This document shows, piece after piece, positions 1-64,000 of a stretch of DNA of 64,000 bases. The stretch lies in the sequence record MW630116.1. One strand, written 5' to 3'. The notes beneath the pieces were generated by a model. The model saw only the letters and a program-made list of their open reading frames with translations. It was not told the origin of the DNA and did not search any database. A program made the position numbers and the translations under genes. Within the stretch, counting starts at the first letter, position 1. Every line of letters begins with the position of its first letter. Source of the stretch: Escherichia phage vB_EcoM-ZQ3.

Positions 1-83
1 GTTCTATCCATTCAAATTAAACATTGGGCCGGAGATAGAGTCTCTGCTAATTATTTTGATATTATTATTTATAATGGTGATTT

Positions 84-1082
84 ATGTTTAAGAAATACAG
101 CAGTCTTGAAAACCACTACAACTCTAAGTTTATTGAAAAACTCTACACTAATGGTTTGACTACTGGTGTTTGGGTAGCACGTGAGAAAATCCATGGGACT
201 AACTTCTCGTTAATAATTGAACGTGACAACGTCACATGCGCCAAGCGCACAGGCCCTATTCTTCCAGCAGAAGATTTTTATGGTTATGAAGTCGTACTCA
301 AGAAGTATGATAAAGCTATTAAAGCCGTTCAGGAATTAATGCACACAGTTCGAGCCGTATCATATCAAGTATTCGGTGAATTCGCTGGCGGTGGAATCCA
401 GAAAGGTGTTGACTACGGTGAAAAAGATTTTTATGTGTTCGATATCCTTATCAATACAGAAAGTGGTGATAATACGTATTTGACCGATTACGAAATGCAA
501 GATTTTTGTAATGAATTCGGTTTTAAAATGGCACCAATGCTTGGTCGTGGAACATTTGATTCTCTTATCATGATTCCAAATGACCTTGATTCCGTCTTAG
601 CCGCTTATAATGCTACTGCGTCAGAAGACCTTGTAGAAGCAAATAATTGTGTATTTGATGCTAATGTTATTGGCGATAATACGGCAGAAGGTTATGTTCT
701 GAAGCCTTGTTTCCCTAAATGGCTGCCAAACGGTACTCGTGTAGCTATTAAGTGCAAGAACTCTAAATTCAGTGAAAAGAAAAAGTCAGATAAGCCTATT
801 AAAACTCAGGTTCCATTATCCGAAATTGACAAAAACTTGCTTGATGTTCTAGCTTGTTATGTTACATTAAATCGTGTTAATAATGTGATTTCTAAGATTG
901 GGACTGTAACGCCAAAAGATTTTGGCAAAGTGATGGGATTGACTGTTCAAGATATTCTGGAAGAAACTTCTCGTGAAGGTATTGTATTAACATCATCTGA
1001 TAATCCGAATCTTGTTAAGAAAGAATTAGTCCGAATGGTGCAAGATGTTCTGCGTCCTGCATGGATTGAATTAGTATCATAA
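84..1082 (+). CDS. rnlB: RNA ligase 2 (Rnl2)
   Basis: 332 aa ORF; nucleotidyltransferase motif I KIHGTN near N-terminus; collinear with T4 Rnl2 as recalled; RBS GGTGA 5 nt upstream. Confidence 0.9.
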
Positions 1083-1088
1083 CGAAAA

Positions 1089-1106
1089 AGGGACCTTACG
1101 GTCCCT
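1089..1106. terminator. bidirectional intrinsic terminator hairpin between convergent rnlB and gene 24
   Basis: AGGGACC-TTAC-GGTCCCT perfect 7-bp stem, A-run upstream and TTGTTTTATT downstream. Confidence 0.5.
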
Positions 1107-1111
1107 TTGTT

Positions 1112-2395
1112 TTATTCATCAATAATAATTTTTGGTAGCTTAACACCTAATAAAACAGACAAATCTGAACGTCCTGCCATTTTATCCATGTCCCCACCAT
1201 CAATTACTCTCGCTTCTTTTTCATCTTTTGCTACTGTGTAAGGATTCGCAGATAAAGCATATCTAACCAATAATCCGATAGATGGTTGCAAGCTTTCTGG
1301 ATCAACTACGACTTTAAATGCACCGACATGTTCCGGGTCATCTAAATCTACTCCTTCAGTGTATGGAGCATAAAAGATGGACCCCACAATTTCTTTTTCG
1401 CCGATATTTTCTACAACACCCACAATAACATAATCTAACGGACTGTTGGTATCGCAGTAAAGAGGTAATCCATTTGCCAAGAATCCATAAGCATTTTGTG
1501 AAAGATACTTGTCATCTTCTGGCTTATGTTTTAACCAACCAGAAGCAGCAAGAATAGCAGCTGCACGAGCTGAGGCTACACAAAACGTTGCAGTATAAGT
1601 TGTCTCTTTTTGAATGTGTGATACCATTTCACACACCATTCGATATAATGAACGACCTGCTTCTGGAGCGGATGCATAGCTCAAGTCAATAAATCCGGTG
1701 TCAGTAATTCCAGTAACTTTATAACGTTTCGATACAGTAATTAAAGACTGAAGAATATCTTTATTAATTTCATCAGCCATTTCAGTAGCAAGCAAATCTT
1801 CTAAGAAGTTAGGGGCATCAAATCCATTCGCTTCCAAATCTTGCGCTAATTCAACCGTGAGGCCAGTTTTAAGTTTACGAGATTTGACTGAAGTTTGCCA
1901 TTTATTAATCTGGAATCTTGCATCAGAAATTTCGCTATCAGAGCTTTCAAATTTGCTTGTTACCGCTGCATCTGAAAATAACCGTACCTTTAAATGAACG
2001 ATTGCAATCTGAAGAGCTAATTCTAGATCACTTTCTTGAATATCTGCAAATGGTGTATCTTCTAACACTTTATAGACGATATTATTATATTTGAAAAAAT
2101 CGCCTTTATTTAGTGTGACTTTTGATTCTTCTGTGAGCTCAGTAATTTTTTCTCGGTCTACATATCCAACTTCGCCCGCATAAGTAGCACCAGTTTTAAA
2201 TGTGAATTCGTTATCTGGGTTAAGATATTTGATACCATAAAAAGCAGCAACAGGTTGATTAGTTCTTTGTGTTGCTACAATGTCAGAATATATTAATTTA
2301 GTCGTAGCGCGAGTCAAAGCAACGAGATTTGGGCGACCAATTGAGTTGCTAATAGACGTTGTAGATTCACGCAATAATTTTTGGATTTTACTCAT
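1112..2395 (-). CDS. 24: head vertex protein gp24
   Basis: 427 aa; gp23-like fold paralog; position next to gene 23; length matches T4 gp24. Confidence 0.92.
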   Translation of the reverse strand: MSKIQKLLRESTTSISNSIGRPNLVALTRATTKLIYSDIVATQRTNQPVAAFYGIKYLNPDNEFTFKTGATYAGEVGYVDREKITELTEESKVTLNKGDFFKYNNIVYKVLEDTPFADIQESDLELALQIAIVHLKVRLFSDAAVTSKFESSDSEISDARFQINKWQTSVKSRKLKTGLTVELAQDLEANGFDAPNFLEDLLATEMADEINKDILQSLITVSKRYKVTGITDTGFIDLSYASAPEAGRSLYRMVCEMVSHIQKETTYTATFCVASARAAAILAASGWLKHKPEDDKYLSQNAYGFLANGLPLYCDTNSPLDYVIVGVVENIGEKEIVGSIFYAPYTEGVDLDDPEHVGAFKVVVDPESLQPSIGLLVRYALSANPYTVAKDEKEARVIDGGDMDKMAGRSDLSVLLGVKLPKIIIDE

Positions 2396-2422
2396 TGCAT
2401 TTTTTCCTTATGTGATATAGAT

Positions 2423-2430
2423 TATTTATA
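2423..2430 (-). promoter_or_regulatory. T4-type late promoter TATAAATA for gene 24
   Basis: exact TATAAATA on minus strand about 28 nt upstream of gene 24 ATG. Confidence 0.5.
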
Positions 2431-2436
2431 AAGATT

Positions 2437-2466
2437 GTTTACAACGTATTTGGTATGTGATACTAT
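2437..2466 (+). promoter_or_regulatory. early promoter cassette (GTTTAC -35, TACTAT -10)
   Basis: GTTTAC-N18-TACTAT followed by conserved leader TAGACTTATCAACTACAGAGGAG and ATG at 2497; same cassette recurs about 20 times downstream. Confidence 0.5.
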
Positions 2467-2496
2467 AGACTTATCAACTACAGAGGAGTAAACAAA

Positions 2497-2766
2497 ATGA
2501 CTAAAGCACGTTTCTTACGAGACACTTTAAAAGTTCTGGAAGCTGAAGCAGTTAAGTTGGTAGAAAAATATGGTGCAAAAGTTAATGGTAATGCCTTCAA
2601 CAAAGTATGGATGAAAGTTGATTCTGAAGCTCGAGCTAAAGGTTATTGGGCCACTGATAAACTTGCATCATTCAAAAACAAAGATGGTTCTCCTGCATAT
2701 GTCCAAGAAGGTATGCCTAATTGGCAAAATATTTTGAAAACTTACATCGAAATTGCGCAGAAATAA
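2497..2766 (+). CDS. hypothetical small protein (89 aa) encoded opposite to the capsid operon
   Basis: ORF with GAGGAG RBS 8 nt upstream; occupies the 23-24 intergenic position where T4 carries segD. Confidence 0.6.
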   Translation: MTKARFLRDTLKVLEAEAVKLVEKYGAKVNGNAFNKVWMKVDSEARAKGYWATDKLASFKNKDGSPAYVQEGMPNWQNILKTYIEIAQK

Positions 2767-2776
2767 AACCAAAAAT

Positions 2777-2794
2777 GGGAGACCGAAGTCTCCC
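2777..2794. terminator. hairpin GGGAGAC-CGAA-GTCTCCC, terminator downstream of gene 23
   Basis: perfect 7-bp GC-rich stem with tetraloop; T-run follows on minus strand. Confidence 0.45.
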
Positions 2795-2818
2795 AAAATA
2801 AGATTTAATCAATTAAGA

Positions 2819-4387
2819 TTAGATGCCTTTTACATATACACGGCGGAAGTAAGCGTTCTTACCAAGACTGTTCAGGATAGACGGCATACCGGACTGGATG
2901 CGAGCACCTGGAGCCTGCAGGGAACTTTCAGCAAACGGGTTAACACCGATACCGTAACGAGTTTTAAAGCCCATTACCGGCTGGAAGTTCTTAGGATCGG
3001 AACCACGCAGTGGGGTAAGTGCAACGTAAGGAGCATAGTAAATACCTGCATCCATTTCGTTAGCGCCTTTGTAACCAACGGTGAAGTAATCCTGTTTAGC
3101 ATACTGGTCGATGTATACGCGGTATTTACCACCAAGTACACCGGCAAATACAGACTTAGTAGTGTCGGTATTAAAACCAGAAGCCAGACCCTGTGCAGCG
3201 TAAGAAATACCAGTATCAACCGAAGCCAGTACGTTAACTACGTTACGGGAAGCGATAATGAAGTTACCTTCACCACGACCGGTTTGACGAGCAATTTCAA
3301 CTGCTTCTTTATCAATCTGGAACAACAGAGCTTTAAAGCTTTCACCGGCCCAACGAGCACCACGGATATCAATCGGGTCCTGGAAGTCAAATACACCAGC
3401 TTTAGAACCAACGATATTAGTCATACCAGATTTACCAACCTGAGCGGAGTAGTTAATCCAGTCAACAACTTCACGGTTGATTTCCAGCATAATTTCAGTA
3501 GCAAGAATACCGCTCAGTTCAGCATCAGCATCCATACCATGTACTGCACGGAGGTCTTGTGCCAATTCGATGGAGTAAGCTGCTTTCAACTGACGAGATT
3601 TAGCTTCAATAACTTGTTTGTCGATACGGAAGCCCATTTCGTTCCACGGGTTGTCGGTAGAACCATTGAAGCCTTCCTGAAGTTCAGCGATAGAAGTAGC
3701 CATACCTTCAGCGATTTCTACCAGTGCACCAGCTTCCATTTGTTTCTTAATTTCAGCATCTAATTTAGTTGCATCGGTAGCGCTAGCATCAATTGTTACT
3801 ACAGCGGAAGCTTGTAGATACACAGTACCGGTGTCCTGGAAGAAGTGAGTATAGATATCACCTACAACGGTTTGTGTGCTAGCAGCCAGAGCTGGGAATT
3901 TCTTAGCAGCACCCTGACCAGAGAACATCGCGTCTGGAGCATACATCGGATGGAAAGCTTCTTTAGCGTCAGCAGCGATAGGGTCTTTACCATATACTGC
4001 ACGGAGAGCAAATACCTGACCGGTAGGGCTGTTCATAGGCTGAACACCACAAATATCAAAAGCGATCAGATTAGGAATAGCACGACGAACCATACCCATA
4101 ACTGCCGGCCCAATTTGGGTTACTGCACCAGAGGTTTGACCTGCTGCGATGTTCTGAGCATTATAACCATGGTCCCCACCAATTTCAGCTTCGGTCAAGA
4201 AAGAACCAAATGCCTGAGCGATTTTCTCGTCTTTATATTCAGGGGATACTTCGAAATCTTTTTCCTGGTTTTCGAAGATTTTAGCGATAATAGCCTGCTT
4301 GCTATTAGCGATTTCCGGCAGGCCTTCACCTTCCAGCAGTTCTTTCCATTTGTCTACGAGCTGAGCTTTAGTTTTGATAGTAGTCAT
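2819..4387 (-). CDS. 23: major capsid protein gp23
   Basis: 522 aa; N-terminal propeptide region followed by HK97-like fold sequence recalled from T4 gp23; synteny 24-23-22. Confidence 0.97.
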   Translation of the reverse strand: MTTIKTKAQLVDKWKELLEGEGLPEIANSKQAIIAKIFENQEKDFEVSPEYKDEKIAQAFGSFLTEAEIGGDHGYNAQNIAAGQTSGAVTQIGPAVMGMVRRAIPNLIAFDICGVQPMNSPTGQVFALRAVYGKDPIAADAKEAFHPMYAPDAMFSGQGAAKKFPALAASTQTVVGDIYTHFFQDTGTVYLQASAVVTIDASATDATKLDAEIKKQMEAGALVEIAEGMATSIAELQEGFNGSTDNPWNEMGFRIDKQVIEAKSRQLKAAYSIELAQDLRAVHGMDADAELSGILATEIMLEINREVVDWINYSAQVGKSGMTNIVGSKAGVFDFQDPIDIRGARWAGESFKALLFQIDKEAVEIARQTGRGEGNFIIASRNVVNVLASVDTGISYAAQGLASGFNTDTTKSVFAGVLGGKYRVYIDQYAKQDYFTVGYKGANEMDAGIYYAPYVALTPLRGSDPKNFQPVMGFKTRYGIGVNPFAESSLQAPGARIQSGMPSILNSLGKNAYFRRVYVKGI

Positions 4388-4404
4388 TTGTGTTAACCTT
4401 TAAA

Positions 4405-5217
4405 TTAGAAACGAGATGCGACTTTCGCATATAAACTTACATTAGAATTCTGTTCTACCTGAGTTGTGGTAGTGTCAACTGCTTCGGCAACAAAATTAAG
4501 ACCGGCAGCGTCATTGTCAACTGTATTTATATTTTCGGTAATAGCGGCTTCTTCTTTAGTAGAACCTTTAACCATTTCTACAATAGCAGTTAACTTAGTA
4601 CCAAATGCGTCAGAATAATCCATACCTTCAACCAGGCCAATAACTTTTTCTTTCTGAGATTCAGTCAGGTCTTTTACGCTTTCATTAATAGCGGTTTCAC
4701 GCTGAACGTAATTGATATATGCATCACGTTTGGTAACTTCTTCGAACAAACGAGCGGTTTCTTCTTTATGTTCGGCCAGCTCTTCTTCCATTTCTGCTAC
4801 AACATCTACAGATTCTTCTGGAACAACAACGTTATGTTCAACAAACAGTTCTTTCAGACCACCAAGCATGGATTCGAACAAATCAGCTTTAATGCCTTTA
4901 TCAACTGCGATTTGGTTTTCTGCGAGCCATTCTTTTGCAAGATGGTCTAGGAATTTAGAAGCTTGTTCAGCCAATTTTTTATCAGCTTTCTCTTCAGCAT
5001 CTTCTTTGGCCTTTTCAACTTCTTCTTCGGCCTTTTCGGCGATGGCTTTGATATGAGATTCAGCCAGTTTGACTGCTTCCTGCTTAACGGTGGCTTCGAA
5101 TACAGTGCTGAAATTAGCTTTAACGTCCGGAGACAGTTCTACTGATTCGAAAACACTATTAAGAGCAACTGAAGTCTCGATGTTTTGAGCTTCTTTCAAA
5201 AGTTGTTCTTTGATCAT
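4405..5217 (-). CDS. 22: prohead core scaffold protein gp22
   Basis: 270 aa, highly acidic/helical, Glu/Lys-rich; position between 21 and 23. Confidence 0.9.
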   Translation of the reverse strand: MIKEQLLKEAQNIETSVALNSVFESVELSPDVKANFSTVFEATVKQEAVKLAESHIKAIAEKAEEEVEKAKEDAEEKADKKLAEQASKFLDHLAKEWLAENQIAVDKGIKADLFESMLGGLKELFVEHNVVVPEESVDVVAEMEEELAEHKEETARLFEEVTKRDAYINYVQRETAINESVKDLTESQKEKVIGLVEGMDYSDAFGTKLTAIVEMVKGSTKEEAAITENINTVDNDAAGLNFVAEAVDTTTTQVEQNSNVSLYAKVASRF

Positions 5218-5250
5218 TTTAGTGTCCTGTGGTTTAGATTACATTATTAT

Positions 5251-5898
5251 TTATAATGCTTTTAAACTCTCTGCGAGAGCTTTAAATGCTTCATCAGCAC
5301 TGTTTTTGGTGGTTTCCACCGAATTTTCTGATTCTGATTCTGATATTTGTTTAGGAGTAACCCAAGCATCTGGAGCAGAAGGTCCCCATACGGCATCTAC
5401 GCCGACGGTTAATTTAAATCCTTCGTTCACGATACGGTACCCTTTATTGGTGTCGGTTAAAGAACCAAGACCACGAGAGGAAACACCTGGAATCCAACCA
5501 GCTCGTATATTAGCAGCTAATTTATCACCGGGACCATGGTCGCCTTCAATAATTCTAGCACGTCCATATACATCGTTTCCTTTCCACCACATATCTTCAA
5601 TAATGATAGCGGCTTGCATGGGGTCAACATTTGCACGAGGTGGATGGTTTAATTCTCCAAGGGCTTGTTTGGTTTCGACTTGTTCTTTAATATAGTCACT
5701 TACTGCTTTTTCCAAAACGCGTTTAGGATATAAACGTTTATTTCGGTTAACAACCTCTGCCTGAAGAAAAATACCTTCTATATAAAGCCCTGGTTTTAAG
5801 CCAGAATCTTTTCCATCATGAGATTCCAACATTGGAACGCCATCAATAATCTCACCGGGTTGACCCCAAGTTTCAATAAGTAACTCGGGTTTATTCAT
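5251..5898 (-). CDS. 21: prohead core protease gp21
   Basis: 215 aa; strong match to recalled T4 gp21 sequence; synteny. Confidence 0.92.
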   Translation of the reverse strand: MNKPELLIETWGQPGEIIDGVPMLESHDGKDSGLKPGLYIEGIFLQAEVVNRNKRLYPKRVLEKAVSDYIKEQVETKQALGELNHPPRANVDPMQAAIIIEDMWWKGNDVYGRARIIEGDHGPGDKLAANIRAGWIPGVSSRGLGSLTDTNKGYRIVNEGFKLTVGVDAVWGPSAPDAWVTPKQISESESENSVETTKNSADEAFKALAESLKAL

Positions 5899-6323
5899 TA
5901 GCTTAATCCTAATGCTTTACGACGTTTAAGAGCTTTTTTACGCTTACGCAAGCCTTTAACTTGGCCTGAAGGGTTAGCTTTTTTAGCTTTAACGACCTTA
6001 CGAGCGATTTGTCTACGTTTTGCTTTAGAAAGACCAGTTGTTTGGAACGCGTTACGTTCACGAGTTTTACGGTCTTTAGTGCGGGTGACTTCACCACGAG
6101 AAGAAACATGTTTAACGATAAACTCATTTAACTGCTCTTCATTAATAATGGAAGCCATTGCAACAGCTAAATCCGTTTCAGTTTCAAGCATGTTCTCGAT
6201 AATAGTATTTATATCGTCAATATCGAGAGCGGAAGACAATGCATCGATTCGGCCCTGTGCTTCAGGAATAAGTGCTTCGACATTTTCGAGTACCAATTCA
6301 TAAGATTCAGGGATAAGATACAT
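5898..6323 (-). CDS. 68: prohead core protein gp68
   Basis: 141 aa, basic C-terminus; position and length as T4 gp68. Confidence 0.8.
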
Positions 6324-6562
6324 TATTCATCGTCCTCATCATCTTCGTCTTCGTCGTCATCGCCTTCATCAGCATTGTCTTCCGAAGCTTTAGCTTTCTT
6401 TTCTTCTTCTTCAGGTTCTTCGCCTTCAATCAAAAATTGAGAAGCGATTTCTGCTTTGCGTGCTTCAATCAAACGAACCGTTTTTTCTGCCATTGCACTT
6501 TCAAAAAACTTTCGAGTAGCAACGAGGTCGTTTGATTTAATAGCTTGAATTAAATCGTCCAT
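6323..6562 (-). CDS. 67: prohead core protein gp67
   Basis: 79 aa with poly-acidic C-terminus ([15 protein letters not shown]); position and length as T4 gp67. Confidence 0.8.
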
Positions 6563-8133
6563 TAAAAATCCTCTTGTTCTTGGTCGGGGTCTTGGAAACG
6601 AGCCTCTTTCGACTCTTCTTCAATTTGCTTAGCCTCTTGTTCAATTTCCTCGTCAGACATCTGAAGAATATCTTTCATAGCTGTTCTGTGAGAAATATAT
6701 TTACCAATAAATGGTTCGGCCATCTGAAGCATATTAATGCGACGCTCCAGAATCTCAGCATCCTTTAATTCCGAGAAATAACTATCCCGATGAAATTTTA
6801 TCTTAATATTATTTATTTCATCATTCCACTCATCTTCTGTAATAATTCCTTTAAGAATTAAATTAGTTTTAAGCGGGTCTAGGAATATCTCTTCAAATTT
6901 ATGTTGCAGCTCACGAATAAATTTACCAAATGACAATTCATCTCGTGTAATAGAAGTACCAGCATCAAACTGTATACCACCTTGGTCACTTGGAATACGG
7001 GTAATAGGAATACGTAAAGCCATATAAAGCGCATTACGGAACCAACGTACATCTTCCATATTTCCAGTATTATCTGCACCTGGTAATGTGTCAACTTCTG
7101 TTACTGCTTTACCATCACGTCGTTGTAACCAATAATCTTCGGTCATCGACATAATATGCTGCTGGTTTTTAATCTTGCCTGTAGTAGCATCATATGCAAT
7201 ACGGTTTTTCATCGTATTCATAACATGTTGCATATGTTCTGCTGCTTTTCTTGAAGGCATATTACCTGTATCAACGTACCATACACGACGATCGGGAGCA
7301 CGAGTAATACGATAAATTACGACGGCATCTTCAAGAAGTTTTAATTGGTTCGCTGGCTTAATAGCCCGATGCAAATAACCGATGATATTTTTACCACAGC
7401 AATCAACTAAACCAGAATGGGCATAAACAATCGCGGCTTTAGGGATTTTTATTTTTGTGCCAGCTTCATATATGCGACCATCACAAGCATAAGATTCGTG
7501 TGACGTGTCATAAATGAAATATTCTTTATAACCCTTGACTATTTTAACACCGGCTTCAGTGGTTGTAATAACTTCACGGACATATTGAACTTGACGTGGG
7601 TCTAAACGACGAAGCTCTTTAATACCTTCTTTAGGGCGTTTAGGGTCAATAATTTTATGGAAGAAAATTCGAGAATCCACATACCAACGTCTAAAATGAT
7701 CTGAACCTTTACGTTGGAAAGATAAATGATTTAACACTTCATTAAATTCATCCAACATCATTGATTTGATATTTGGACTAAATTTTGTGTTGTCTAAATT
7801 TATAGAAACGACTTCTGTATCATCTTCATACACGATAGCATCGGAAACTATTTCAGAGACCGCGTTATCCACTTCATAGTTCGTCATCAAATTTCGATAC
7901 GTATCGATTAATTCACGGGTTGATTTGAGCCCTGGTTCTTGACTACCGAACATTCTCTGAAACATAGCATTATATGTTTGCTGTGCTTCATTTTCAGATA
8001 CTTCGTATTCTTTAGCGCCGTCGTCTAATTTTGGTGTGGTGATAGATTCTAAATTTTCTTTTTCTTGGTCTTTGTAATCACGTTCGTCCATTTTTGCCCA
8101 TGGAGCAAACAAACTTAAGATATTAAATTTCAT
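6562..8133 (-). CDS. 20: portal vertex protein gp20
   Basis: 523 aa; length and synteny as T4 gp20. Confidence 0.93.
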
Positions 8134-8161
8134 TGTATTCTCCGAATGGGAATTATAGTTA

Positions 8162-8169
8162 TATTTATA
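8162..8169 (-). promoter_or_regulatory. late promoter TATAAATA for gene 20
   Basis: exact TATAAATA on minus strand about 29 nt upstream of gene 20 ATG. Confidence 0.5.
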
Positions 8170-8217
8170 TGGACTTCTCCGTCATCACGGGAAGCTGGGG
8201 ATTTCTCCCCAACCAGA

Positions 8218-8709
8218 TTATTCCCACCAATCAAGAGCAAGAGTTACTTCGAACGTTTCAATCTCGTTATTGCTGTCCCAGTCAAGAGATACTTCACCAA
8301 CGTTAGTAGGCCACAAGCCAACAATTTCAACTTCTTTAGTGACCGTTTTAGCATCACGAGCAAATTGACGAACGATAGCAGTCTTTTTATATTCAGCAGG
8401 TTTACCACCGGTAATTTCATTACCTTGTCCTGCTGCAATACCTTGCCAATCAACAAATTTCTGACGAATGCTATGAGCATCATCGTTCATTACTGTAATA
8501 GTCCAATCATCGAATGTACGATCACCAGCCACGTTAATTTTACGGTTCATATAAGAAACAGGAACCTTTTCAACGATCGCAGCAGGAAGAGCCGTAGCAC
8601 GACACTGGAAGCTAAAGTTTTGCCCAAGATAAGAGATTTCTACTTCGAACAGGTTAGGGCGAGCGAAATCACCAGATTCGAAGGCACGAGTTACGTCATC
8701 TACAAACAT
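8218..8709 (-). CDS. 19: tail tube protein gp19
   Basis: 163 aa; length and synteny as T4 gp19. Confidence 0.9.
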   Translation of the reverse strand: MFVDDVTRAFESGDFARPNLFEVEISYLGQNFSFQCRATALPAAIVEKVPVSYMNRKINVAGDRTFDDWTITVMNDDAHSIRQKFVDWQGIAAGQGNEITGGKPAEYKKTAIVRQFARDAKTVTKEVEIVGLWPTNVGEVSLDWDSNNEIETFEVTLALDWWE

Positions 8710-8781
8710 ATTAGCCTCTGTAGTAATATGGGCTTAGGATTAACCGGATGCCCATAGAATTAATTTTTAAACGATATAGTA

Positions 8782-8789
8782 TATTTATA
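8782..8789 (-). promoter_or_regulatory. late promoter TATAAATA upstream of gene 19
   Basis: exact TATAAATA on minus strand between gene 18 stop and gene 19 start. Confidence 0.45.
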
Positions 8790-8810
8790 TGGGCTACCGA
8801 AATAGCCCAT
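8789..8810 (-). terminator. stem-loop ATGGGCTA-CCGAAA-TAGCCCAT after gene 18
   Basis: perfect 8-bp inverted repeat immediately downstream of gene 18 stop; no strong U-run, so may be an RNA-stabilising hairpin rather than a terminator. Confidence 0.35.
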
Positions 8811-8821
8811 CAGACGTCTTA

Positions 8822-10804
8822 TTAACCACCTACAGCACCAATCAGTTCGTCGAAATCAGCACCAGTTGCTGTTGCTACAAAGTTCAACGTAATATAATTT
8901 ATCGAGCGGGAAGGTTGTAAGTAGAAAGTAGCTACAAATTCATTACGGTCGATAACTGCTGGGGTGTTATTGGTAGTATCACAAACAACTTTAAAGTTAT
9001 ATACACCACCGAGAGCTTTAATACCCTGTAGATATTGAGAAGTCTCTGTACGGAAAGAAGAACGGGTAAATGCGTTGTTCAATTCAAACAGGCGATATTT
9101 AGATGCTGAACCAATGTTCGTTTTAACCATATTGAACAAACGACGAACGTTAATACGGTCAAATGGTGAAGGAACGGAAGTGGCAGTTTTATCACCATAC
9201 AGAACATATCCATCACCGCCGGTACCAGTAACAGGGTTAATAGCTTCCTGATACAAACGATCACGTTGTGGTTGACGAGTTTCAATTGCAAGCTTAATAA
9301 CGTTAAGAATTTGTCCACGGTTATAACCGGCCGGAGACATCCAAGGCTGAGAAATATTGTCTGTGCGAGCACAAAGACCTGCAATATCAGCAGCTAACGG
9401 AACCCAACGATTCACGTCATTATATTTGTCATATTGATATTTATAGTTACCGTCAATAGCAGCATAAGTAGAACTTACATTAAAGTTATTATCAGTGTAA
9501 GTTCCTGATGCAGTACGCCAATCAACCAGATTATCAACTGCACGATTAACAGGAATACCGACTATAGTTGAACGTGGTGGTGAGCAAAGAACCAAGCAAT
9601 CTTGGCGAGAATCACCAATTGCTACAACATGTTTCTGAACTGTAGAAGCAACTTCTAAAGATTCACCTGCACAAGAACCGGCAATAAACAACTGCGCATT
9701 AACAGATTCGCGGTCAGCAAACAAATCCCAAGCTTCCATTAAATCACCAGCGTCAACCGTTTCATTAGATGATAAGCCACCACCCAGTTTGATTACGCCA
9801 GAGAAACCTTTTGGCCAACCTTGCGCAGTAGCGAAAATATAATTGCTTGCGCCTTTAGCAAAGAAATCATCAATGAAGATATTGCTACCATAAATATCTC
9901 GTTCACCACGTTTAGTAGAAAGAACTACGCTCTGGACTACAGCATCGTTACGACGAACGATAATTGCATATTGGTCATCAGTTTGTGGGCCATATCCAAA
10001 GATTGCTTTAGCAGTAGATGCACGAGTACCGCCATCAGGATAAATTTTTAACTGAGCTGAAGCACCTTTGTCATAGTCTGCTTTAGATACGATTTCAATT
10101 TCGAGCTGGTCGCCAAGTTCACCAGGATAAAGAGCAACTACGCCTGGGACACCATATTTTTTAATAGATTCTTGGAAAGTTAGAGAAGTAATAGCTTCTT
10201 CAGAAGTTTCAACTTCAGTTAACAGAATACCCGAATCGGTTACGATAGAACCAATTGTAATAACACCAGAAAGTCCAGAAGAAGAACTGGCAACTTCGGC
10301 GGTCCAATTAGAACCCAATGCCGGATATTCATTAATTTCTTTTGCACGAGCAATAATTTTACCGGTTGGGATGTAAATGTTAAGAATTTTACCATCGACA
10401 TCAACTGAAGTGACATAACCATCTGCTTCAACAGTTTCGGTCAAATACTTAACGATAATTTTATCACCAACTGCATAGTTACTACCAGTAGCAGAGATTG
10501 TGAATTCAATATTGCCTGCTACAGGAGATGAGTTCTTAGCAGTAGCACGATCAACTGCGCGTACAACACGAAGGTCATTACCATATTGAAGGAAGTTCAT
10601 AGCAGACATGAAATAATCTGCTGTATCCGTATTAGGAGTACCAAACATATCAACTAATGCAACTTCATCAGTGATTTGTTTAATCTGGAATGCCGGTCCC
10701 CATTGGAATTTTCCAGCCAGGGCAGCGGTACCAGTGGAGTTATTAACTACAGTACTCTGTACGGTAGTTTCTTTGAGCTCAACGCCCGGAGAGAGAAGTG
10801 CCAT
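8822..10804 (-). CDS. 18: tail sheath protein gp18
   Basis: 660 aa; length and synteny as T4 gp18. Confidence 0.95.
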   Translation of the reverse strand: MALLSPGVELKETTVQSTVVNNSTGTAALAGKFQWGPAFQIKQITDEVALVDMFGTPNTDTADYFMSAMNFLQYGNDLRVVRAVDRATAKNSSPVAGNIEFTISATGSNYAVGDKIIVKYLTETVEADGYVTSVDVDGKILNIYIPTGKIIARAKEINEYPALGSNWTAEVASSSSGLSGVITIGSIVTDSGILLTEVETSEEAITSLTFQESIKKYGVPGVVALYPGELGDQLEIEIVSKADYDKGASAQLKIYPDGGTRASTAKAIFGYGPQTDDQYAIIVRRNDAVVQSVVLSTKRGERDIYGSNIFIDDFFAKGASNYIFATAQGWPKGFSGVIKLGGGLSSNETVDAGDLMEAWDLFADRESVNAQLFIAGSCAGESLEVASTVQKHVVAIGDSRQDCLVLCSPPRSTIVGIPVNRAVDNLVDWRTASGTYTDNNFNVSSTYAAIDGNYKYQYDKYNDVNRWVPLAADIAGLCARTDNISQPWMSPAGYNRGQILNVIKLAIETRQPQRDRLYQEAINPVTGTGGDGYVLYGDKTATSVPSPFDRINVRRLFNMVKTNIGSASKYRLFELNNAFTRSSFRTETSQYLQGIKALGGVYNFKVVCDTTNNTPAVIDRNEFVATFYLQPSRSINYITLNFVATATGADFDELIGAVGG

Positions 10805-10831
10805 TTTAATTCCTCTTAATTTGCTTTATTT

Positions 10832-13157
<2,326 letters not shown>

Positions 13158-13982
13158 TTATTGTTTTCTAGGACCAGGAGGGGTTGGTGGAGTCGGGATT
13201 GGAATATCATGAGTATAAGTTTGTTCAACTTCACCATTCCAATCTTGGGCTTCAACGTCTCTCGGTTTAATTTCTGTATCAACTGATTCAAAAACGCTGG
13301 CGGCTGTTTGAAGGTCTCGTTCATTAGCATGAAAATCAAGATAAGTCGTTTTAATAAGGCCTTCAGCTGCGCCTACCGGAGGATACATCCATCCATTTAC
13401 TTCAAATGTTAATGACCACTCTAAACGTCGACGGGATAAATTATCACCGTCTATTTGTTCATCCATTGCTGCTGCCATCCATACGACTTTAATATCCCTT
13501 TCAAATGGAATATCCTGCCCATATTGCTCAATCATAGTCGTATTAAAATGCGGCTGAAAATATGGAATAATTTGCTCAACGATTTGGAACATATCATCTT
13601 CATAACGAGTAAAGATGCTCAGTTCAAAAATCATTTTAATTGGTGATGGGTTGTATTGGTCTACAATATCCTTAGTCGATTTACTCAAAAGAGAGTTATT
13701 CAATATATTCGTTTTAAACGTCGGGTTATAAACGAAATCTACCATTTGGAGATTTATACGTGGTAGAATAGTTTCGACTTTAGCCACATCTTCTTGTGAG
13801 TTTATAGAGGTCCATTTATTAAGTTTCATCATAAAGTGCTCTTTAGATGCATACGTAATAGGAACTCTAATTAATTTATTGCCTGTAGACAATTGACGGT
13901 TAACTTGGATATTTGAAAACAAATCGCCCATCATTGTGATATATCGCCTGAACGACGAGTTGTAAAAATAGCCAAACATCAT
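13158..13982 (-). CDS. 15: tail sheath stabiliser / tail completion protein gp15
   Basis: 274 aa; N-terminus MFGYFYNSSFRRY as recalled for T4 gp15. Confidence 0.85.
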   Translation of the reverse strand: MMFGYFYNSSFRRYITMMGDLFSNIQVNRQLSTGNKLIRVPITYASKEHFMMKLNKWTSINSQEDVAKVETILPRINLQMVDFVYNPTFKTNILNNSLLSKSTKDIVDQYNPSPIKMIFELSIFTRYEDDMFQIVEQIIPYFQPHFNTTMIEQYGQDIPFERDIKVVWMAAAMDEQIDGDNLSRRRLEWSLTFEVNGWMYPPVGAAEGLIKTTYLDFHANERDLQTAASVFESVDTEIKPRDVEAQDWNGEVEQTYTHDIPIPTPPTPPGPRKQ

Positions 13983-14031
13983 TTCTCCTAACCGGCCTTT
14001 CGACCGGTGTTTGCTTTATCTTATCTATTTA

Positions 14032-14796
14032 TTAATTCATAAACCCATCGTCAAACGGTGAATTTTGTCTACCACGGTTGTTAACTACTACGTATGGTTC
14101 AACGTATTCACTTGCCTCTGAATTGATTTGCTCAACTTCAGAATATTCATCGATATTAATGTCATGGATACCGTCAAGATTTCTAACAGGGTTAAGTTCC
14201 AAGTCACTAAATTCAGGTATATTGATACCTTCATTTTTCTGAAGCACCGGATTGATTTCTTCACCAGAGTAAATAAACTTGCCTGCAGTAATTTTACGAA
14301 TTGCATTTTTACCTACTTGATAGAATGGGTCATATGGTTCAACCCAGTTAATCTCAAACAAACTGTTGTCCATTGGGAAGTATATTAAATCACCTTCCTT
14401 AGGCTCCTGATTGTTGACCTGGTGTTTGAAAAGACCTGGGTTAATAGATAATGTAACTTCGTCTTGAACTTGCATTCCGAAGTTGCTGAAGAACGATTTC
14501 GCTCCTTCATAACCTTCAAATGAGTTCAGATATGCTGCAAATTTCCATGCTTTAGTAAATTTATTTTTAAGGTCCTCGCCAAAGATAAGGTCCACAGCAA
14601 CATATTCACGTGGAACATAAAAACATTCAATACCACGCATCTGTATGCTTTCTGCCACTAGAACATCGGCTAATGTCTGGCTATTCTCATAGTTATTAAA
14701 ATTGACAAATGGATTGAGGATTTCAGTCTCATTTGTCTGAGAATACCCACCACGATTTTCCAGCTTGGCGAAAAGATTTTTATCATAAGTAGCCAT
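14032..14796 (-). CDS. 14: neck protein gp14
   Basis: 254 aa; synteny and length. Confidence 0.85.
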
Positions 14797-14797
14797 A

Positions 14798-15724
14798 TTA
14801 ACCTACCAAAATACCTGCAGGAGGGTCCAGTAAATATAACTCTTCTCGTAAAGCTTCTTTCTCTAAACGAGCTTCTTCAATTAATCGAACACCATCAACA
14901 GTGACGCCACCAGGTAACATCATACCTTGATGTTTAGCAAGAATTTGTCCATTAAGCTCTTTAGCTAATGCAGTTGCATAATCTTTAACCCAGCGGTTGT
15001 TATATGCGCCTTGTTTAGTTGCAGGATCTTCACCAACTCGGCGTCCGACCAAATTATGGTCTGGATTATCATAACGTTCAGAAATAGACCATGAATCACG
15101 AGGACCTACCTGTCCGTACCCTACTGTATTTCCTACCATCTTATGGGTCTCGATATAAGAGCGAACATACGATTCAACGATAATGACATCTTTCTGTCTA
15201 AAGTTACCCATTACTTTTAATTGCTCGTTTGCAGAGTTAAACCAAAAATCTGGAAGAGGAGCAATCATATCTTGAAGCATACCCATATAAGATACTAATT
15301 GAGAATAATACCCGAGATCAGCGCCAAAAGCGTTCGGGCCGTAGAATTTACCGCAATTACTACCCATACCACCTGAAACACCTGCCATTCCTAAAAGGAA
15401 ATCAGTGAACCATGGATAAGTTGCATTACCATCCATTGAAGTAATAGAGCCAACGTTTGTTCTTATAATTCTTGTTACAGCAAATACGTTAGAACCACGC
15501 ATATCAAATACGCCGTGACGGTATTTTTCTTCGTCATCAACAAAAAATACGTGGAAACCTTTATTCAACCCGTCAAAATGGTATTCGCCATAAAGTTCTA
15601 ACGCTCGTGAAATACAATCATAAATTTGATCTGTAGTTAATTCAACATTTACAATAGGAGCGCCTAAACGACGTAATATTACGTCCTTTAATTCTTTAGG
15701 GTTTTGTGCATTATAACCTGACAT
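14798..15724 (-). CDS. 13: neck protein gp13
   Basis: 308 aa; synteny and length. Confidence 0.85.
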
Positions 15725-15736
15725 ATAAATCCTTTA

Positions 15737-15750
15737 GGGCCCGAAGGCCC
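15737..15750 (-). terminator. hairpin GGGCC-CGAA-GGCCC between wac and gene 13
   Basis: perfect 5-bp GC stem with tetraloop directly after wac stop. Confidence 0.4.
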
Positions 15751-15756
15751 TTTTCA

Positions 15757-17205
15757 TTAAGCTGTAGGAAGTTCAACCCATGCACCGTCTTTGCGAACAT
15801 AGAATTTACCGTCTGAAGGAGCATCTTCAATATATCCAGCTTCCTTAAGAGTTTGGATTTCAGCTTCTGCGGCGGCCAAATCAGTTTCAAGAGTAGCAAT
15901 TCTAGAAGTTAAACCATTAATTGTCGTATCGTGACTTTTAACTGTAGGCAATATACCACGTTCTTCAACAGTCGAACCATTTGGGTTGGTGCCGTTTATA
16001 AGAGTATTTAATGTGTTTACAGAACCCTTAATCCCTGTGGTATTAGTCCCAACATCAGTTTGAATGTTCTGAATGTCATTACTCATCTCACCGATAGATC
16101 CTTCAAGCGCTCGAGTACGATAAAGCAAAGAGCCGGCTGGTTCCGGTTTCCCACCTGAAGCGTCAACACCAACTACGTTATTTAACCATGACACATTAAA
16201 ACGCAATCCTGACGAAGAATCAGAGCCGACAACAGTGTTCAATGCTCCGATAGCATCAGTATTGAGTTTAATACGTCCTTGGATTGTAGTAGGCAAATCA
16301 TCGGTGCCAATGGCAGTTTCTACTGTAGTCAAACGAGGTTTAATACCACCTGATTGATTGAGCTCAAGATTAATGTCGTTTATTGCTGAACTATTCGCAT
16401 TAGTTGTAGTAATAATAGAAGTCGTATTAGGATACCCAATAGACTGTTTAATGCCATCTAAGTCAGCATTTTGACGCGACAAAGTTAAATCAATACCGGA
16501 AAGACGACTAAATACTGGAGTAGTGAAAGAAGTGCGAGGTCCCATTTCTTCGCGTAAGTGTTCGACTTCATTAGTTAAAGAGCCGACGTCAGAATCAGCA
16601 AATTTAGTTTCTAGATCAGTTAATCGAACACCGTGGTCAACAATCACGGAGCTATTAGTCATAATACGGCGTTTCATACCAGTGCTATCATTTCCTGGAG
16701 TAGGAACCCCATTAATATCTTGACCAGTATATTGTCCTAATTCATTTTTAATCCAAAGCAGGTCGTTACGAACGGTTCTATAAACTGAATCTGTTTCCTG
16801 ATTATAAACACCAATATCATCAGTATTCGCATCAATATGTTCATTCAAATCATTCAATTCACTAGCATGGGTTTGAACTGTGACTTTAATGACATCAATA
16901 TCTTGGGTGTTCTGACCAATCTGTGCAAGTGCTTCGACGTCCCCGGAAACATCTAAAATACCTTGAATAACTTTTATATCTTCATTGGCTGTATTCAAAG
17001 AAGATGCTATAGTTTTAATATTAGTATCTAACGCTTCTACGTTACGTTGAACTTCAACAATAGGACGGTTCATTACACCTTCAGAACCGTATTTTGTATC
17101 AGCACCGGTAATTTCTTCGTCGTTTTTAATCCATTCAATACGACTCTGACCCGCGTCTGGCGGGCCGTCAACATATGGTAAATCTACCAGAGTTATATCA
17201 GCCAT
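15757..17205 (-). CDS. wac: fibritin (whisker antigen control)
   Basis: 482 aa; coiled-coil segments; C-terminal foldon-like GYIEDAPSDGKFYVRKDGAWVEL. Confidence 0.9.
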   Translation of the reverse strand: MADITLVDLPYVDGPPDAGQSRIEWIKNDEEITGADTKYGSEGVMNRPIVEVQRNVEALDTNIKTIASSLNTANEDIKVIQGILDVSGDVEALAQIGQNTQDIDVIKVTVQTHASELNDLNEHIDANTDDIGVYNQETDSVYRTVRNDLLWIKNELGQYTGQDINGVPTPGNDSTGMKRRIMTNSSVIVDHGVRLTDLETKFADSDVGSLTNEVEHLREEMGPRTSFTTPVFSRLSGIDLTLSRQNADLDGIKQSIGYPNTTSIITTTNANSSAINDINLELNQSGGIKPRLTTVETAIGTDDLPTTIQGRIKLNTDAIGALNTVVGSDSSSGLRFNVSWLNNVVGVDASGGKPEPAGSLLYRTRALEGSIGEMSNDIQNIQTDVGTNTTGIKGSVNTLNTLINGTNPNGSTVEERGILPTVKSHDTTINGLTSRIATLETDLAAAEAEIQTLKEAGYIEDAPSDGKFYVRKDGAWVELPTA

Positions 17206-18788
17206 TATTTTACCTTAATAATATAGTTTAAAGAAATATTCCATGGACGAGTTTCATTTCCAATTAATTCTGGACGATTCATGGTATATTTAGAGTTACG
17301 CTGAGACGCTGGATCAATTTCATATCCTTCGTTAGTAAAATATGAACGGTTATCCCAGTCAAGTCCTTTACGAGTACCAACAAAGTTTGAACGACGAGTA
17401 TTACCAAATGCACCGGAATCATTGTGTTCGCCAAAACCACCAGCATGTTTATGATATGACATCTGTTGTTTTTGCACTTCACCGACATATCCACCAGTAC
17501 AACCAACTCCTAAACGAGGTTTACCAAATTGGTCATTACCATTAACATTAGGGTTAGTTAAATGTGTACCACGACCTGAGCCGCGAACAAATAATCCACG
17601 CATATCAGGCAAGCCCGGGTTAGAAGAGCTACCACCATATCGTGTCCCAATTCTGGAAGCATATACCGGACATTCTGAAGCAGAAACGGTCCCACCGTGA
17701 CAGAAGCGCCAGTCAGAACTCGGTAAACTATCTGCAGCCCACATTGTAATAGAGCCAACAGGAAGAATTCGGTCTAATTCATTTTGAGTCACAATACGAT
17801 TGCCTTGAATATAACCACCAGTCATATTGACATTACCAGTTATATTAGCTCCACCAGAACCAACCGTCAACGTATTATTAATGCGAAGCGTGCCGTTAAT
17901 AGTTTGTCCACCTCGTTGGTGGATAACATCAGCATTCCAAGCAAGGGCAGAAGAACCATCACCACCTGATTGGCTACCAGCTTGTGTAGTTAAACGAACA
18001 ACTCCACGTAAAGAAGTTGTAGCCCCACGCCCGTTTAATGTTGCGCCTGTCACTACAGCTGAAGAGTTGTTACTATTTACTTCAGTCTGTGTCCCTAGTT
18101 TAACGACGCCTTTATTAGTTTCTGATGCTACTGAATTCATAAAGGTATAAGGTGAAATTGCATAGCCTTCACGCAGGGTGCCTTGTTGTGCTTGAGCAAC
18201 TGTAGCCAAACGAACAACACCTGTAATAGATTCGGTGGCGTCACTATTATTTGGAGCAATTTGTGAAATAAGTTTAATTGCTAATTGTTGCGTTTTTAAC
18301 GGAGTCATTGCCGTTGTATCGTCAGAACCAGCTAATGCCGCAGCAGAAGTTGAAATTTTAATTACACCATTTGTTGCTTCTGTTGACACTTTTGTCTGAA
18401 ATACATTGTCTATTTTTTGATTCAATTTAAGCGGAGTAATTGATGCATCGTCAATAGCTCCGGTTACTGCTTCATCTTCAGTAGCATAACGAGTTAAACC
18501 ATATTGTGTTTCGGTTGCATTAGGATATTGTAGACGAGCATTCAGTGTTGCCGGAGTAACAGCTTTACTATTATCTAATCCATCAATAACTTCTTGTGGA
18601 GTAGCTATTTGAATAATTCCTGGTGTAGTAGTTGTTGCTTCCGGTACGCCATTAACACCTGAAGGAGAAATAGCAGCTAATGCGGCTTGGACATTAGTGA
18701 CTGTATCTGGAAAATTCGACCCCGTAGGGTCGAATTCAACGTAAACGGATTCGTTTGAAACGTGTTGGTATGTATTGTTATTACTCAT
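17205..18788 (-). CDS. 12: short tail fibre protein gp12
   Basis: 527 aa; length identical to T4 gp12; synteny. Confidence 0.9.
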
Positions 18789-19444
18789 GAGGCTCTCACA
18801 AAGTGGTAGAAAACGGTAGGAGTATCATGGTTATCAAGAGTAACCGTTTGGGCACCCAATAAATTCCATGTTCCGTATCCGGATTTTGCTTCAGACAAAA
18901 TTTCTTGCGAAATTGTTACACCAAACGAAGCATATGTTGGCAACACATGACGTTGGTTATCTAAATATGTCACCTGAAGTTTATTACCTTCAGACGGATG
19001 GTCTTTATAAGAAGAAATAGCGATTTGATTAGCAATGGCTTCTTGTAAAGCTATACGAACTTGTGCCGTTAATTCGTTATCAGTCATACCGATTGTTGCT
19101 TTAACAGCAAGTCCAAATACGTTAATAACGACTGGCGTTCCAGTGTCCAAAGTATCGTCGAGAACATCACCAGAAAAAGTCCAATAATCAACTTGTGCTG
19201 TACCTTCAGGCGATATGCCTGAAGTGTTTGTGACAACAGTACCAATATCGGCTCGTGCCATATTATGGACATCATTTATTGCAGATTCTACGTTAGCATC
19301 ATAAAAACCGCGAGCTAACTGAGAAATAGTTACGGAACCTACAGCTTGGTTGTTTAAAACATCAATTTGAGCTGGGTTTTTTCTGTAATTCAAAAAATCA
19401 GCATGACGGGAAATAACTCCCGCCTTTGTATTAAGTACAGTCAT
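18785..19444 (-). CDS. 11: baseplate wedge / short tail fibre attachment protein gp11
   Basis: 219 aa from ATG at 19444 (TAATG overlap with gene 10 stop); the longer 225-aa ORF start lies inside gene 10. Confidence 0.88.
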
Positions 19445-21249
19445 TATGCAATCCTTACCCAACGGTATACAGTTATAGATGGCTGAATATTAGTTATAGA
19501 ACGCGCTGGAACATGAGATCCATTAGTCTTTGCATAGTCTTCACGATATTTAGTGTAAATAGGACCTTCTTCATCTGGGTCATATTGGCAACCGCCTATA
19601 ATTACTGTACCATTATCATCAGAAATAAGAACCTTTTCGTCGGTTTGTGTAGCTGGTAAATCAGCATTTTCTAATGTGATGGTTGTTACACCAACGGTAC
19701 CACCTGCGGTATGAGTAGGGTTACCATTGACGTCAAGGTCATTATTATTTAATGCAAAATTAGGATCCGACGCGTCGTCATTCCAACCTGCTAATACTTT
19801 GCCTTGTCCCCAAATTTTCCACGAACCAAAACCTAAATAAGTTGCCGGATTATTAGGGTTAACCGCATTTTCGTAAATAGTCCCAACAGGATAAATTGTA
19901 TCAAATATTGCTGAGATAGTCGAGAATTCACGTTCATACTTAGGAACAGGTTCTACATTAGGCCATCCAATTTTATCGAAATCGGTTAATGCAACGTCAC
20001 CAGTAATTTCAACGTTAGACCCTTGAGAAACATATTTCTCATCAGCGACATCAAGGATTTCTTCCATTTCAAGAAGAGTTCCTAAATCGTTATTAAACCA
20101 TGTGATGGTAATAATGTCTTGGTCTTCAAATTGACGGTCAAACAGAATTGCGCTAGGGATATTATCAGTATATTCAATCGCATAATCTGTGTACGATTGA
20201 GTCCATGTCCCACCGAGATTAGCGCATGACTCTTCAGAATCGGCATCCACACCTTCGCAACGGAAAATAGGAGTTCCAACAGTACCAGCTAATTCTTGGA
20301 GAATACCGTTGAAGCGAACTTCTAACGAATTAGGGTTAGGTGGTTCCGTAGGATTAATACCAAATGCTGTAAATGGAATAGACCGGAACGTACTCAAATC
20401 AGTGACGTAAATACTTCCATCAATAGACTTTTTAGCAGTCAATTTACTATCTAAAATGCGAACTTGGCGACGAGTATATGAACTACGCCACTGAGAAACA
20501 CCATCTAGGAATGTCTCAATTTGTACAGTGTCCCCAACATTACATGGTTGGCGTAATCTAATATTAAATCCATCAAGTGCAACCAGTTCACCAGGATTAG
20601 CGCCTGGAGAACCAAAATCACTATTATCACTGAATACATCACCATAATACAATTCGTTGCCACGATGTTTTACACGAATGTTGTTAACGTTATAAGAAGT
20701 CCCGTTAAAAACATCCATGAAATCGGTCTGACCTTGTGTTTCAACCAGATATTCTCTACGAGCAACATTACTAATGTCAGAGCTAACTATTTTATCAATT
20801 TGTTTGTTCTTGATGTATTCCCAACGTCCAGGAGCACAATAAACTAATTCTAAATCAGAGAACTGAACGTTAATTTCTACCGGAGATGAAGAACCTTTAA
20901 TAGTGTCTCCGTTTGCCGGAATTAAAGTAACAGGGTTAATGTTCCAAGTTGCAAATACGTCACGAGCACGAATAACTTTATTATAGTCTGCAATTGTCCC
21001 TTTAGGAAGATTTACCGAAACTCGTCCAGAAGTAGTATTAATTGCATAAGATTTACCCCAAGCGGCATTAAGATTAAGACCATCAGCCGCATCATAAGTC
21101 TTCCATGCGCCAGCGGAATAAGGAACTTCACCATCACCTAATTCATAATAGATTTCGTCAAAGTTCTCATTTATTTTTTCACCACCTCGACGAAGGTAAT
21201 CGCCTTGTCCGTCATCAACGACGTTACCAATTTTAATATTTTGTTTCAT
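19444..21249 (-). CDS. 10: baseplate wedge protein gp10
   Basis: 601 aa; synteny and length. Confidence 0.9.
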
Positions 21250-22121
21250 TATTGAGCGACCCCAATTTTCTGAGTTGAGATAATTTTAACTGCTGAACGT
21301 AATCCAATAATATCAGATGTAATCGTCATAGTAGCAAAGTTGTTAATAATACTAAAGCTAATATTAGCAATCTCGTCGGTTTCATCTACATTACCAACTC
21401 GCATTACTGCAAATTCGGTAGAAAGAACTTCTGAGTTAATTGTATCTATTAGAATATTTATTTCGCATGTTTTTATTTTTCTACCGTCGGCGGATTGGCA
21501 TGTAACAAGCAATTTAGCCATGTTATAATCCGTGCGATAAAACAGAGGAATAGAAACTGTGTTTCCTGTAAGACTCCAAGTCCCATCGACAGGAGATTCT
21601 TTCTGCCCAAACATGCTATCAGTAGAATAATTCCATACTGAAGTTGGCCCATTAAGTTCAATACAACGAAGAACAACATGGGTATAAGGGGTGGAAATAA
21701 CAAGATTATTAAGAACGCCTTTAATTGAACCATCGGTTACTTGGATACTTAAAGGATTGTTAACAGAAATAGACCCATTAGAGTTTATGAATTCTACAGA
21801 GTCACCTAATTCAGGACGGTCAATAATAACAATCACACCACCATCAGAAGCATCAATATCATGCATGGTGCCTGGTTTAATAGGAGTTTGATAATCGACA
21901 GCCTTTCCTTTTTGATAATAGCCTGTGGCATGAATAGTTTGACCTGTAGGTCCGGTTCCATCTGCTACAGCCATTTTACGTTGATCGCCAAATGCATTGT
22001 AAATAGCGTTGATATCGTCATTTATTTTATTACCACCGTCGAATAAGATATCACCTGTTGAGGCATTACCAATTTCGCCGGTATCGATTAATTGTTTAGG
22101 AGTTTGCTTAAAAAATGCCAT
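21249..22121 (-). CDS. 9: baseplate wedge / long tail fibre socket protein gp9
   Basis: 290 aa; synteny and length. Confidence 0.88.
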   Translation of the reverse strand: MAFFKQTPKQLIDTGEIGNASTGDILFDGGNKINDDINAIYNAFGDQRKMAVADGTGPTGQTIHATGYYQKGKAVDYQTPIKPGTMHDIDASDGGVIVIIDRPELGDSVEFINSNGSISVNNPLSIQVTDGSIKGVLNNLVISTPYTHVVLRCIELNGPTSVWNYSTDSMFGQKESPVDGTWSLTGNTVSIPLFYRTDYNMAKLLVTCQSADGRKIKTCEINILIDTINSEVLSTEFAVMRVGNVDETDEIANISFSIINNFATMTITSDIIGLRSAVKIISTQKIGVAQ

Positions 22122-22153
22122 AATTCTGCCTTTTGTTGTCCGATATTATATTC

Positions 22154-22161
22154 TATTTATA
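22154..22161 (-). promoter_or_regulatory. late promoter TATAAATA for gene 9
   Basis: exact TATAAATA on minus strand 34 nt upstream of gene 9 ATG. Confidence 0.5.
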
Positions 22162-22172
22162 GATACAAAAAT

Positions 22173-22190
22173 GGGAGCCCGAAGGCTCCC
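22173..22190 (-). terminator. hairpin GGGAGCC-CGAA-GGCTCCC after gene 8
   Basis: perfect 7-bp stem with tetraloop immediately downstream of gene 8 stop. Confidence 0.4.
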
Positions 22191-22193
22191 TAA

Positions 22194-23198
22194 TTAAAAC
22201 ATAAACAAAATGTTAATTTCTTCTGTTTGGTCCATTGCCATAATAACAGGTGGTCGGTTTTCCATATAAATCATTTCACCGGAATGACGCTGCAGATCTC
22301 TAGGGTCGTAATAATCCTTTTCTGCTTTAACATTAGGGTCATTTGGATTTTTCTTAGCTTCTAACGGGTTTGTGATAATTGATATCTGTCTAAAACCCTT
22401 GTTACCAGGCAAAGCTGCCTCAGGGAAATAAACAGAATCAAAATATGCTTTAAACCGCATCGTATTAGCTTTAACACGGTAAATCAAGCCGTAGTCATCT
22501 TGTTGCCAAGTTAAGTTATTTTCATATCCCCAACGGGCGGGGTCTTCTTTAATTTCTTCCGGCCATGGAACTACAAGATATTCGTTAGTGCAACGGTTAA
22601 TTGACACATCGGCAGGAATCTCATAAAGATACTCCCAAATATATCCATCACCGGTTTCGATAACCCCATTAGCATCGCCTCTGCCTTCAGGAGGAGACAT
22701 AGAACGAACAGACGGAGTCCATTTACCACCTAATTTAAGACATTCATCTTTATTATCTAAAGATTCTATTGAACAGAGCCCTACATCAGGGACATCTAAA
22801 CAACGGTAAATTAACCAACCAGCTCCAACTTCTGTCGCGTTGTACGGAGCAGTATTACATGCGACTATATCGTTAATTCTAAACGTGTAAGGGTCTGGAT
22901 ATCGCACATCTCCCCAATCACGTCTAGGAATAACAGAATCTAACATTGAAGGTAAAACTTTAACTGTACCCATCATATGGGTCCACATATCAGTAACACC
23001 AAGAACAGAATCTGTAGGATAAGGCGGGGCGAAGCCCACCTCATTTTCATTTGACGCCCAAGGCTCTGAACGTCCAAACGTAATATAAATGGAGTTCTTA
23101 TCATCTCCATCCCCAACTGAATTATAAAAATTCAGCATTTTCTCTGTTCTAAATTTTGATGTAACTATTGCACGATAGATAACACTTGAATCATTCAT
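22194..23198 (-). CDS. 8: baseplate wedge protein gp8
   Basis: 334 aa, same length as T4 gp8; synteny. Confidence 0.9.
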   Translation of the reverse strand: MNDSSVIYRAIVTSKFRTEKMLNFYNSVGDGDDKNSIYITFGRSEPWASNENEVGFAPPYPTDSVLGVTDMWTHMMGTVKVLPSMLDSVIPRRDWGDVRYPDPYTFRINDIVACNTAPYNATEVGAGWLIYRCLDVPDVGLCSIESLDNKDECLKLGGKWTPSVRSMSPPEGRGDANGVIETGDGYIWEYLYEIPADVSINRCTNEYLVVPWPEEIKEDPARWGYENNLTWQQDDYGLIYRVKANTMRFKAYFDSVYFPEAALPGNKGFRQISIITNPLEAKKNPNDPNVKAEKDYYDPRDLQRHSGEMIYMENRPPVIMAMDQTEEINILFMF

Positions 23199-26100
23199 CT
23201 AATTTAACCTGTGGTGGATTCACGGGGTCTCTTGGATTTCCTACATTATCGATTAACCGTTGTTCAACCAAATCTCTAAATCTAGAGAATGTTGTTCCGG
23301 ACGCATCAAATAATGGGCTCATCAGTTTACGTCGTTCCGATGGAAGTTGACCTTGAAATATGGAGTTATTGTTTTCAGCGTTATAATCTTCAGGCAATGG
23401 ATAATCTTGACCAGCCATAGGGCCTATTTCATATATCGCTTCACCTGTAATAGGGTCAAACTCAACATTTCCTTGTGGGTCTAATTTAGCCACTCGGTCT
23501 GCATATTTAGTCGGTAATCCAGAATCCCACTTATAGTTTTTGTATTTATTAATAATGGTTTCAACATGTTTAAGTGTTAATCCGGTGTTAATAAACATTG
23601 TGAGAAGGGTAATTGCGATAAATCCAAATCCAACCGGATGAACAAAACGTAATACGTCTGATTTCCAACGAGATGATGGAAGTTTAGATTTAATCTTCAT
23701 TACGTAGTATGCTCTACCACGATTTATGTAATCGATGTTGTTCTGAGAAAGCTCCTTACCTTTAATACCACGAACAATTTCACCTTCAAAACTAGGGAGT
23801 CTTTCAGCTTTAACTTCCTGACCTTGAATTAAACGACCTAAGAGGTTGTGAATTGTTACAGTCCATTGTAATTTACCTTTAGAGTAACTTCTCTCGATAT
23901 ACGTTACATTACAACGTCCTGTAGCGGTGTATATGGTTTGTCCGACCAAATCTTCTGTCAACGAATCAGATTCAATGATGATATCATATTCGGTCCCGGA
24001 ACTAGATTCAATTTCAATTTCAACATCTTCGTTATAAAGCACTTTAAACAAGAATTTATATGATGCTTCAGTTCCTTTAGTTGAATAGAAGTCATAACTT
24101 CTTGATTCAAAGAAACGAGACACTAAATCGCGTTTTTCAGCGTTTAAGTAAATGTTTCGTTTATAAATCTCAGACCATAAATATTCCCACGCATGCTCTT
24201 CGCGCGGATATTGATTTTTAATAAGATTTAAAAGGTTGTTATAATGGGTCCCATAGCCGTCAGAAAGATACTGAATATAAGCCTCGCAGAATGCTTCGAA
24301 GTTTGTATTATCTAAAAGATAAGACTCTGGCATCATTGTAGTGAGCAATGGACGTAAATCCGGGTCCGCAATACCATTCTCTTCCACAGGAGTCCATGTG
24401 GTATCTTTTTCTTGGTTTTGTAATGATGCTGTTAAGAATATATTAGTAGGCTTCCAAATTATAGAAACATTATCTCTAACACGATAACTAAAATCATAAT
24501 AAGAAATAATCTCACCTGATGCTTTATAGAAAATCATGCCAGATGCATATTTTTTAAATCCGGTGAAATCTACGTTAGGCATCACTATTGTACAGTCACC
24601 GTCATTCCAATATTCATGAACTTCACGGTCTGAAGAACTAAGTGGATGATTCTCAATAACCTTAGTGTAAAGTAAATCAGAATAAATTACAACGGCTTTG
24701 TCTGAGTTATTAATCCAACACCGAGTACCAGACTTTCTAGAATAACTAAAGAATGGCTCAGCATAGTATTCCATCGGTTGAGGAGTGAACGATTCCCATT
24801 GAGAGTCTTCAGTTGAAATAAATGACATCATATGATAATGTTTATCAGCCAACCATTCGCGAGGATACTCGTATTTAACAGCACCGATTAAACCGTACTT
24901 GACTTGTGTTTTTGGGTCATCAACAATATCTGATTCTAAAAATTTAAAATTACTAGATGAAATAGATAACTCAACACCATCAGTAGACATACTGGTGTAC
25001 CCAGGTTCAATACGACGGCGTTCTTCTTCAGTATTACCAAACACACGTTTAAATGTGCCAGCGTCATGGTCTAGAACGTAAACACCCTTATCAACAGAAT
25101 CAACAATAGGAGTGGTCCTCGGGTCGTCGTTAAGATTAACAACTTCGCCGATAATCAGTGCAAATATTTTACCACCGACAGAATCCATTTTATAGCAAAC
25201 TGCCTTAGGGTTACCTGTGATGTTAAATGTTTCTTGTTCAAACAAACGTTCGGAATATGTCGGAGATAATGGGTCTGAATCAATAGGGGCATTACTAGTT
25301 TTAATAAAACGAACTTTATCTCGAGCAGCAACGTATACATAATCGTCATTGCAAACGATAGCTTCTGCAATACGTGATACGTTAGCAGGTAATGATGCAT
25401 AGTTACCAAATATTTCTACATCAAATCCTAAATTTAACTGGTCACCAATTTTAGCAAATGTTATATCTTGAGAACTAAATCTCACATCATCAGCAGACCA
25501 ACGAACGTCAGTTGATTTACGGCCGTAAAATAATTTATCATACCCAAGAACATACGTGGTGTGATCTGTCTGGTAATACACTGTTCTTGATACAGGGTAC
25601 CCTACACGGTCATTAAACAATTTAACCGATTTCCAGGTTTGTCCCTTATCATTAGAGACTTTAACCACAGGCTGATACCGTTCAAACAAATAAAGAATTC
25701 CTTCGGATTCCATCAAATAAACACGGTTTATATCATGACACACCTGTTGAATCGAACCTTGAATTTCATGATACTCATTTTCGCCAATAATGAAATTTTT
25801 AATAGATGAAATATCAGCATAAGCAGGGCTAAATTGGAACGATTCATTCATTAGAGCTGCCATTATAGTGTCGTTATTAAAATCGACATAAGCCATGTTG
25901 TTATTTGTAAATTTTTCTCTAATAAAAGTGTTAGCCAATTGCATTTCAATCATATGTTGAAATGTATAAGCGTTGGTCTGAAATGATTCAAATATTTCGG
26001 TATATACCCAATCAGATCTCTCGAAGCCTTCAGCGGCAGTTGATACACGAATAATATAAGAAGTTAATGGGTCTAAGCTATTTTCGAACCAGTCGCTATT

Positions 26101-26289
26101 AGGAGTATATCCTAAATTTACCCATCTGTAGCTGGCAGGGGGAATTATTTCCCCGTCTGCCGTTTTAGTCTCAGCGATTTCTACGAAATAGTAGAAATTA
26201 GCACCAACGTCATCCCAGCGTATTTGAACTTGGTTAGCGGACAACTTGGATATTCTGAGACTTGTGACTGCTGGCGCTTTTACTGTCAT
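23191..26289 (-). CDS. 7: baseplate wedge initiator gp7
   Basis: 1032 aa, same length as T4 gp7; synteny. Confidence 0.92.
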   Translation of the reverse strand: MTVKAPAVTSLRISKLSANQVQIRWDDVGANFYYFVEIAETKTADGEIIPPASYRWVNLGYTPNSDWFENSLDPLTSYIIRVSTAAEGFERSDWVYTEIFESFQTNAYTFQHMIEMQLANTFIREKFTNNNMAYVDFNNDTIMAALMNESFQFSPAYADISSIKNFIIGENEYHEIQGSIQQVCHDINRVYLMESEGILYLFERYQPVVKVSNDKGQTWKSVKLFNDRVGYPVSRTVYYQTDHTTYVLGYDKLFYGRKSTDVRWSADDVRFSSQDITFAKIGDQLNLGFDVEIFGNYASLPANVSRIAEAIVCNDDYVYVAARDKVRFIKTSNAPIDSDPLSPTYSERLFEQETFNITGNPKAVCYKMDSVGGKIFALIIGEVVNLNDDPRTTPIVDSVDKGVYVLDHDAGTFKRVFGNTEEERRRIEPGYTSMSTDGVELSISSSNFKFLESDIVDDPKTQVKYGLIGAVKYEYPREWLADKHYHMMSFISTEDSQWESFTPQPMEYYAEPFFSYSRKSGTRCWINNSDKAVVIYSDLLYTKVIENHPLSSSDREVHEYWNDGDCTIVMPNVDFTGFKKYASGMIFYKASGEIISYYDFSYRVRDNVSIIWKPTNIFLTASLQNQEKDTTWTPVEENGIADPDLRPLLTTMMPESYLLDNTNFEAFCEAYIQYLSDGYGTHYNNLLNLIKNQYPREEHAWEYLWSEIYKRNIYLNAEKRDLVSRFFESRSYDFYSTKGTEASYKFLFKVLYNEDVEIEIESSSGTEYDIIIESDSLTEDLVGQTIYTATGRCNVTYIERSYSKGKLQWTVTIHNLLGRLIQGQEVKAERLPSFEGEIVRGIKGKELSQNNIDYINRGRAYYVMKIKSKLPSSRWKSDVLRFVHPVGFGFIAITLLTMFINTGLTLKHVETIINKYKNYKWDSGLPTKYADRVAKLDPQGNVEFDPITGEAIYEIGPMAGQDYPLPEDYNAENNNSIFQGQLPSERRKLMSPLFDASGTTFSRFRDLVEQRLIDNVGNPRDPVNPPQVKLDE

Positions 26290-28259
26290 TGTGAAATAGG
26301 CTCCAAATCTATAGTTAAGTACTGAGGACGTAAGTCATTTTCGAATACGATTAAAGAACCATCCTTTGTAAAAATAATATCATCTGCAGGGTCGGAATAA
26401 AGTTCAATTGTTTGAACTTCAAAACGGTCTGAAGTGAGGTCAATTTTAGCAATGTTCCAATAAATCGAATCGGCGGGATAATTCACTTCACCAATTGAAT
26501 AGTATTTGTTTCGTCCGTCAGTAACAGTAAGTTTATTAAAATCATTACCTGTATAAGGTTGTATATTTTCGTTTTCAACAACATCGCCGTCTGCAAATGG
26601 ACCGATAATAACTTGACCTATGCCACGGTCATTACGGTCAGAAGATACTATGCGAACACCATATTTAATAGTTTCGTTTGCATTTTCTGGATTAGGTCTG
26701 TGCGAATCAAACGAGAATATATTAGATTCCATCGATCTATCTTTAATCTGATTATTGTATTTAATACCGGCCTCAGGCGTTTTATAGAAGTTTTGTACTT
26801 CGCGAACCATTTGAATAGTAGCTGAAGAACCAATAATAGAAATATCTGCATCATCGACATAAGTTAGCATTTTAGATTTTGCAAATGATGAGTTAAAAAT
26901 TTCTACATCTTCAATATAATAACGGTCTATTTTATTAATAATCTGCCCTTCAAGATATTGTTCTGATTCTTGGAGTTTATTCAACGCGTACGTAACTTTG
27001 ATATTCATTTTGATAAACAAATAATCAGGCGAAATAACAACAGGTGTAATAGTCCCTAAGTTATAATCATTTAAATAGTTTTTGATATCATCACGTTGAA
27101 CAGAAGTCAAATACAACCCAGACTTAGGTTTAGCAGCAATAAATGCGTACCCTGGTTTAGATGAATCTGTGAATGTTTGAACCGCTTGAATAATAGAACC
27201 AAACCGCTCAGAGACGAATGTGTCATAGTCGGAAGCTGTTACACAACGTTGTTGAGTTTCGCGTTTAATTGTGCCTAATTCGCGGATACGTTCAATATCT
27301 TCAGGGTCGCCACCACCATCAGCCCCAACAAAGTCTGGGTTATTGCTAGGATTCTCGTTAATACCGATTACCGTGATATTAGCTAATGTATCAGCATAAG
27401 AAAATCCTACAGCACCGTTAGCATCTGCGCCGTTAGTAGAAATATACTCAATTACGATTTTAGAACCCTGAACAGGTTTAAGGCCGCCAATGTAGTTAGA
27501 TGTTAACGCACCTTCTGATGTGTTAATAGAGATTTCGCCTTCACCAAAATAAAATTCAGTGTTCCCATCAACTGTTTCACGCATATAATAGATTGTTGAC
27601 GTAGAACCAGCGTGAACCATCGACTTACGAGTCCAGTTAATCCATTCTGCTCCGTCAACATACAACTTAACCAAATTACGGTCAATATTCTTATCACGAA
27701 TAATGATAGGTTTTAATCTATCAAATGTTAATTCAGTGCGAACAATACGTCCTTGAGCTAATCGAAGACGTGGAAAATATTGGTTATTTTTGTCTTTAAC
27801 TACAATGACATCTTCAGTAGAAACAAAGTTATACGGGTTAACAGAAGTATCTTTAGCGTATGCTAAGAAACGAGTGCCACGTGGAATGGTGATATAGTTT
27901 CTATTTAATGCATCCGTACATGTGAGCATAATTTCTGTTTGTGCTGCTGATTTAGATGAAGGCAGATATCCGTTATCTTGAGCCGCTTGTACAACAGAAC
28001 TACGCAAGTTTGCAGTACGCATAAAACTTTCATACACTGCACTATTACTGAACTGTTGGATGTAAAGAGTGTTATATGCTAAAAGGTCACATAATACGTT
28101 TAAACGCGAACCTTCAAAATCATAATCAAGAAATTCATTCTGTCCATTGAGCCATTCGATAATGTTCTGTTTGATTTCGGCAAATGTGCCCCCGATAAAA
28201 ATCTCGGGAATAGCATTCGCTGTTCGGGTTAATTGATAATTTACAGGAGTGTTTGCCAT
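26286..28259 (-). CDS. 6: baseplate wedge protein gp6
   Basis: 657 aa from ATG at 28259 (MANTPVNYQLTRTANAIPEIF, RBS AGGA upstream); longer ORF start rejected. Confidence 0.9.
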   Translation of the reverse strand: MANTPVNYQLTRTANAIPEIFIGGTFAEIKQNIIEWLNGQNEFLDYDFEGSRLNVLCDLLAYNTLYIQQFSNSAVYESFMRTANLRSSVVQAAQDNGYLPSSKSAAQTEIMLTCTDALNRNYITIPRGTRFLAYAKDTSVNPYNFVSTEDVIVVKDKNNQYFPRLRLAQGRIVRTELTFDRLKPIIIRDKNIDRNLVKLYVDGAEWINWTRKSMVHAGSTSTIYYMRETVDGNTEFYFGEGEISINTSEGALTSNYIGGLKPVQGSKIVIEYISTNGADANGAVGFSYADTLANITVIGINENPSNNPDFVGADGGGDPEDIERIRELGTIKRETQQRCVTASDYDTFVSERFGSIIQAVQTFTDSSKPGYAFIAAKPKSGLYLTSVQRDDIKNYLNDYNLGTITPVVISPDYLFIKMNIKVTYALNKLQESEQYLEGQIINKIDRYYIEDVEIFNSSFAKSKMLTYVDDADISIIGSSATIQMVREVQNFYKTPEAGIKYNNQIKDRSMESNIFSFDSHRPNPENANETIKYGVRIVSSDRNDRGIGQVIIGPFADGDVVENENIQPYTGNDFNKLTVTDGRNKYYSIGEVNYPADSIYWNIAKIDLTSDRFEVQTIELYSDPADDIIFTKDGSLIVFENDLRPQYLTIDLEPISQ

Positions 28260-28267
28260 TTTAATTC

Positions 28268-28561
28268 CTATTTTATAAAGACTTTTGACGAGGCCTGAGA
28301 AACAGTATCCCCGCATGAAATTGGGTCAGCCATTTGAACAGCCTTTTTACCGGTGACGTATACTTTAGATGTACGAGGTTCAGTAACACCTCCATGAGTC
28401 TCGTATGGTTTTTTAATTTCTGTATGAGGTGTTATTTGGTCTCCTGCCACAAGAACAGGAATACCGCCGGTGAATACTTTAGATTGGGAAGCATTTATTA
28501 CAGTAGGAGGCCATGCTTCATGACCTGTTGTAACGCACTTGTCGTAACTTAAGCCAGACAT
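28268..28561 (-). CDS. 5.4: baseplate spike tip PAAR-like protein gp5.4
   Basis: 97 aa from [11 protein letters not shown]; matches recalled T4 gp5.4; GAGG RBS. Confidence 0.85.
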
Positions 28562-28563
28562 TT

Positions 28564-29079
28564 TCACGGCCTCACATAAACATAGTTTCGTAATTGTTGA
28601 GCCCATTTGCTCCAATTTCCTACTATAGTTTTTGTATAAACCTTAGTAAGAGTTTTTTGTACTGGAGCCGGTGGAGGTTCTGTACCAGAGGCACTTCTAG
28701 AATCGCCTGATGAACTTTCTTCTTGGTAGTTATAAATCATTTCAACCGTATAACTAAACACTTTACGAAGATTCTGAGGAGCTCTCCACAAATATAACTG
28801 TGTGGATTCATCTTTTGGTAAATCATCCCATGAAGATGCGGTTTCAAAATCGTCATTTAATCGGTATTTCAATGCATCTGAAGAAAAGCTAAACACACTT
28901 TCATATGTTCCATATAAACGATTACCATCTACCGTAATGCCTTGTGTCGGTTCATAATCTGTTATATTTATTGACACTAAAGTTTCGGTTGTTTCTAACT
29001 GTGGAGTAAAAAGGACGTCAATAGACGCCCCTTCCATGTCTTCTCCTAAGTCGGTATTTAAAGGAAGTATATTAGCCAA
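28564..29079 (-). CDS. conserved protein between genes 5 and 5.4 (gp5.1-like)
   Basis: 171 aa ORF in the 5.1 position; assignment by synteny only. Confidence 0.55.
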
Positions 29080-29935
29080 TTACTGAATTCTCCAATGGTG
29101 TAAATTTATAATCACATTTTTTCAATGCTTTTAAAATTGCGTTATAACTTACATCCGGTAGATTATGTTCAATTGCTTTTTCTCTAAACCATTTATATTT
29201 CTGCGGATGAGGTTTTCCCAAATCCTCCCAAAGTTTTTTGACTTTTTCAATACTAATCCAAGGTTCAACTGATCTTAGTTTTTTATTTCTAGTATCTAAT
29301 CTTGATTTTCTTATTAAAGGATTATTCCAGGATTTTTTCGTTCCTTCTATTTTTCCTGGATGATTAATTAATTTGTTTCTATATTCATCGGATTTCCATA
29401 AAGATTTGACAGTATTAGAAATACGAATTTTTAATGTGGGATCATTTTCAAAAGCAGTTTTCATCGCATTACTCATTTTCTTTCGATATTCCGATTCCGA
29501 ACATCTAAGTTTATTAATTTTTGAAATTTTTTCTGAAAATTCTTTTGTAGATTTTCCTTTTGCCAAAGCTTTAAGTTGAGTTTCTCGATACTCAGGATTA
29601 GACCACATTCGTTTTAAATCGTTTGAAGAAAATCCATCTCCACCGTCTTTTATATTAACACACTGGCCTGTTTTTCTATATTCAGATATCCAAAATTTTT
29701 CTCTTTCATTTAAAACATCGAGTGTTGAAACGAATTCGATAATTTCGAAATCTATAGCATAGCCTGGTTTGTTTTTAATCTTTTGTATATAATCCCCGCT
29801 TCCTACGTAATTATCATCCTCTAGATTAAAATATCTGGATTCATGCTTTCCTATATATATTCGAACCAACCCCTTTGGGTTGGTTACTGTTGATTTATAA
29901 ATGTAACGGAATTGTATGGTTTTGGATTTCTTCAT
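29072..29935 (-). CDS. GIY-YIG homing endonuclease (Seg-like), free-standing mobile gene
   Basis: 287 aa; N-terminal YIY...YIGK...EREKFWI GIY-YIG core as in T4 Seg proteins; C-terminal repeated basic helix motifs (WSNPEYR, WKSDEYR, NUMOD-like). Confidence 0.8.
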   Translation of the reverse strand: MKKSKTIQFRYIYKSTVTNPKGLVRIYIGKHESRYFNLEDDNYVGSGDYIQKIKNKPGYAIDFEIIEFVSTLDVLNEREKFWISEYRKTGQCVNIKDGGDGFSSNDLKRMWSNPEYRETQLKALAKGKSTKEFSEKISKINKLRCSESEYRKKMSNAMKTAFENDPTLKIRISNTVKSLWKSDEYRNKLINHPGKIEGTKKSWNNPLIRKSRLDTRNKKLRSVEPWISIEKVKKLWEDLGKPHPQKYKWFREKAIEHNLPDVSYNAILKALKKCDYKFTPLENSVIG

Positions 29936-29951
29936 AATTTACCTCTGGAAT

Positions 29952-29959
29952 TATTTATA
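29952..29959 (-). promoter_or_regulatory. late promoter TATAAATA upstream of homing endonuclease gene
   Basis: exact TATAAATA on minus strand 17-24 nt upstream of endonuclease ATG, overlapping gene 5 stop. Confidence 0.4.
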
Positions 29960-31691
29960 ACCCGACATCCACACGGCTACCATCAATTGTGTATTGTCCT
30001 GAAGCTACTGAGCTCATTGTAGACATTGTTTCCGCCCAATCCCCAGCAACAGTCATATCAACATTACCATTAACAGTCCATTTAACGTTTCCGTTGACTG
30101 TGTAATCATGATTCCCTTCGACCTGAGTTTTAGCATCGCCTTTAACAAGAATATCTGCATTTCCGTCAACAACTATTTTGATATTACCCTTAACGTAAAG
30201 AGTTCCATCGCCTTCAACAGTTTTAGATTGGTTACCACGAATAAAGATTGTATCATTGCCGTCTATTTGATGGAGGCGGTCTGCCATGTTATAATATATT
30301 TCATTAGCACCAACGTTAACAAGCTTATCGCCAGAAATCAAGAAGTTCCCATCGCCATTAGTGATGTCAAAAAGGTCTTCTACAGTTTTACGAGTACGTC
30401 GCCCAGACGGAGAAACTTCCTCATATGACCCTGTTGGATGAACTAAGCGATAACGTTCATTACCTGGAGTATCGTCAAATTCTTGGATATGACCGCTTTC
30501 TGTTTCCATAGCATGAACGTATGGATACTCACCACGATAACTTGATTCAGGTTCTTTAAAAAGGATACGTGAATCTAACGGAACAGGAGGACCAGCTGGG
30601 TCTTCTGGATCGGTATTTCTAGTAACTAAATCGGCACCAACTCCTGGTGAAGGTGGTGTTTTAACAGGAACGCCATATGATTCCATGTTACCGGTTAAAA
30701 TAATTGTTGTTACACGTGAAGCACGCCCTTTAGTCTGTTGGAACCATAATGAATCACGTCCGGATTTGTATGCGGTTTTCCAATCACCTGTGGCCATTGC
30801 TTTAAGCATAGTATTGAATTTTGCTACACCACCAACGCCCATCTGGAAGCACATGTTTTCTAATGCCATTTGGCGAGATCTGTTCATTTTAGCATAAACA
30901 GGACCTACTTTAGAATTAGAACGAATGTCTTTCTGCATCTTAGCAAGGTCCTTCTCAAATAACGCTGTTGCTTCTTCTAATGTAATAGTTCCCGGATTTC
31001 CTGTTACTTCACGCCCTACTTGATCAGATAACAATTTATTAATTCGAGACATATCTCGGGTTTTTTCCATTACTATAAGATGTCCAATACCTACTGTAGG
31101 ATACCCGAGATGGTCCCAATACACTTTATCACGAAGACCTTCGTCACGACGTAACATTTCTGTTATTGTAAAATTAGGGTCATCATCTTCTGGAATATTT
31201 GCTAAATCTGTATCGTCTGGGTTTATACCATAATCCAAGTTGTTATCTTGAATTACGTTAGAGTTCGAATAATAACCAGCTTCACCACCTTGGTTTAGTA
31301 CGTTCGTATCATTACCTAAACGTCGCGGATACTGGCCTGTCGGGTCTGAAAAACCTTCAAGTCTATTAGGCTTTTCACGTACTATTCCGCCATATGTACC
31401 AAGTACAATCCCGTTTGTTTTCCATTTGTCTAAGAAATGACCATATACTCGAGTTCCTTCAACAGGACCTGTAACAGAACCACCAATACCTGACATTGAT
31501 GCAGACGTAATAGGTTGAATAACAGTCATCCATGGAAGTTTTTCTGTAGGAATACCTTGTACATCACCTTGTGTTCTCTGCGCCGGATGAAGACCAACGA
31601 CTCGAACTCGAACTCGCCCTTGTTTTAATGGGTCCATTCTGTCCTCGACAACACCCACGAACCAATTAAGGCTACTGCTAATCATTTCCAT
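29955..31691 (-). CDS. 5: baseplate hub subunit and tail lysozyme gp5
   Basis: 578 aa; central lysozyme domain (LRRDEGLRDKVYWD...GIGHLI) and C-terminal beta-helix VxGxxxxxV repeats. Confidence 0.95.
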   Translation of the reverse strand: MEMISSSLNWFVGVVEDRMDPLKQGRVRVRVVGLHPAQRTQGDVQGIPTEKLPWMTVIQPITSASMSGIGGSVTGPVEGTRVYGHFLDKWKTNGIVLGTYGGIVREKPNRLEGFSDPTGQYPRRLGNDTNVLNQGGEAGYYSNSNVIQDNNLDYGINPDDTDLANIPEDDDPNFTITEMLRRDEGLRDKVYWDHLGYPTVGIGHLIVMEKTRDMSRINKLLSDQVGREVTGNPGTITLEEATALFEKDLAKMQKDIRSNSKVGPVYAKMNRSRQMALENMCFQMGVGGVAKFNTMLKAMATGDWKTAYKSGRDSLWFQQTKGRASRVTTIILTGNMESYGVPVKTPPSPGVGADLVTRNTDPEDPAGPPVPLDSRILFKEPESSYRGEYPYVHAMETESGHIQEFDDTPGNERYRLVHPTGSYEEVSPSGRRTRKTVEDLFDITNGDGNFLISGDKLVNVGANEIYYNMADRLHQIDGNDTIFIRGNQSKTVEGDGTLYVKGNIKIVVDGNADILVKGDAKTQVEGNHDYTVNGNVKWTVNGNVDMTVAGDWAETMSTMSSVASGQYTIDGSRVDVGL

Positions 31692-32266
31692 TATGCAATC
31701 TCCATCTCACGAATCAAATCTGTGATAAACGAGTTTATATCTTCTTTTGCAACAATTTTTATTTTACGAAGTTTTTCATTATCTAATACTGCCGCTTCAT
31801 AAGTATCTACTGCAGCTAAAGGTCCTTTATATTGCGGATACTTACGAGCTTCATCACCTTTATCGTACCACACTAAAGGCTCGTCCGGATATGAAACCAA
31901 ATTGTAAAATTTCTCACGGTTTTCATTAATATGATAAAGAATTTGGTCGCCGCCAGCATTAGCATATTTCTGAATAGACGCTTGATATGCTGCTTCCTGA
32001 GATGTAATCCAACCATAATACGGATCATAGTTGTCATTACACATCAAAAGGACCCAGTATAATTGAGGATTGCCATAAATTATATTTGCTAGTTCTTCAG
32101 GACGCGGAGAGCCTTTAATATAATAAGAACGTAATCTATAATTGGCAGCAACACGCTTAAAGTACTCTTTATAGTTACGAAATATGTCTGTCATAGGAAT
32201 AGTAGGTGCGTTCTTATTAACTGTTTTAGCACTATATCCTATTGGGTCGAAGAATGTAAATAACAA
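31691..32266 (-). CDS. 53: baseplate wedge protein gp53
   Basis: 191 aa; synteny next to gene 5. Confidence 0.85.
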   Translation of the reverse strand: MLFTFFDPIGYSAKTVNKNAPTIPMTDIFRNYKEYFKRVAANYRLRSYYIKGSPRPEELANIIYGNPQLYWVLLMCNDNYDPYYGWITSQEAAYQASIQKYANAGGDQILYHINENREKFYNLVSYPDEPLVWYDKGDEARKYPQYKGPLAAVDTYEAAVLDNEKLRKIKIVAKEDINSFITDLIREMEIA

Positions 32267-32293
32267 GATAGTCTCCTTCCAATATGAAATTGG

Positions 32294-32301
32294 TATAAAT
32301 A
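32294..32301 (+). promoter_or_regulatory. late promoter TATAAATA for gene 4
   Basis: exact TATAAATA 27 nt upstream of gene 4 ATG. Confidence 0.5.
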
Positions 32302-32308
32302 ATAATAC

Positions 32309-32316
32309 TATTTATA
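32309..32316 (-). promoter_or_regulatory. late promoter TATAAATA for gene 53 (divergent)
   Basis: exact TATAAATA on minus strand about 43 nt upstream of gene 53 ATG. Confidence 0.45.
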
Positions 32317-32327
32317 AGGAGGACAAC

Positions 32328-32777
32328 ATGGCCTACTCTGGTAAATGGGTCCCAAAAAATTTAAAAAAATACCGTGGAGACCATACCAAAATAACGTATC
32401 GTTCAAACTGGGAAAAATTCTTTTTCGAATGGTTGGATAAAAATCCAGAAATTATTGCATGGGGTAGTGAAACAGCAGTAATTCCATATTTTTGTAATGC
32501 TGAAGGTAAGAAACGTCGATACTATATGGACATATGGATGAAAGATGCATCAGGTCAAGAGTTCTTTGTAGAAATAAAACCAAAGAAAGAAACTCAACCA
32601 CCTATTAAGCCTGTAAATCTTACGACCGCAGCAAAGAAACGTTATATGAATGAAATATATACCTGGTCTGTGAACTGTGATAAATGGAAAGCTGCCTCAG
32701 CTGTTGCTGAAAAGAGAAATATAAAATTCCGAGTTCTAACCGAAGATGGTCTTAGAAAACTCGGATACAAGGGGTAA
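32328..32777 (+). CDS. 4: head completion protein gp4
   Basis: 149 aa from [11 protein letters not shown] with AAGGAGG RBS; longer ORF start overlapping gene 53 rejected. Confidence 0.88.
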
Positions 32778-32779
32778 TT

Positions 32780-33601
32780 ATGAGCATATTCAAAATTATA
32801 TCTGAAGGCGTACAAGCCCCTAAGATTGCTCAGTCTATGAATGAAAGAAAATGGATTGAGATAGGATTAGAATACAAGAAAGCTAAAGAGAAAGGAATCA
32901 CTGCAAAAGCATTTGCAGAATCAAAAGGAATAAAATACTCGTCGTTTACATCTGCAATGTCTAGATATGCATCATCTATTAAGACTGCACAGAAAATTGA
33001 AACGCTTGAATCTAAACCTAAAAATAAACTCAATAAGCAAGAACGTCAACTTCTGATGATAAACTCGTTTCGCAGTTCAATACGAGAAAAGATTAGAAAT
33101 GAAGGCGCAGCAGTAAACAACAAATCATCTAAATGGTTTATTGAAACAATTAAGAAAAGTGTAAAAGGTCATAAAGTAGTCAAGCCTACTCCAGGCAAAA
33201 TTTATACTTACGTGTATGATGCTAAACATAAAGATACTCTGCCGTATTGGGACAGATATCCTTTGATTATTTATTTAGGATTGGGTAAACATAATTTGAT
33301 GTATGGGTTAAACTTGCACTATATCCCACCTAAAGCGCGACAACAGTTTCTTGAAGAATTGCTGAAGCAATATGCTAGCACAACTACTATTACTAATAAC
33401 ACGAAGTTGAAGATAGACTGGAGCAAGGTGAAAGGATTTCAAGGTGCTGACAAAATGATTAAAGCATATCTGCCAGGTCACATTAGAGGAACAATAACAG
33501 AAATAGCTCCCAAAGACTGGGCTAACATAATCATGTTACCTACCCAGCAGTTTATGTCAAAAGGAAAACGTTTCTCTGCGAATACTGTTTGGAAATCTTA
33601 A
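32780..33601 (+). CDS. 2: DNA end protector protein gp2
   Basis: 273 aa; length and position as T4 gp2. Confidence 0.88.
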
Positions 33602-33703
33602 TTCTATTCTCTTCCGTTCTTCTGATATTCTGTTGAACCGGATTAATGGAAGAGACCTAAAACCATTATACTGCATTTTTATTAAAGCGTTTTTGAGGTG
33701 CTT

Positions 33704-34288
33704 ATGACTCGTCCAGCGAGACAGATTTTTAACCAAACAAATATAACAAACTTTGTTGTGGATATCCCGGATAGTACACGAACGTCAGGTTTTGTGCTCA
33801 ATGCCCAAACGGCTCCATTGCCAGGTGTGAGAATTCCTGTTGTTGAAACTGTGACAGGCACAATGGGGTTAGGACGTGCAATGCGTGCAGGCACCACATT
33901 TGAATACGACCCTTTTGTTGTACGATTTATAGTTGATGAAGACATGACGTCCTGGATGAACATGTATAAATGGATGCTCAGCACTAATAACTATATAACC
34001 GGACATAATACGGCCCACTCCGATGGTCCTGAGTTTGTTACTTTGCACATTTTAAACAACAATAAGACAGAAGTAGTTTTGACGGCGAATTTCTATAAAC
34101 CATGGATTTCTGATTTGAGTGAAATTGAATTTAGTTACACCGAAGACTCCGACCCTGCCGTTACGTGCGTAGCAACTATTCACTACGCGTATATGACGAT
34201 AGAAAAGGATGGTGAAGTCATTGTATCTCAACAACCACGTCAAGCGGTCGAATCTAAATCCATTTCTAGACACCCTTCCTTGCGTTAA
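33704..34288 (+). CDS. 3: tail completion / sheath stabiliser protein gp3
   Basis: 194 aa from ATG 33704 with GAGG RBS; synteny between genes 2 and 1. Confidence 0.8.
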   Translation: MTRPARQIFNQTNITNFVVDIPDSTRTSGFVLNAQTAPLPGVRIPVVETVTGTMGLGRAMRAGTTFEYDPFVVRFIVDEDMTSWMNMYKWMLSTNNYITGHNTAHSDGPEFVTLHILNNNKTEVVLTANFYKPWISDLSEIEFSYTEDSDPAVTCVATIHYAYMTIEKDGEVIVSQQPRQAVESKSISRHPSLR

Positions 34289-34341
34289 TCGCTTCTAGCT
34301 CCGTATGTTATAATCACTCATAAATTATATGAGGAAAACCT

Positions 34342-35076
34342 ATGGAGCTAATCTTTTTAAGCGGCATCAAACGTAGTGGTAAAGACACTACTGCCGATTA
34401 CATCAATTCAAACTTTAAATCCGTAAAATACCAATTGGCATATCCTATTAAAGACGCTCTAGCAATAGCCTGGGACCGTAAACATGCCGAAAACCCTGAT
34501 GTATTCACTGAGTTGAAATATGAATACTTTGAAGGTGTTGGATATGACCGTGAAACACCATTAAATCTCAATAAGTTGGATGTTATTGAATTATTAGAAG
34601 AAGCGCTAATTTATTTACAAAGTCAATATTTACCAATTAATAATGTTAAAGTATTATCATCATTAGAAGGTGGGTATTCATATCTAGATATTAAACCATA
34701 TGAAGCCCTGCGTGAAGCTATAAATAATATCAACGACACATGGTCAATCCGCCGTCTTATGCAAGCCCTCGGTACGGATGTTGTCGTTAATTTATTTGAC
34801 CGTATGTATTGGGTTAAACTTTTTGCATTAAACTATATGGATTATATTGGAAGTGATTTCGATTACTATGTTGTAACCGATACACGCCAAGTCCATGAAA
34901 TGGAAACCGCTAGAGCGATGGGTGCTACAGTTATTCATGTGGTTCGCTCTGGTACGGAATCCACTGATAAACATATTACAGAAGCTGGGTTGCCTATTGA
35001 AGAAGGCGATTTAGTTATTACAAACGACGGCTCTTTAGAAGAGCTTTATTCTAAAATTGAAACAATCTTAAGGTAA
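34342..35076 (+). CDS. 1: deoxynucleoside monophosphate kinase gp1
   Basis: 244 aa; P-loop LSGIKRSGKDT; matches recalled T4 gp1. Confidence 0.92.
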   Translation: MELIFLSGIKRSGKDTTADYINSNFKSVKYQLAYPIKDALAIAWDRKHAENPDVFTELKYEYFEGVGYDRETPLNLNKLDVIELLEEALIYLQSQYLPINNVKVLSSLEGGYSYLDIKPYEALREAINNINDTWSIRRLMQALGTDVVVNLFDRMYWVKLFALNYMDYIGSDFDYYVVTDTRQVHEMETARAMGATVIHVVRSGTESTDKHITEAGLPIEEGDLVITNDGSLEELYSKIETILR

Positions 35077-35080
35077 TAAA

Positions 35081-35766
<686 letters not shown>

Positions 35767-35778
35767 TTTAACAAAACA

Positions 35779-35814
35779 GTTTACATAAGGATGATGGCGT
35801 GTTACTATCATCCT
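35779..35814 (+). promoter_or_regulatory. early promoter cassette with palindrome
   Basis: GTTTAC...TACTAT with AGGATGAT/ATCATCCT inverted repeat flanking the -10. Confidence 0.5.
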
Positions 35815-35842
35815 ATCAAATAAACGACCTCAAGGAAATAAA

Positions 35843-36130
35843 ATGAAAACCTATAAAGAATTTATATCACCTGTTGCTAACGTTTCTACTCTGACCGAAG
35901 CAACCCTTACTTCCGAAGTTATTAAAGCAAATAAAGGACGTGAGGGTAAACCAATGATTAGTCTGGTTGACGGCGAAGAAGTAAAAGGTACTGTTTACTT
36001 AGGGGATGGATGGTCTGCTAAGAAAGATGGCGCTACTATTGTTATCTCTCCGGCTGAAGAGACTGCACTGTTTAAAGCTAAGCATATTTCTGTAGCTCAG
36101 CTTAAAATTGTTGCAAAAACTCTTCTGTAA
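35843..36130 (+). CDS. internal protein (IPI-like) with capsid-targeting N-terminus
   Basis: 95 aa; N-terminus MKTYKEF resembles T4 internal-protein capsid targeting sequence MKTYQEFIAE; position after 57B as T4 ipI. Confidence 0.7.
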   Translation: MKTYKEFISPVANVSTLTEATLTSEVIKANKGREGKPMISLVDGEEVKGTVYLGDGWSAKKDGATIVISPAEETALFKAKHISVAQLKIVAKTLL

Positions 36131-36133
36131 GTA

Positions 36134-36173
36134 GTTTACATGCTGATAGGACTATGTTATAGTAGTCCTATCA
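36134..36173 (+). promoter_or_regulatory. early promoter cassette with palindrome
   Basis: GTTTAC then GATAGGACTAT/ATAGTAGTCCTATC inverted repeat. Confidence 0.5.
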
Positions 36174-36199
36174 AATCAACAACCAAACGGAAAAAACAA

Positions 36200-36463
36200 A
36201 TGAAAACGTATAAAGAATTTATCGCTGAATCTCAATCTTCTACTCTGTCAGAGAACTACGAATCATTCTCTTACAACAACGACCATGCAATGTTCTACGA
36301 CCGAAACATCGGTACTTATGTCCATGTGTGGGGTGTTAAAGATGGTAACGTAGTTGTTAAGAAAAACTCTAAAGAAGGCAATGGTCGTGGCCAGGTAAAA
36401 ATTACCAGCAAGAAAGCTATCCAAGCTTACGTCGATTATGTTAAACGCGAAGCTGGTATTTAA
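36200..36463 (+). CDS. internal protein-like small protein with capsid-targeting N-terminus
   Basis: 87 aa from MKTYKEFIAE-SQSS; gp21-type cleavage context after Glu10. Confidence 0.6.
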   Translation: MKTYKEFIAESQSSTLSENYESFSYNNDHAMFYDRNIGTYVHVWGVKDGNVVVKKNSKEGNGRGQVKITSKKAIQAYVDYVKREAGI

Positions 36464-36465
36464 TA

Positions 36466-36505
36466 GTTTACATGATGATAGGACTATGTTATAGTAGTCC
36501 TATCA
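36466..36505 (+). promoter_or_regulatory. early promoter cassette with palindrome
   Basis: near-identical copy of cassette at 36134. Confidence 0.5.
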
Positions 36506-36525
36506 AAACATGAGAGGATAATAAA

Positions 36526-36711
36526 ATGAAACGCGCTGAACTGATTCGTAATGTTGCTGTAGTAATTGCTTCAATGGCTTTTAGTTTTTCGATGTTTGTA
36601 GGATTCATTTGTGGACTACTGACGACAACCGAAAACTCTATCTCATTGGTAGTGGCATTTCTAATCGGCTTAATCGCCATCGTTATGGATAAAATTGCAA
36701 AAGGTGAGTAA
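36526..36711 (+). CDS. small membrane protein (two predicted TM helices)
   Basis: 61 aa, hydrophobic; GAGAGGA RBS. Confidence 0.5.
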   Translation: MKRAELIRNVAVVIASMAFSFSMFVGFICGLLTTTENSISLVVAFLIGLIAIVMDKIAKGE

Positions 36712-36712
36712 A

Positions 36713-37075
36713 ATGAAATATCATGTATATGCTGATTTTGAAGCTAATCCTTCTAAAGACCCTGATTGTCGTTTGTTACGTGAACCGTTTGATTCAGCCA
36801 CAGAAGCATGGCACTGGATTAAATCTAAATCACCCGGTTATATGTTCTTTGAAGTAGTCGATGACAATGGTGCACTGCATCCAGCCCCTACGGAAACTAT
36901 TAATTTCCTTCTGTTTGCTGGTTATGAATACTATCCTTATGGTGGTATCGACGACCTTTACGCTAAAGGTAAAACTGTCGAAGCTCTTCGTGAAATATAT
37001 AAGAACGCTGAAGAAAATTTCGACTGGTACCATATTGTTAATGCCCATACCTTTGAAGTGGTGGAACATTCATGA
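36713..37075 (+). CDS. hypothetical protein
   Basis: 120 aa from MKYHVYADF; RBS AAGGTGAG; start overlaps upstream stop. Confidence 0.5.
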   Translation: MKYHVYADFEANPSKDPDCRLLREPFDSATEAWHWIKSKSPGYMFFEVVDDNGALHPAPTETINFLLFAGYEYYPYGGIDDLYAKGKTVEALREIYKNAEENFDWYHIVNAHTFEVVEHS

Positions 37076-37362
37076 TTCTTTATGCTAAAGTAAAATCTGT
37101 TGAGAATGGTTATGAAAGCGATCAGCAAGCAGCTAAAGCATTGGTCAATGATTACGGTATTTTGACTAACTTTGAAGTTGAAAAAGTTTACATCGACCGT
37201 TCATCTTCGCAGGTTAAATTACTCTGGGAAGACGGTAAATTTAATAGCGTGAATTTTGATTTCTTTATTGAAACAGAAAAAGGTCCTCTTGAATATGATA
37301 TTTTCAAGAATCCTTTGAAATTACGTTGCATTGAATATAATTACATTAATATGGTACGGTGA
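37072..37362 (+). CDS. hypothetical protein
   Basis: 96 aa; ATGA overlap with upstream gene. Confidence 0.5.
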   Translation: MILYAKVKSVENGYESDQQAAKALVNDYGILTNFEVEKVYIDRSSSQVKLLWEDGKFNSVNFDFFIETEKGPLEYDIFKNPLKLRCIEYNYINMVR

Positions 37363-37366
37363 GTAA

Positions 37367-37882
37367 ATGAATATTTGTTTAGGCAGTACAATTCCTAAGG
37401 GCTACGTAATTGATGTCACTACCTATGAAAATGATGGTGACAACTATAAAACCAAAACATTGTTTGAAGTGGAAGAGCATGAGCTCCAACAGTTTAAATA
37501 TCTCTTGAAGAAATTTAAGAGCCGTCATTCTAGCACTAAAGCCGAACGTTATTGCGGTAATACACCATTCAGTGATTGTTCGCTTTTAATCTATGAATAC
37601 TTGGTTGAAGGACTGTTCTCAGACCAGCTTTATCCAGAATTCATTAAAAAGGTCTTTGGTATCGAAGTTGACCTTGGTGACAAATCCGAAGAAGATGAAA
37701 CACGTGTATTCGACCTATTCTTTGAGAGCGGAGATGAGATATCTCAAGGACTTATTGATATTCTTGGCTATGCTTCTGAATACTATGATTACGATTTCTT
37801 GCGTGTAGTTGAACGTGTTGAATTCGCTTATATTGAAGAAGAAATTGTTTTGCCGACTGTTAAAATGATTGATTTGCTTTAA
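37367..37882 (+). CDS. hypothetical protein
   Basis: 171 aa, acidic. Confidence 0.55.
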   Translation: MNICLGSTIPKGYVIDVTTYENDGDNYKTKTLFEVEEHELQQFKYLLKKFKSRHSSTKAERYCGNTPFSDCSLLIYEYLVEGLFSDQLYPEFIKKVFGIEVDLGDKSEEDETRVFDLFFESGDEISQGLIDILGYASEYYDYDFLRVVERVEFAYIEEEIVLPTVKMIDLL

Positions 37883-37961
37883 GAATTATGTGTTATTATT
37901 AATTCATACCCTCTATTACCAAAGGTGCTCTAAAGTGCCTTTCATAATAGAAAGTTATTAA

Positions 37962-38036
37962 GGCCCTGTAGCTCAATGGGAGAGCTGTCAGCTCATAACT
38001 GATAGGTAGCTGGATCGAAACCAGCCAGGGTCACCA
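37962..38036 (+). tRNA. tRNA, anticodon CAT (Met or Ile2/lysidine)
   Basis: hand-folded cloverleaf: acceptor GGCCCTG/CAGGGTC, D stem GCTC/GAGC, anticodon loop CTCATAA, T arm GCTGG-ATCGAAA-CCAGC, encoded CCA. Confidence 0.8.
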
Positions 38037-38042
38037 AACAAA

Positions 38043-38114
38043 TGGTGCATCGTATAAAGGTTATTACGGGGAGCTGTTAACTCCTTTATCTTGGTTCGAG
38101 TCCAAGTGCGCCAG
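38043..38114 (+). tRNA. tRNA-Asn (anticodon GTT)
   Basis: acceptor TGGTGCA/TGCGCCA, anticodon stem GGGAG/CTCCT loop CTGTTAA, T arm CTTGG-TTCGAGT-CCAAG; D stem only 3 bp; no encoded CCA. Confidence 0.65.
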
Positions 38115-38188
38115 TAATTTAAACGAAGTAAATTAAGTGCTCTATCCAAATAATAAATACTCCTATATTTTATAGGAGATAATTGGTA

Positions 38189-38854
38189 ATGAGCATTTGT
38201 AAACATTGTAATATGGAATTTGATATTTCTAATAAACCTAAAGGATGGATGGCTAACCACACTAGATGGTGTAAATCCAACCCTAAATTGGAATTGTATA
38301 AAGAAAGTTCTAAATCAGCCATTGCAGCAATGAATAAAGCACGTATAGCTTCAGGTAATTTAAACCAGTATGTTGTATCTAAAAAGACTGGTGTCCCTGT
38401 AGTAATTTCGGAAGAGACTAGACAAAAATTGTCAGCCGCTTCATTAGGTAGAGAACACTCTGAGGAATCTAGAATAAAAATATCTAATGCTCGGAAAAAA
38501 TGGTTGAATGAAAACCCTGATAAACATCCTTGGAAGAAAAATACAAAATTTAAATCTGTGCCTTGTGAATTTTTGAAATCTAAATTAATAGAAAACGGAA
38601 TTTCATTTATTGAAGAATACCAACCGGTTAAAAACCGAGCGTATTGCACGGATATTGCTTTAATAGATAAAAAGATTATTATTGAAGTTAATGGAAACCA
38701 ACATTACTCCAATCCTAAGAAAAAGATTTTGGCCCCTTATTATAAAGAACGCCATGATATTATAAAATCATTAGGATGGGAAATATATGAACTTCATTAT
38801 GCTGAAGTTTATAAAGAAGATATTGTAAATAATTTAATTGCCTCTATAGTGTAA
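38189..38854 (+). CDS. putative homing endonuclease (Zn-finger / NUMOD3-like / C-terminal Vsr-DUF559-like nuclease domain)
   Basis: 222 aa from MSICKHC; CxxC...H..C N-terminus, NUMOD3-like ETRQKLSAASLGREHSEESRIKISNARKKW, C-terminal IIEVNGNQHY...D...GWEIYEL; located in tRNA cluster like T4 segB. Confidence 0.6.
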   Translation: MSICKHCNMEFDISNKPKGWMANHTRWCKSNPKLELYKESSKSAIAAMNKARIASGNLNQYVVSKKTGVPVVISEETRQKLSAASLGREHSEESRIKISNARKKWLNENPDKHPWKKNTKFKSVPCEFLKSKLIENGISFIEEYQPVKNRAYCTDIALIDKKIIIEVNGNQHYSNPKKKILAPYYKERHDIIKSLGWEIYELHYAEVYKEDIVNNLIASIV

Positions 38855-38915
38855 TGGATAGCATATAATCGTTCTAAGGTTAATGGTGAGAGTTCAAATC
38901 TTTCTAGAGGCACCA
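38840..38915 (+). tRNA. tRNA-Arg (anticodon TCT)
   Basis: acceptor GCCTCTA/TAGAGGC, anticodon stem TAATC/GGTTA loop GTTCTAA, T arm GAGAG-TTCAAAT-CTTTC, encoded CCA; overlaps last 15 nt of upstream ORF. Confidence 0.8.
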
Positions 38916-38933
38916 ACTTTAAGTGAGGAAAAT

Positions 38934-39278
38934 ATGAAAGGCAATATTTATTTGGTAGTTCATGATTTAACGTTTTATTTTAACGAACAGGATACAGTTA
39001 TTTCCGACCGGTTGATTAATTCGTTATATCAACACGCTGATTACGTTTATTTTCAAAATGAATTCGGACATTGGAAGTTTCTTAAAAACCGTTCCGGGTT
39101 AACTAGTTTTGAATACTTTGACCGTAAAGACCTTTTAAACGAAATTCCATTACAACATCGGTTCCAGAAACGCGAATCACTATACTATTGTCGCCATATA
39201 CCAAATGCTGAATGTGTTTATGAAGCGATTAATCTATGGCGTCGGCGTCGAGAGCAAATTGATGATATGCCAAAATAA
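38934..39278 (+). CDS. hypothetical protein
   Basis: 114 aa from MKGNIYLVVHDL; RBS GAGGAA; longer ORF start lies inside tRNA-Arg. Confidence 0.5.
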   Translation: MKGNIYLVVHDLTFYFNEQDTVISDRLINSLYQHADYVYFQNEFGHWKFLKNRSGLTSFEYFDRKDLLNEIPLQHRFQKRESLYYCRHIPNAECVYEAINLWRRRREQIDDMPK

Positions 39279-39279
39279 G

Positions 39280-39588
39280 AAGCCGGGTCGCTACCGGCAA
39301 GACGTCGGACTGATGTTCCCTGAGTAAGGATTGGTCTTAATAAATCTTTACGATTTGTTAATACCCCCTTACATCACAGCAGAAACGGCGCACAGAATTA
39401 TCGATTCGAGGAAATATCTTTGCCGTAAGCCGAGTAGCGTTTTTGACGGAACGTTCGGATATGGTCGAGATATGGCCTTTTAAAAATATTGAGTAGCGTC
39501 AACTGCTTAATAACCGGGTTCGAATCCCGGCGTTTCGTACAAACACTTACCTAGTAGGTGGAAACCCGACAAGGTTGCCGCAAGGCAT
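39280..39588 (+). ncRNA. ORF-free structured region, candidate small stable RNA(s) or decayed tRNA genes
   Basis: about 310 nt without ORF; hairpin GCCGG-GTCGCTA-CCGGC at 39282-39298; tRNA-like T arm CCGGG-TTCGAAT-CCCGG (39514-39530) with acceptor-like pairing CGGAACG/CGTTTCG but no canonical D/anticodon arms. Confidence 0.3.
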
Positions 39589-39617
39589 AGCCCCTTCCGA
39601 AAGGTTGGGGCTTTTTT
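39589..39617 (+). terminator. intrinsic terminator
   Basis: AGCCCCTTCC-GAAA-GGTTGGGGCT followed by TTTTTT. Confidence 0.55.
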
Positions 39618-39618
39618 G

Positions 39619-39626
39619 TATAAATA
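39619..39626 (+). promoter_or_regulatory. late promoter TATAAATA upstream of IP-like gene
   Basis: exact TATAAATA 36 nt upstream of ATG 39662. Confidence 0.45.
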
Positions 39627-39661
39627 TAGTAAACAATAAACCTACTTTCTAAGGACCATCA

Positions 39662-40282
39662 ATGTATACTTTTAATGAATTTTTAGCCGAAACGGAAGTA
39701 ATCACCGAAGCCGGCGTACGTATGACAAAAGAGAAATGGCAAGCTGCTTACGATGCTATTTCTGGTACAAAAACTAGTACAGAGTTTTTCAAAAACGTTC
39801 AAGCCATGTACGGTATCGACACTTCTAGCCAAAAAGAATATTACAGAGCTTCTAAAGCATTCAAAGATATTGTTAGTGGTGGTGTTTCTGCTAAATCGGG
39901 TTCGCCTAAAGTAAAACCTGCTCCTACCATTCCTAAACCTGCGACCCCTAAAGCAAAACCTGAGCCTAAGCCTGAAGTAAAAGCAACTCCTAAAGCTCCT
40001 GCTCTTAAGTTTGATACTTCTAGCCTGGAAAAAAAATATAAACAACTATCTTCGCTTGTTCGTGATATTGAATCCGATACATCTTCACTCGTTCGTGAAT
40101 TCAATATTCTTCGTAATGGCCAACATATCAACAACCTTGATACTCCAGACCTTTATCGTCTTTATTTGACTATCGAAGGTTTGAAGTATACTCAACCACT
40201 TCACGATGCGATTAAAGAAAAACTTCGTCAGGCAGGTCGTTTGGCTGCTGACGCTGCTCAGTATGCAAAAACTCGTAAGTAA
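39662..40282 (+). CDS. internal protein-like protein with capsid-targeting N-terminus and Pro/Lys-rich linker
   Basis: 206 aa; N-terminus MYTFNEFLAE-TE (variant of MKTYQEFIAE); low-complexity KPAPTIPKPATPKAKPEPKPEVK segment. Confidence 0.55.
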   Translation: MYTFNEFLAETEVITEAGVRMTKEKWQAAYDAISGTKTSTEFFKNVQAMYGIDTSSQKEYYRASKAFKDIVSGGVSAKSGSPKVKPAPTIPKPATPKAKPEPKPEVKATPKAPALKFDTSSLEKKYKQLSSLVRDIESDTSSLVREFNILRNGQHINNLDTPDLYRLYLTIEGLKYTQPLHDAIKEKLRQAGRLAADAAQYAKTRK

Positions 40283-40285
40283 AGA

Positions 40286-40305
40286 ATGGGGACTTCGGTC
40301 CCCAT
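40286..40305 (+). terminator. hairpin ATGGGGAC-TTCG-GTCCCCAT
   Basis: perfect 8-bp stem with UUCG loop immediately after stop of 39662 ORF; weak U-run. Confidence 0.4.
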
Positions 40306-40334
40306 TAGGGGGTCTATAACTTACTAAAAAAGTT

Positions 40335-40370
40335 GTTTACTTCTTCCCTAGTTGTGTTACTATAGTCCTA
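40335..40370 (+). promoter_or_regulatory. early promoter cassette
   Basis: GTTTAC-N17-TACTAT then conserved leader TTAAAACATGAGGAG. Confidence 0.5.
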
Positions 40371-40391
40371 TTAAAACATGAGGAGAATATT

Positions 40392-40895
40392 ATGAGTCTT
40401 TACACTGAACTGAATAAAAAATCTGAAGAATCCGCTGAAACTATTTTTAAAAACGTGCAAAAGCGTATTTTAGAAAAGATGTATAACACTGCAGCTAAAG
40501 GTGAAAAATCTTGCCGGTTTCCGATGAGGTGTTCTTCCGATTTATGCGCAAATACTATTGAATGGCTGGAAAGTGAAGGTCTTACGGTAGAGAAAAACCC
40601 GGCGTCTTCTATTGACAGTGAATCATATATTAGTATTTCTTGGGATAAATCAAGGGTAGAAGAGAAAGATGGTGATTGGGTTGTAGATGTTAAAACTTCT
40701 GATGGCGGACGTTCTGTTGAAGTTTCAGCTGTAGTTAAAGGTACCCACGAACAAAGGACTTGGGGTTGGGGTGGTGAAGAAAAAGAAATTGTTCTTAGTG
40801 TGATTGCCAGGTCAACTAGTAATAAAATTGCACAAAGCATCATTGACGCTGCAATTGCTGAAGCAGAAAAAATTTGCAAAATTAAAAATAAATGA
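40392..40895 (+). CDS. hypothetical protein
   Basis: 167 aa; GAGGAG RBS. Confidence 0.55.
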   Translation: MSLYTELNKKSEESAETIFKNVQKRILEKMYNTAAKGEKSCRFPMRCSSDLCANTIEWLESEGLTVEKNPASSIDSESYISISWDKSRVEEKDGDWVVDVKTSDGGRSVEVSAVVKGTHEQRTWGWGGEEKEIVLSVIARSTSNKIAQSIIDAAIAEAEKICKIKNK

Positions 40896-40934
40896 TGTAC
40901 AAACGCCAAGGACGGTGTTACTATAGACCTATCA
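40895..40934 (+). promoter_or_regulatory. early promoter cassette (variant -35 TGTACA)
   Basis: TGTACA...TACTAT then conserved leader TAGACCTATCAACTACAGAGGAG. Confidence 0.4.
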
Positions 40935-40953
40935 ACTACAGAGGAGAAACAAA

Positions 40954-41181
40954 ATGGCTACAGTTAGTATTGATGTCGTTGATTATGAATACACCGAAGA
41001 AGTTATTCGCAGCCGTCACCCTGAAGTTCGTATCGATTCAGTCCAAGATTCCAAGTTTTGGACAACCGAGCTTAATCTGAGTGGTCCTTATGAAGCTGTT
41101 AAGAAGTTCATGGTTGAAGAATACTGCGAAGGCATGCACCCCGAAGACGCCGAGTTTTATGTCAATTTGATTAAAAAATAA
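40954..41181 (+). CDS. hypothetical protein
   Basis: 75 aa acidic protein; GAGGAG RBS. Confidence 0.5.
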   Translation: MATVSIDVVDYEYTEEVIRSRHPEVRIDSVQDSKFWTTELNLSGPYEAVKKFMVEEYCEGMHPEDAEFYVNLIKK

Positions 41182-41253
41182 TTTACAAACTCTTGAGAGC
41201 AGAGTATAATGCTCTCATTGGATAATAAACACCACCAATTGAAAGGTAATAAT

Positions 41254-41847
41254 ATGAACACACTGAAGAAACTTGTTGAATTCATCCGCACTAAACTGGG
41301 TACTGCTATGGCTAAAAATCTGACTGTCGAAGAACAGTATAACGCAGCTGCAGATAAGTTGATTACCCAAATCAAAGAACTAAAAACGGCTTCTGTTAAA
41401 TCTATTAATGAAGAAAAACGTATTCGCGAACTTGTTATTGAAAAGAATAAGCAAGCCGCTTCTAAGGAACGTGAAATTCGTAAGCTCCTGGCTGAAGGAC
41501 AAGATGTTACCATGCATGCTAAGCTTGGTCTTCTGTATCGTCGAACTGCCGAACAACTTAATACAAAAGCTGACGGGTACGCTGCTATGCGAATTGAAAT
41601 TGCTCGTAAGGTGGTTGAACTTGACGATGCTCGTCAGAATCTGGCAATCAAACTCGAATACATTCGTGAAACTCGAGCAGCTAATGCCCTTGGTATCTCT
41701 ACGGCTGATGATGTAATTGAAATCGCTGCACTAACTAAGGTTGATATCGAAGACACTCTGACTCGTGTTGAAACGTTCAATGGCACACCAGCTGGTGTCG
41801 AAACCACTTCTGCTGATGTACAAGAATATATTAACTCTTTGAAATAA
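41254..41847 (+). CDS. hypothetical coiled-coil protein
   Basis: 197 aa from [10 protein letters not shown]; heptad-rich; RBS GAAAGG. Confidence 0.5.
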
Positions 41848-41856
41848 AATAATACG

Positions 41857-41880
41857 GAGGACTCCGGTCCTCCTTTTGGA
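41857..41880 (+). terminator. intrinsic terminator
   Basis: GGAGGAC-TCCG-GTCCTCC followed by TTTTGG. Confidence 0.55.
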
Positions 41881-41896
41881 TAATAAAGGAGTTAAC

Positions 41897-42319
41897 ATGC
41901 GAAACCAAAATAATGATATTGACTCAATGTTCGAAGAGTTCCGAAATAAGGTAAATCCACCTACGTCTTTAGTTGATTCATTACGATATGTTGCAACTGG
42001 ACGTAAATGGTACTGGTCGTCTTCTTATGAGACAACTGAATATGCAAATAACCGAAAATCTTTATTAGCCCCAGGTATTATGATTCATGATATCGGAGCT
42101 ATTGCTAAACTAGTTGCGGACCATGATATTAGATTCACTGATTTCGTTGCTCCTACGTGGTCTGTTTGTTGTTTAAACACTGAATGGGACTATATCAGTG
42201 AACGCTCTGAAGATTATTATGGTTTTAGAGATAAGCTCTTAAGGTCTAACATGTTTTATATCGATACTGAAGTTCTAGTCGATAATAAAATATTACTTTA
42301 CGTTAATCGTCGATTCTGA
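41897..42319 (+). CDS. hypothetical protein
   Basis: 140 aa from MRNQNNDIDSMFEEF; RBS AAAGGAG. Confidence 0.5.
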   Translation: MRNQNNDIDSMFEEFRNKVNPPTSLVDSLRYVATGRKWYWSSSYETTEYANNRKSLLAPGIMIHDIGAIAKLVADHDIRFTDFVAPTWSVCCLNTEWDYISERSEDYYGFRDKLLRSNMFYIDTEVLVDNKILLYVNRRF

Positions 42320-42323
42320 AACT

Positions 42324-42491
42324 ATGTATGAAGGCAAGCCTTTGCTTAAAAGAGTTGATGCTTTAAGTGCTATTGATGCGCTTTATGAAACCATGGTTGT
42401 TAGTCCTAATTTCACTAACAATTTAATCCTTGAGCAATTTATTATGGAATGTAGAGAATATGTCAAAGCCAACCCTATACATGCCAATTAA
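42324..42491 (+). CDS. small ORF ending in conserved FIMECR peptide
   Basis: 55 aa; carries the FIxECR junction motif shared with three other loci; overlaps next gene start. Confidence 0.3.
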   Translation: MYEGKPLLKRVDALSAIDALYETMVVSPNFTNNLILEQFIMECREYVKANPIHAN

Positions 42492-42855
42492 GCCCTGGGC
42501 ATACGAATACAAACGTAAATTAATCCCAAACGAAGTACTATTTGGCCCTATTTTAGCTTTAGCGTTTTTAATCTTTATGATTATAGGAGCTGTTTTAGAT
42601 TCCAATAAAGTTATATCGTCTGATGCAGCGTTTTCATTAATGTTCGTCGCACCACTTATTGTACCATTTTTATTAATGCCTATTAATTGGGCAGGATATT
42701 GGCACCAAGGCCGTCATCACAGAGCTCGAGTTCGTGAGTGGAAAGTTCAGTGCGCAAAAGCCCAAGCTCAGTATGATGAAGCTGTTAAAAAGTATGAATA
42801 CGAAGAAGCTATGGAATTCGTTAAGGAAATAAGATGCAAAAGCCTCAACTCTTAA
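42460..42855 (+). CDS. membrane protein
   Basis: 131 aa from MSKPTLYMP; two hydrophobic helices; basic C-terminus. Confidence 0.5.
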   Translation: MSKPTLYMPIKPWAYEYKRKLIPNEVLFGPILALAFLIFMIIGAVLDSNKVISSDAAFSLMFVAPLIVPFLLMPINWAGYWHQGRHHRARVREWKVQCAKAQAQYDEAVKKYEYEEAMEFVKEIRCKSLNS

Positions 42856-43085
42856 CCGTATGGCCGTCTCTTGGTGAGAACATTCTAATTTTTATTATGA
42901 GTATTGGCATGGGATTTGCCTTTGGATTAGTTGGATTTCTTATTGACGGCGTTGTGTTAGGATTTATAGGGAACACTGGTGGATTCACAGACCAATGGCA
43001 GGACCTAAGATACACCCAAGCCTTTGCATCTATCGCATCATTTTGTACTGTAAGTCTATTTTTACTACGATTTTATAAACCATAA
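42834..43085 (+). CDS. small membrane protein
   Basis: 83 aa, Gly-rich TM segments. Confidence 0.5.
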   Translation: MQKPQLLTVWPSLGENILIFIMSIGMGFAFGLVGFLIDGVVLGFIGNTGGFTDQWQDLRYTQAFASIASFCTVSLFLLRFYKP

Positions 43086-43190
43086 CAAGAAAAATAAAAA
43101 GGTTTACGCTTCTCAAATGATTAGTTATAATGAACTCCTAGCTAGACGTGAAAATGAAACAATAGAAAACTTTATTAAGGAATGTAGAAA

Positions 43191-43496
43191 ATGAGTAAGA
43201 TTATTGAAATTAAAGTACCAGAGTTTAATGATGCTAAATCCGCTTCAGATGCAATTTATAAACTTCTGAATCAAGCTGAACGTATCGAAGAAGAAGCAAC
43301 AAAGATCGCAGACCAATATGCCGTATCATTTTCTGTAGGTGATTATGGTAGTGGTCGTACTTATTATCCTAAGGGTGAAATTGTATCCCAGTGGATGAAA
43401 GATGAAATTGAAAATAATGGTGGTGATGTTAAACGTGAAGGTAATGGTTACGTTATTACTGAAGGTGCTTGGGTTTCGTCTTCTTCGATGTGCTAA
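43191..43496 (+). CDS. small protein, paralog 1 of C-terminal GxWVSSSxxC family
   Basis: 101 aa; ends GAWVSSSSMC; RBS AAGGAA. Confidence 0.55.
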   Translation: MSKIIEIKVPEFNDAKSASDAIYKLLNQAERIEEEATKIADQYAVSFSVGDYGSGRTYYPKGEIVSQWMKDEIENNGGDVKREGNGYVITEGAWVSSSSMC

Positions 43497-43505
43497 GGAA
43501 TCATT

Positions 43506-43778
43506 ATGTCTAAAGAACAAACCGAACTGGCTGAAGCCGTAGCAAAAATCTATGCAGCTATTGAGGCTGCCAAAGAAATTGCTGATAAACAAAACACAAC
43601 ATTCGACTTGTATCCGGCTTATGGTATGGGTGGAACCTATCATTCACCCGGACAACTTAAAGCCGATCTTGAACGTTGTACAAAAAACGGCTATGCTGAA
43701 TGGGCTGACGTTTACCAATACGACTACAACCTGAGCCTCGAAACTGGTGGTTGGATTGCATCTTCTCATACTTGCTAA
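43506..43778 (+). CDS. small protein, paralog 2 of C-terminal GxWVSSSxxC family
   Basis: 90 aa; ends GGWIASSHTC; preceded by TGCTAAGGAA..ATG. Confidence 0.55.
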   Translation: MSKEQTELAEAVAKIYAAIEAAKEIADKQNTTFDLYPAYGMGGTYHSPGQLKADLERCTKNGYAEWADVYQYDYNLSLETGGWIASSHTC

Positions 43779-43787
43779 GGAAACCAT

Positions 43788-43985
43788 ATGTCTCGTGAAT
43801 TAGATTGTGCTGTACGTACCGCAGTAGCTGCTCTGGAAAACCTGTTCCAAATTGCAACAGAAGAACGCGAAGAAGTTACATTGTGGATTGAAGATAACGC
43901 AGGTCTGAATCTCCAGGACGCGATCTCATTATCCAATAATAGCATTACTGTTCAAGGCTGGGTATCATCTAGTTATTCTTGCTAA
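43788..43985 (+). CDS. small protein, paralog 3 of C-terminal GxWVSSSxxC family
   Basis: 65 aa; ends QGWVSSSYSC; preceded by TGCTAAGGAA..ATG. Confidence 0.55.
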   Translation: MSRELDCAVRTAVAALENLFQIATEEREEVTLWIEDNAGLNLQDAISLSNNSITVQGWVSSSYSC

Positions 43986-43989
43986 AACA

Positions 43990-44029
43990 GTTTACAACAA
44001 GATAGGGCTATGTTATAGTAGTCCTATCA
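43990..44029 (+). promoter_or_regulatory. early promoter cassette with palindrome
   Basis: GTTTAC then GATAGGGCTA/TAGTCCTATC inverted repeat. Confidence 0.5.
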
Positions 44030-44047
44030 AATTAAATGGAGTCCACA

Positions 44048-44287
44048 ATGATTTATTACGAAAGTATCGGAACCAAAGTGGTTGGTAAAACCATTACTCG
44101 TGAAAAGTTTGCAAAGATATTCGATATGCGTTATAAAAAATCTGAACACAAAGGCATCCGATTCGAAGATGCACATTGTACAATTTGCCCTTATAATGAA
44201 GATATAAATGGTACAATCGTTCCATTGGTAGAGGCTTCACATGACGACCTCTGGGATGAATATAATATCGCATGTCGCGAAATTTAA
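44048..44287 (+). CDS. hypothetical protein
   Basis: 79 aa from MIYYESIG; GGAG RBS 7 nt upstream. Confidence 0.5.
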   Translation: MIYYESIGTKVVGKTITREKFAKIFDMRYKKSEHKGIRFEDAHCTICPYNEDINGTIVPLVEASHDDLWDEYNIACREI

Positions 44288-44312
44288 GTAATCTAAATTC
44301 GAGGAAATTATT

Positions 44313-45269
44313 ATGATGTTAGTTATTGGTTCTCGTGCACTTCACTATCACGGTCTTATTGATTCTAACGCTATCAAAAATAGTGACTGGGACTTTATTG
44401 CAGACCAAGGTTCTTGGAATGCATTCAAAAATCAAATGATGGGTGTATATGTTCATCAAGATAACCCTGATGTCCAAGTTTTCAAATGCTTCCATAACGG
44501 ACGCGAAACTCATTTTGAAGCATATATTGTTCCGGCAATCACTAATGTCCGTGAACTAGTCGGTGAACTCACTCCTGAAGATTTCACGTCTTCTTATGAC
44601 CTTTTAAAATACGCCAAGAAAAATTTGACTAAAGACCGTTTGAACGGGTTTTACTGGGCAACTCCTGAGATGTGCCTTGCAATTAAGATGTCTCATCGTT
44701 TCAAGAAAAATAATCCATTCTTTTTAAAGACTATGAACCATATTCAGTATCTTCGTGGTAAAGGTGTTAAACTGAATGATGAACTTACTGAAATTATGCT
44801 GAAACGTCAGAAAGAAACCTTGAACTATGCTCACCCAGTTCTTGACACTTCTAAAAGTGCGTTCTTTAAAGATGACATCTATACATATGACCATGATACT
44901 ATTCATGAAGCCATTGCACTAACAGACCGTCCAGCATATACATTTTATATGAAAGACGGTTCTGAAGTCATGACCTCACGCGAGAAGTTCGAATCGTTAC
45001 CAGAAATGGTCAAATTGGCCGGTGTATATGAAGAATCATGTGTACTAGCATTAGAACGTTCTCAGATTCCTAATGGCTTTGAAATCCATCCTCGTGATAG
45101 TTTTATGATGGCATTAGAAAAGGTCTGTACTTCAATCACATCAGGCTGGTTCCGTGAGTATGCCTGGGAGAACTACAGCAAAGTAGTAAGTATGTACCAA
45201 AGCTTAGGACATGATGATTACGTCAAACGTTTCAAACAAAATTTCCATATGGTAAAACCTTTCAAATAA
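44313..45269 (+). CDS. hypothetical protein with possible Pol-beta-type nucleotidyltransferase N-terminal motif
   Basis: 318 aa; N-terminus VIGSRALHYHGLIDSNAIKNSDWDFIAD fits hGS...D-x-D pattern loosely. Confidence 0.5.
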   Translation: MMLVIGSRALHYHGLIDSNAIKNSDWDFIADQGSWNAFKNQMMGVYVHQDNPDVQVFKCFHNGRETHFEAYIVPAITNVRELVGELTPEDFTSSYDLLKYAKKNLTKDRLNGFYWATPEMCLAIKMSHRFKKNNPFFLKTMNHIQYLRGKGVKLNDELTEIMLKRQKETLNYAHPVLDTSKSAFFKDDIYTYDHDTIHEAIALTDRPAYTFYMKDGSEVMTSREKFESLPEMVKLAGVYEESCVLALERSQIPNGFEIHPRDSFMMALEKVCTSITSGWFREYAWENYSKVVSMYQSLGHDDYVKRFKQNFHMVKPFK

Positions 45270-45282
45270 TTTCACCAAACTG

Positions 45283-45322
45283 TTTACAAGGTCTGTAGTT
45301 GTTGATACTATAGACCTATCAA
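45283..45322 (+). promoter_or_regulatory. early promoter cassette
   Basis: GTTTAC...TACTAT with AGGTCT/AGACCT inverted repeat. Confidence 0.5.
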
Positions 45323-45348
45323 AACAAATGAGTGAATGGAGATACAAA

Positions 45349-45549
45349 ATGACTACTTTGAATAAACGTTTCGGTAAAGCTAAACCTGGCTGTGCAGCAG
45401 AACGTCGTTACATTTTCGCTCAGTTAGAAGATGTAGAGTATCAGATTAATCAAGTTCACATTACTGGCATCGAGCCTATGTGTGGCCTTGAAGCTCTTCG
45501 TGAAGTTCGTGACGGGTATCGTCGTGATATCGAAGAAATGTCAAAATAA
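45349..45549 (+). CDS. hypothetical protein
   Basis: 66 aa from MTTLNKRFGK; GGAG RBS. Confidence 0.5.
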   Translation: MTTLNKRFGKAKPGCAAERRYIFAQLEDVEYQINQVHITGIEPMCGLEALREVRDGYRRDIEEMSK

Positions 45550-45589
45550 GTGTACAAACTGATAGGGCTATGTTATAGTAGTCCTATTA
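45550..45589 (+). promoter_or_regulatory. early promoter cassette (variant -35 GTGTAC)
   Basis: near-identical to cassette at 43990. Confidence 0.45.
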
Positions 45590-45607
45590 AAACATGAGGA
45601 GAATAAT

Positions 45608-45913
45608 ATGAAATTAACAGAAACCAACCGAATTGGCCTTTTAACGATACTTACATCACCTTTTTATGCTGTGCTTTCTGTTGCAGTATTACAAAAGGCC
45701 TATGGCATGGACGGTGTTCCTGGTTGTGTATTTTTATCACCGTTTTTGTTATTAGTTGGTGCTCTGTTATTATACGCGACAACAGGTTTCGACCATAATG
45801 TTTGGGTCAAGTTTAAACGTAGATTAACTGAAGAAGAACACGCTGAAGCTCGTAAAAAAGCTATTGAATCTACCAATCTAGAAAATTTCATTAAAGAATG
45901 TCGAGGAAAATAA
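45608..45913 (+). CDS. membrane protein ending in conserved FIKECR peptide
   Basis: 101 aa; two TM helices; C-terminus ENFIKECRGK. Confidence 0.55.
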   Translation: MKLTETNRIGLLTILTSPFYAVLSVAVLQKAYGMDGVPGCVFLSPFLLLVGALLLYATTGFDHNVWVKFKRRLTEEEHAEARKKAIESTNLENFIKECRGK

Positions 45914-45914
45914 T

Positions 45915-46601
45915 ATGAATAGTTCTAAAGTGTTTAATAGTCAAGCTCGTGCAGTAGGTGGTTTTGCTCATGCGATTAAAAATGACCAGATTAAAAACGA
46001 GCCTATGTTCTTCAACTGTAGTTTAGAATTTGCTTATAATAACGGTGGTCCTATTACTCGCAGCTTCATCATGAACTTGCCTGATGATTGGAACACCGAC
46101 CAGGTTGTATTTGATTCACGGGTCCACATGCTGATGCCTGGTTGGTACCCTGCTATCCCGGGTTATCACCATGATGATGTACCACGCCCGGATATTCCGG
46201 TTGGTCAACACTTTATTACTGCAGGACAACCTGATTATGACAATCCTCGCTATTTGTCTGAACATATTCTTGGTCTTGTTAACGCTGATGTGTGTCCTAC
46301 TCATTTTGCAACAGGAACTGCAGAGTTCAGTCAGATTCCTGATGGCGAACTTATCTATCGCCAGTGGCACAAAGAAGTCCTCGAAAAAATTGAAAAAGGT
46401 GAACTAGAGAAATGGGAAGCTCCAGATCGTACTCTTCTTCAGTTTGATTGGCAAACATGGCACACTGGTTCTCGTGCAATTAGTAATGGATGGCGTTGGT
46501 TCGGACGTGTATCTCGTAATACAGACCGAGTTAAAAAGATTACCAATGAAATTCGTGTCAATGCTCAAGTTTATCTGGAATTCCCTATGGAAGGCTGGTA
46601 A
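45915..46601 (+). CDS. hypothetical protein
   Basis: 228 aa; His/Trp-rich; no motif recognised. Confidence 0.55.
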   Translation: MNSSKVFNSQARAVGGFAHAIKNDQIKNEPMFFNCSLEFAYNNGGPITRSFIMNLPDDWNTDQVVFDSRVHMLMPGWYPAIPGYHHDDVPRPDIPVGQHFITAGQPDYDNPRYLSEHILGLVNADVCPTHFATGTAEFSQIPDGELIYRQWHKEVLEKIEKGELEKWEAPDRTLLQFDWQTWHTGSRAISNGWRWFGRVSRNTDRVKKITNEIRVNAQVYLEFPMEGW

Positions 46602-46694
46602 TGATTAACAAAACATATTGGTCTTAATATAGACGATGGCAACGAAGGTATTTCATACTATTCAGTAGATTGGACAGGATGTCCATCCTACTTA

Positions 46695-47006
46695 GTGAAA
46701 CATATTTGCCAAGAATTTAAAATCGACCAGCCAGCAGGTATTATCGTGAACAGATACATTAATGGATATCAACCTATCGATGAAGTAATACGAACAACTC
46801 AAGCTGAGCTTGAAAAGTTTTTCAATAAGTGCCAATGGATAACAGGATGGATTATATTTGTACCGTCTATATGGTTTTTCAGTACTAAGGTGAGTTCTTT
46901 CGGTTTTGTTGATATTATTGCTATCTTATTAGCATCTAGTATCATAAGTGTTGTTGGTGGCATCATTGGCGGCGGTACCGCCGCCATCATTATTAAATCT
47001 TATTAA
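46695..47006 (+). CDS. hypothetical membrane protein (GTG start, uncertain)
   Basis: 103 aa; Gly-rich hydrophobic C-terminus; no convincing RBS. Confidence 0.35.
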   Translation: MKHICQEFKIDQPAGIIVNRYINGYQPIDEVIRTTQAELEKFFNKCQWITGWIIFVPSIWFFSTKVSSFGFVDIIAILLASSIISVVGGIIGGGTAAIIIKSY

Positions 47007-47091
47007 AAGTAGTTTACAAGAACATAAAGCCAAGATAAAGGCCAAGAATAATGAAGTTGAACGTTTTATTACCGAATGCAGGAATTTGAGA

Positions 47092-47327
47092 TGAGTATAG
47101 CAATTTACATTAAATCAGAATCATGTGATAGTTATCTGTACACATACGATAAAGACGTGTCAGAAGAAAAAATCAAAGACGATCTTAATATGGACCTTGA
47201 TATGTTCTGTCCTATTGCAGATTACAAACTTGCGGTCTCTAATAGTGAAAGTCCATCTAAAGAAACGCGCATTGAAGAATTTATGTCCGAATTAATGGCT
47301 AAATCATGGGACCGAGATGATGAGTAA
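47092..47327 (+). CDS. hypothetical acidic protein
   Basis: 78 aa from MSIAIYIK; RBS AGGAATTTGAG. Confidence 0.45.
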
Positions 47328-47774
47328 GAAAAATAAAGTGAAAGAACTATCAGCCGGTATTATTTTCCTTACCGAAGATAAAGAATTATTCATGGGGCGT
47401 GTAACTGGTTCTCGTCCTAAAGGTTCTTTAGCTCATCGGTGGGATATTCCTAAAGGACGTGTCGAGCCCGCCGAATCTCCTATTGAAGCCGCTATTCGCG
47501 AATGCGAAGAAGAAACTGGGTTTACACAATATGACCTGCCTTCCTGAAAGACCTAGGTGAACATCATTACTCAGACAATAAGAATATTCATCTGTTCCTA
47601 TATACCATCCCTGTAGAGCACGAGCAATTCAGAAACAGTGTTTGTAATTCCTATCATACATTCCCAGACGGACGACAGATTCCTGAATTTGATGCATTCG
47701 CTTTAATTAAACCTTCTCAATGGGAATATGTAATGGGCAAATCATTATATAAGGTGCTCACTACCCTCCTATAA
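47320..47774 (+). pseudogene. nudE: Nudix hydrolase NudE homologue interrupted by a -1 frameshift near 47535-47545
   Basis: N-terminal 74 aa with Nudix box GRVEPAESPIEAAIRECEEETG ends at TGA 47545; C-terminal 77 aa continue in the -1 frame to 47774; sum 151 aa equals intact T4 NudE. Confidence 0.6.
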
Positions 47775-47808
47775 GTAATAAATACCTCCTATAAACGTGG
47801 GAGGTATT

Positions 47809-48297
47809 ATGAATATATTTGAAATGCTTCGTAATGACGAAGGTCTTAGACTGACTTTATACAAAGACACCGAAGGCTTTTGGACGATTGGCATAGGCCA
47901 TTTAGTAACAAAGAACCCGTCTTTAGCCGTAGCTAAAGCTGAACTTGACAGAATGATCGGTCGTAAATGCAACGGTACAATTACCCTTGATGAGGCTGAA
48001 AAGCTATTTAATGAAGACGTTGATAAAGCCGTTCGCGGAATCTTGGGTAATGCTAAACTTAAACCGGTATATGATTCTTTAGATGCAGTTCGTCGATGTG
48101 CATTGGTCAATATGGTCTTCCAAATGGGTGTAGCAGGCGTCGCAGGTTTTACTAATTCTCTTCGTATGCTTCAACAGAAACGTTGGGATGAAGCGGCAGT
48201 AAATCTAGCCCAATCTAAATGGTATCGTCAGACACCTAATCGCGCGAAACGCGTAATCTCAACATTTAAAACAGGAACTTGGAAAGCGTATATATGA
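47809..48297 (+). CDS. e: lysozyme (endolysin)
   Basis: 162 aa from [31 protein letters not shown]; catalytic Glu11/Asp20/Thr26 context conserved as in T4 lysozyme. Confidence 0.95.
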
Positions 48298-48575
48298 AAA
48301 CATATAGTGAATTTTTATCAGAATCTATTCTTAACGAAGCTACTGACACATTTGCAACTAAGCTAGGTGCAGCTTTGGTTGAAGCTGAAAGTCTATTAGC
48401 ACGTATTTCTGAACTTGCTAGTAAGATAGATACTCGCAAATTTGAGCGCACCAGTGATATCGTTAAGCTTGAAGCCTTGTTGCGTATGTGTGATAAACCG
48501 GAAGAAATCGCTAAGAACGGCTCGCTGATGAAACAACGTCTTGAAAAATATATTTCAGGCGCTTCAGAAAAATAG
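48294..48575 (+). CDS. internal protein-like protein with capsid-targeting N-terminus
   Basis: 93 aa from [11 protein letters not shown]; ATGA overlap with e stop. Confidence 0.6.
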
Positions 48576-48576
48576 T

Positions 48577-48615
48577 GTTTACTTCCTCCAAGGGTTTTGA
48601 TACTATACATTCATC
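48577..48615 (+). promoter_or_regulatory. early promoter cassette
   Basis: GTTTAC-N18-TACTAT; spacer CCTCCAAG pairs with downstream CTTGGAGG containing the denV SD. Confidence 0.5.
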
Positions 48616-48633
48616 AACTACTTGGAGGAAATT

Positions 48634-49047
48634 ATGACTCGTATCAATTTAACACTTGTTTCTGAACTGACCGACCAACATCTTATGGCTGAGTATCGTG
48701 AATTACCACGCGTATTTGGTGCAGTCCGTAAACATGTTCAAAACGGTAAACGTGTAAAGGATTTTAAAATCTCCCCGACATTTATCTTAGGCACAGGTCA
48801 TGTAACATTCTTTTACGACAAACTCGAATTTTTACGTTTACGTCAAATCGAGCTAATCGCTGAATGCTTGAAACGTGGTTTCAAAATCAAGGACACGACT
48901 GTCCAAGATATTTCCGACATCCCTGCCGAATTTCGTAATAATTATGTCCCGTCCGAAGCGTCCATTGCGATAAGTCAAGCACGCTTAGACGAAAAAATTG
49001 CTCAACGTCCTACTTGGTACAAATACTATGGTAAATCAATTTACTAA
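48634..49047 (+). CDS. denV: endonuclease V (pyrimidine dimer DNA glycosylase)
   Basis: 137 aa from [34 protein letters not shown]; matches recalled T4 DenV. Confidence 0.92.
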
Positions 49048-49078
49048 GGAAAAAGGTTGCGATGGTAAAGCTTAAACA

Positions 49079-49118
49079 GTTTACGCTTAAGTATTAATAT
49101 GGTATAATTACTCTATCA
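49079..49118 (+). promoter_or_regulatory. early promoter cassette (-10 TATAAT)
   Basis: GTTTAC-N18-TATAAT. Confidence 0.5.
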
Positions 49119-49138
49119 AAACAAACAAGGAAACAAAA

Positions 49139-49441
49139 ATGAAAACATATCAAGAATTTATTACTGAAGCGCGAGTGAGTGCAGGTAAATTAGAAGCCGC
49201 TATAAATAAAAAGGCCCATTCATTTCACGATTTGTCCGATAAAGACCGTAAGAAACTTGTAAGCCTTTATATTGACAAAGAGCGTATTCTCGCTCTTCCT
49301 GGCGCTAATGAAGGTAAACAGGCCAAGCCTTTGAATGCTGTTGAAAAGAAAATTGATAACTTTGCTTCTAAATTCGGTATGTCTATGGATGACCTTCAGC
49401 AAGCGGCTATCGAAGCAGCTAAAGTAATTAAAGGTAAATAA
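49139..49441 (+). CDS. internal protein (IPII/IPIII-like)
   Basis: 100 aa from MKTYQEFITE-ARVSAGKLEAA; canonical capsid-targeting sequence. Confidence 0.7.
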   Translation: MKTYQEFITEARVSAGKLEAAINKKAHSFHDLSDKDRKKLVSLYIDKERILALPGANEGKQAKPLNAVEKKIDNFASKFGMSMDDLQQAAIEAAKVIKGK

Positions 49442-49443
49442 CA

Positions 49444-49485
49444 GTTTACTTTCTCCTAGAATTGTGATAGTATAATCATAATTAC
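49444..49485 (+). promoter_or_regulatory. early promoter cassette followed by decayed 3-codon ORF
   Basis: GTTTAC-N21-TATAAT then RBS GAGAGG and ATG ACT CGA TGA (49499-49510). Confidence 0.4.
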
Positions 49486-49713
49486 TTGGAGAGGTAAAAT
49501 GACTCGATGAAAAAATTTTAATGAAGCCACACTGGTATAAGTATTAAGGCAAAAATATTTACATTCAAATAACATGGGAACAAGCTGGACCTCATGATTC
49601 TATGAGGGATTCCCGCCAACCTGTAATAAGGTCGAGCCCAAGTGCGGTAATGGGTAAATACAGAAATGGACAATTCATGTGCCATGGAATGGCCCAAACT
49701 TAGAGAGAACAAA

Positions 49714-50253
49714 ATGAAAACATTTTTAACTGGACCTTATCTATCCCTGATGAATGCTTTTACACACCATTCTGATGCTAGAGTAGAAGAAATTTGTAAG
49801 AACGGTTATGTCCCACCATTTGAAGACATACTCAAGCAGTACTGTACACTTCGTTTAGACGGTGGCAGACAATCAGGTAAATCCACTGCAGTAACTAATT
49901 TTGCTGCTAATTGGCTGCACGACGATGGAACAGTTATTGTTCTTTCTAATACTTCAGCTTATGCTAAAATTTCTGCTGGCAACATTAAAAAAGAATTTTC
50001 TCGTTATTCTAGCGATGATATTCGATTCCGTTTATTTACTGATTCTGTCCGTAGTTTTATTGGCAATGAAGGTTCTAAATTCCGTGGATTAACGCTTTCT
50101 CGTATTCTATACATAATTGACGAGCCTATTAAAGCTCCTGATATGGATAAGATTTACAATGTCCATATTAAATCAGTACAGCACTGCTGCAAAAGCAAAT
50201 ATTGCATAGGCGGTACTGCTCGTCCTCAATTTTTTGTGATTGGAATGCAATGA
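49714..50253 (+). CDS. P-loop NTPase-like protein
   Basis: 179 aa from MKTFLTGPY; Walker A GGRQSGKST. Confidence 0.55.
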   Translation: MKTFLTGPYLSLMNAFTHHSDARVEEICKNGYVPPFEDILKQYCTLRLDGGRQSGKSTAVTNFAANWLHDDGTVIVLSNTSAYAKISAGNIKKEFSRYSSDDIRFRLFTDSVRSFIGNEGSKFRGLTLSRILYIIDEPIKAPDMDKIYNVHIKSVQHCCKSKYCIGGTARPQFFVIGMQ

Positions 50254-50558
50254 TGACCACTATTGAAGTTTTTGAGTATTGTTATAACAGTCCAGTATGC
50301 AATAAAAGGGCTCTTGTAGAAAATTACGAGATCTACCATTTTAAACCTAAACGATATCGTTTGACTAAAGGTCCGTTCGCAGGTCAGCAGGTTCTTTGTA
50401 CTGCTCCTAATGCACGGTTGATGACTAGTATTCCGCATTTCAAAATGGAATTTATTGATGGGCCATTTAAGGGATTAATCACTCAAAGTTTAATGGCGTT
50501 TAATTCCGACCCATTTTTGATTAAAGAAAAATCTTGGATAAATTTATTTTCTAATTGA
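50250..50558 (+). CDS. hypothetical protein
   Basis: 102 aa; ATG overlaps upstream stop. Confidence 0.5.
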   Translation: MMTTIEVFEYCYNSPVCNKRALVENYEIYHFKPKRYRLTKGPFAGQQVLCTAPNARLMTSIPHFKMEFIDGPFKGLITQSLMAFNSDPFLIKEKSWINLFSN

Positions 50559-50564
50559 GGTTAT

Positions 50565-50927
50565 ATGAAAGCATATCAAATTCTTGAAGGCACACACAAA
50601 GGCACTATTTATTTTGAAGACGGTACTCAAGCCCGGATTATTGTCTCTAAGACTTTTAAAGAAGACGCTATTGTAGACCCGGAAATTTTCTACGGTTTGA
50701 ATGCCCGTGAAATTGAAATTGAACATCAACCTAAAGTTAAAATTGAAGGTGGTCAACACCTGAACGTTAATGTTCTGCGTCGTGAAACTCTGGAAGATGC
50801 AGTTAAGCATCCAGAAAAATATCCGCAGTTGACCATCCGTGTATCCGGTTATGCAGTTCGCTTTAACTCTCTGACTCCGGAACAGCAGCGCGACGTTATC
50901 GCTCGTACCTTTACTGAGAGTCTATAA
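50565..50927 (+). CDS. autonomous glycyl radical cofactor (GrcA/YfiD-like)
   Basis: 120 aa; C-terminal glycyl-radical motif [27 protein letters not shown]. Confidence 0.75.
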
Positions 50928-51151
50928 TGGCTAAATTGATTATAGAAGGGTCTGAAGATGTTTTAAAATGTTTTGCCGCCTGGTTTAGTTGCTCAGGCGA
51001 GCAATCATTCATTGAAGCATTTAGAATGGGTGATATTACTGGAAACTATCCGGCAACTGATATCACTGTACGTGGATATGGTATTAATGAGCCTATCCAA
51101 TTGGTCGAATATGACCTTGCCACTGATGAGGAAATTCCTTATGTCGATTGA
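50927..51151 (+). CDS. hypothetical protein
   Basis: 74 aa; ATGA-type overlap with upstream gene. Confidence 0.45.
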   Translation: MAKLIIEGSEDVLKCFAAWFSCSGEQSFIEAFRMGDITGNYPATDITVRGYGINEPIQLVEYDLATDEEIPYVD

Positions 51152-51407
51152 AGATATTAAAGGCTACAAGCCACATACCGACGATAAAATCGGTAAAGTG
51201 AACGCTATTAAAGATGCAGAAGTCCGTCTTGGATTGTTGTTTGATGCTCTGATTGAAGAAGCATATATCTTGAAAGAAAATGAAACAGAGCAACAAACCA
51301 AAGAAGATATGGATGCAGTACAGGCTCTTAAGTATGCTAAGCAACATCTAAAAGAAGCCAGCATGTGGGCCTGTCGTGCAGTATTTCGACCTGAGGAAAA
51401 ATACTAA
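51141..51407 (+). CDS. hypothetical protein
   Basis: 88 aa from [10 protein letters not shown]; longer alternative-frame ORF start rejected. Confidence 0.45.
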
Positions 51408-51706
51408 TGGCTCAAATCCTATCAGGCTTTGGAACTCATTATGAATCATCTAGACGCATAACTGAAAGCAATCCTTTTGGCCTTGTTCCGAAGCACAAAA
51501 AAATTCAAAGCCTTGATGACTTTGAGAACCGCCTATGGGCCCTCTTTAATGAGTACAAGGCATATCTGAAAGAAGACGCTGACGATTGTCTTGAAGAAGA
51601 TGAGATTGCGTATTACGAACAACGCCTTGAACAGCTCAAGAACTTCCACCAGGTTCGTGACGAAGTATCTAAAGCAGTTAAAAAGTTAATTCCTTTCAAA
51701 GAGTAG
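51407..51706 (+). CDS. hypothetical protein
   Basis: 99 aa, acidic helical. Confidence 0.5.
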
Positions 51707-51745
51707 TTTACTTCTCCTCTAGATGTGTTACTATAGACCTGTCAA
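51706..51745 (+). promoter_or_regulatory. early promoter cassette with anti-SD arm
   Basis: GTTTAC-N17-TACTAT; CTCCTCTAG (51714-51722) is perfectly complementary to CTAGAGGAG (51746-51754) containing the SD. Confidence 0.5.
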
Positions 51746-51762
51746 CTAGAGGAGAAATCAAA

Positions 51763-52221
51763 ATGACTATCAATTCAGACGTTTTTATCCGCCGCAATAA
51801 ACTCCGTCGAATCTTTGAAACGGAGTTCCGCAAAATAAATGCCAGTATAAAAGATGCTGCAAAGTCTCTTGGACTACCAGGCTTTCATATCAAGTATTCT
51901 CAACATCTCTTAGATCGTGCCATCCAGAGAGAAATAGATGAGAACTACGTTTTTGAATTATTTCGTAAAGTAAAAAATCATGTTAAAGAAGTTGCAGAAT
52001 TTTTATCAATGCCGGCACGTCCGGATGTTGATGAAGATTTTGTCGAAGGCGTCGAATATCGCCCAGGCCGTTTAGAAATAACTGATGGAAATCTTTGGTT
52101 AGGACTTACAGTTTGTCGCGAAAATCCAGCATTCAAAATGAAGACTCTTCAATGCAGAATGGCTATTATTAACAGTAAACGACTACCAGGAAAAGCTTCT
52201 AAAGCAGTGATTAAAATCTAG
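51763..52221 (+). CDS. regB: RegB-like site-specific endoribonuclease
   Basis: 152 aa; N-terminus MTINSDVFIRRNKLRR and C-terminus RLPGKASKAVIK as recalled for T4 RegB; position between denV and tk. Confidence 0.6.
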   Translation: MTINSDVFIRRNKLRRIFETEFRKINASIKDAAKSLGLPGFHIKYSQHLLDRAIQREIDENYVFELFRKVKNHVKEVAEFLSMPARPDVDEDFVEGVEYRPGRLEITDGNLWLGLTVCRENPAFKMKTLQCRMAIINSKRLPGKASKAVIKI

Positions 52222-52229
52222 AGGTAAAC

Positions 52230-52772
52230 ATGAGAAAAGCACTACTCGCTGGTCTATTTGCTCTTTCATTATCAGCACATAGCTCCGAGCATACTTTTAG
52301 TAATGTCCAACTCGATAACTTGAATTATGCTTATCAGTTTGGGGAACAGTTTTCTAAGGACGGAAAATTTAAAACGCATGAAAATATGCATAAGAAAGGA
52401 CTTGGATACATAATGGCCGCAATACTATGGCAGGAATCATCTGCTGGTATTAATCTTAAAGATAAGAAAGGTCACCATGCGTATGGAATGTTCCAAAATT
52501 ATCTACCAACAATGAGGGCAAGAATTAACCAGCTTGGTTATAATATGTCTGATGCCCAAATTAAGAAAATGCTATCTAAGCGGTCTAATTCAGCCAGATG
52601 GGCTTATATCGAATTTTCTTATTGGTTAAATATACATAACGGGGATATAAGAAAAGCTATATCCTCATATAATGCGGGATGGAAGACAAGTGCTGGAAGT
52701 AAATATGCTTCTGAAGTCCTAGAAAAGGCTAATTACCTTAAATCAAATAAACTACTGGAAATAAAAGAATGA
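52230..52772 (+). CDS. secreted lytic transglycosylase-like protein (SLT domain)
   Basis: 180 aa; signal peptide; SLT motifs ILWQESS, YGMFQ, SYNAGW. Confidence 0.6.
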   Translation: MRKALLAGLFALSLSAHSSEHTFSNVQLDNLNYAYQFGEQFSKDGKFKTHENMHKKGLGYIMAAILWQESSAGINLKDKKGHHAYGMFQNYLPTMRARINQLGYNMSDAQIKKMLSKRSNSARWAYIEFSYWLNIHNGDIRKAISSYNAGWKTSAGSKYASEVLEKANYLKSNKLLEIKE

Positions 52773-53116
52773 CCAAAATGTTGGCTTTAATAGTTGGCTT
52801 GGTTTCATTTAACGCTCTTGCTAATACTACATATACTGATGTAACGGAGTATACAAACAGAACAGCGTCTGATTATTGTGGTAAAAGTCAAGAGTGTAAA
52901 GTAGATTTTTCACAAAAATTGTTATATGCGTATAAAGACGGAGAAAAAGATGGGGCGTCTAGTAGGTTCAAGGCGTCTACCTTAATTAAAAGATACTATA
53001 AAAAATGGCAAATATTAGAATGCTCGGTGGCGGAACCTAAAGATAAGGCAGCATGCAATTCTATGGTGGACCGTCTAGTTGACTCTTATACTAGAGGACT
53101 TGCAGCAAGTGATTAA
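52769..53116 (+). CDS. secreted protein
   Basis: 115 aa; signal peptide MTKMLALIVGLVSFNALA; four Cys. Confidence 0.5.
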   Translation: MTKMLALIVGLVSFNALANTTYTDVTEYTNRTASDYCGKSQECKVDFSQKLLYAYKDGEKDGASSRFKASTLIKRYYKKWQILECSVAEPKDKAACNSMVDRLVDSYTRGLAASD

Positions 53117-53576
53117 AAACTATATCAAGGGCGATATTGTCGCCCTGTTTTCTAAAGGTAATAATATTGCTCATGGGTGTAATTGTTTTCATACAATGGG
53201 CGCCGGTGTGGCAGGACAATTAGCAAAGGCTTATCCAAAAATTCTAGAAGCCGATAAACTTCAAACCGAATTCGGAGACGAGTCTAAACTCGGGACTTAT
53301 TCGGTTTATGAAAAATATTTTAAGACCCACAAAGCTTATTGCTTTAATCTTTATACGCAGTTTGAGCCGGGACCTAATTTTGAGTACTCTGCTTTAATGA
53401 ATTGTATAATAGAATTAAATAAATTCGGAAAGAATAAGATAACAAAGCCTGTAATTTATATGCCAAGAATTGGTGCAGGTATCGGTGGTGGAAACTGGGA
53501 CGTCATCGAAGAGATTTTAGATACGTATTCCACTAAACTAGAAATTGTGATTGTTGATTGGGAACCATTATTATGA
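53109..53576 (+). CDS. macro domain protein (ADP-ribose binding/hydrolase fold)
   Basis: about 155 aa, GTG start inferred from RBS spacing; motifs IAHGCNC..MGAGVAGQL and PRIGAGIGGG match macro-domain signatures. Confidence 0.7.
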   Translation: MIKNYIKGDIVALFSKGNNIAHGCNCFHTMGAGVAGQLAKAYPKILEADKLQTEFGDESKLGTYSVYEKYFKTHKAYCFNLYTQFEPGPNFEYSALMNCIIELNKFGKNKITKPVIYMPRIGAGIGGGNWDVIEEILDTYSTKLEIVIVDWEPLL

Positions 53577-53785
53577 ATATACATTATCCACATCCATATG
53601 ACCCAAAGAATAAGGCAGTAATTATTCGTCAATGGGAACGCATTTGTCGTACCAAATGTCCAATTAATAGTCCACATGATGTAGATAAAGACTACATCGG
53701 AACATTCGTTGAATATACTTTTATCGATAAGAAAGGCCGTAAACAACATGTAGAAGAATATTGCTTAAAGGTGACATGGTTATGA
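53573..53785 (+). CDS. hypothetical protein
   Basis: 70 aa from MNIHYPH; ATGA overlap; Cys/His-rich. Confidence 0.45.
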   Translation: MNIHYPHPYDPKNKAVIIRQWERICRTKCPINSPHDVDKDYIGTFVEYTFIDKKGRKQHVEEYCLKVTWL

Positions 53786-53967
53786 GTTTAAGTAAAGAAC
53801 AAAAAGACAGACTGTTTTCTCTTATTCACGAAGTTATGGATAAAAATAGTGAATTGGAAAAAGTTTGCGATGAATGCGGTCCTTTTAATACCGACGAATA
53901 CGAAGAACTGTGTAAAGATTTCGACGATAAAGAACAAGAACTTATTGATTATATAAATTCCTTATGA
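53782..53967 (+). CDS. hypothetical protein
   Basis: 61 aa from MSLSKEQ; acidic. Confidence 0.45.
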   Translation: MSLSKEQKDRLFSLIHEVMDKNSELEKVCDECGPFNTDEYEELCKDFDDKEQELIDYINSL

Positions 53968-54161
53968 TTACTCGCGAACAAAAGAATGAAATACGATTTT
54001 TAATCAGCGAAATTATTAGTTTAGAACGAGATTTATCTTTTGAATTGGCTTCGGATTATGGAGATGCTGAAACATACTACGAATTAGTAAAATCTATCGA
54101 TAAAGCTGAAAATGATTTAGAAACATATTTAGAAAATTTAACTAAGGACTCTTATGGCTAG
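53964..54161 (+). CDS. hypothetical protein
   Basis: 65 aa; ATGA overlap. Confidence 0.45.
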   Translation: MITREQKNEIRFLISEIISLERDLSFELASDYGDAETYYELVKSIDKAENDLETYLENLTKDSYG

Positions 54162-54735
54162 TTTAATTTTTACATATGCCGCTATGAACGCTGGTAAGTC
54201 TGCTTCATTACTTACTGCCGCACATAACTATAAAGAACGTGGCATGGGTGTATTAGTTCTTAAACCGGCTATTGATACTCGCGATTCAAAAGGTGAAATA
54301 GTCTCTCGTATTGGTATTCGTCAGGACGCCAATATAATTACAAAAGACATGGATATCTTTGAATTCTATAAATGGGCTGCAGCACAAAAGGATATTCATT
54401 GTGTATTTGTTGACGAAGCTCAGTTCTTAACTACTGAAAAGGTGTATCAACTTAGTCGTATTGTTGACGTATACAATGTGCCGGTAATGGCATATGGACT
54501 ACGAACAGATTTTAAAGGTAATCTATTTGAAGGTTCTCAAGCATTAATGGCTATTGCCGATAAGCTTGTTGAACTTAAAGGCGTCTGTCATTGTGGTAAA
54601 AAGGCCACAATGGTAGCTAGAGTCACGGAAGACGGACTTCCAATTACAGATGGCAGTCAAATTGAAATTGGTGATACTGATAGATATGTGTCATTATGCC
54701 GGAAGCATTGGAATGATTTGACAGGGTTGTTATAA
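54154..54735 (+). CDS. tk: thymidine kinase
   Basis: 193 aa; P-loop MNAGKSAS; Zn ribbon CHCGKKAT...LCRKH; same length as T4 Tk. Confidence 0.92.
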   Translation: MASLIFTYAAMNAGKSASLLTAAHNYKERGMGVLVLKPAIDTRDSKGEIVSRIGIRQDANIITKDMDIFEFYKWAAAQKDIHCVFVDEAQFLTTEKVYQLSRIVDVYNVPVMAYGLRTDFKGNLFEGSQALMAIADKLVELKGVCHCGKKATMVARVTEDGLPITDGSQIEIGDTDRYVSLCRKHWNDLTGLL

Positions 54736-54762
54736 ATACTAATATCTAACCAAGAGGTATAT

Positions 54763-54975
54763 ATGCAGCAATTAAACGAAAGACAACTTCGTAATCTTAC
54801 TGTAACCCAACTGGATGAAATCCGAAGAGAATTAGGACATTCTATTTCTCATTTAAACGAGGATATCCGTCAAACTGGTTCTAAAGCTGATTATACACGC
54901 AAGCGCAAGCTGGAAAAATACCTCACAGATGTTAAGGCCGTCCAAAGGCGAAAAATAAATACTGGCCAAAATTAA
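54763..54975 (+). CDS. hypothetical protein (rI.1 position)
   Basis: 70 aa basic protein between tk and rI. Confidence 0.5.
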
Positions 54976-54987
54976 CAGGAGGCCTAT

Positions 54988-55290
54988 ATGGCCTTAAGAG
55001 CGATAGCTGTCATGGCGATGCTGGGGTTTTTTGCAGCAACAACTCCTATCGTTGGTACTGCGTACACCGACCCATATTTTGATAACTTTATGGAATCAGG
55101 GATTAAAAACGTATATACTTTGTTTGAAATTCAAAATGTCGAGAATTCTGAAAAATTCTATAAGTATATGGCAAAGCATTACAAAAATAGCCCCTGTGAT
55201 GATGCATTTGAATGTCATGAACAAGGCATAAAAACTGCCAGACAATTTGCCGAGTTCATGAAAATAAAATTAGAGCCTACATCTATCTAA
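54988..55290 (+). CDS. rI: lysis inhibition regulator RI (antiholin)
   Basis: 100 aa; signal-anchor then DPYFDNFMESGIKNVYTLFE...CDDAFECHEQG as recalled for T4 RI. Confidence 0.85.
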   Translation: MALRAIAVMAMLGFFAATTPIVGTAYTDPYFDNFMESGIKNVYTLFEIQNVENSEKFYKYMAKHYKNSPCDDAFECHEQGIKTARQFAEFMKIKLEPTSI

Positions 55291-55296
55291 TTTAAT

Positions 55297-55326
55297 AGCC
55301 CCTTCCTTATGGTTGGGGCTTTTTTG
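55297..55326 (+). terminator. intrinsic terminator
   Basis: AGCCCCTTCC-TTAT-GGTTGGGGCT then TTTTTTG; near-duplicate of terminator at 39589. Confidence 0.55.
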
Positions 55327-55335
55327 CATTTAGCA

Positions 55336-55375
55336 GTTTACTTCTCCTCAGGTTGTGTTATAGTAGTCCTTACTT
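55336..55375 (+). promoter_or_regulatory. early promoter cassette with anti-SD arm
   Basis: GTTTAC...TTATAGTAG; TCTCCTC in spacer complementary to GAGGAGA at SD. Confidence 0.5.
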
Positions 55376-55391
55376 ACTAGAGGAGAACGTT

Positions 55392-55571
55392 ATGTCACGT
55401 AAAGAAAAAATTTCTAAGTTAATGTTTTTGATTGAAGAGTACGCTAATGCGGTATCTGATTGGGAAAATGCTCATGGTTGCGAAGATGGAGACATCGACA
55501 TTAACAGAGCTATGAAAAAGATGGCTGATACGCACACCGAATTGCAAATGTATGTTAACGAGATTATGTGA
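55392..55571 (+). CDS. hypothetical small protein
   Basis: 59 aa from MSRKEKISKL. Confidence 0.45.
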   Translation: MSRKEKISKLMFLIEEYANAVSDWENAHGCEDGDIDINRAMKKMADTHTELQMYVNEIM

Positions 55572-55578
55572 GGATATT

Positions 55579-55743
55579 ATGCTTTACGATTATACTGGAA
55601 AATCTGAAGACGGTGTACTTGAACTTTTACCTGAAAGCGCTGAAGATGATATGGTGGTGATATATTGTGTTGGTTGTCAATCAATGCATGATGAAATTTT
55701 TAAACGTGAACCAAGAAACTGTTGGCACAGGAGCATGAGATGA
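55579..55743 (+). CDS. small Cys-rich protein, paralog A (MLYD..SEDGV)
   Basis: 54 aa; RBS GAGGAT. Confidence 0.4.
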   Translation: MLYDYTGKSEDGVLELLPESAEDDMVVIYCVGCQSMHDEIFKREPRNCWHRSMR

Positions 55744-55834
55744 TTTATTATCTTGAACCTTGGGCTTGGTTAACAATGGCTGTAGGACCTGTTTTAATTG
55801 GTTTATTCTTTTCATGGTTAGCGAGGAAACTGTA

Positions 55835-56050
55835 ATGTTATATGACCCAAGCGGTTGTTCTGAAGATGGTGTGATTGTTCTGGAGCCTGAGCATCCAGTT
55901 GGTGATGTATATCGCACCGTTGAAGTATGCGAATGTAATTTCGTTGAAGGTAATACTGGCGGAATTTCCATTGAGCAAGATGATGATGTTATTTACCTGG
56001 ATGCAAGCCAAGTAGAAGCTCTTTATAGCATTTTAAAACATAATCGGTAG
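55835..56050 (+). CDS. small Cys-rich protein, paralog B (MLYD..SEDGV)
   Basis: 71 aa; RBS GAGGAA; shares N-terminal MLYDxxGxSEDGVxxLxPE with paralog A. Confidence 0.45.
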   Translation: MLYDPSGCSEDGVIVLEPEHPVGDVYRTVEVCECNFVEGNTGGISIEQDDDVIYLDASQVEALYSILKHNR

Positions 56051-56090
56051 TTTACGTCTTGGTAGGACTATGATATAGTAATCCTACCAA
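56050..56090 (+). promoter_or_regulatory. early promoter cassette with palindrome
   Basis: GTTTAC then GGTAGGACTA/TAATCCTACC inverted repeat. Confidence 0.5.
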
Positions 56091-56214
56091 AACAAATGGA
56101 GAACAAAATGAAACTTTTGCTTATCGCTTATGTTGTAGTACAATACAATTATCCGATGTTTACTTATAACATGGTAAACGGCATAGTGAATCTTATTGAA
56201 ACGAGTATGGTAAA

Positions 56215-56394
56215 ATGACCCGTGAACAAGCTAATAAATTGATGGACCTTATCCGTGACTTACGTGAAGCCGATTCAGATTTGAGTGATGTAGCTTATCA
56301 TGCGGTAAATGATAACGGAGACTTTTATGAAAATCAGGTTGATGCTTGCCAGAATGCTTTGGTGAATTTTGTTGAAACTTTAATTGGTGAATAA
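56215..56394 (+). CDS. hypothetical small acidic protein
   Basis: 59 aa from MTREQANKLMDLIRDL. Confidence 0.4.
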   Translation: MTREQANKLMDLIRDLREADSDLSDVAYHAVNDNGDFYENQVDACQNALVNFVETLIGE

Positions 56395-56395
56395 T

Positions 56396-56926
56396 ATGAA
56401 AACTGTAATTGAAACAACCGAGTTGTTTGGTGATTTATGTATCGAAAAACGTGGTTATGTGTATGTTCTGACACAAGAAGATGATGCTGCTACTATTCTT
56501 CCTATGGAACTGGACAAGATTTTGAAACTCAATCCACCAGGTCATGCATCTGTAATTAACATTAATGAAGACCTTCAAGTTCGTTTTTATCATGGACTTT
56601 ATAGTGGGGTTAATATCGAAACTGAAGACGAATGTTTTTCTATTAATAATTGGAAAACATTCGTCACTAAGGTGAAAGAATTCGTGGAATCTGAAACAGC
56701 CAAAAAGGCCAAACTTCAATGGGCTAAATGCCGTAATGCTTTTATTACAAATCCGGCCAACCCTGTCTCTACAACGGTCTTAGGCGTTAATCCTTCTTAT
56801 GAAGATGGTGATGTCGTAGTTATTCGTCAAATTGATGACCTTCGTCAACATATCATTACATTAGACAAAGATGAAGCAGTTGCTCTTAAAGCTTATCTTG
56901 ATTCTATTATCCCGACTTTGAAATAA
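56396..56926 (+). CDS. hypothetical protein
   Basis: 176 aa from MKTVIETTELFG. Confidence 0.5.
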   Translation: MKTVIETTELFGDLCIEKRGYVYVLTQEDDAATILPMELDKILKLNPPGHASVININEDLQVRFYHGLYSGVNIETEDECFSINNWKTFVTKVKEFVESETAKKAKLQWAKCRNAFITNPANPVSTTVLGVNPSYEDGDVVVIRQIDDLRQHIITLDKDEAVALKAYLDSIIPTLK

Positions 56927-56935
56927 GGAATTATT

Positions 56936-57409
56936 ATGATTATCAATGAAAACTCTTGGCACTTTAAAATTTATGCCGCGTTCAATAGTACATGGAATCG
57001 TCCGAAAACGTTGTGTGCTTATTTTTGGAAAACGTTAATCCCGGTATTGGCTGTTTCAATTATTGGATTTGCGATTTTAGCAGCAGTAACAATCATTGGC
57101 CAAGAAATTTTAACTAGATTCTTTGTTTTTAGCAGTCTATGGACATTAGTTCCGGCCTCAATTGGTGTAGGCATTTTAATGGTAGCAGTCATGGCTTTTA
57201 TTTCTGCCGGGTTGGTAATTGGTCCGTCTTGGTTGTTAGACAAATATAACGACAGAAAATATTATAAAGAAATTGAGCTCATTGCGCGAAACCAAGAACG
57301 AATTAAAAATGGACTTGAGCCTATTGAACGTAAGAAATCATTAATAGGTGAATACCTTAAAGCTCGTAAAGAAAAAATCTGTCCTACTCTTGAATATAAG
57401 GCTAAATAA
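56936..57409 (+). CDS. membrane protein
   Basis: 157 aa; three hydrophobic helices. Confidence 0.5.
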   Translation: MIINENSWHFKIYAAFNSTWNRPKTLCAYFWKTLIPVLAVSIIGFAILAAVTIIGQEILTRFFVFSSLWTLVPASIGVGILMVAVMAFISAGLVIGPSWLLDKYNDRKYYKEIELIARNQERIKNGLEPIERKKSLIGEYLKARKEKICPTLEYKAK

Positions 57410-58395
57410 TGAAAACGATTGTTAAGGCTTACTTTGGTAGCCACCTTTATGGAACGTCTACTCCTGAATCTGACGTCGATTTTAAAGAAATTTATGTCCC
57501 TCACGCTCGTGATATCTTGACCGGTAACGTTAAAGAACACATGAGCAAGAACACGAATAACACATCTTCTAAGAACACAAAAGACGACGTGGACCATGAG
57601 TTGTATAGTCTCAAATATTTCTTTAAACTAGCTGCAGATGGCGAAACCGTCGCATTAGATATGCTTCACACTCCACCAAGTTTAGTAGTTAAATCTGATT
57701 TGCCTGATGTATGGAAGTATATTCAAGATAACAGGTCTCGTTTCTATACCACTAACATGAAATCTTATTTAGGGTATGTCCGTAAGCAAGCTTCTAAATA
57801 CGGTGTCAAGGGTTCTCGACTGGCTGTTCTTCGTCAAGCCCTTAAACGTTCTAATGAATGGGGACAATACTTTGATAATGGTGCAGTAATTCGTTTATCA
57901 CATATGAAGAATGTTCTGCCTGTAGGTGAATTTGCTTCGTGGGTTGAAACCGAAAACGAGAAAACAGGTAAGCAAACATTCTATAATCTGTTAGACCGTA
58001 AATTCCAAGACACATTAACCAATAAAGAGTTCAATGCCATCCTGGTTAAACTAGAAGAGAACTATGGCGAACGTGCTCGTAAGGCAGAAGCTAACGAAGG
58101 TATTGACTGGAAAGCATTGAGTCATGCATGTCGTGGTGGACTTCAACTATTAGAAATTTATAAAACCGGCGACCTGGTTTACCCACTTCAGGATGCTCCA
58201 TTTATTCTCGATGTTAAGCTTGGTAAACATACGTTTAAAACTGTACAAGAATTCCTAGAAGATATCGTTGACCAAGTTGAACATGCGTCAGAACAAGCTG
58301 CCAAGAACGGTATGCAACAAAAAGTAGATATGAGTTTCTGGGATGATTTCCTTGAACAAGTCTATCTCGAAAATCATAATTCTTACTATAAATAA
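57409..58395 (+). CDS. predicted nucleotidyltransferase (Pol-beta superfamily)
   Basis: 328 aa; N-terminal motif YFGSHLYGTSTPESDVDF (hG[GS]x9-13Dh[DE]h). Confidence 0.6.
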   Translation: MKTIVKAYFGSHLYGTSTPESDVDFKEIYVPHARDILTGNVKEHMSKNTNNTSSKNTKDDVDHELYSLKYFFKLAADGETVALDMLHTPPSLVVKSDLPDVWKYIQDNRSRFYTTNMKSYLGYVRKQASKYGVKGSRLAVLRQALKRSNEWGQYFDNGAVIRLSHMKNVLPVGEFASWVETENEKTGKQTFYNLLDRKFQDTLTNKEFNAILVKLEENYGERARKAEANEGIDWKALSHACRGGLQLLEIYKTGDLVYPLQDAPFILDVKLGKHTFKTVQEFLEDIVDQVEHASEQAAKNGMQQKVDMSFWDDFLEQVYLENHNSYYK

Positions 58396-58426
58396 GTAGA
58401 TAAATAACCATTAACTTGAGGTAAAT

Positions 58427-58690
58427 ATGAAAAAATTAGTAATTGGTTTATTCGCAGTAATGATGGCATTCTCTGTTGGTGCTACCACGGGTGCAGTTGG
58501 TGGTAACCAGACTTCTGGGCCTTCTAATGGTTCGGTAAATGCATCACATTCTCAGGGTATTGAGAACATTAGATCAAGCTATATTAATAGCACAGCCGGA
58601 CAAGCAACTGAAGCATGGTCAAAGGGCCGAGTAGTTACTCGCTCCGTATTCTGTGATATGCCTAATTATGTTGCTAAGTGCGATAAGTAA
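58427..58690 (+). CDS. small secreted protein
   Basis: 87 aa; signal peptide MKKLVIGLFAVMMAFSVGA. Confidence 0.5.
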   Translation: MKKLVIGLFAVMMAFSVGATTGAVGGNQTSGPSNGSVNASHSQGIENIRSSYINSTAGQATEAWSKGRVVTRSVFCDMPNYVAKCDK

Positions 58691-58695
58691 ATGTG

Positions 58696-58711
58696 GGGAC
58701 CTTCGGGTCCC
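58696..58711 (+). terminator. hairpin GGGACC-TTCG-GGTCCC
   Basis: perfect 6-bp stem with UUCG loop right after stop at 58690. Confidence 0.4.
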
Positions 58712-58743
58712 TTTAGGGGGTTAAAATATTTTTAAAAAAGTAG

Positions 58744-58783
58744 TGTACATGCTTTTAGGATATGTTATTATAGACCTATCGAA
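58744..58783 (+). promoter_or_regulatory. early promoter cassette (variant -35 GTGTAC)
   Basis: GTGTAC...TTATTATAGACCTATC leader. Confidence 0.4.
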
Positions 58784-58809
58784 ACGAAATGAGTAAATTG
58801 GAGAATAAA

Positions 58810-59790
58810 ATGTTCAACGTTCAAATCAAAAAAGGTATCTATCGTAATAACGAAATCTCTGGTTCTTATGTCGCCACAAAGACATGGTTCCCGGCAAAGC
58901 TTAATCCTGAATGTTCCCACTTAGGTGATGGTAAAATTTTCGTTATGATTGATGGTTCTGAACGTGGAGTATGGGTCTTCAAATCAGACATCGTAATGGA
59001 AGGAGTTGAGACATCACCAGTTGCAGTTGTTGAAAGCACTGAAGATATGAAAACTCGTATCAACAAACGCTTTAAAGTAATGAACATGATGACGAATGGC
59101 ATTATCGATGGCAAAATTCGTTCACTCATTATTTCAGGTGCAGCTGGTATTGGTAAGACGTATTCTCTGGATAAAGCACTTAATAATGCTAATGATAATG
59201 GTTTCATCAAATACAAAAGCATTAATGGTAAAATCTCTGGTATTGGCCTTTACGAACAACTTTGGCTCAACCGTGATGCAGACAGCGTTCTCTTAATCGA
59301 CGACGTTGACGTATTCTCGGATATGGACATCTTGAACCTTCTTAAAGCAGCATTAGATACTGGAGATAAACGCAAAGTTTGCTGGAGCACTGCGTCATCT
59401 TATCTCGATGATAAGGGTATTGATAAAGAATTTGAGTTTGAAGGTACTATCGTTTTCATTACAAACGTTGATATCGATAAAGAGTTAGAACGCGGTTCGA
59501 AGCTTGCCCCACACCTTCAAGCTTTAGTATCTCGTTCAGTGTATCTCGACCTTGGAGTACACTCTAATGAAGAGATTATGGTTCGAGTTGAAGATGTAAT
59601 ATTATCTACTGACATGATGCAGAAACGTGGTCTGACAGATGCAGAAACGTATAAAGCATTGTCCTGGATGAAGGCCAACGTATCTCGTCTTCGCAATGTA
59701 TCATTACGTACGGCTCTTTATGTAGCAGATTTTATTTCAACTGATAAAGATGGTTGGGAAGAAATCTCTGAAGTAACTTTACTGAAATAA
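58810..59790 (+). CDS. P-loop ATPase (AAA-like)
   Basis: 326 aa from MFNVQIKKG; Walker A GAAGIGKT; Walker B VLLIDDVD. Confidence 0.6.
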   Translation: MFNVQIKKGIYRNNEISGSYVATKTWFPAKLNPECSHLGDGKIFVMIDGSERGVWVFKSDIVMEGVETSPVAVVESTEDMKTRINKRFKVMNMMTNGIIDGKIRSLIISGAAGIGKTYSLDKALNNANDNGFIKYKSINGKISGIGLYEQLWLNRDADSVLLIDDVDVFSDMDILNLLKAALDTGDKRKVCWSTASSYLDDKGIDKEFEFEGTIVFITNVDIDKELERGSKLAPHLQALVSRSVYLDLGVHSNEEIMVRVEDVILSTDMMQKRGLTDAETYKALSWMKANVSRLRNVSLRTALYVADFISTDKDGWEEISEVTLLK

Positions 59791-59928
59791 GCTTATAGGA
59801 AGTTCTGAGGTAACAAAAGCCATAAAGATGAATAATCATATGGCTTACCTCAAAGAAGGACACCAGGAACCTACTGAGGGCATAGAAATATTTAAAAATA
59901 ATGGTGTACAAATCAAAGAGGATATGTT

Positions 59929-60216
59929 ATGGATTTTATGCAAAAAATTAAAGCCGCAGTCGAACTGTATGCTCATCGTATGGTTAGTTCTACGATGCAA
60001 TACAGCGAGGAGGTTCGCCAGGACTCTTCCTTGAAAGGAAAAACTAAAGCCTTAATTACCTTAGACCGTCTACAAAAGAATGCCCTAGAGTTGTTACAGT
60101 ACGACAAGGATGCATATAAGAAAGAACAGGAAGAGAAACTTAAATCTGAAAAATTACAAAAAATCCCGAAATCGGTTTGGTTCAGCGGAAAAAATACCGA
60201 AAAAAGTTTCTTTTAG
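59929..60216 (+). CDS. hypothetical protein
   Basis: 95 aa; RBS AGAGGA 8 nt upstream; Lys/Glu-rich. Confidence 0.45.
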   Translation: MDFMQKIKAAVELYAHRMVSSTMQYSEEVRQDSSLKGKTKALITLDRLQKNALELLQYDKDAYKKEQEEKLKSEKLQKIPKSVWFSGKNTEKSFF

Positions 60217-60217
60217 T

Positions 60218-60257
60218 TGTTTACAAGGTCTATGGTTGTGTTATTATAGACCTATCA
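60218..60257 (+). promoter_or_regulatory. early promoter cassette
   Basis: GTTTAC with AGGTCTA/TAGACCT inverted repeat. Confidence 0.5.
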
Positions 60258-60274
60258 ACTACTGGAGGTAAAAC

Positions 60275-60715
60275 ATGAACGCTAAAGATATTTTCAACCT
60301 GGTAAATTATAACGACGGTAAATTTAAATCTGAAGCACAAAGCAAGTTCTTTAATGACGTTGCTTATGGTAACGAGATTACCGTAGACGGAGGTCAGATT
60401 TTCAAATCTCGCTGGAATTGGATTGTTATCATCGATTCAGTTGGAATTGTGGAAGTCTACAAAAACACTAACAAAAAACGTACATTATTCTGGTCTCGTG
60501 AAACTAACGAGCAGTACAAAAAGGATAAAGCATCTCGTTTATCCAAAGTAACCCAGGAAGATATCGAGTTTATCAAGAAAGATATCGAGATGTACGAAAA
60601 TTTAATCGCTGAAGACCAGGCAGTACTCGATAAGTTTGATGAAATTAAAGCTTCTCGTGAAATCCCTGACTTCATGAAAGAAACAGTAAATGAACGATAC
60701 GCTCTCACTTCATAA
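60275..60715 (+). CDS. hypothetical protein
   Basis: 146 aa; GGAGG RBS. Confidence 0.55.
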   Translation: MNAKDIFNLVNYNDGKFKSEAQSKFFNDVAYGNEITVDGGQIFKSRWNWIVIIDSVGIVEVYKNTNKKRTLFWSRETNEQYKKDKASRLSKVTQEDIEFIKKDIEMYENLIAEDQAVLDKFDEIKASREIPDFMKETVNERYALTS

Positions 60716-60864
60716 CGTATTGCAAACTATACAAAACAGAAATCAGAACGTATTAGTACTCTTCGGAAATTTGAAGAACGTTTAAAGACGGTTCACGCAT
60801 AAACGCTTTACCCAAGGACGGGTTATAATGGTTTTGAGTTCCAATTCAATCTGAGGAAATAGTT

Positions 60865-61860
60865 ATGAGCATTACATCTGATGCGGTAAAACATGAAATT
60901 AACGGTTTATGTGCTTCACAGATTAAAGTGTGGTTTAAAGACCATAATGATCGCAGAGCACTTAATTATGAGCAAATTGCTATCCAAGTTCATCAATTAC
61001 TGACTAGTAAATTTGATTTTCATATGCCGTCTGAAATCTATACTAATCTACCGCGAGCGCTTATTAAAGCGTGTAAAGGTTACGGAAAATCAATGGCCGA
61101 TGGAATCTTCAGCGCGCTGAATAAACTTAACGTTCTGTCGATGATTAACTCTAACAACATCCTGCGTAATCTAGGACGTACTGATTTGTTCGGTCGGGAA
61201 CAGTGTAAAATGCCTTTGAAATGGATTGTTGCTCATCTTAACGAGAACCAAACACGTTTTATGGCCGTATCAGCACGCTTACAAATGGGCCTAGATCGTC
61301 AGATGAACTTTAAAACTCATCCACGTTATTCAGGTTCAACTGTCTTTTATAAATGTGAGCTTCAAAAGGTCGGTGGCAAAACTGTCTTAGTAGTTCGTGT
61401 AACGTTTGAAGGACGACGTCAAGGATATTTTGACCTAATCGGCTCTGGTCTTAAACATTGTGGATTTATTGACGAAGTTGATATCAAGCGAGACGGCATT
61501 GGATACCGTATTGGATATGTTTGTACTCTTAAAGAAGAGATTTCAGGACCAGCACCAGGACTAAAAGACGTTAGATATAAAGACGAGCTCGTTGAAGAAA
61601 TAAAAGAAGTTGAATATGATATCAACCAAGAAGATGCTCTTAAAGACCTTATTGATGAACTGAACCAAGACGTTATTCCGGTTCAGAAATTTGAATCAAA
61701 ACATGCTGAGCAAATCAAATACTTTGAAGCTTTGATTAACGAACTTAATGTAACTATTCAACAGACTGACGATGAAATCTCACGATTAGCAGGCTTAAAC
61801 GGTAAAAATAAAACAGAACGAGCTAATCTTATTCAGGTAGTAAAACTTCTTAAGGAATGA
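60865..61860 (+). CDS. hypothetical protein with C-terminal coiled coil
   Basis: 331 aa; RBS GAGGAA; heptad-rich C-terminal 60 aa. Confidence 0.55.
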   Translation: MSITSDAVKHEINGLCASQIKVWFKDHNDRRALNYEQIAIQVHQLLTSKFDFHMPSEIYTNLPRALIKACKGYGKSMADGIFSALNKLNVLSMINSNNILRNLGRTDLFGREQCKMPLKWIVAHLNENQTRFMAVSARLQMGLDRQMNFKTHPRYSGSTVFYKCELQKVGGKTVLVVRVTFEGRRQGYFDLIGSGLKHCGFIDEVDIKRDGIGYRIGYVCTLKEEISGPAPGLKDVRYKDELVEEIKEVEYDINQEDALKDLIDELNQDVIPVQKFESKHAEQIKYFEALINELNVTIQQTDDEISRLAGLNGKNKTERANLIQVVKLLKE

Positions 61861-61895
61861 TGTACAACCAAGGATGGTTGGAGTATAATAAATTT
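61861..61895 (+). promoter_or_regulatory. early promoter cassette (TGTACA -35, TATAAT -10)
   Basis: shares 27 identical nt TACAACCAAGGATGGTTGGAGTATAAT with cassette at 62853. Confidence 0.5.
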
Positions 61896-61915
61896 TTCAA
61901 CATGAGGAATATAAA

Positions 61916-62848
61916 ATGGCTTTTATTACACGTAGAGAACTTATCAAAGAATTTACCTCGAACGCATATACTCCAGGACCTAATCCTATCCGTATGCCTG
62001 TAAAGACTCCTGAAGAGATTGAGGAAATCTGTTCATATTATGGGATTACTTCTCGTAAGTTTACTCAATTTGAATGCGTTACTAACACACCCGTTAAAGA
62101 GTTCATTAAAAATGGCGAGTTCAGCCGTTTATTAGCCAAACAGAAACTTCGTAATTTTTGTATTGGCGGTGAAGGACAATATTTCGCTAAGCAGTTCCGG
62201 AATAACCTTAACAATCTGATGGCCATTGCTTCTCGTATTCGTCCTCAAGCAATTAACATGAAACATTTGAAATATACTTACGATAAGTTGGAAATCATGG
62301 TTATCAGTGAGAATGAGTTCACTCTTACGTATAAACCTAAGAATGATAACGTTGCTCGTGTATTCCACCAAGCGTTGGAAGTGTTAGGTGATAATATTCA
62401 CCAGATTAAAGCAATTTATTCTCGTGAGCTTAATATTATCGACCCTATCAAGAATAAGGGCCATATCGCTATCCAGGCTCGTGTATCTATTGGTAAAAAG
62501 GTTCCTGCACCATGGTGGCACAAAGACTCTGAATACTATCAAAATCTTAAAAAGGAAAATGCAACGTTCGAAGCGTCAATTATTGTCGCCCCGACTATCG
62601 GTAAGATTAATTCAGCTTCAGCACAACCTGTTATGTTTAACGGCACACCGTCGACTAAACTGGAAATCTCTAACGGTCTTCTTCCTGCCGAAGATTACTA
62701 TTATAATCAAATCAAAGCCACTGCGGACCAACTGTCTGATGAACTTGACAAAGCACAAGCTAAGCTTCGTGATGCTCAACAAGTAGTTACCAAGCTCCAG
62801 TTGCAGTACTCTAAACTTTTTAACGCAATGAATGCATTAAAATCATAA
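61916..62848 (+). CDS. hypothetical protein with C-terminal coiled coil
   Basis: 310 aa; C-terminal LSDELDKAQAKLRDAQQVVTKLQLQYSKL. Confidence 0.55.
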   Translation: MAFITRRELIKEFTSNAYTPGPNPIRMPVKTPEEIEEICSYYGITSRKFTQFECVTNTPVKEFIKNGEFSRLLAKQKLRNFCIGGEGQYFAKQFRNNLNNLMAIASRIRPQAINMKHLKYTYDKLEIMVISENEFTLTYKPKNDNVARVFHQALEVLGDNIHQIKAIYSRELNIIDPIKNKGHIAIQARVSIGKKVPAPWWHKDSEYYQNLKKENATFEASIIVAPTIGKINSASAQPVMFNGTPSTKLEISNGLLPAEDYYYNQIKATADQLSDELDKAQAKLRDAQQVVTKLQLQYSKLFNAMNALKS

Positions 62849-62852
62849 ATCA

Positions 62853-62890
62853 GTTTACAACCAAGGATGGTTGGAGTATAATGAATCTAT
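62853..62890 (+). promoter_or_regulatory. early promoter cassette (GTTTAC -35, TATAAT -10)
   Basis: near-identical to cassette at 61861. Confidence 0.5.
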
Positions 62891-62910
62891 CTTAACGAGA
62901 GGAAAATATT

Positions 62911-63861
62911 ATGACACGTTCACATTATGTTGATTATTTTGCAGGTCTTATCGCTAACGTTCATGCCCAACGTGCTTCTGGTTCATTAGGATTTGATGTT
63001 CCACACCGAGTTGTAGTAAGTGGTATTCTTCGCGATTTTGGTACATACACAGGCCAAGAAAATCATATCTGTAAAGATACTCAGAATGCGTATTCTCATT
63101 CATTAGGGACACTGCTTCAATGGTTCAAACGTTCTCGTTTATTATCTTCTACTGTAGCTCGCGATAACATTAAAAACTTTATGAAGCCGAGCTTTATTAA
63201 ATCTGTGACATCTAAAACCGATTTGGTTGAATTTACTATTATTAACGATGTTAAAAAGACTCATTTGGCTGATTGGTTATCTACCATTCCTGAAACTAAA
63301 TTTGCTGATAAATTTGCTTGTGAATTCAATAACCAAGTGAATATGCTTTTTAAACATTCACGTAAATTATTCACAGGCGGCGACGGTCGTACAAATAAAG
63401 TTCATGTTAAAGATTGGGTTACTGCAGTATTCAAACCAACTGGTAATTGTAACGCATCATTGTCAATTGATATCCAGGTTCCTTATTACTACTCACGTAA
63501 TCTCGGTACCATGAAAGCTGAAGAAATTAATAAGCATAACAAAACCGTTCGTTCGTTGTCTTATAAACTTATTACATTGTTAGAGACTATGGATGTTGTT
63601 GAAACGTTCGACGAATCCGAAGATAACGGTTCAATGTTATACAGTTCTCGTACCCGAATTAAGCTGAAGAACCCTAATATGTATAAACCTAAGCTTATTA
63701 AAGAACCTAAAGCAGAAAAGGTTGATATCATGGCTGAAGAACGTGAATACCTCAAATCTCGTCTGAAAGAAGTCGAAGCCCAGATTGCAGAACAAACTAA
63801 ATCGTTAAAAGCTCTGAATGCGAAAGCGGACGGTTTACGAAATGCCATTGAGGTTTTATAA
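62911..63861 (+). CDS. hypothetical protein with C-terminal coiled coil
   Basis: 316 aa; C-terminal EEREYLKSRLKEVEAQIAEQTKSLKALNAKADGL. Confidence 0.55.
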   Translation: MTRSHYVDYFAGLIANVHAQRASGSLGFDVPHRVVVSGILRDFGTYTGQENHICKDTQNAYSHSLGTLLQWFKRSRLLSSTVARDNIKNFMKPSFIKSVTSKTDLVEFTIINDVKKTHLADWLSTIPETKFADKFACEFNNQVNMLFKHSRKLFTGGDGRTNKVHVKDWVTAVFKPTGNCNASLSIDIQVPYYYSRNLGTMKAEEINKHNKTVRSLSYKLITLLETMDVVETFDESEDNGSMLYSSRTRIKLKNPNMYKPKLIKEPKAEKVDIMAEEREYLKSRLKEVEAQIAEQTKSLKALNAKADGLRNAIEVL

Positions 63862-64000
63862 TGAAACTACGTCTTTTAGAGGATATTGATATGAGCACTA
63901 ATCACGGCTTGGTTAAGTTTATTGACGATAGTTCAAAGATTGAATTTGTTCAGCGAGATAAAATCCACGGTGAAGAAGAGTTCGTTCCTCCGGCATGGAA
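63861..64000 (+). CDS. hypothetical protein, 5' partial (runs off window end)
   Basis: ATG overlapping upstream stop (ATAATG); open to window end. Confidence 0.4.
   Translation, partial: MKLRLLEDIDMSTNHGLVKFIDDSSKIEFVQRDKIHGEEEFVPPAW

Follow-up and report, generated by a model that had tools for sequence, protein, structure and literature searches.

In T4-type phages, promoter-early stem-loop (PeSL) cassettes mediate the shuffling of genes (Arbiol et al, 2010, PMC2839356; Comeau et al, 2014, PMC4122927); their promoter and terminator activity, as well as mini-circles, are backed by experimental data (PMC2839356), and the early promoter consensus of the T4/PST type is TTTACW-N17-TAYWAT (Comeau et al, 2014, PMC4122927). 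Loss of a region containing nrdC genes restricts the host range (PMC9391042). T4 NrdC.5 is reported to counteract Dsr1, a sirtuin NADase defense of E. coli ECOR17: a phage with a large deletion could again infect and grow on cells carrying Dsr1 when T4 nrdC.5 by itself was expressed from a plasmid (PMC9391042; Srikant, Guegler and Laub, 2022). A search of the literature for a mechanism of NrdC.5 returned none. DSAD1 of SPbeta-like phages, which is directed against DSR2 (PMC10973363), is likewise a phage protein neutralizing a SIR2-type NADase defense and may be regarded as a functional analog of the role proposed here for the nrdC.5 family, although it differs in phage group, size, and architecture.

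The window analyzed here is a stretch of 64,000 nucleotides from Escherichia phage vB_EcoM-ZQ3 (record MW630116.1). Its DNA is 96–97% identical to Mosigvirus genomes and, by this measure, it is that of a Mosigvirus, an RB69-like T-even phage (T4-type). Three consecutive open reading frames of 331, 310, and 316 amino acids start at 60865, 61916, and 62911 on the plus strand, precisely where a preliminary description had placed them; they are referred to as A (60865–61860), B (61916–62848), and C (62911–63861). Judged by homology and gene order, they make up the part of the variable tk–nrdC region that comprises nrdC.6, nrdC.5, and nrdC.3, that is, accessory early genes already cataloged and no new system. 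All three match PHROG families (A, 2257 with E 1e-126; B, 2351; C, 1435). The order nrdC.8–.6–.5–(.4)–.3–.2 known from T4 is retained, nrdC.4 and nrdC.7 are both absent from the locus of vB_EcoM-ZQ3, and an nrdC.2 homolog begins at 63861, downstream of C.

A is the ortholog of T4 nrdC.6 (29% identity, E 1e-18 in BLASTP). Its homology to this family covers most of its length (residues 27–330 are 32% identical to a 295-aa nrdC.6 protein of Tequatrovirus, E about 1e-31), its precomputed Pfam assignment is PF26899, and its position between nrdC.8 and nrdC.5 is that of the family. A helical N-terminal part is followed by a beta-alpha-beta region, an acidic linker insertion (residues 233–270), and a helical tail. 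The linker insertion is additional compared with T4 nrdC.6, and the T4 reference protein, in contrast to A, is tail-less. No HMMER match was obtained across the first 50 kb of Acj61. When the low-confidence AlphaFold2 (AF2) model of A (mean pLDDT 51, from an input alignment of five sequences) was used as a Foldseek query against BFVD, it retrieved its own orthologs and weak matches to uncharacterized proteins of 300–346 aa from other T4-like phages.

B matches Pfam DUF7235 over its full length (residues 15–309 on profile positions 1–307) with 374 bits (E 8e-112; curated cut-off 30). It belongs to the Mosigvirus branch of the nrdC.5 family, and its RB69 homolog bears the name NrdC.5. B has the Pfam family, the genomic position, the head–linker–tail layout, and the motif SKLxNAxNAL at the end of the tail in common with T4 NrdC.5, but is only 23–28% identical to it (E 5e-11 in BLASTP), and anti-Dsr1 activity is known for the T4 protein only. 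With the nrdC.5 profile as query, exhaustive HMMER searching returned 15 proteins, all of the nrdC.5 family. The AF2 model of B, built from 43 sequences in two clades, had a mean pLDDT of 41; as the head pLDDT of both A and B was below 50–60, neither head could be assigned a fold. C is the ortholog of T4 nrdC.3 (57% identity, E 7e-115 in BLASTP), with full-length homology and the corresponding position, adjoining nrdC.2 on its upstream side; the database protein of vB_EcoM-ZQ3 matches it at 100% identity. The GenBank label “thioredoxin,” carried by relatives of these genes, derives from the gene symbol nrdC.x. Thioredoxin was rejected as an identity for A, B, and C: Pfam gave no such hit at E up to 0.1, and none of the three contains a CxxC motif.

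Near-identical promoter cassettes had been noted before B and C. The 27-nt identity between them was confirmed as exact (TACAACCAAGGATGGTTGGAGTATAAT at 61863–61889 and 62856–62882), and the 29-nt cassette occurs at these two sites only in the 64-kb window (0 expected from shuffles). The first (61861–61889, plus strand) consists of a −35 hexamer TGTACA, a 17-nt spacer, and a −10 hexamer TATAAT, with the hairpin CAACCA-AGGA-TGGTTG at 61865–80, and is followed by the Shine-Dalgarno sequence GAGGAA (61904–61909) before B. The second (62854–62882, plus strand) has TTTACA at −35, the same spacing and −10 hexamer, and the same hairpin at 62858–73; the purine-rich, Shine-Dalgarno-like GAGAGGAA follows at 62897–62904. 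It matches the early promoter consensus exactly, whereas the first deviates at −35 (TGTACA), and it is the best sigma-70-like match within 56–64 kb (11/12). Six base pairs and a loop of 4 nt form the stem-loop between −35 and −10, which folds weakly (−6.9 kcal/mol, z about −2) and is not followed by a U tract. Across 12 cassettes, a set selected as intergenic cassettes and therefore possibly biased, four of five stem pairs covaried around an invariant AAGGAY loop, 93% of cells were paired, and the covariation score was 0.78 compared with 0.19 in shuffles (0/500). To judge from their layout, both cassettes fit the published PeSL class of a sigma-70-type early promoter combined with a stem-loop: they are intergenic, lie in a hyperplastic region, carry the stem-loop between the hexamers of a predicted sigma-70-like early promoter, and flank single accessory genes. 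The stem-loop is short and weak and has the AAGGAY loop, in contrast to the G/C-tract stems described for RB49. A degenerate cassette lies upstream of A (60804–60832, plus strand; TTTACC, hairpin ACCC-AAGGAC-GGGT, TATAAT); it is kept in mogra and ESCO47, with a related form in JS98, and its fold is weak (−4.9 kcal/mol, z −0.3). Because its hexamers are 11 nt apart, it is probably no standard sigma-70 promoter. A further early-promoter-like site (TTTACG-N17-TATAAT; 63834–63862, plus strand) lies across the 3′ end of C, ahead of the nrdC.2 homolog.

As described for PeSL, one cassette is left where a gene is missing: ESCO47 has nrdC.6, a single chimeric cassette, and nrdC.3, with a gap of the size of B. 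CJY920 lacks nrdC.4, Pinarejo lacks nrdC.6, and ACG-C40 lacks nrdC.5, nrdC.4, and nrdC.3. The families are also unequally represented: nrdC.6 accounts for 741 records, nrdC.3 for 653, and nrdC.4 for 554, and two nrdC.5 queries gave 531 (T4 type) and 144 (B type) records with small overlap. Within A, comparison of the window with ESCO47 revealed a recombination breakpoint at the boundary between head and tail, nucleotide identity being 68% in the head and 91% in the tail. Natural head–tail fusions of paralogs were found as well, including an nrdC.5::nrdC.3 protein, which distorted one alignment that was discarded, and a fusion in Manna that carries the head of one family on the tail of another. 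The proposal that the three genes are exchangeable modules is supported by these observations, with a cassette of its own for each gene, gain and loss of whole genes in relatives, the head/tail breakpoint, and the natural fusions. The loss of single genes in natural phages, on the other hand, speaks against an obligate hetero-trimer. Related loci were encountered in the same T-even lineages only.

The preliminary description had regarded the heads of the three proteins as unrelated globular bodies. This does not hold for B and C, whose heads are homologous via nrdC.4 in profile comparisons. An nrdC.4 HMM detected C (E 1.4e-10, HMMER). With hhalign, nrdC.4 aligned to nrdC.3 at 98.7% probability (E 3e-15), the heads by themselves at 97.4% (E 9e-12), and nrdC.5 to a merged nrdC.3+nrdC.4 profile at 94–97% (E 1.5e-7 in local and 6.6e-11 in global mode). 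Motifs common to the nrdC.3/4/5 alignment are an N-terminal M(K)TRxxYIxxF, FKxxxxLSxxxAxxxLxNF, a long helix with LxxAxRL, and MDVVE. On the strength of these profiles, B, C, and T4 nrdC.4 are firmly placed as divergent paralogs, with nrdC.3/4/5 as one superfamily. For A, the earlier view stands insofar as a secure sequence link is lacking: HMMER profile-versus-sequence comparisons of A with B or C were not significant (E 0.17 to 3.6), and nrdC.6 aligned to the merged nrdC.3/4/5 profile with a local E of 0.004 and a probability of 9%. The local score was 28.8, and the column-shuffle null was 12.0 ± 1.9 (maximum 18.1, 0/78; ∼9 sd); the global-mode shuffle control of hhalign was erratic and was disregarded. 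The order of secondary structure elements is the same in the AF2 models of A and B, the heads of both being of low confidence. Suggestively, A may be a more distant member of the nrdC.3/4/5 superfamily. The databases hold T4 nrdC.6, nrdC.4, and nrdC.3 as separate families; their mutual relationship, firm for nrdC.3/4/5 and tentative for nrdC.6, was derived here. A mixed profile of all four families, searched against a set of 5.8 billion proteins, returned almost only nrdC.5 members.

A, B, and C have a common architecture: a head of ∼220–260 aa, a variable linker, and a C-terminal amphipathic heptad helix of 45–55 aa. The tail of B (residues 257–310; 62684–62845, plus strand) is a single long amphipathic helix ending in KLFNAMNALKS, and that of C (residues 265–316; 63703–63858, plus strand) is heptad-rich and ends in GLRNAIEVL. 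In the tail of A (residues 278–331; 61696–61857, plus strand), the heptads of residues 278–310 are followed by a break at GLNG and a terminal helix ending in LIQVVKLLKE. Among the 45 plus-strand reading frames of at least 100 aa, C, B, and A ranked first, second, and fourth by heptad score, a crude in-house measure that is neither COILS nor MARCOIL. The register is unbroken over ∼50 residues in B and C, a score reached by 0/200 shuffles, and continuous over 33 residues (278–310) in A (1/200 shuffles). AF2 modeled the tail of B as one 53-residue C-terminal helix (257–309, pLDDT 74–85) and that of A as four shorter helices (pLDDT about 50–57). The claim that each protein ends in a heptad-rich tail is clear for B and C, whose continuous heptads with a hydrophobic a/d core fit the long helix of a coiled coil, but weaker for A, where the tail is segmented. 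In the PDB, the tail drew weak matches, almost all of them coiled coils or extended helical bundles (Lpp, gp41, FosW, and myosin).

The nrdC.6/.5/.3 segment is rather likely to be a tandem array of diverging counter-defense proteins with tails that serve oligomerization. As T4 NrdC.5 is reported to overcome Dsr1 (PMC9391042), a counter-defense array is the best reading, and the effector-like role suggested earlier for these proteins has published backing for this one family; by analogy, A, B, and C probably function in counter-defense. Host RNA polymerase would transcribe each gene from its own cassette immediately after infection, and the cassettes, together with the conserved gene ends, would supply the homology for recombinational exchange. 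The products would be non-enzymatic counter-defense or host-takeover factors; each head may bind a different host target, comparable to T4 NrdC.5 and Dsr1, and the coiled-coil tail would turn each protein into a homo-oligomer. A would probably be a remoter relative within the superfamily of B and C.

It is unlikely, though worth weighing, that the three proteins are early host-takeover or housekeeping factors unrelated to defense, acting on the nucleoid, transcription, translation, or the membrane, with a coiled coil that is merely structural. Many T4 early genes target host processes. PDB sequence and profile searches yielded nothing significant among solved structures, PADLOC models of defense and anti-defense systems gave no hit beyond a chance-level match to the coiled coil, and a counter-defense phenotype is on record in one distant relative only; all of this would agree with such a role. 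However, B shares a Pfam family with the anti-Dsr1 protein, the families occur in enterobacterial T-even phages only, with a patchy distribution and heads that diverge fast, as is typical of arms-race genes, and the genes sit where loss restricts the host range (PMC9391042).

Rather improbable is a function of the three tails as one common adaptor, which would either join the heads in a hetero-oligomer or dock them singly on a shared phage or host partner. Such an adaptor would account for the similar L-x-x-A-[LI]-x-x-L-K ending of the tails of A, B, C, and T4 nrdC.4, the P-V...H-A-x-x-I with which both the nrdC.6 and the nrdC.5 tails begin, and the fusion of one family's head to another's tail in Manna. 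It would also fit the stronger constraint on tails than on heads: the tail of A is 58–60% identical to its orthologs in Tequatrovirus and Dhakavirus and the head 27–32%, and C and its T4 counterpart are 72% identical in the tail and 56% in the head (pN 0.19 and 0.29, respectively; both parts are almost saturated at synonymous sites). Yet between families, tail-only profiles were not significantly similar (E 0.003 to 0.13), which shows the tails to be family-specific and contradicts the initial idea of one common tail. The single-gene losses in ESCO47 and Pinarejo, the lack of three genes in ACG-C40 and of nrdC.4 in the window, the tail-less nrdC.6 of T4, and the unequal record counts of the nrdC.3/4/5/6 families also speak against it, as does the fact that T4 nrdC.5 alone on a plasmid sufficed against Dsr1 (PMC9391042). 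That tail conservation is a DNA-level effect, with 3′ ends near recombinogenic cassettes being homogenized and no meaning at the protein level, is very improbable: it would match the comparison of A with ESCO47 (91% DNA identity in the tail; pS 0.35 in the tail and 0.69 in the head), but in the distant comparisons with Tequatrovirus and Dhakavirus, tail synonymous sites are as saturated as those of the heads (pS 0.72–0.85) while non-synonymous divergence is lower (0.19–0.29 in tails, 0.29–0.51 in heads), and better conservation at equal synonymous saturation argues for selection on the protein rather than DNA homogenization.

Beyond the counter-defense array itself, we tentatively consider it possible that nrdC.3/4/5/6 constitute one unrecognized superfamily of modular counter-defense proteins in enterobacterial T-even phages, in which a conserved coiled-coil tail would oligomerize or dock while the rapidly diverging heads neutralize different immune systems, new specificities arising via tandem duplication, head swapping at the head/tail junction, and PeSL exchange. 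The nrdC.3–.6 genes are present in hundreds of sequenced T-even phages, therapy candidates included, and almost all copies are labeled “hypothetical” or, wrongly, “thioredoxin.” The locus also illustrates, in a clean natural case, how cassettes mediate the gain and loss of genes, and one architecture for nrdC.3/4/5, perhaps also for nrdC.6, would turn these genes into concrete candidate determinants of host range.

Three consecutive ORFs on the + strand, here called A (60865-61860, 331 aa), B (61916-62848, 310 aa), and C (62911-63861, 316 aa), were found exactly where the preliminary description had placed them, each preceded by a GAGGAA-type ribosome-binding site. The DNA of this region is 96-97% identical to that of Mosigvirus (RB69-like) T-even phages, e.g., phi25-307, PHB12, and mogra, and the protein C has a 100% identical counterpart in phage vB_EcoM-ZQ3. 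When gene counterparts were assigned against the annotated T4 genome, A corresponded to nrdC.6 (29%, E 1e-18), B to nrdC.5 (23%, E 5e-11), C to nrdC.3 (57%, E 7e-115), and the ORFs upstream of A to nrdC.11, nrdC.10, nrdC.9, and nrdC.8. With the 295-aa form of nrdC.6 found in most Tequatrovirus, A shares 32% over nearly the full length; its linker (residues 233-270; 61561-61674) carries an acidic, partly helical insertion of ~38 residues, KDVRYKDELVEEIKEVEYDINQEDALKDLIDELNQDV, which is absent from nrdC.6 of Tequatrovirus and Dhakavirus. B is a member of Pfam DUF7235 over its full length (E 8e-112), and all three proteins are assigned to PHROG families of unknown function. In GenBank records of relatives (e.g., mogra, PHB12, and AV112), the unrelated genes nrdC.11 to nrdC.1 are all annotated "thioredoxin". 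This identity was rejected for A, B, and C, which have neither a thioredoxin domain nor a CxxC motif; the label spread through the run as an annotation error based on the locus names, having been carried over from the gene symbol on many relatives. The nrdC.8 homologue (60275-60802) contains a TAA stop at 60713-60715, where mogra, ESCO47, and two IMG/VR relatives have GAA or GGA, and its frame runs on for 29 codons, to 60802; the stop is either a nonsense mutation (146 versus 175 aa) or a sequencing error.

The N-terminal bodies (heads) of the three proteins had been regarded as unrelated, a view that profile comparisons and a joint alignment contradict for B and C. T4 nrdC.3 and nrdC.4 are clear paralogues (98.7% by hhalign, E 3e-15; 97.4% for the heads alone), and C is matched by the nrdC.4 HMM (E 1.4e-10). 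The nrdC.5 family, to whose profile an exhaustive search had added three divergent members, matched the merged nrdC.3+nrdC.4 profile with 94-97% probability (E 1.5e-7). In the joint alignment, motifs are common along the whole length, the first being the N-terminal M(K)TRxxYIxxF; the others are FKxxxxLSxxxAxxxLxNF, a long helix (..LxxAxRL..), the MDVVE helix, and LxxA[LI]xxLK at the end of the tail. By these matches and motifs, B and C are divergent paralogues. Evidence that A is related to the other two heads is suggestive at most: its family scored 28.8 in local hhalign versus 12.0 ± 1.9 in 78 column-shuffled controls (nominal E 0.004), the secondary-structure elements of A and B follow the same order in two low-confidence models, and HMMER gave no significant match linking A to the other families. 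Recognition of nrdC.3/4/5, perhaps with nrdC.6, as one head-linker-coiled-coil family is modestly new. A Foldseek search of BFVD with the low-confidence model of A retrieved uncharacterised proteins of 300-346 aa (E 3e-5 to 3e-3) from Enterobacter phage IME523, Serratia phage CBH8, and Acinetobacter phage Acj61; these are possible distant relatives from other genera of T4-like phages.

The C-terminal heptad-rich segments (tails) were assessed with a simple heptad score of our own, calibrated on shuffles and on the window's 45 + strand ORFs. C and B ranked top, each with a single unbroken register of ~50 residues; A ranked fourth, with 33 continuous residues, then a break, then the last helix. 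AlphaFold2 modeled the B tail as one helix (257-309, pLDDT 74-85; the remainder of the model is unreliable) and the A tail as four shorter helices (pLDDT about 50-57). On these scores and the partial AlphaFold2 support, the proposed coiled-coil tail is well founded in B and C but less so in A. Searched against the PDB, the family profile gave no significant match over its tail region; in nearly every case the weak ones were to a coiled coil or a long helical bundle (e.g., Lpp, gp41, FosW, myosin, and APC). When tails alone were compared between families, similarity was not significant. Within families, tails are better conserved than heads (58-60% versus 27-32% for nrdC.6; 72% versus 56% for nrdC.3). 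In distant comparisons, synonymous saturation is equal in tail and head, but the tail has the lower non-synonymous divergence, so the constraint acts on the protein. In the close comparison of gene A with ESCO47, DNA identity is 68% in the head and 91% in the tail, which places a recombination breakpoint where head and tail meet. Across 60275-61860, ESCO47 is a mosaic: strong divergence (68% nucleotide identity) in the second half of nrdC.8 and the head of A gives way to ~90% identity in the tail of A and in the genes downstream. The reference T4 nrdC.6 (275 aa; record 52066-52893) diverges beyond residue 259 and has no coiled-coil tail, whereas T4T and most Tequatrovirus (295-296 aa) do have it; as the tail is still encoded out of frame in the downstream T4 DNA, the reference strain carries a frameshift.

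The 27-nt identity reported between the promoter cassettes, TACAACCAAGGATGGTTGGAGTATAAT, is exact (61863-61889 and 62856-62882). The 29-nt cassette occurs at two places only in the window, before B (cassette 1, 61861-61889, + strand) and before C (cassette 2, 62854-62882, + strand), with none expected by chance. Promoter-early stem-loop (PeSL) elements are concentrated in hyperplastic regions of T4-type genomes, and the single genes flanked by them have been shown to be inserted, deleted, and replaced through their action (PMC2839356); their consensus in T4/PST-like phages is TTTACW-N17-TAYWAT (PMC4122927). Cassette 2 matches it exactly, cassette 1 has TGTACA as -35, and the cassette before A (60804-60832, + strand) is a shortened relative with hexamers only 11 nt apart; cassettes 1 and 2 fit the published elements. 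The spacer of both cassettes 1 and 2 contains the hairpin CAACCA-AGGA-TGGTTG. Among the region's cassettes in T4, RB5, JS98, ESCO47, and others, together with a fourth copy in the window (40896-40930), the AAGGA(T/C) loop is invariant and the stem shows compensatory substitutions (93% of cells paired; covariation score 0.78 versus 0.19 in shuffles, 0/500; slid controls far below the real stem). The hairpin is unlikely to be a classic terminator, being too weak and having no U tract. The loop resembles a Shine-Dalgarno sequence, and GGAG lies 3′ of the stem in several copies. The covarying AAGGAY hairpin is modestly new; the cassette type itself was already published. In the whole window, TTTAC-N18-TAYWAT has ten matches versus 0.5 expected, all on the + strand (2438, 34629, 35780, 41182, 43103, 45283, 48578, 49080, 62854, and 63834), which fits T4-type early promoters and a single transcription direction.

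Turnover of these genes through the cassettes is visible in relatives. ESCO47 lacks B and carries the A and C orthologues with one chimeric cassette between them, its left end matching cassette 1 and its right end cassette 2. CJY920 lacks nrdC.4, Pinarejo lacks nrdC.6 except for a tail remnant, ACG-C40 keeps nrdC.5 and nrdC.3 only as fragments, and the window itself lacks nrdC.4 and nrdC.7. Natural in-frame chimeras, whose sources include one metagenomic protein, join the nrdC.6 head to the nrdC.4 tail (Salmonella phage Manna; junction at a ..DEI.. motif that both share) and an nrdC.5 fragment to the C-terminal half of nrdC.3 (junction FNxxVN). In a third chimera (173 aa), the nrdC.5 tail follows an unrelated 118-aa N-terminus. 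By tblastn across 50,697 phage records, nrdC.6 was found in 741, nrdC.3 in 653, and nrdC.4 in 554, and the two nrdC.5 queries in 531 (T4 type) and 144 (B type), with small overlap; matches were confined to enterobacterial T-even phages. The A-B-C arrangement is real and made of known components, with its genes in hundreds of database genomes.

The suggestion that these are exchangeable modules is supported. That a common tail attaches them to a shared partner, or to each other as a hetero-trimer, is not supported and seems unlikely, because each family has its own tail, the genes disappear one at a time, and nrdC.5 acts in trans without the others. The only experimental lead on function is the action of T4 nrdC.5 against Dsr1, a sirtuin-type defence of ECOR17: when nrdC.5 was supplied from a plasmid, an evolved deletion mutant of T4 regained infection of E. 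coli carrying Dsr1 (PMC9391042). A literature search on the mechanism of NrdC.5 found no later work, and none of the enzyme families, solved structures, and defence-related models searched matched A, B, or C. Among the uncharacterised neighbours, the nrdC.11 homologue (57409-58395) matches Pfam RlaP, an RNA-repair-associated nucleotidyltransferase (E 8e-13), and the nrdC.10 homologue (58789-59790) resembles an AAA/STAND-type NTPase; these might bear on host defence too. Going beyond the demonstrated points (identity, architecture, B/C paralogy, and cassette behaviour only), we infer a function for the proteins and a role for the tails: A, B, and C would be early proteins without enzymatic activity, encoded in tandem and acting in counter-defence or host takeover; their heads would have diverged to meet different targets, their tails would make them oligomeric, and each gene would depend on its own PeSL cassette for both expression and shuffling.
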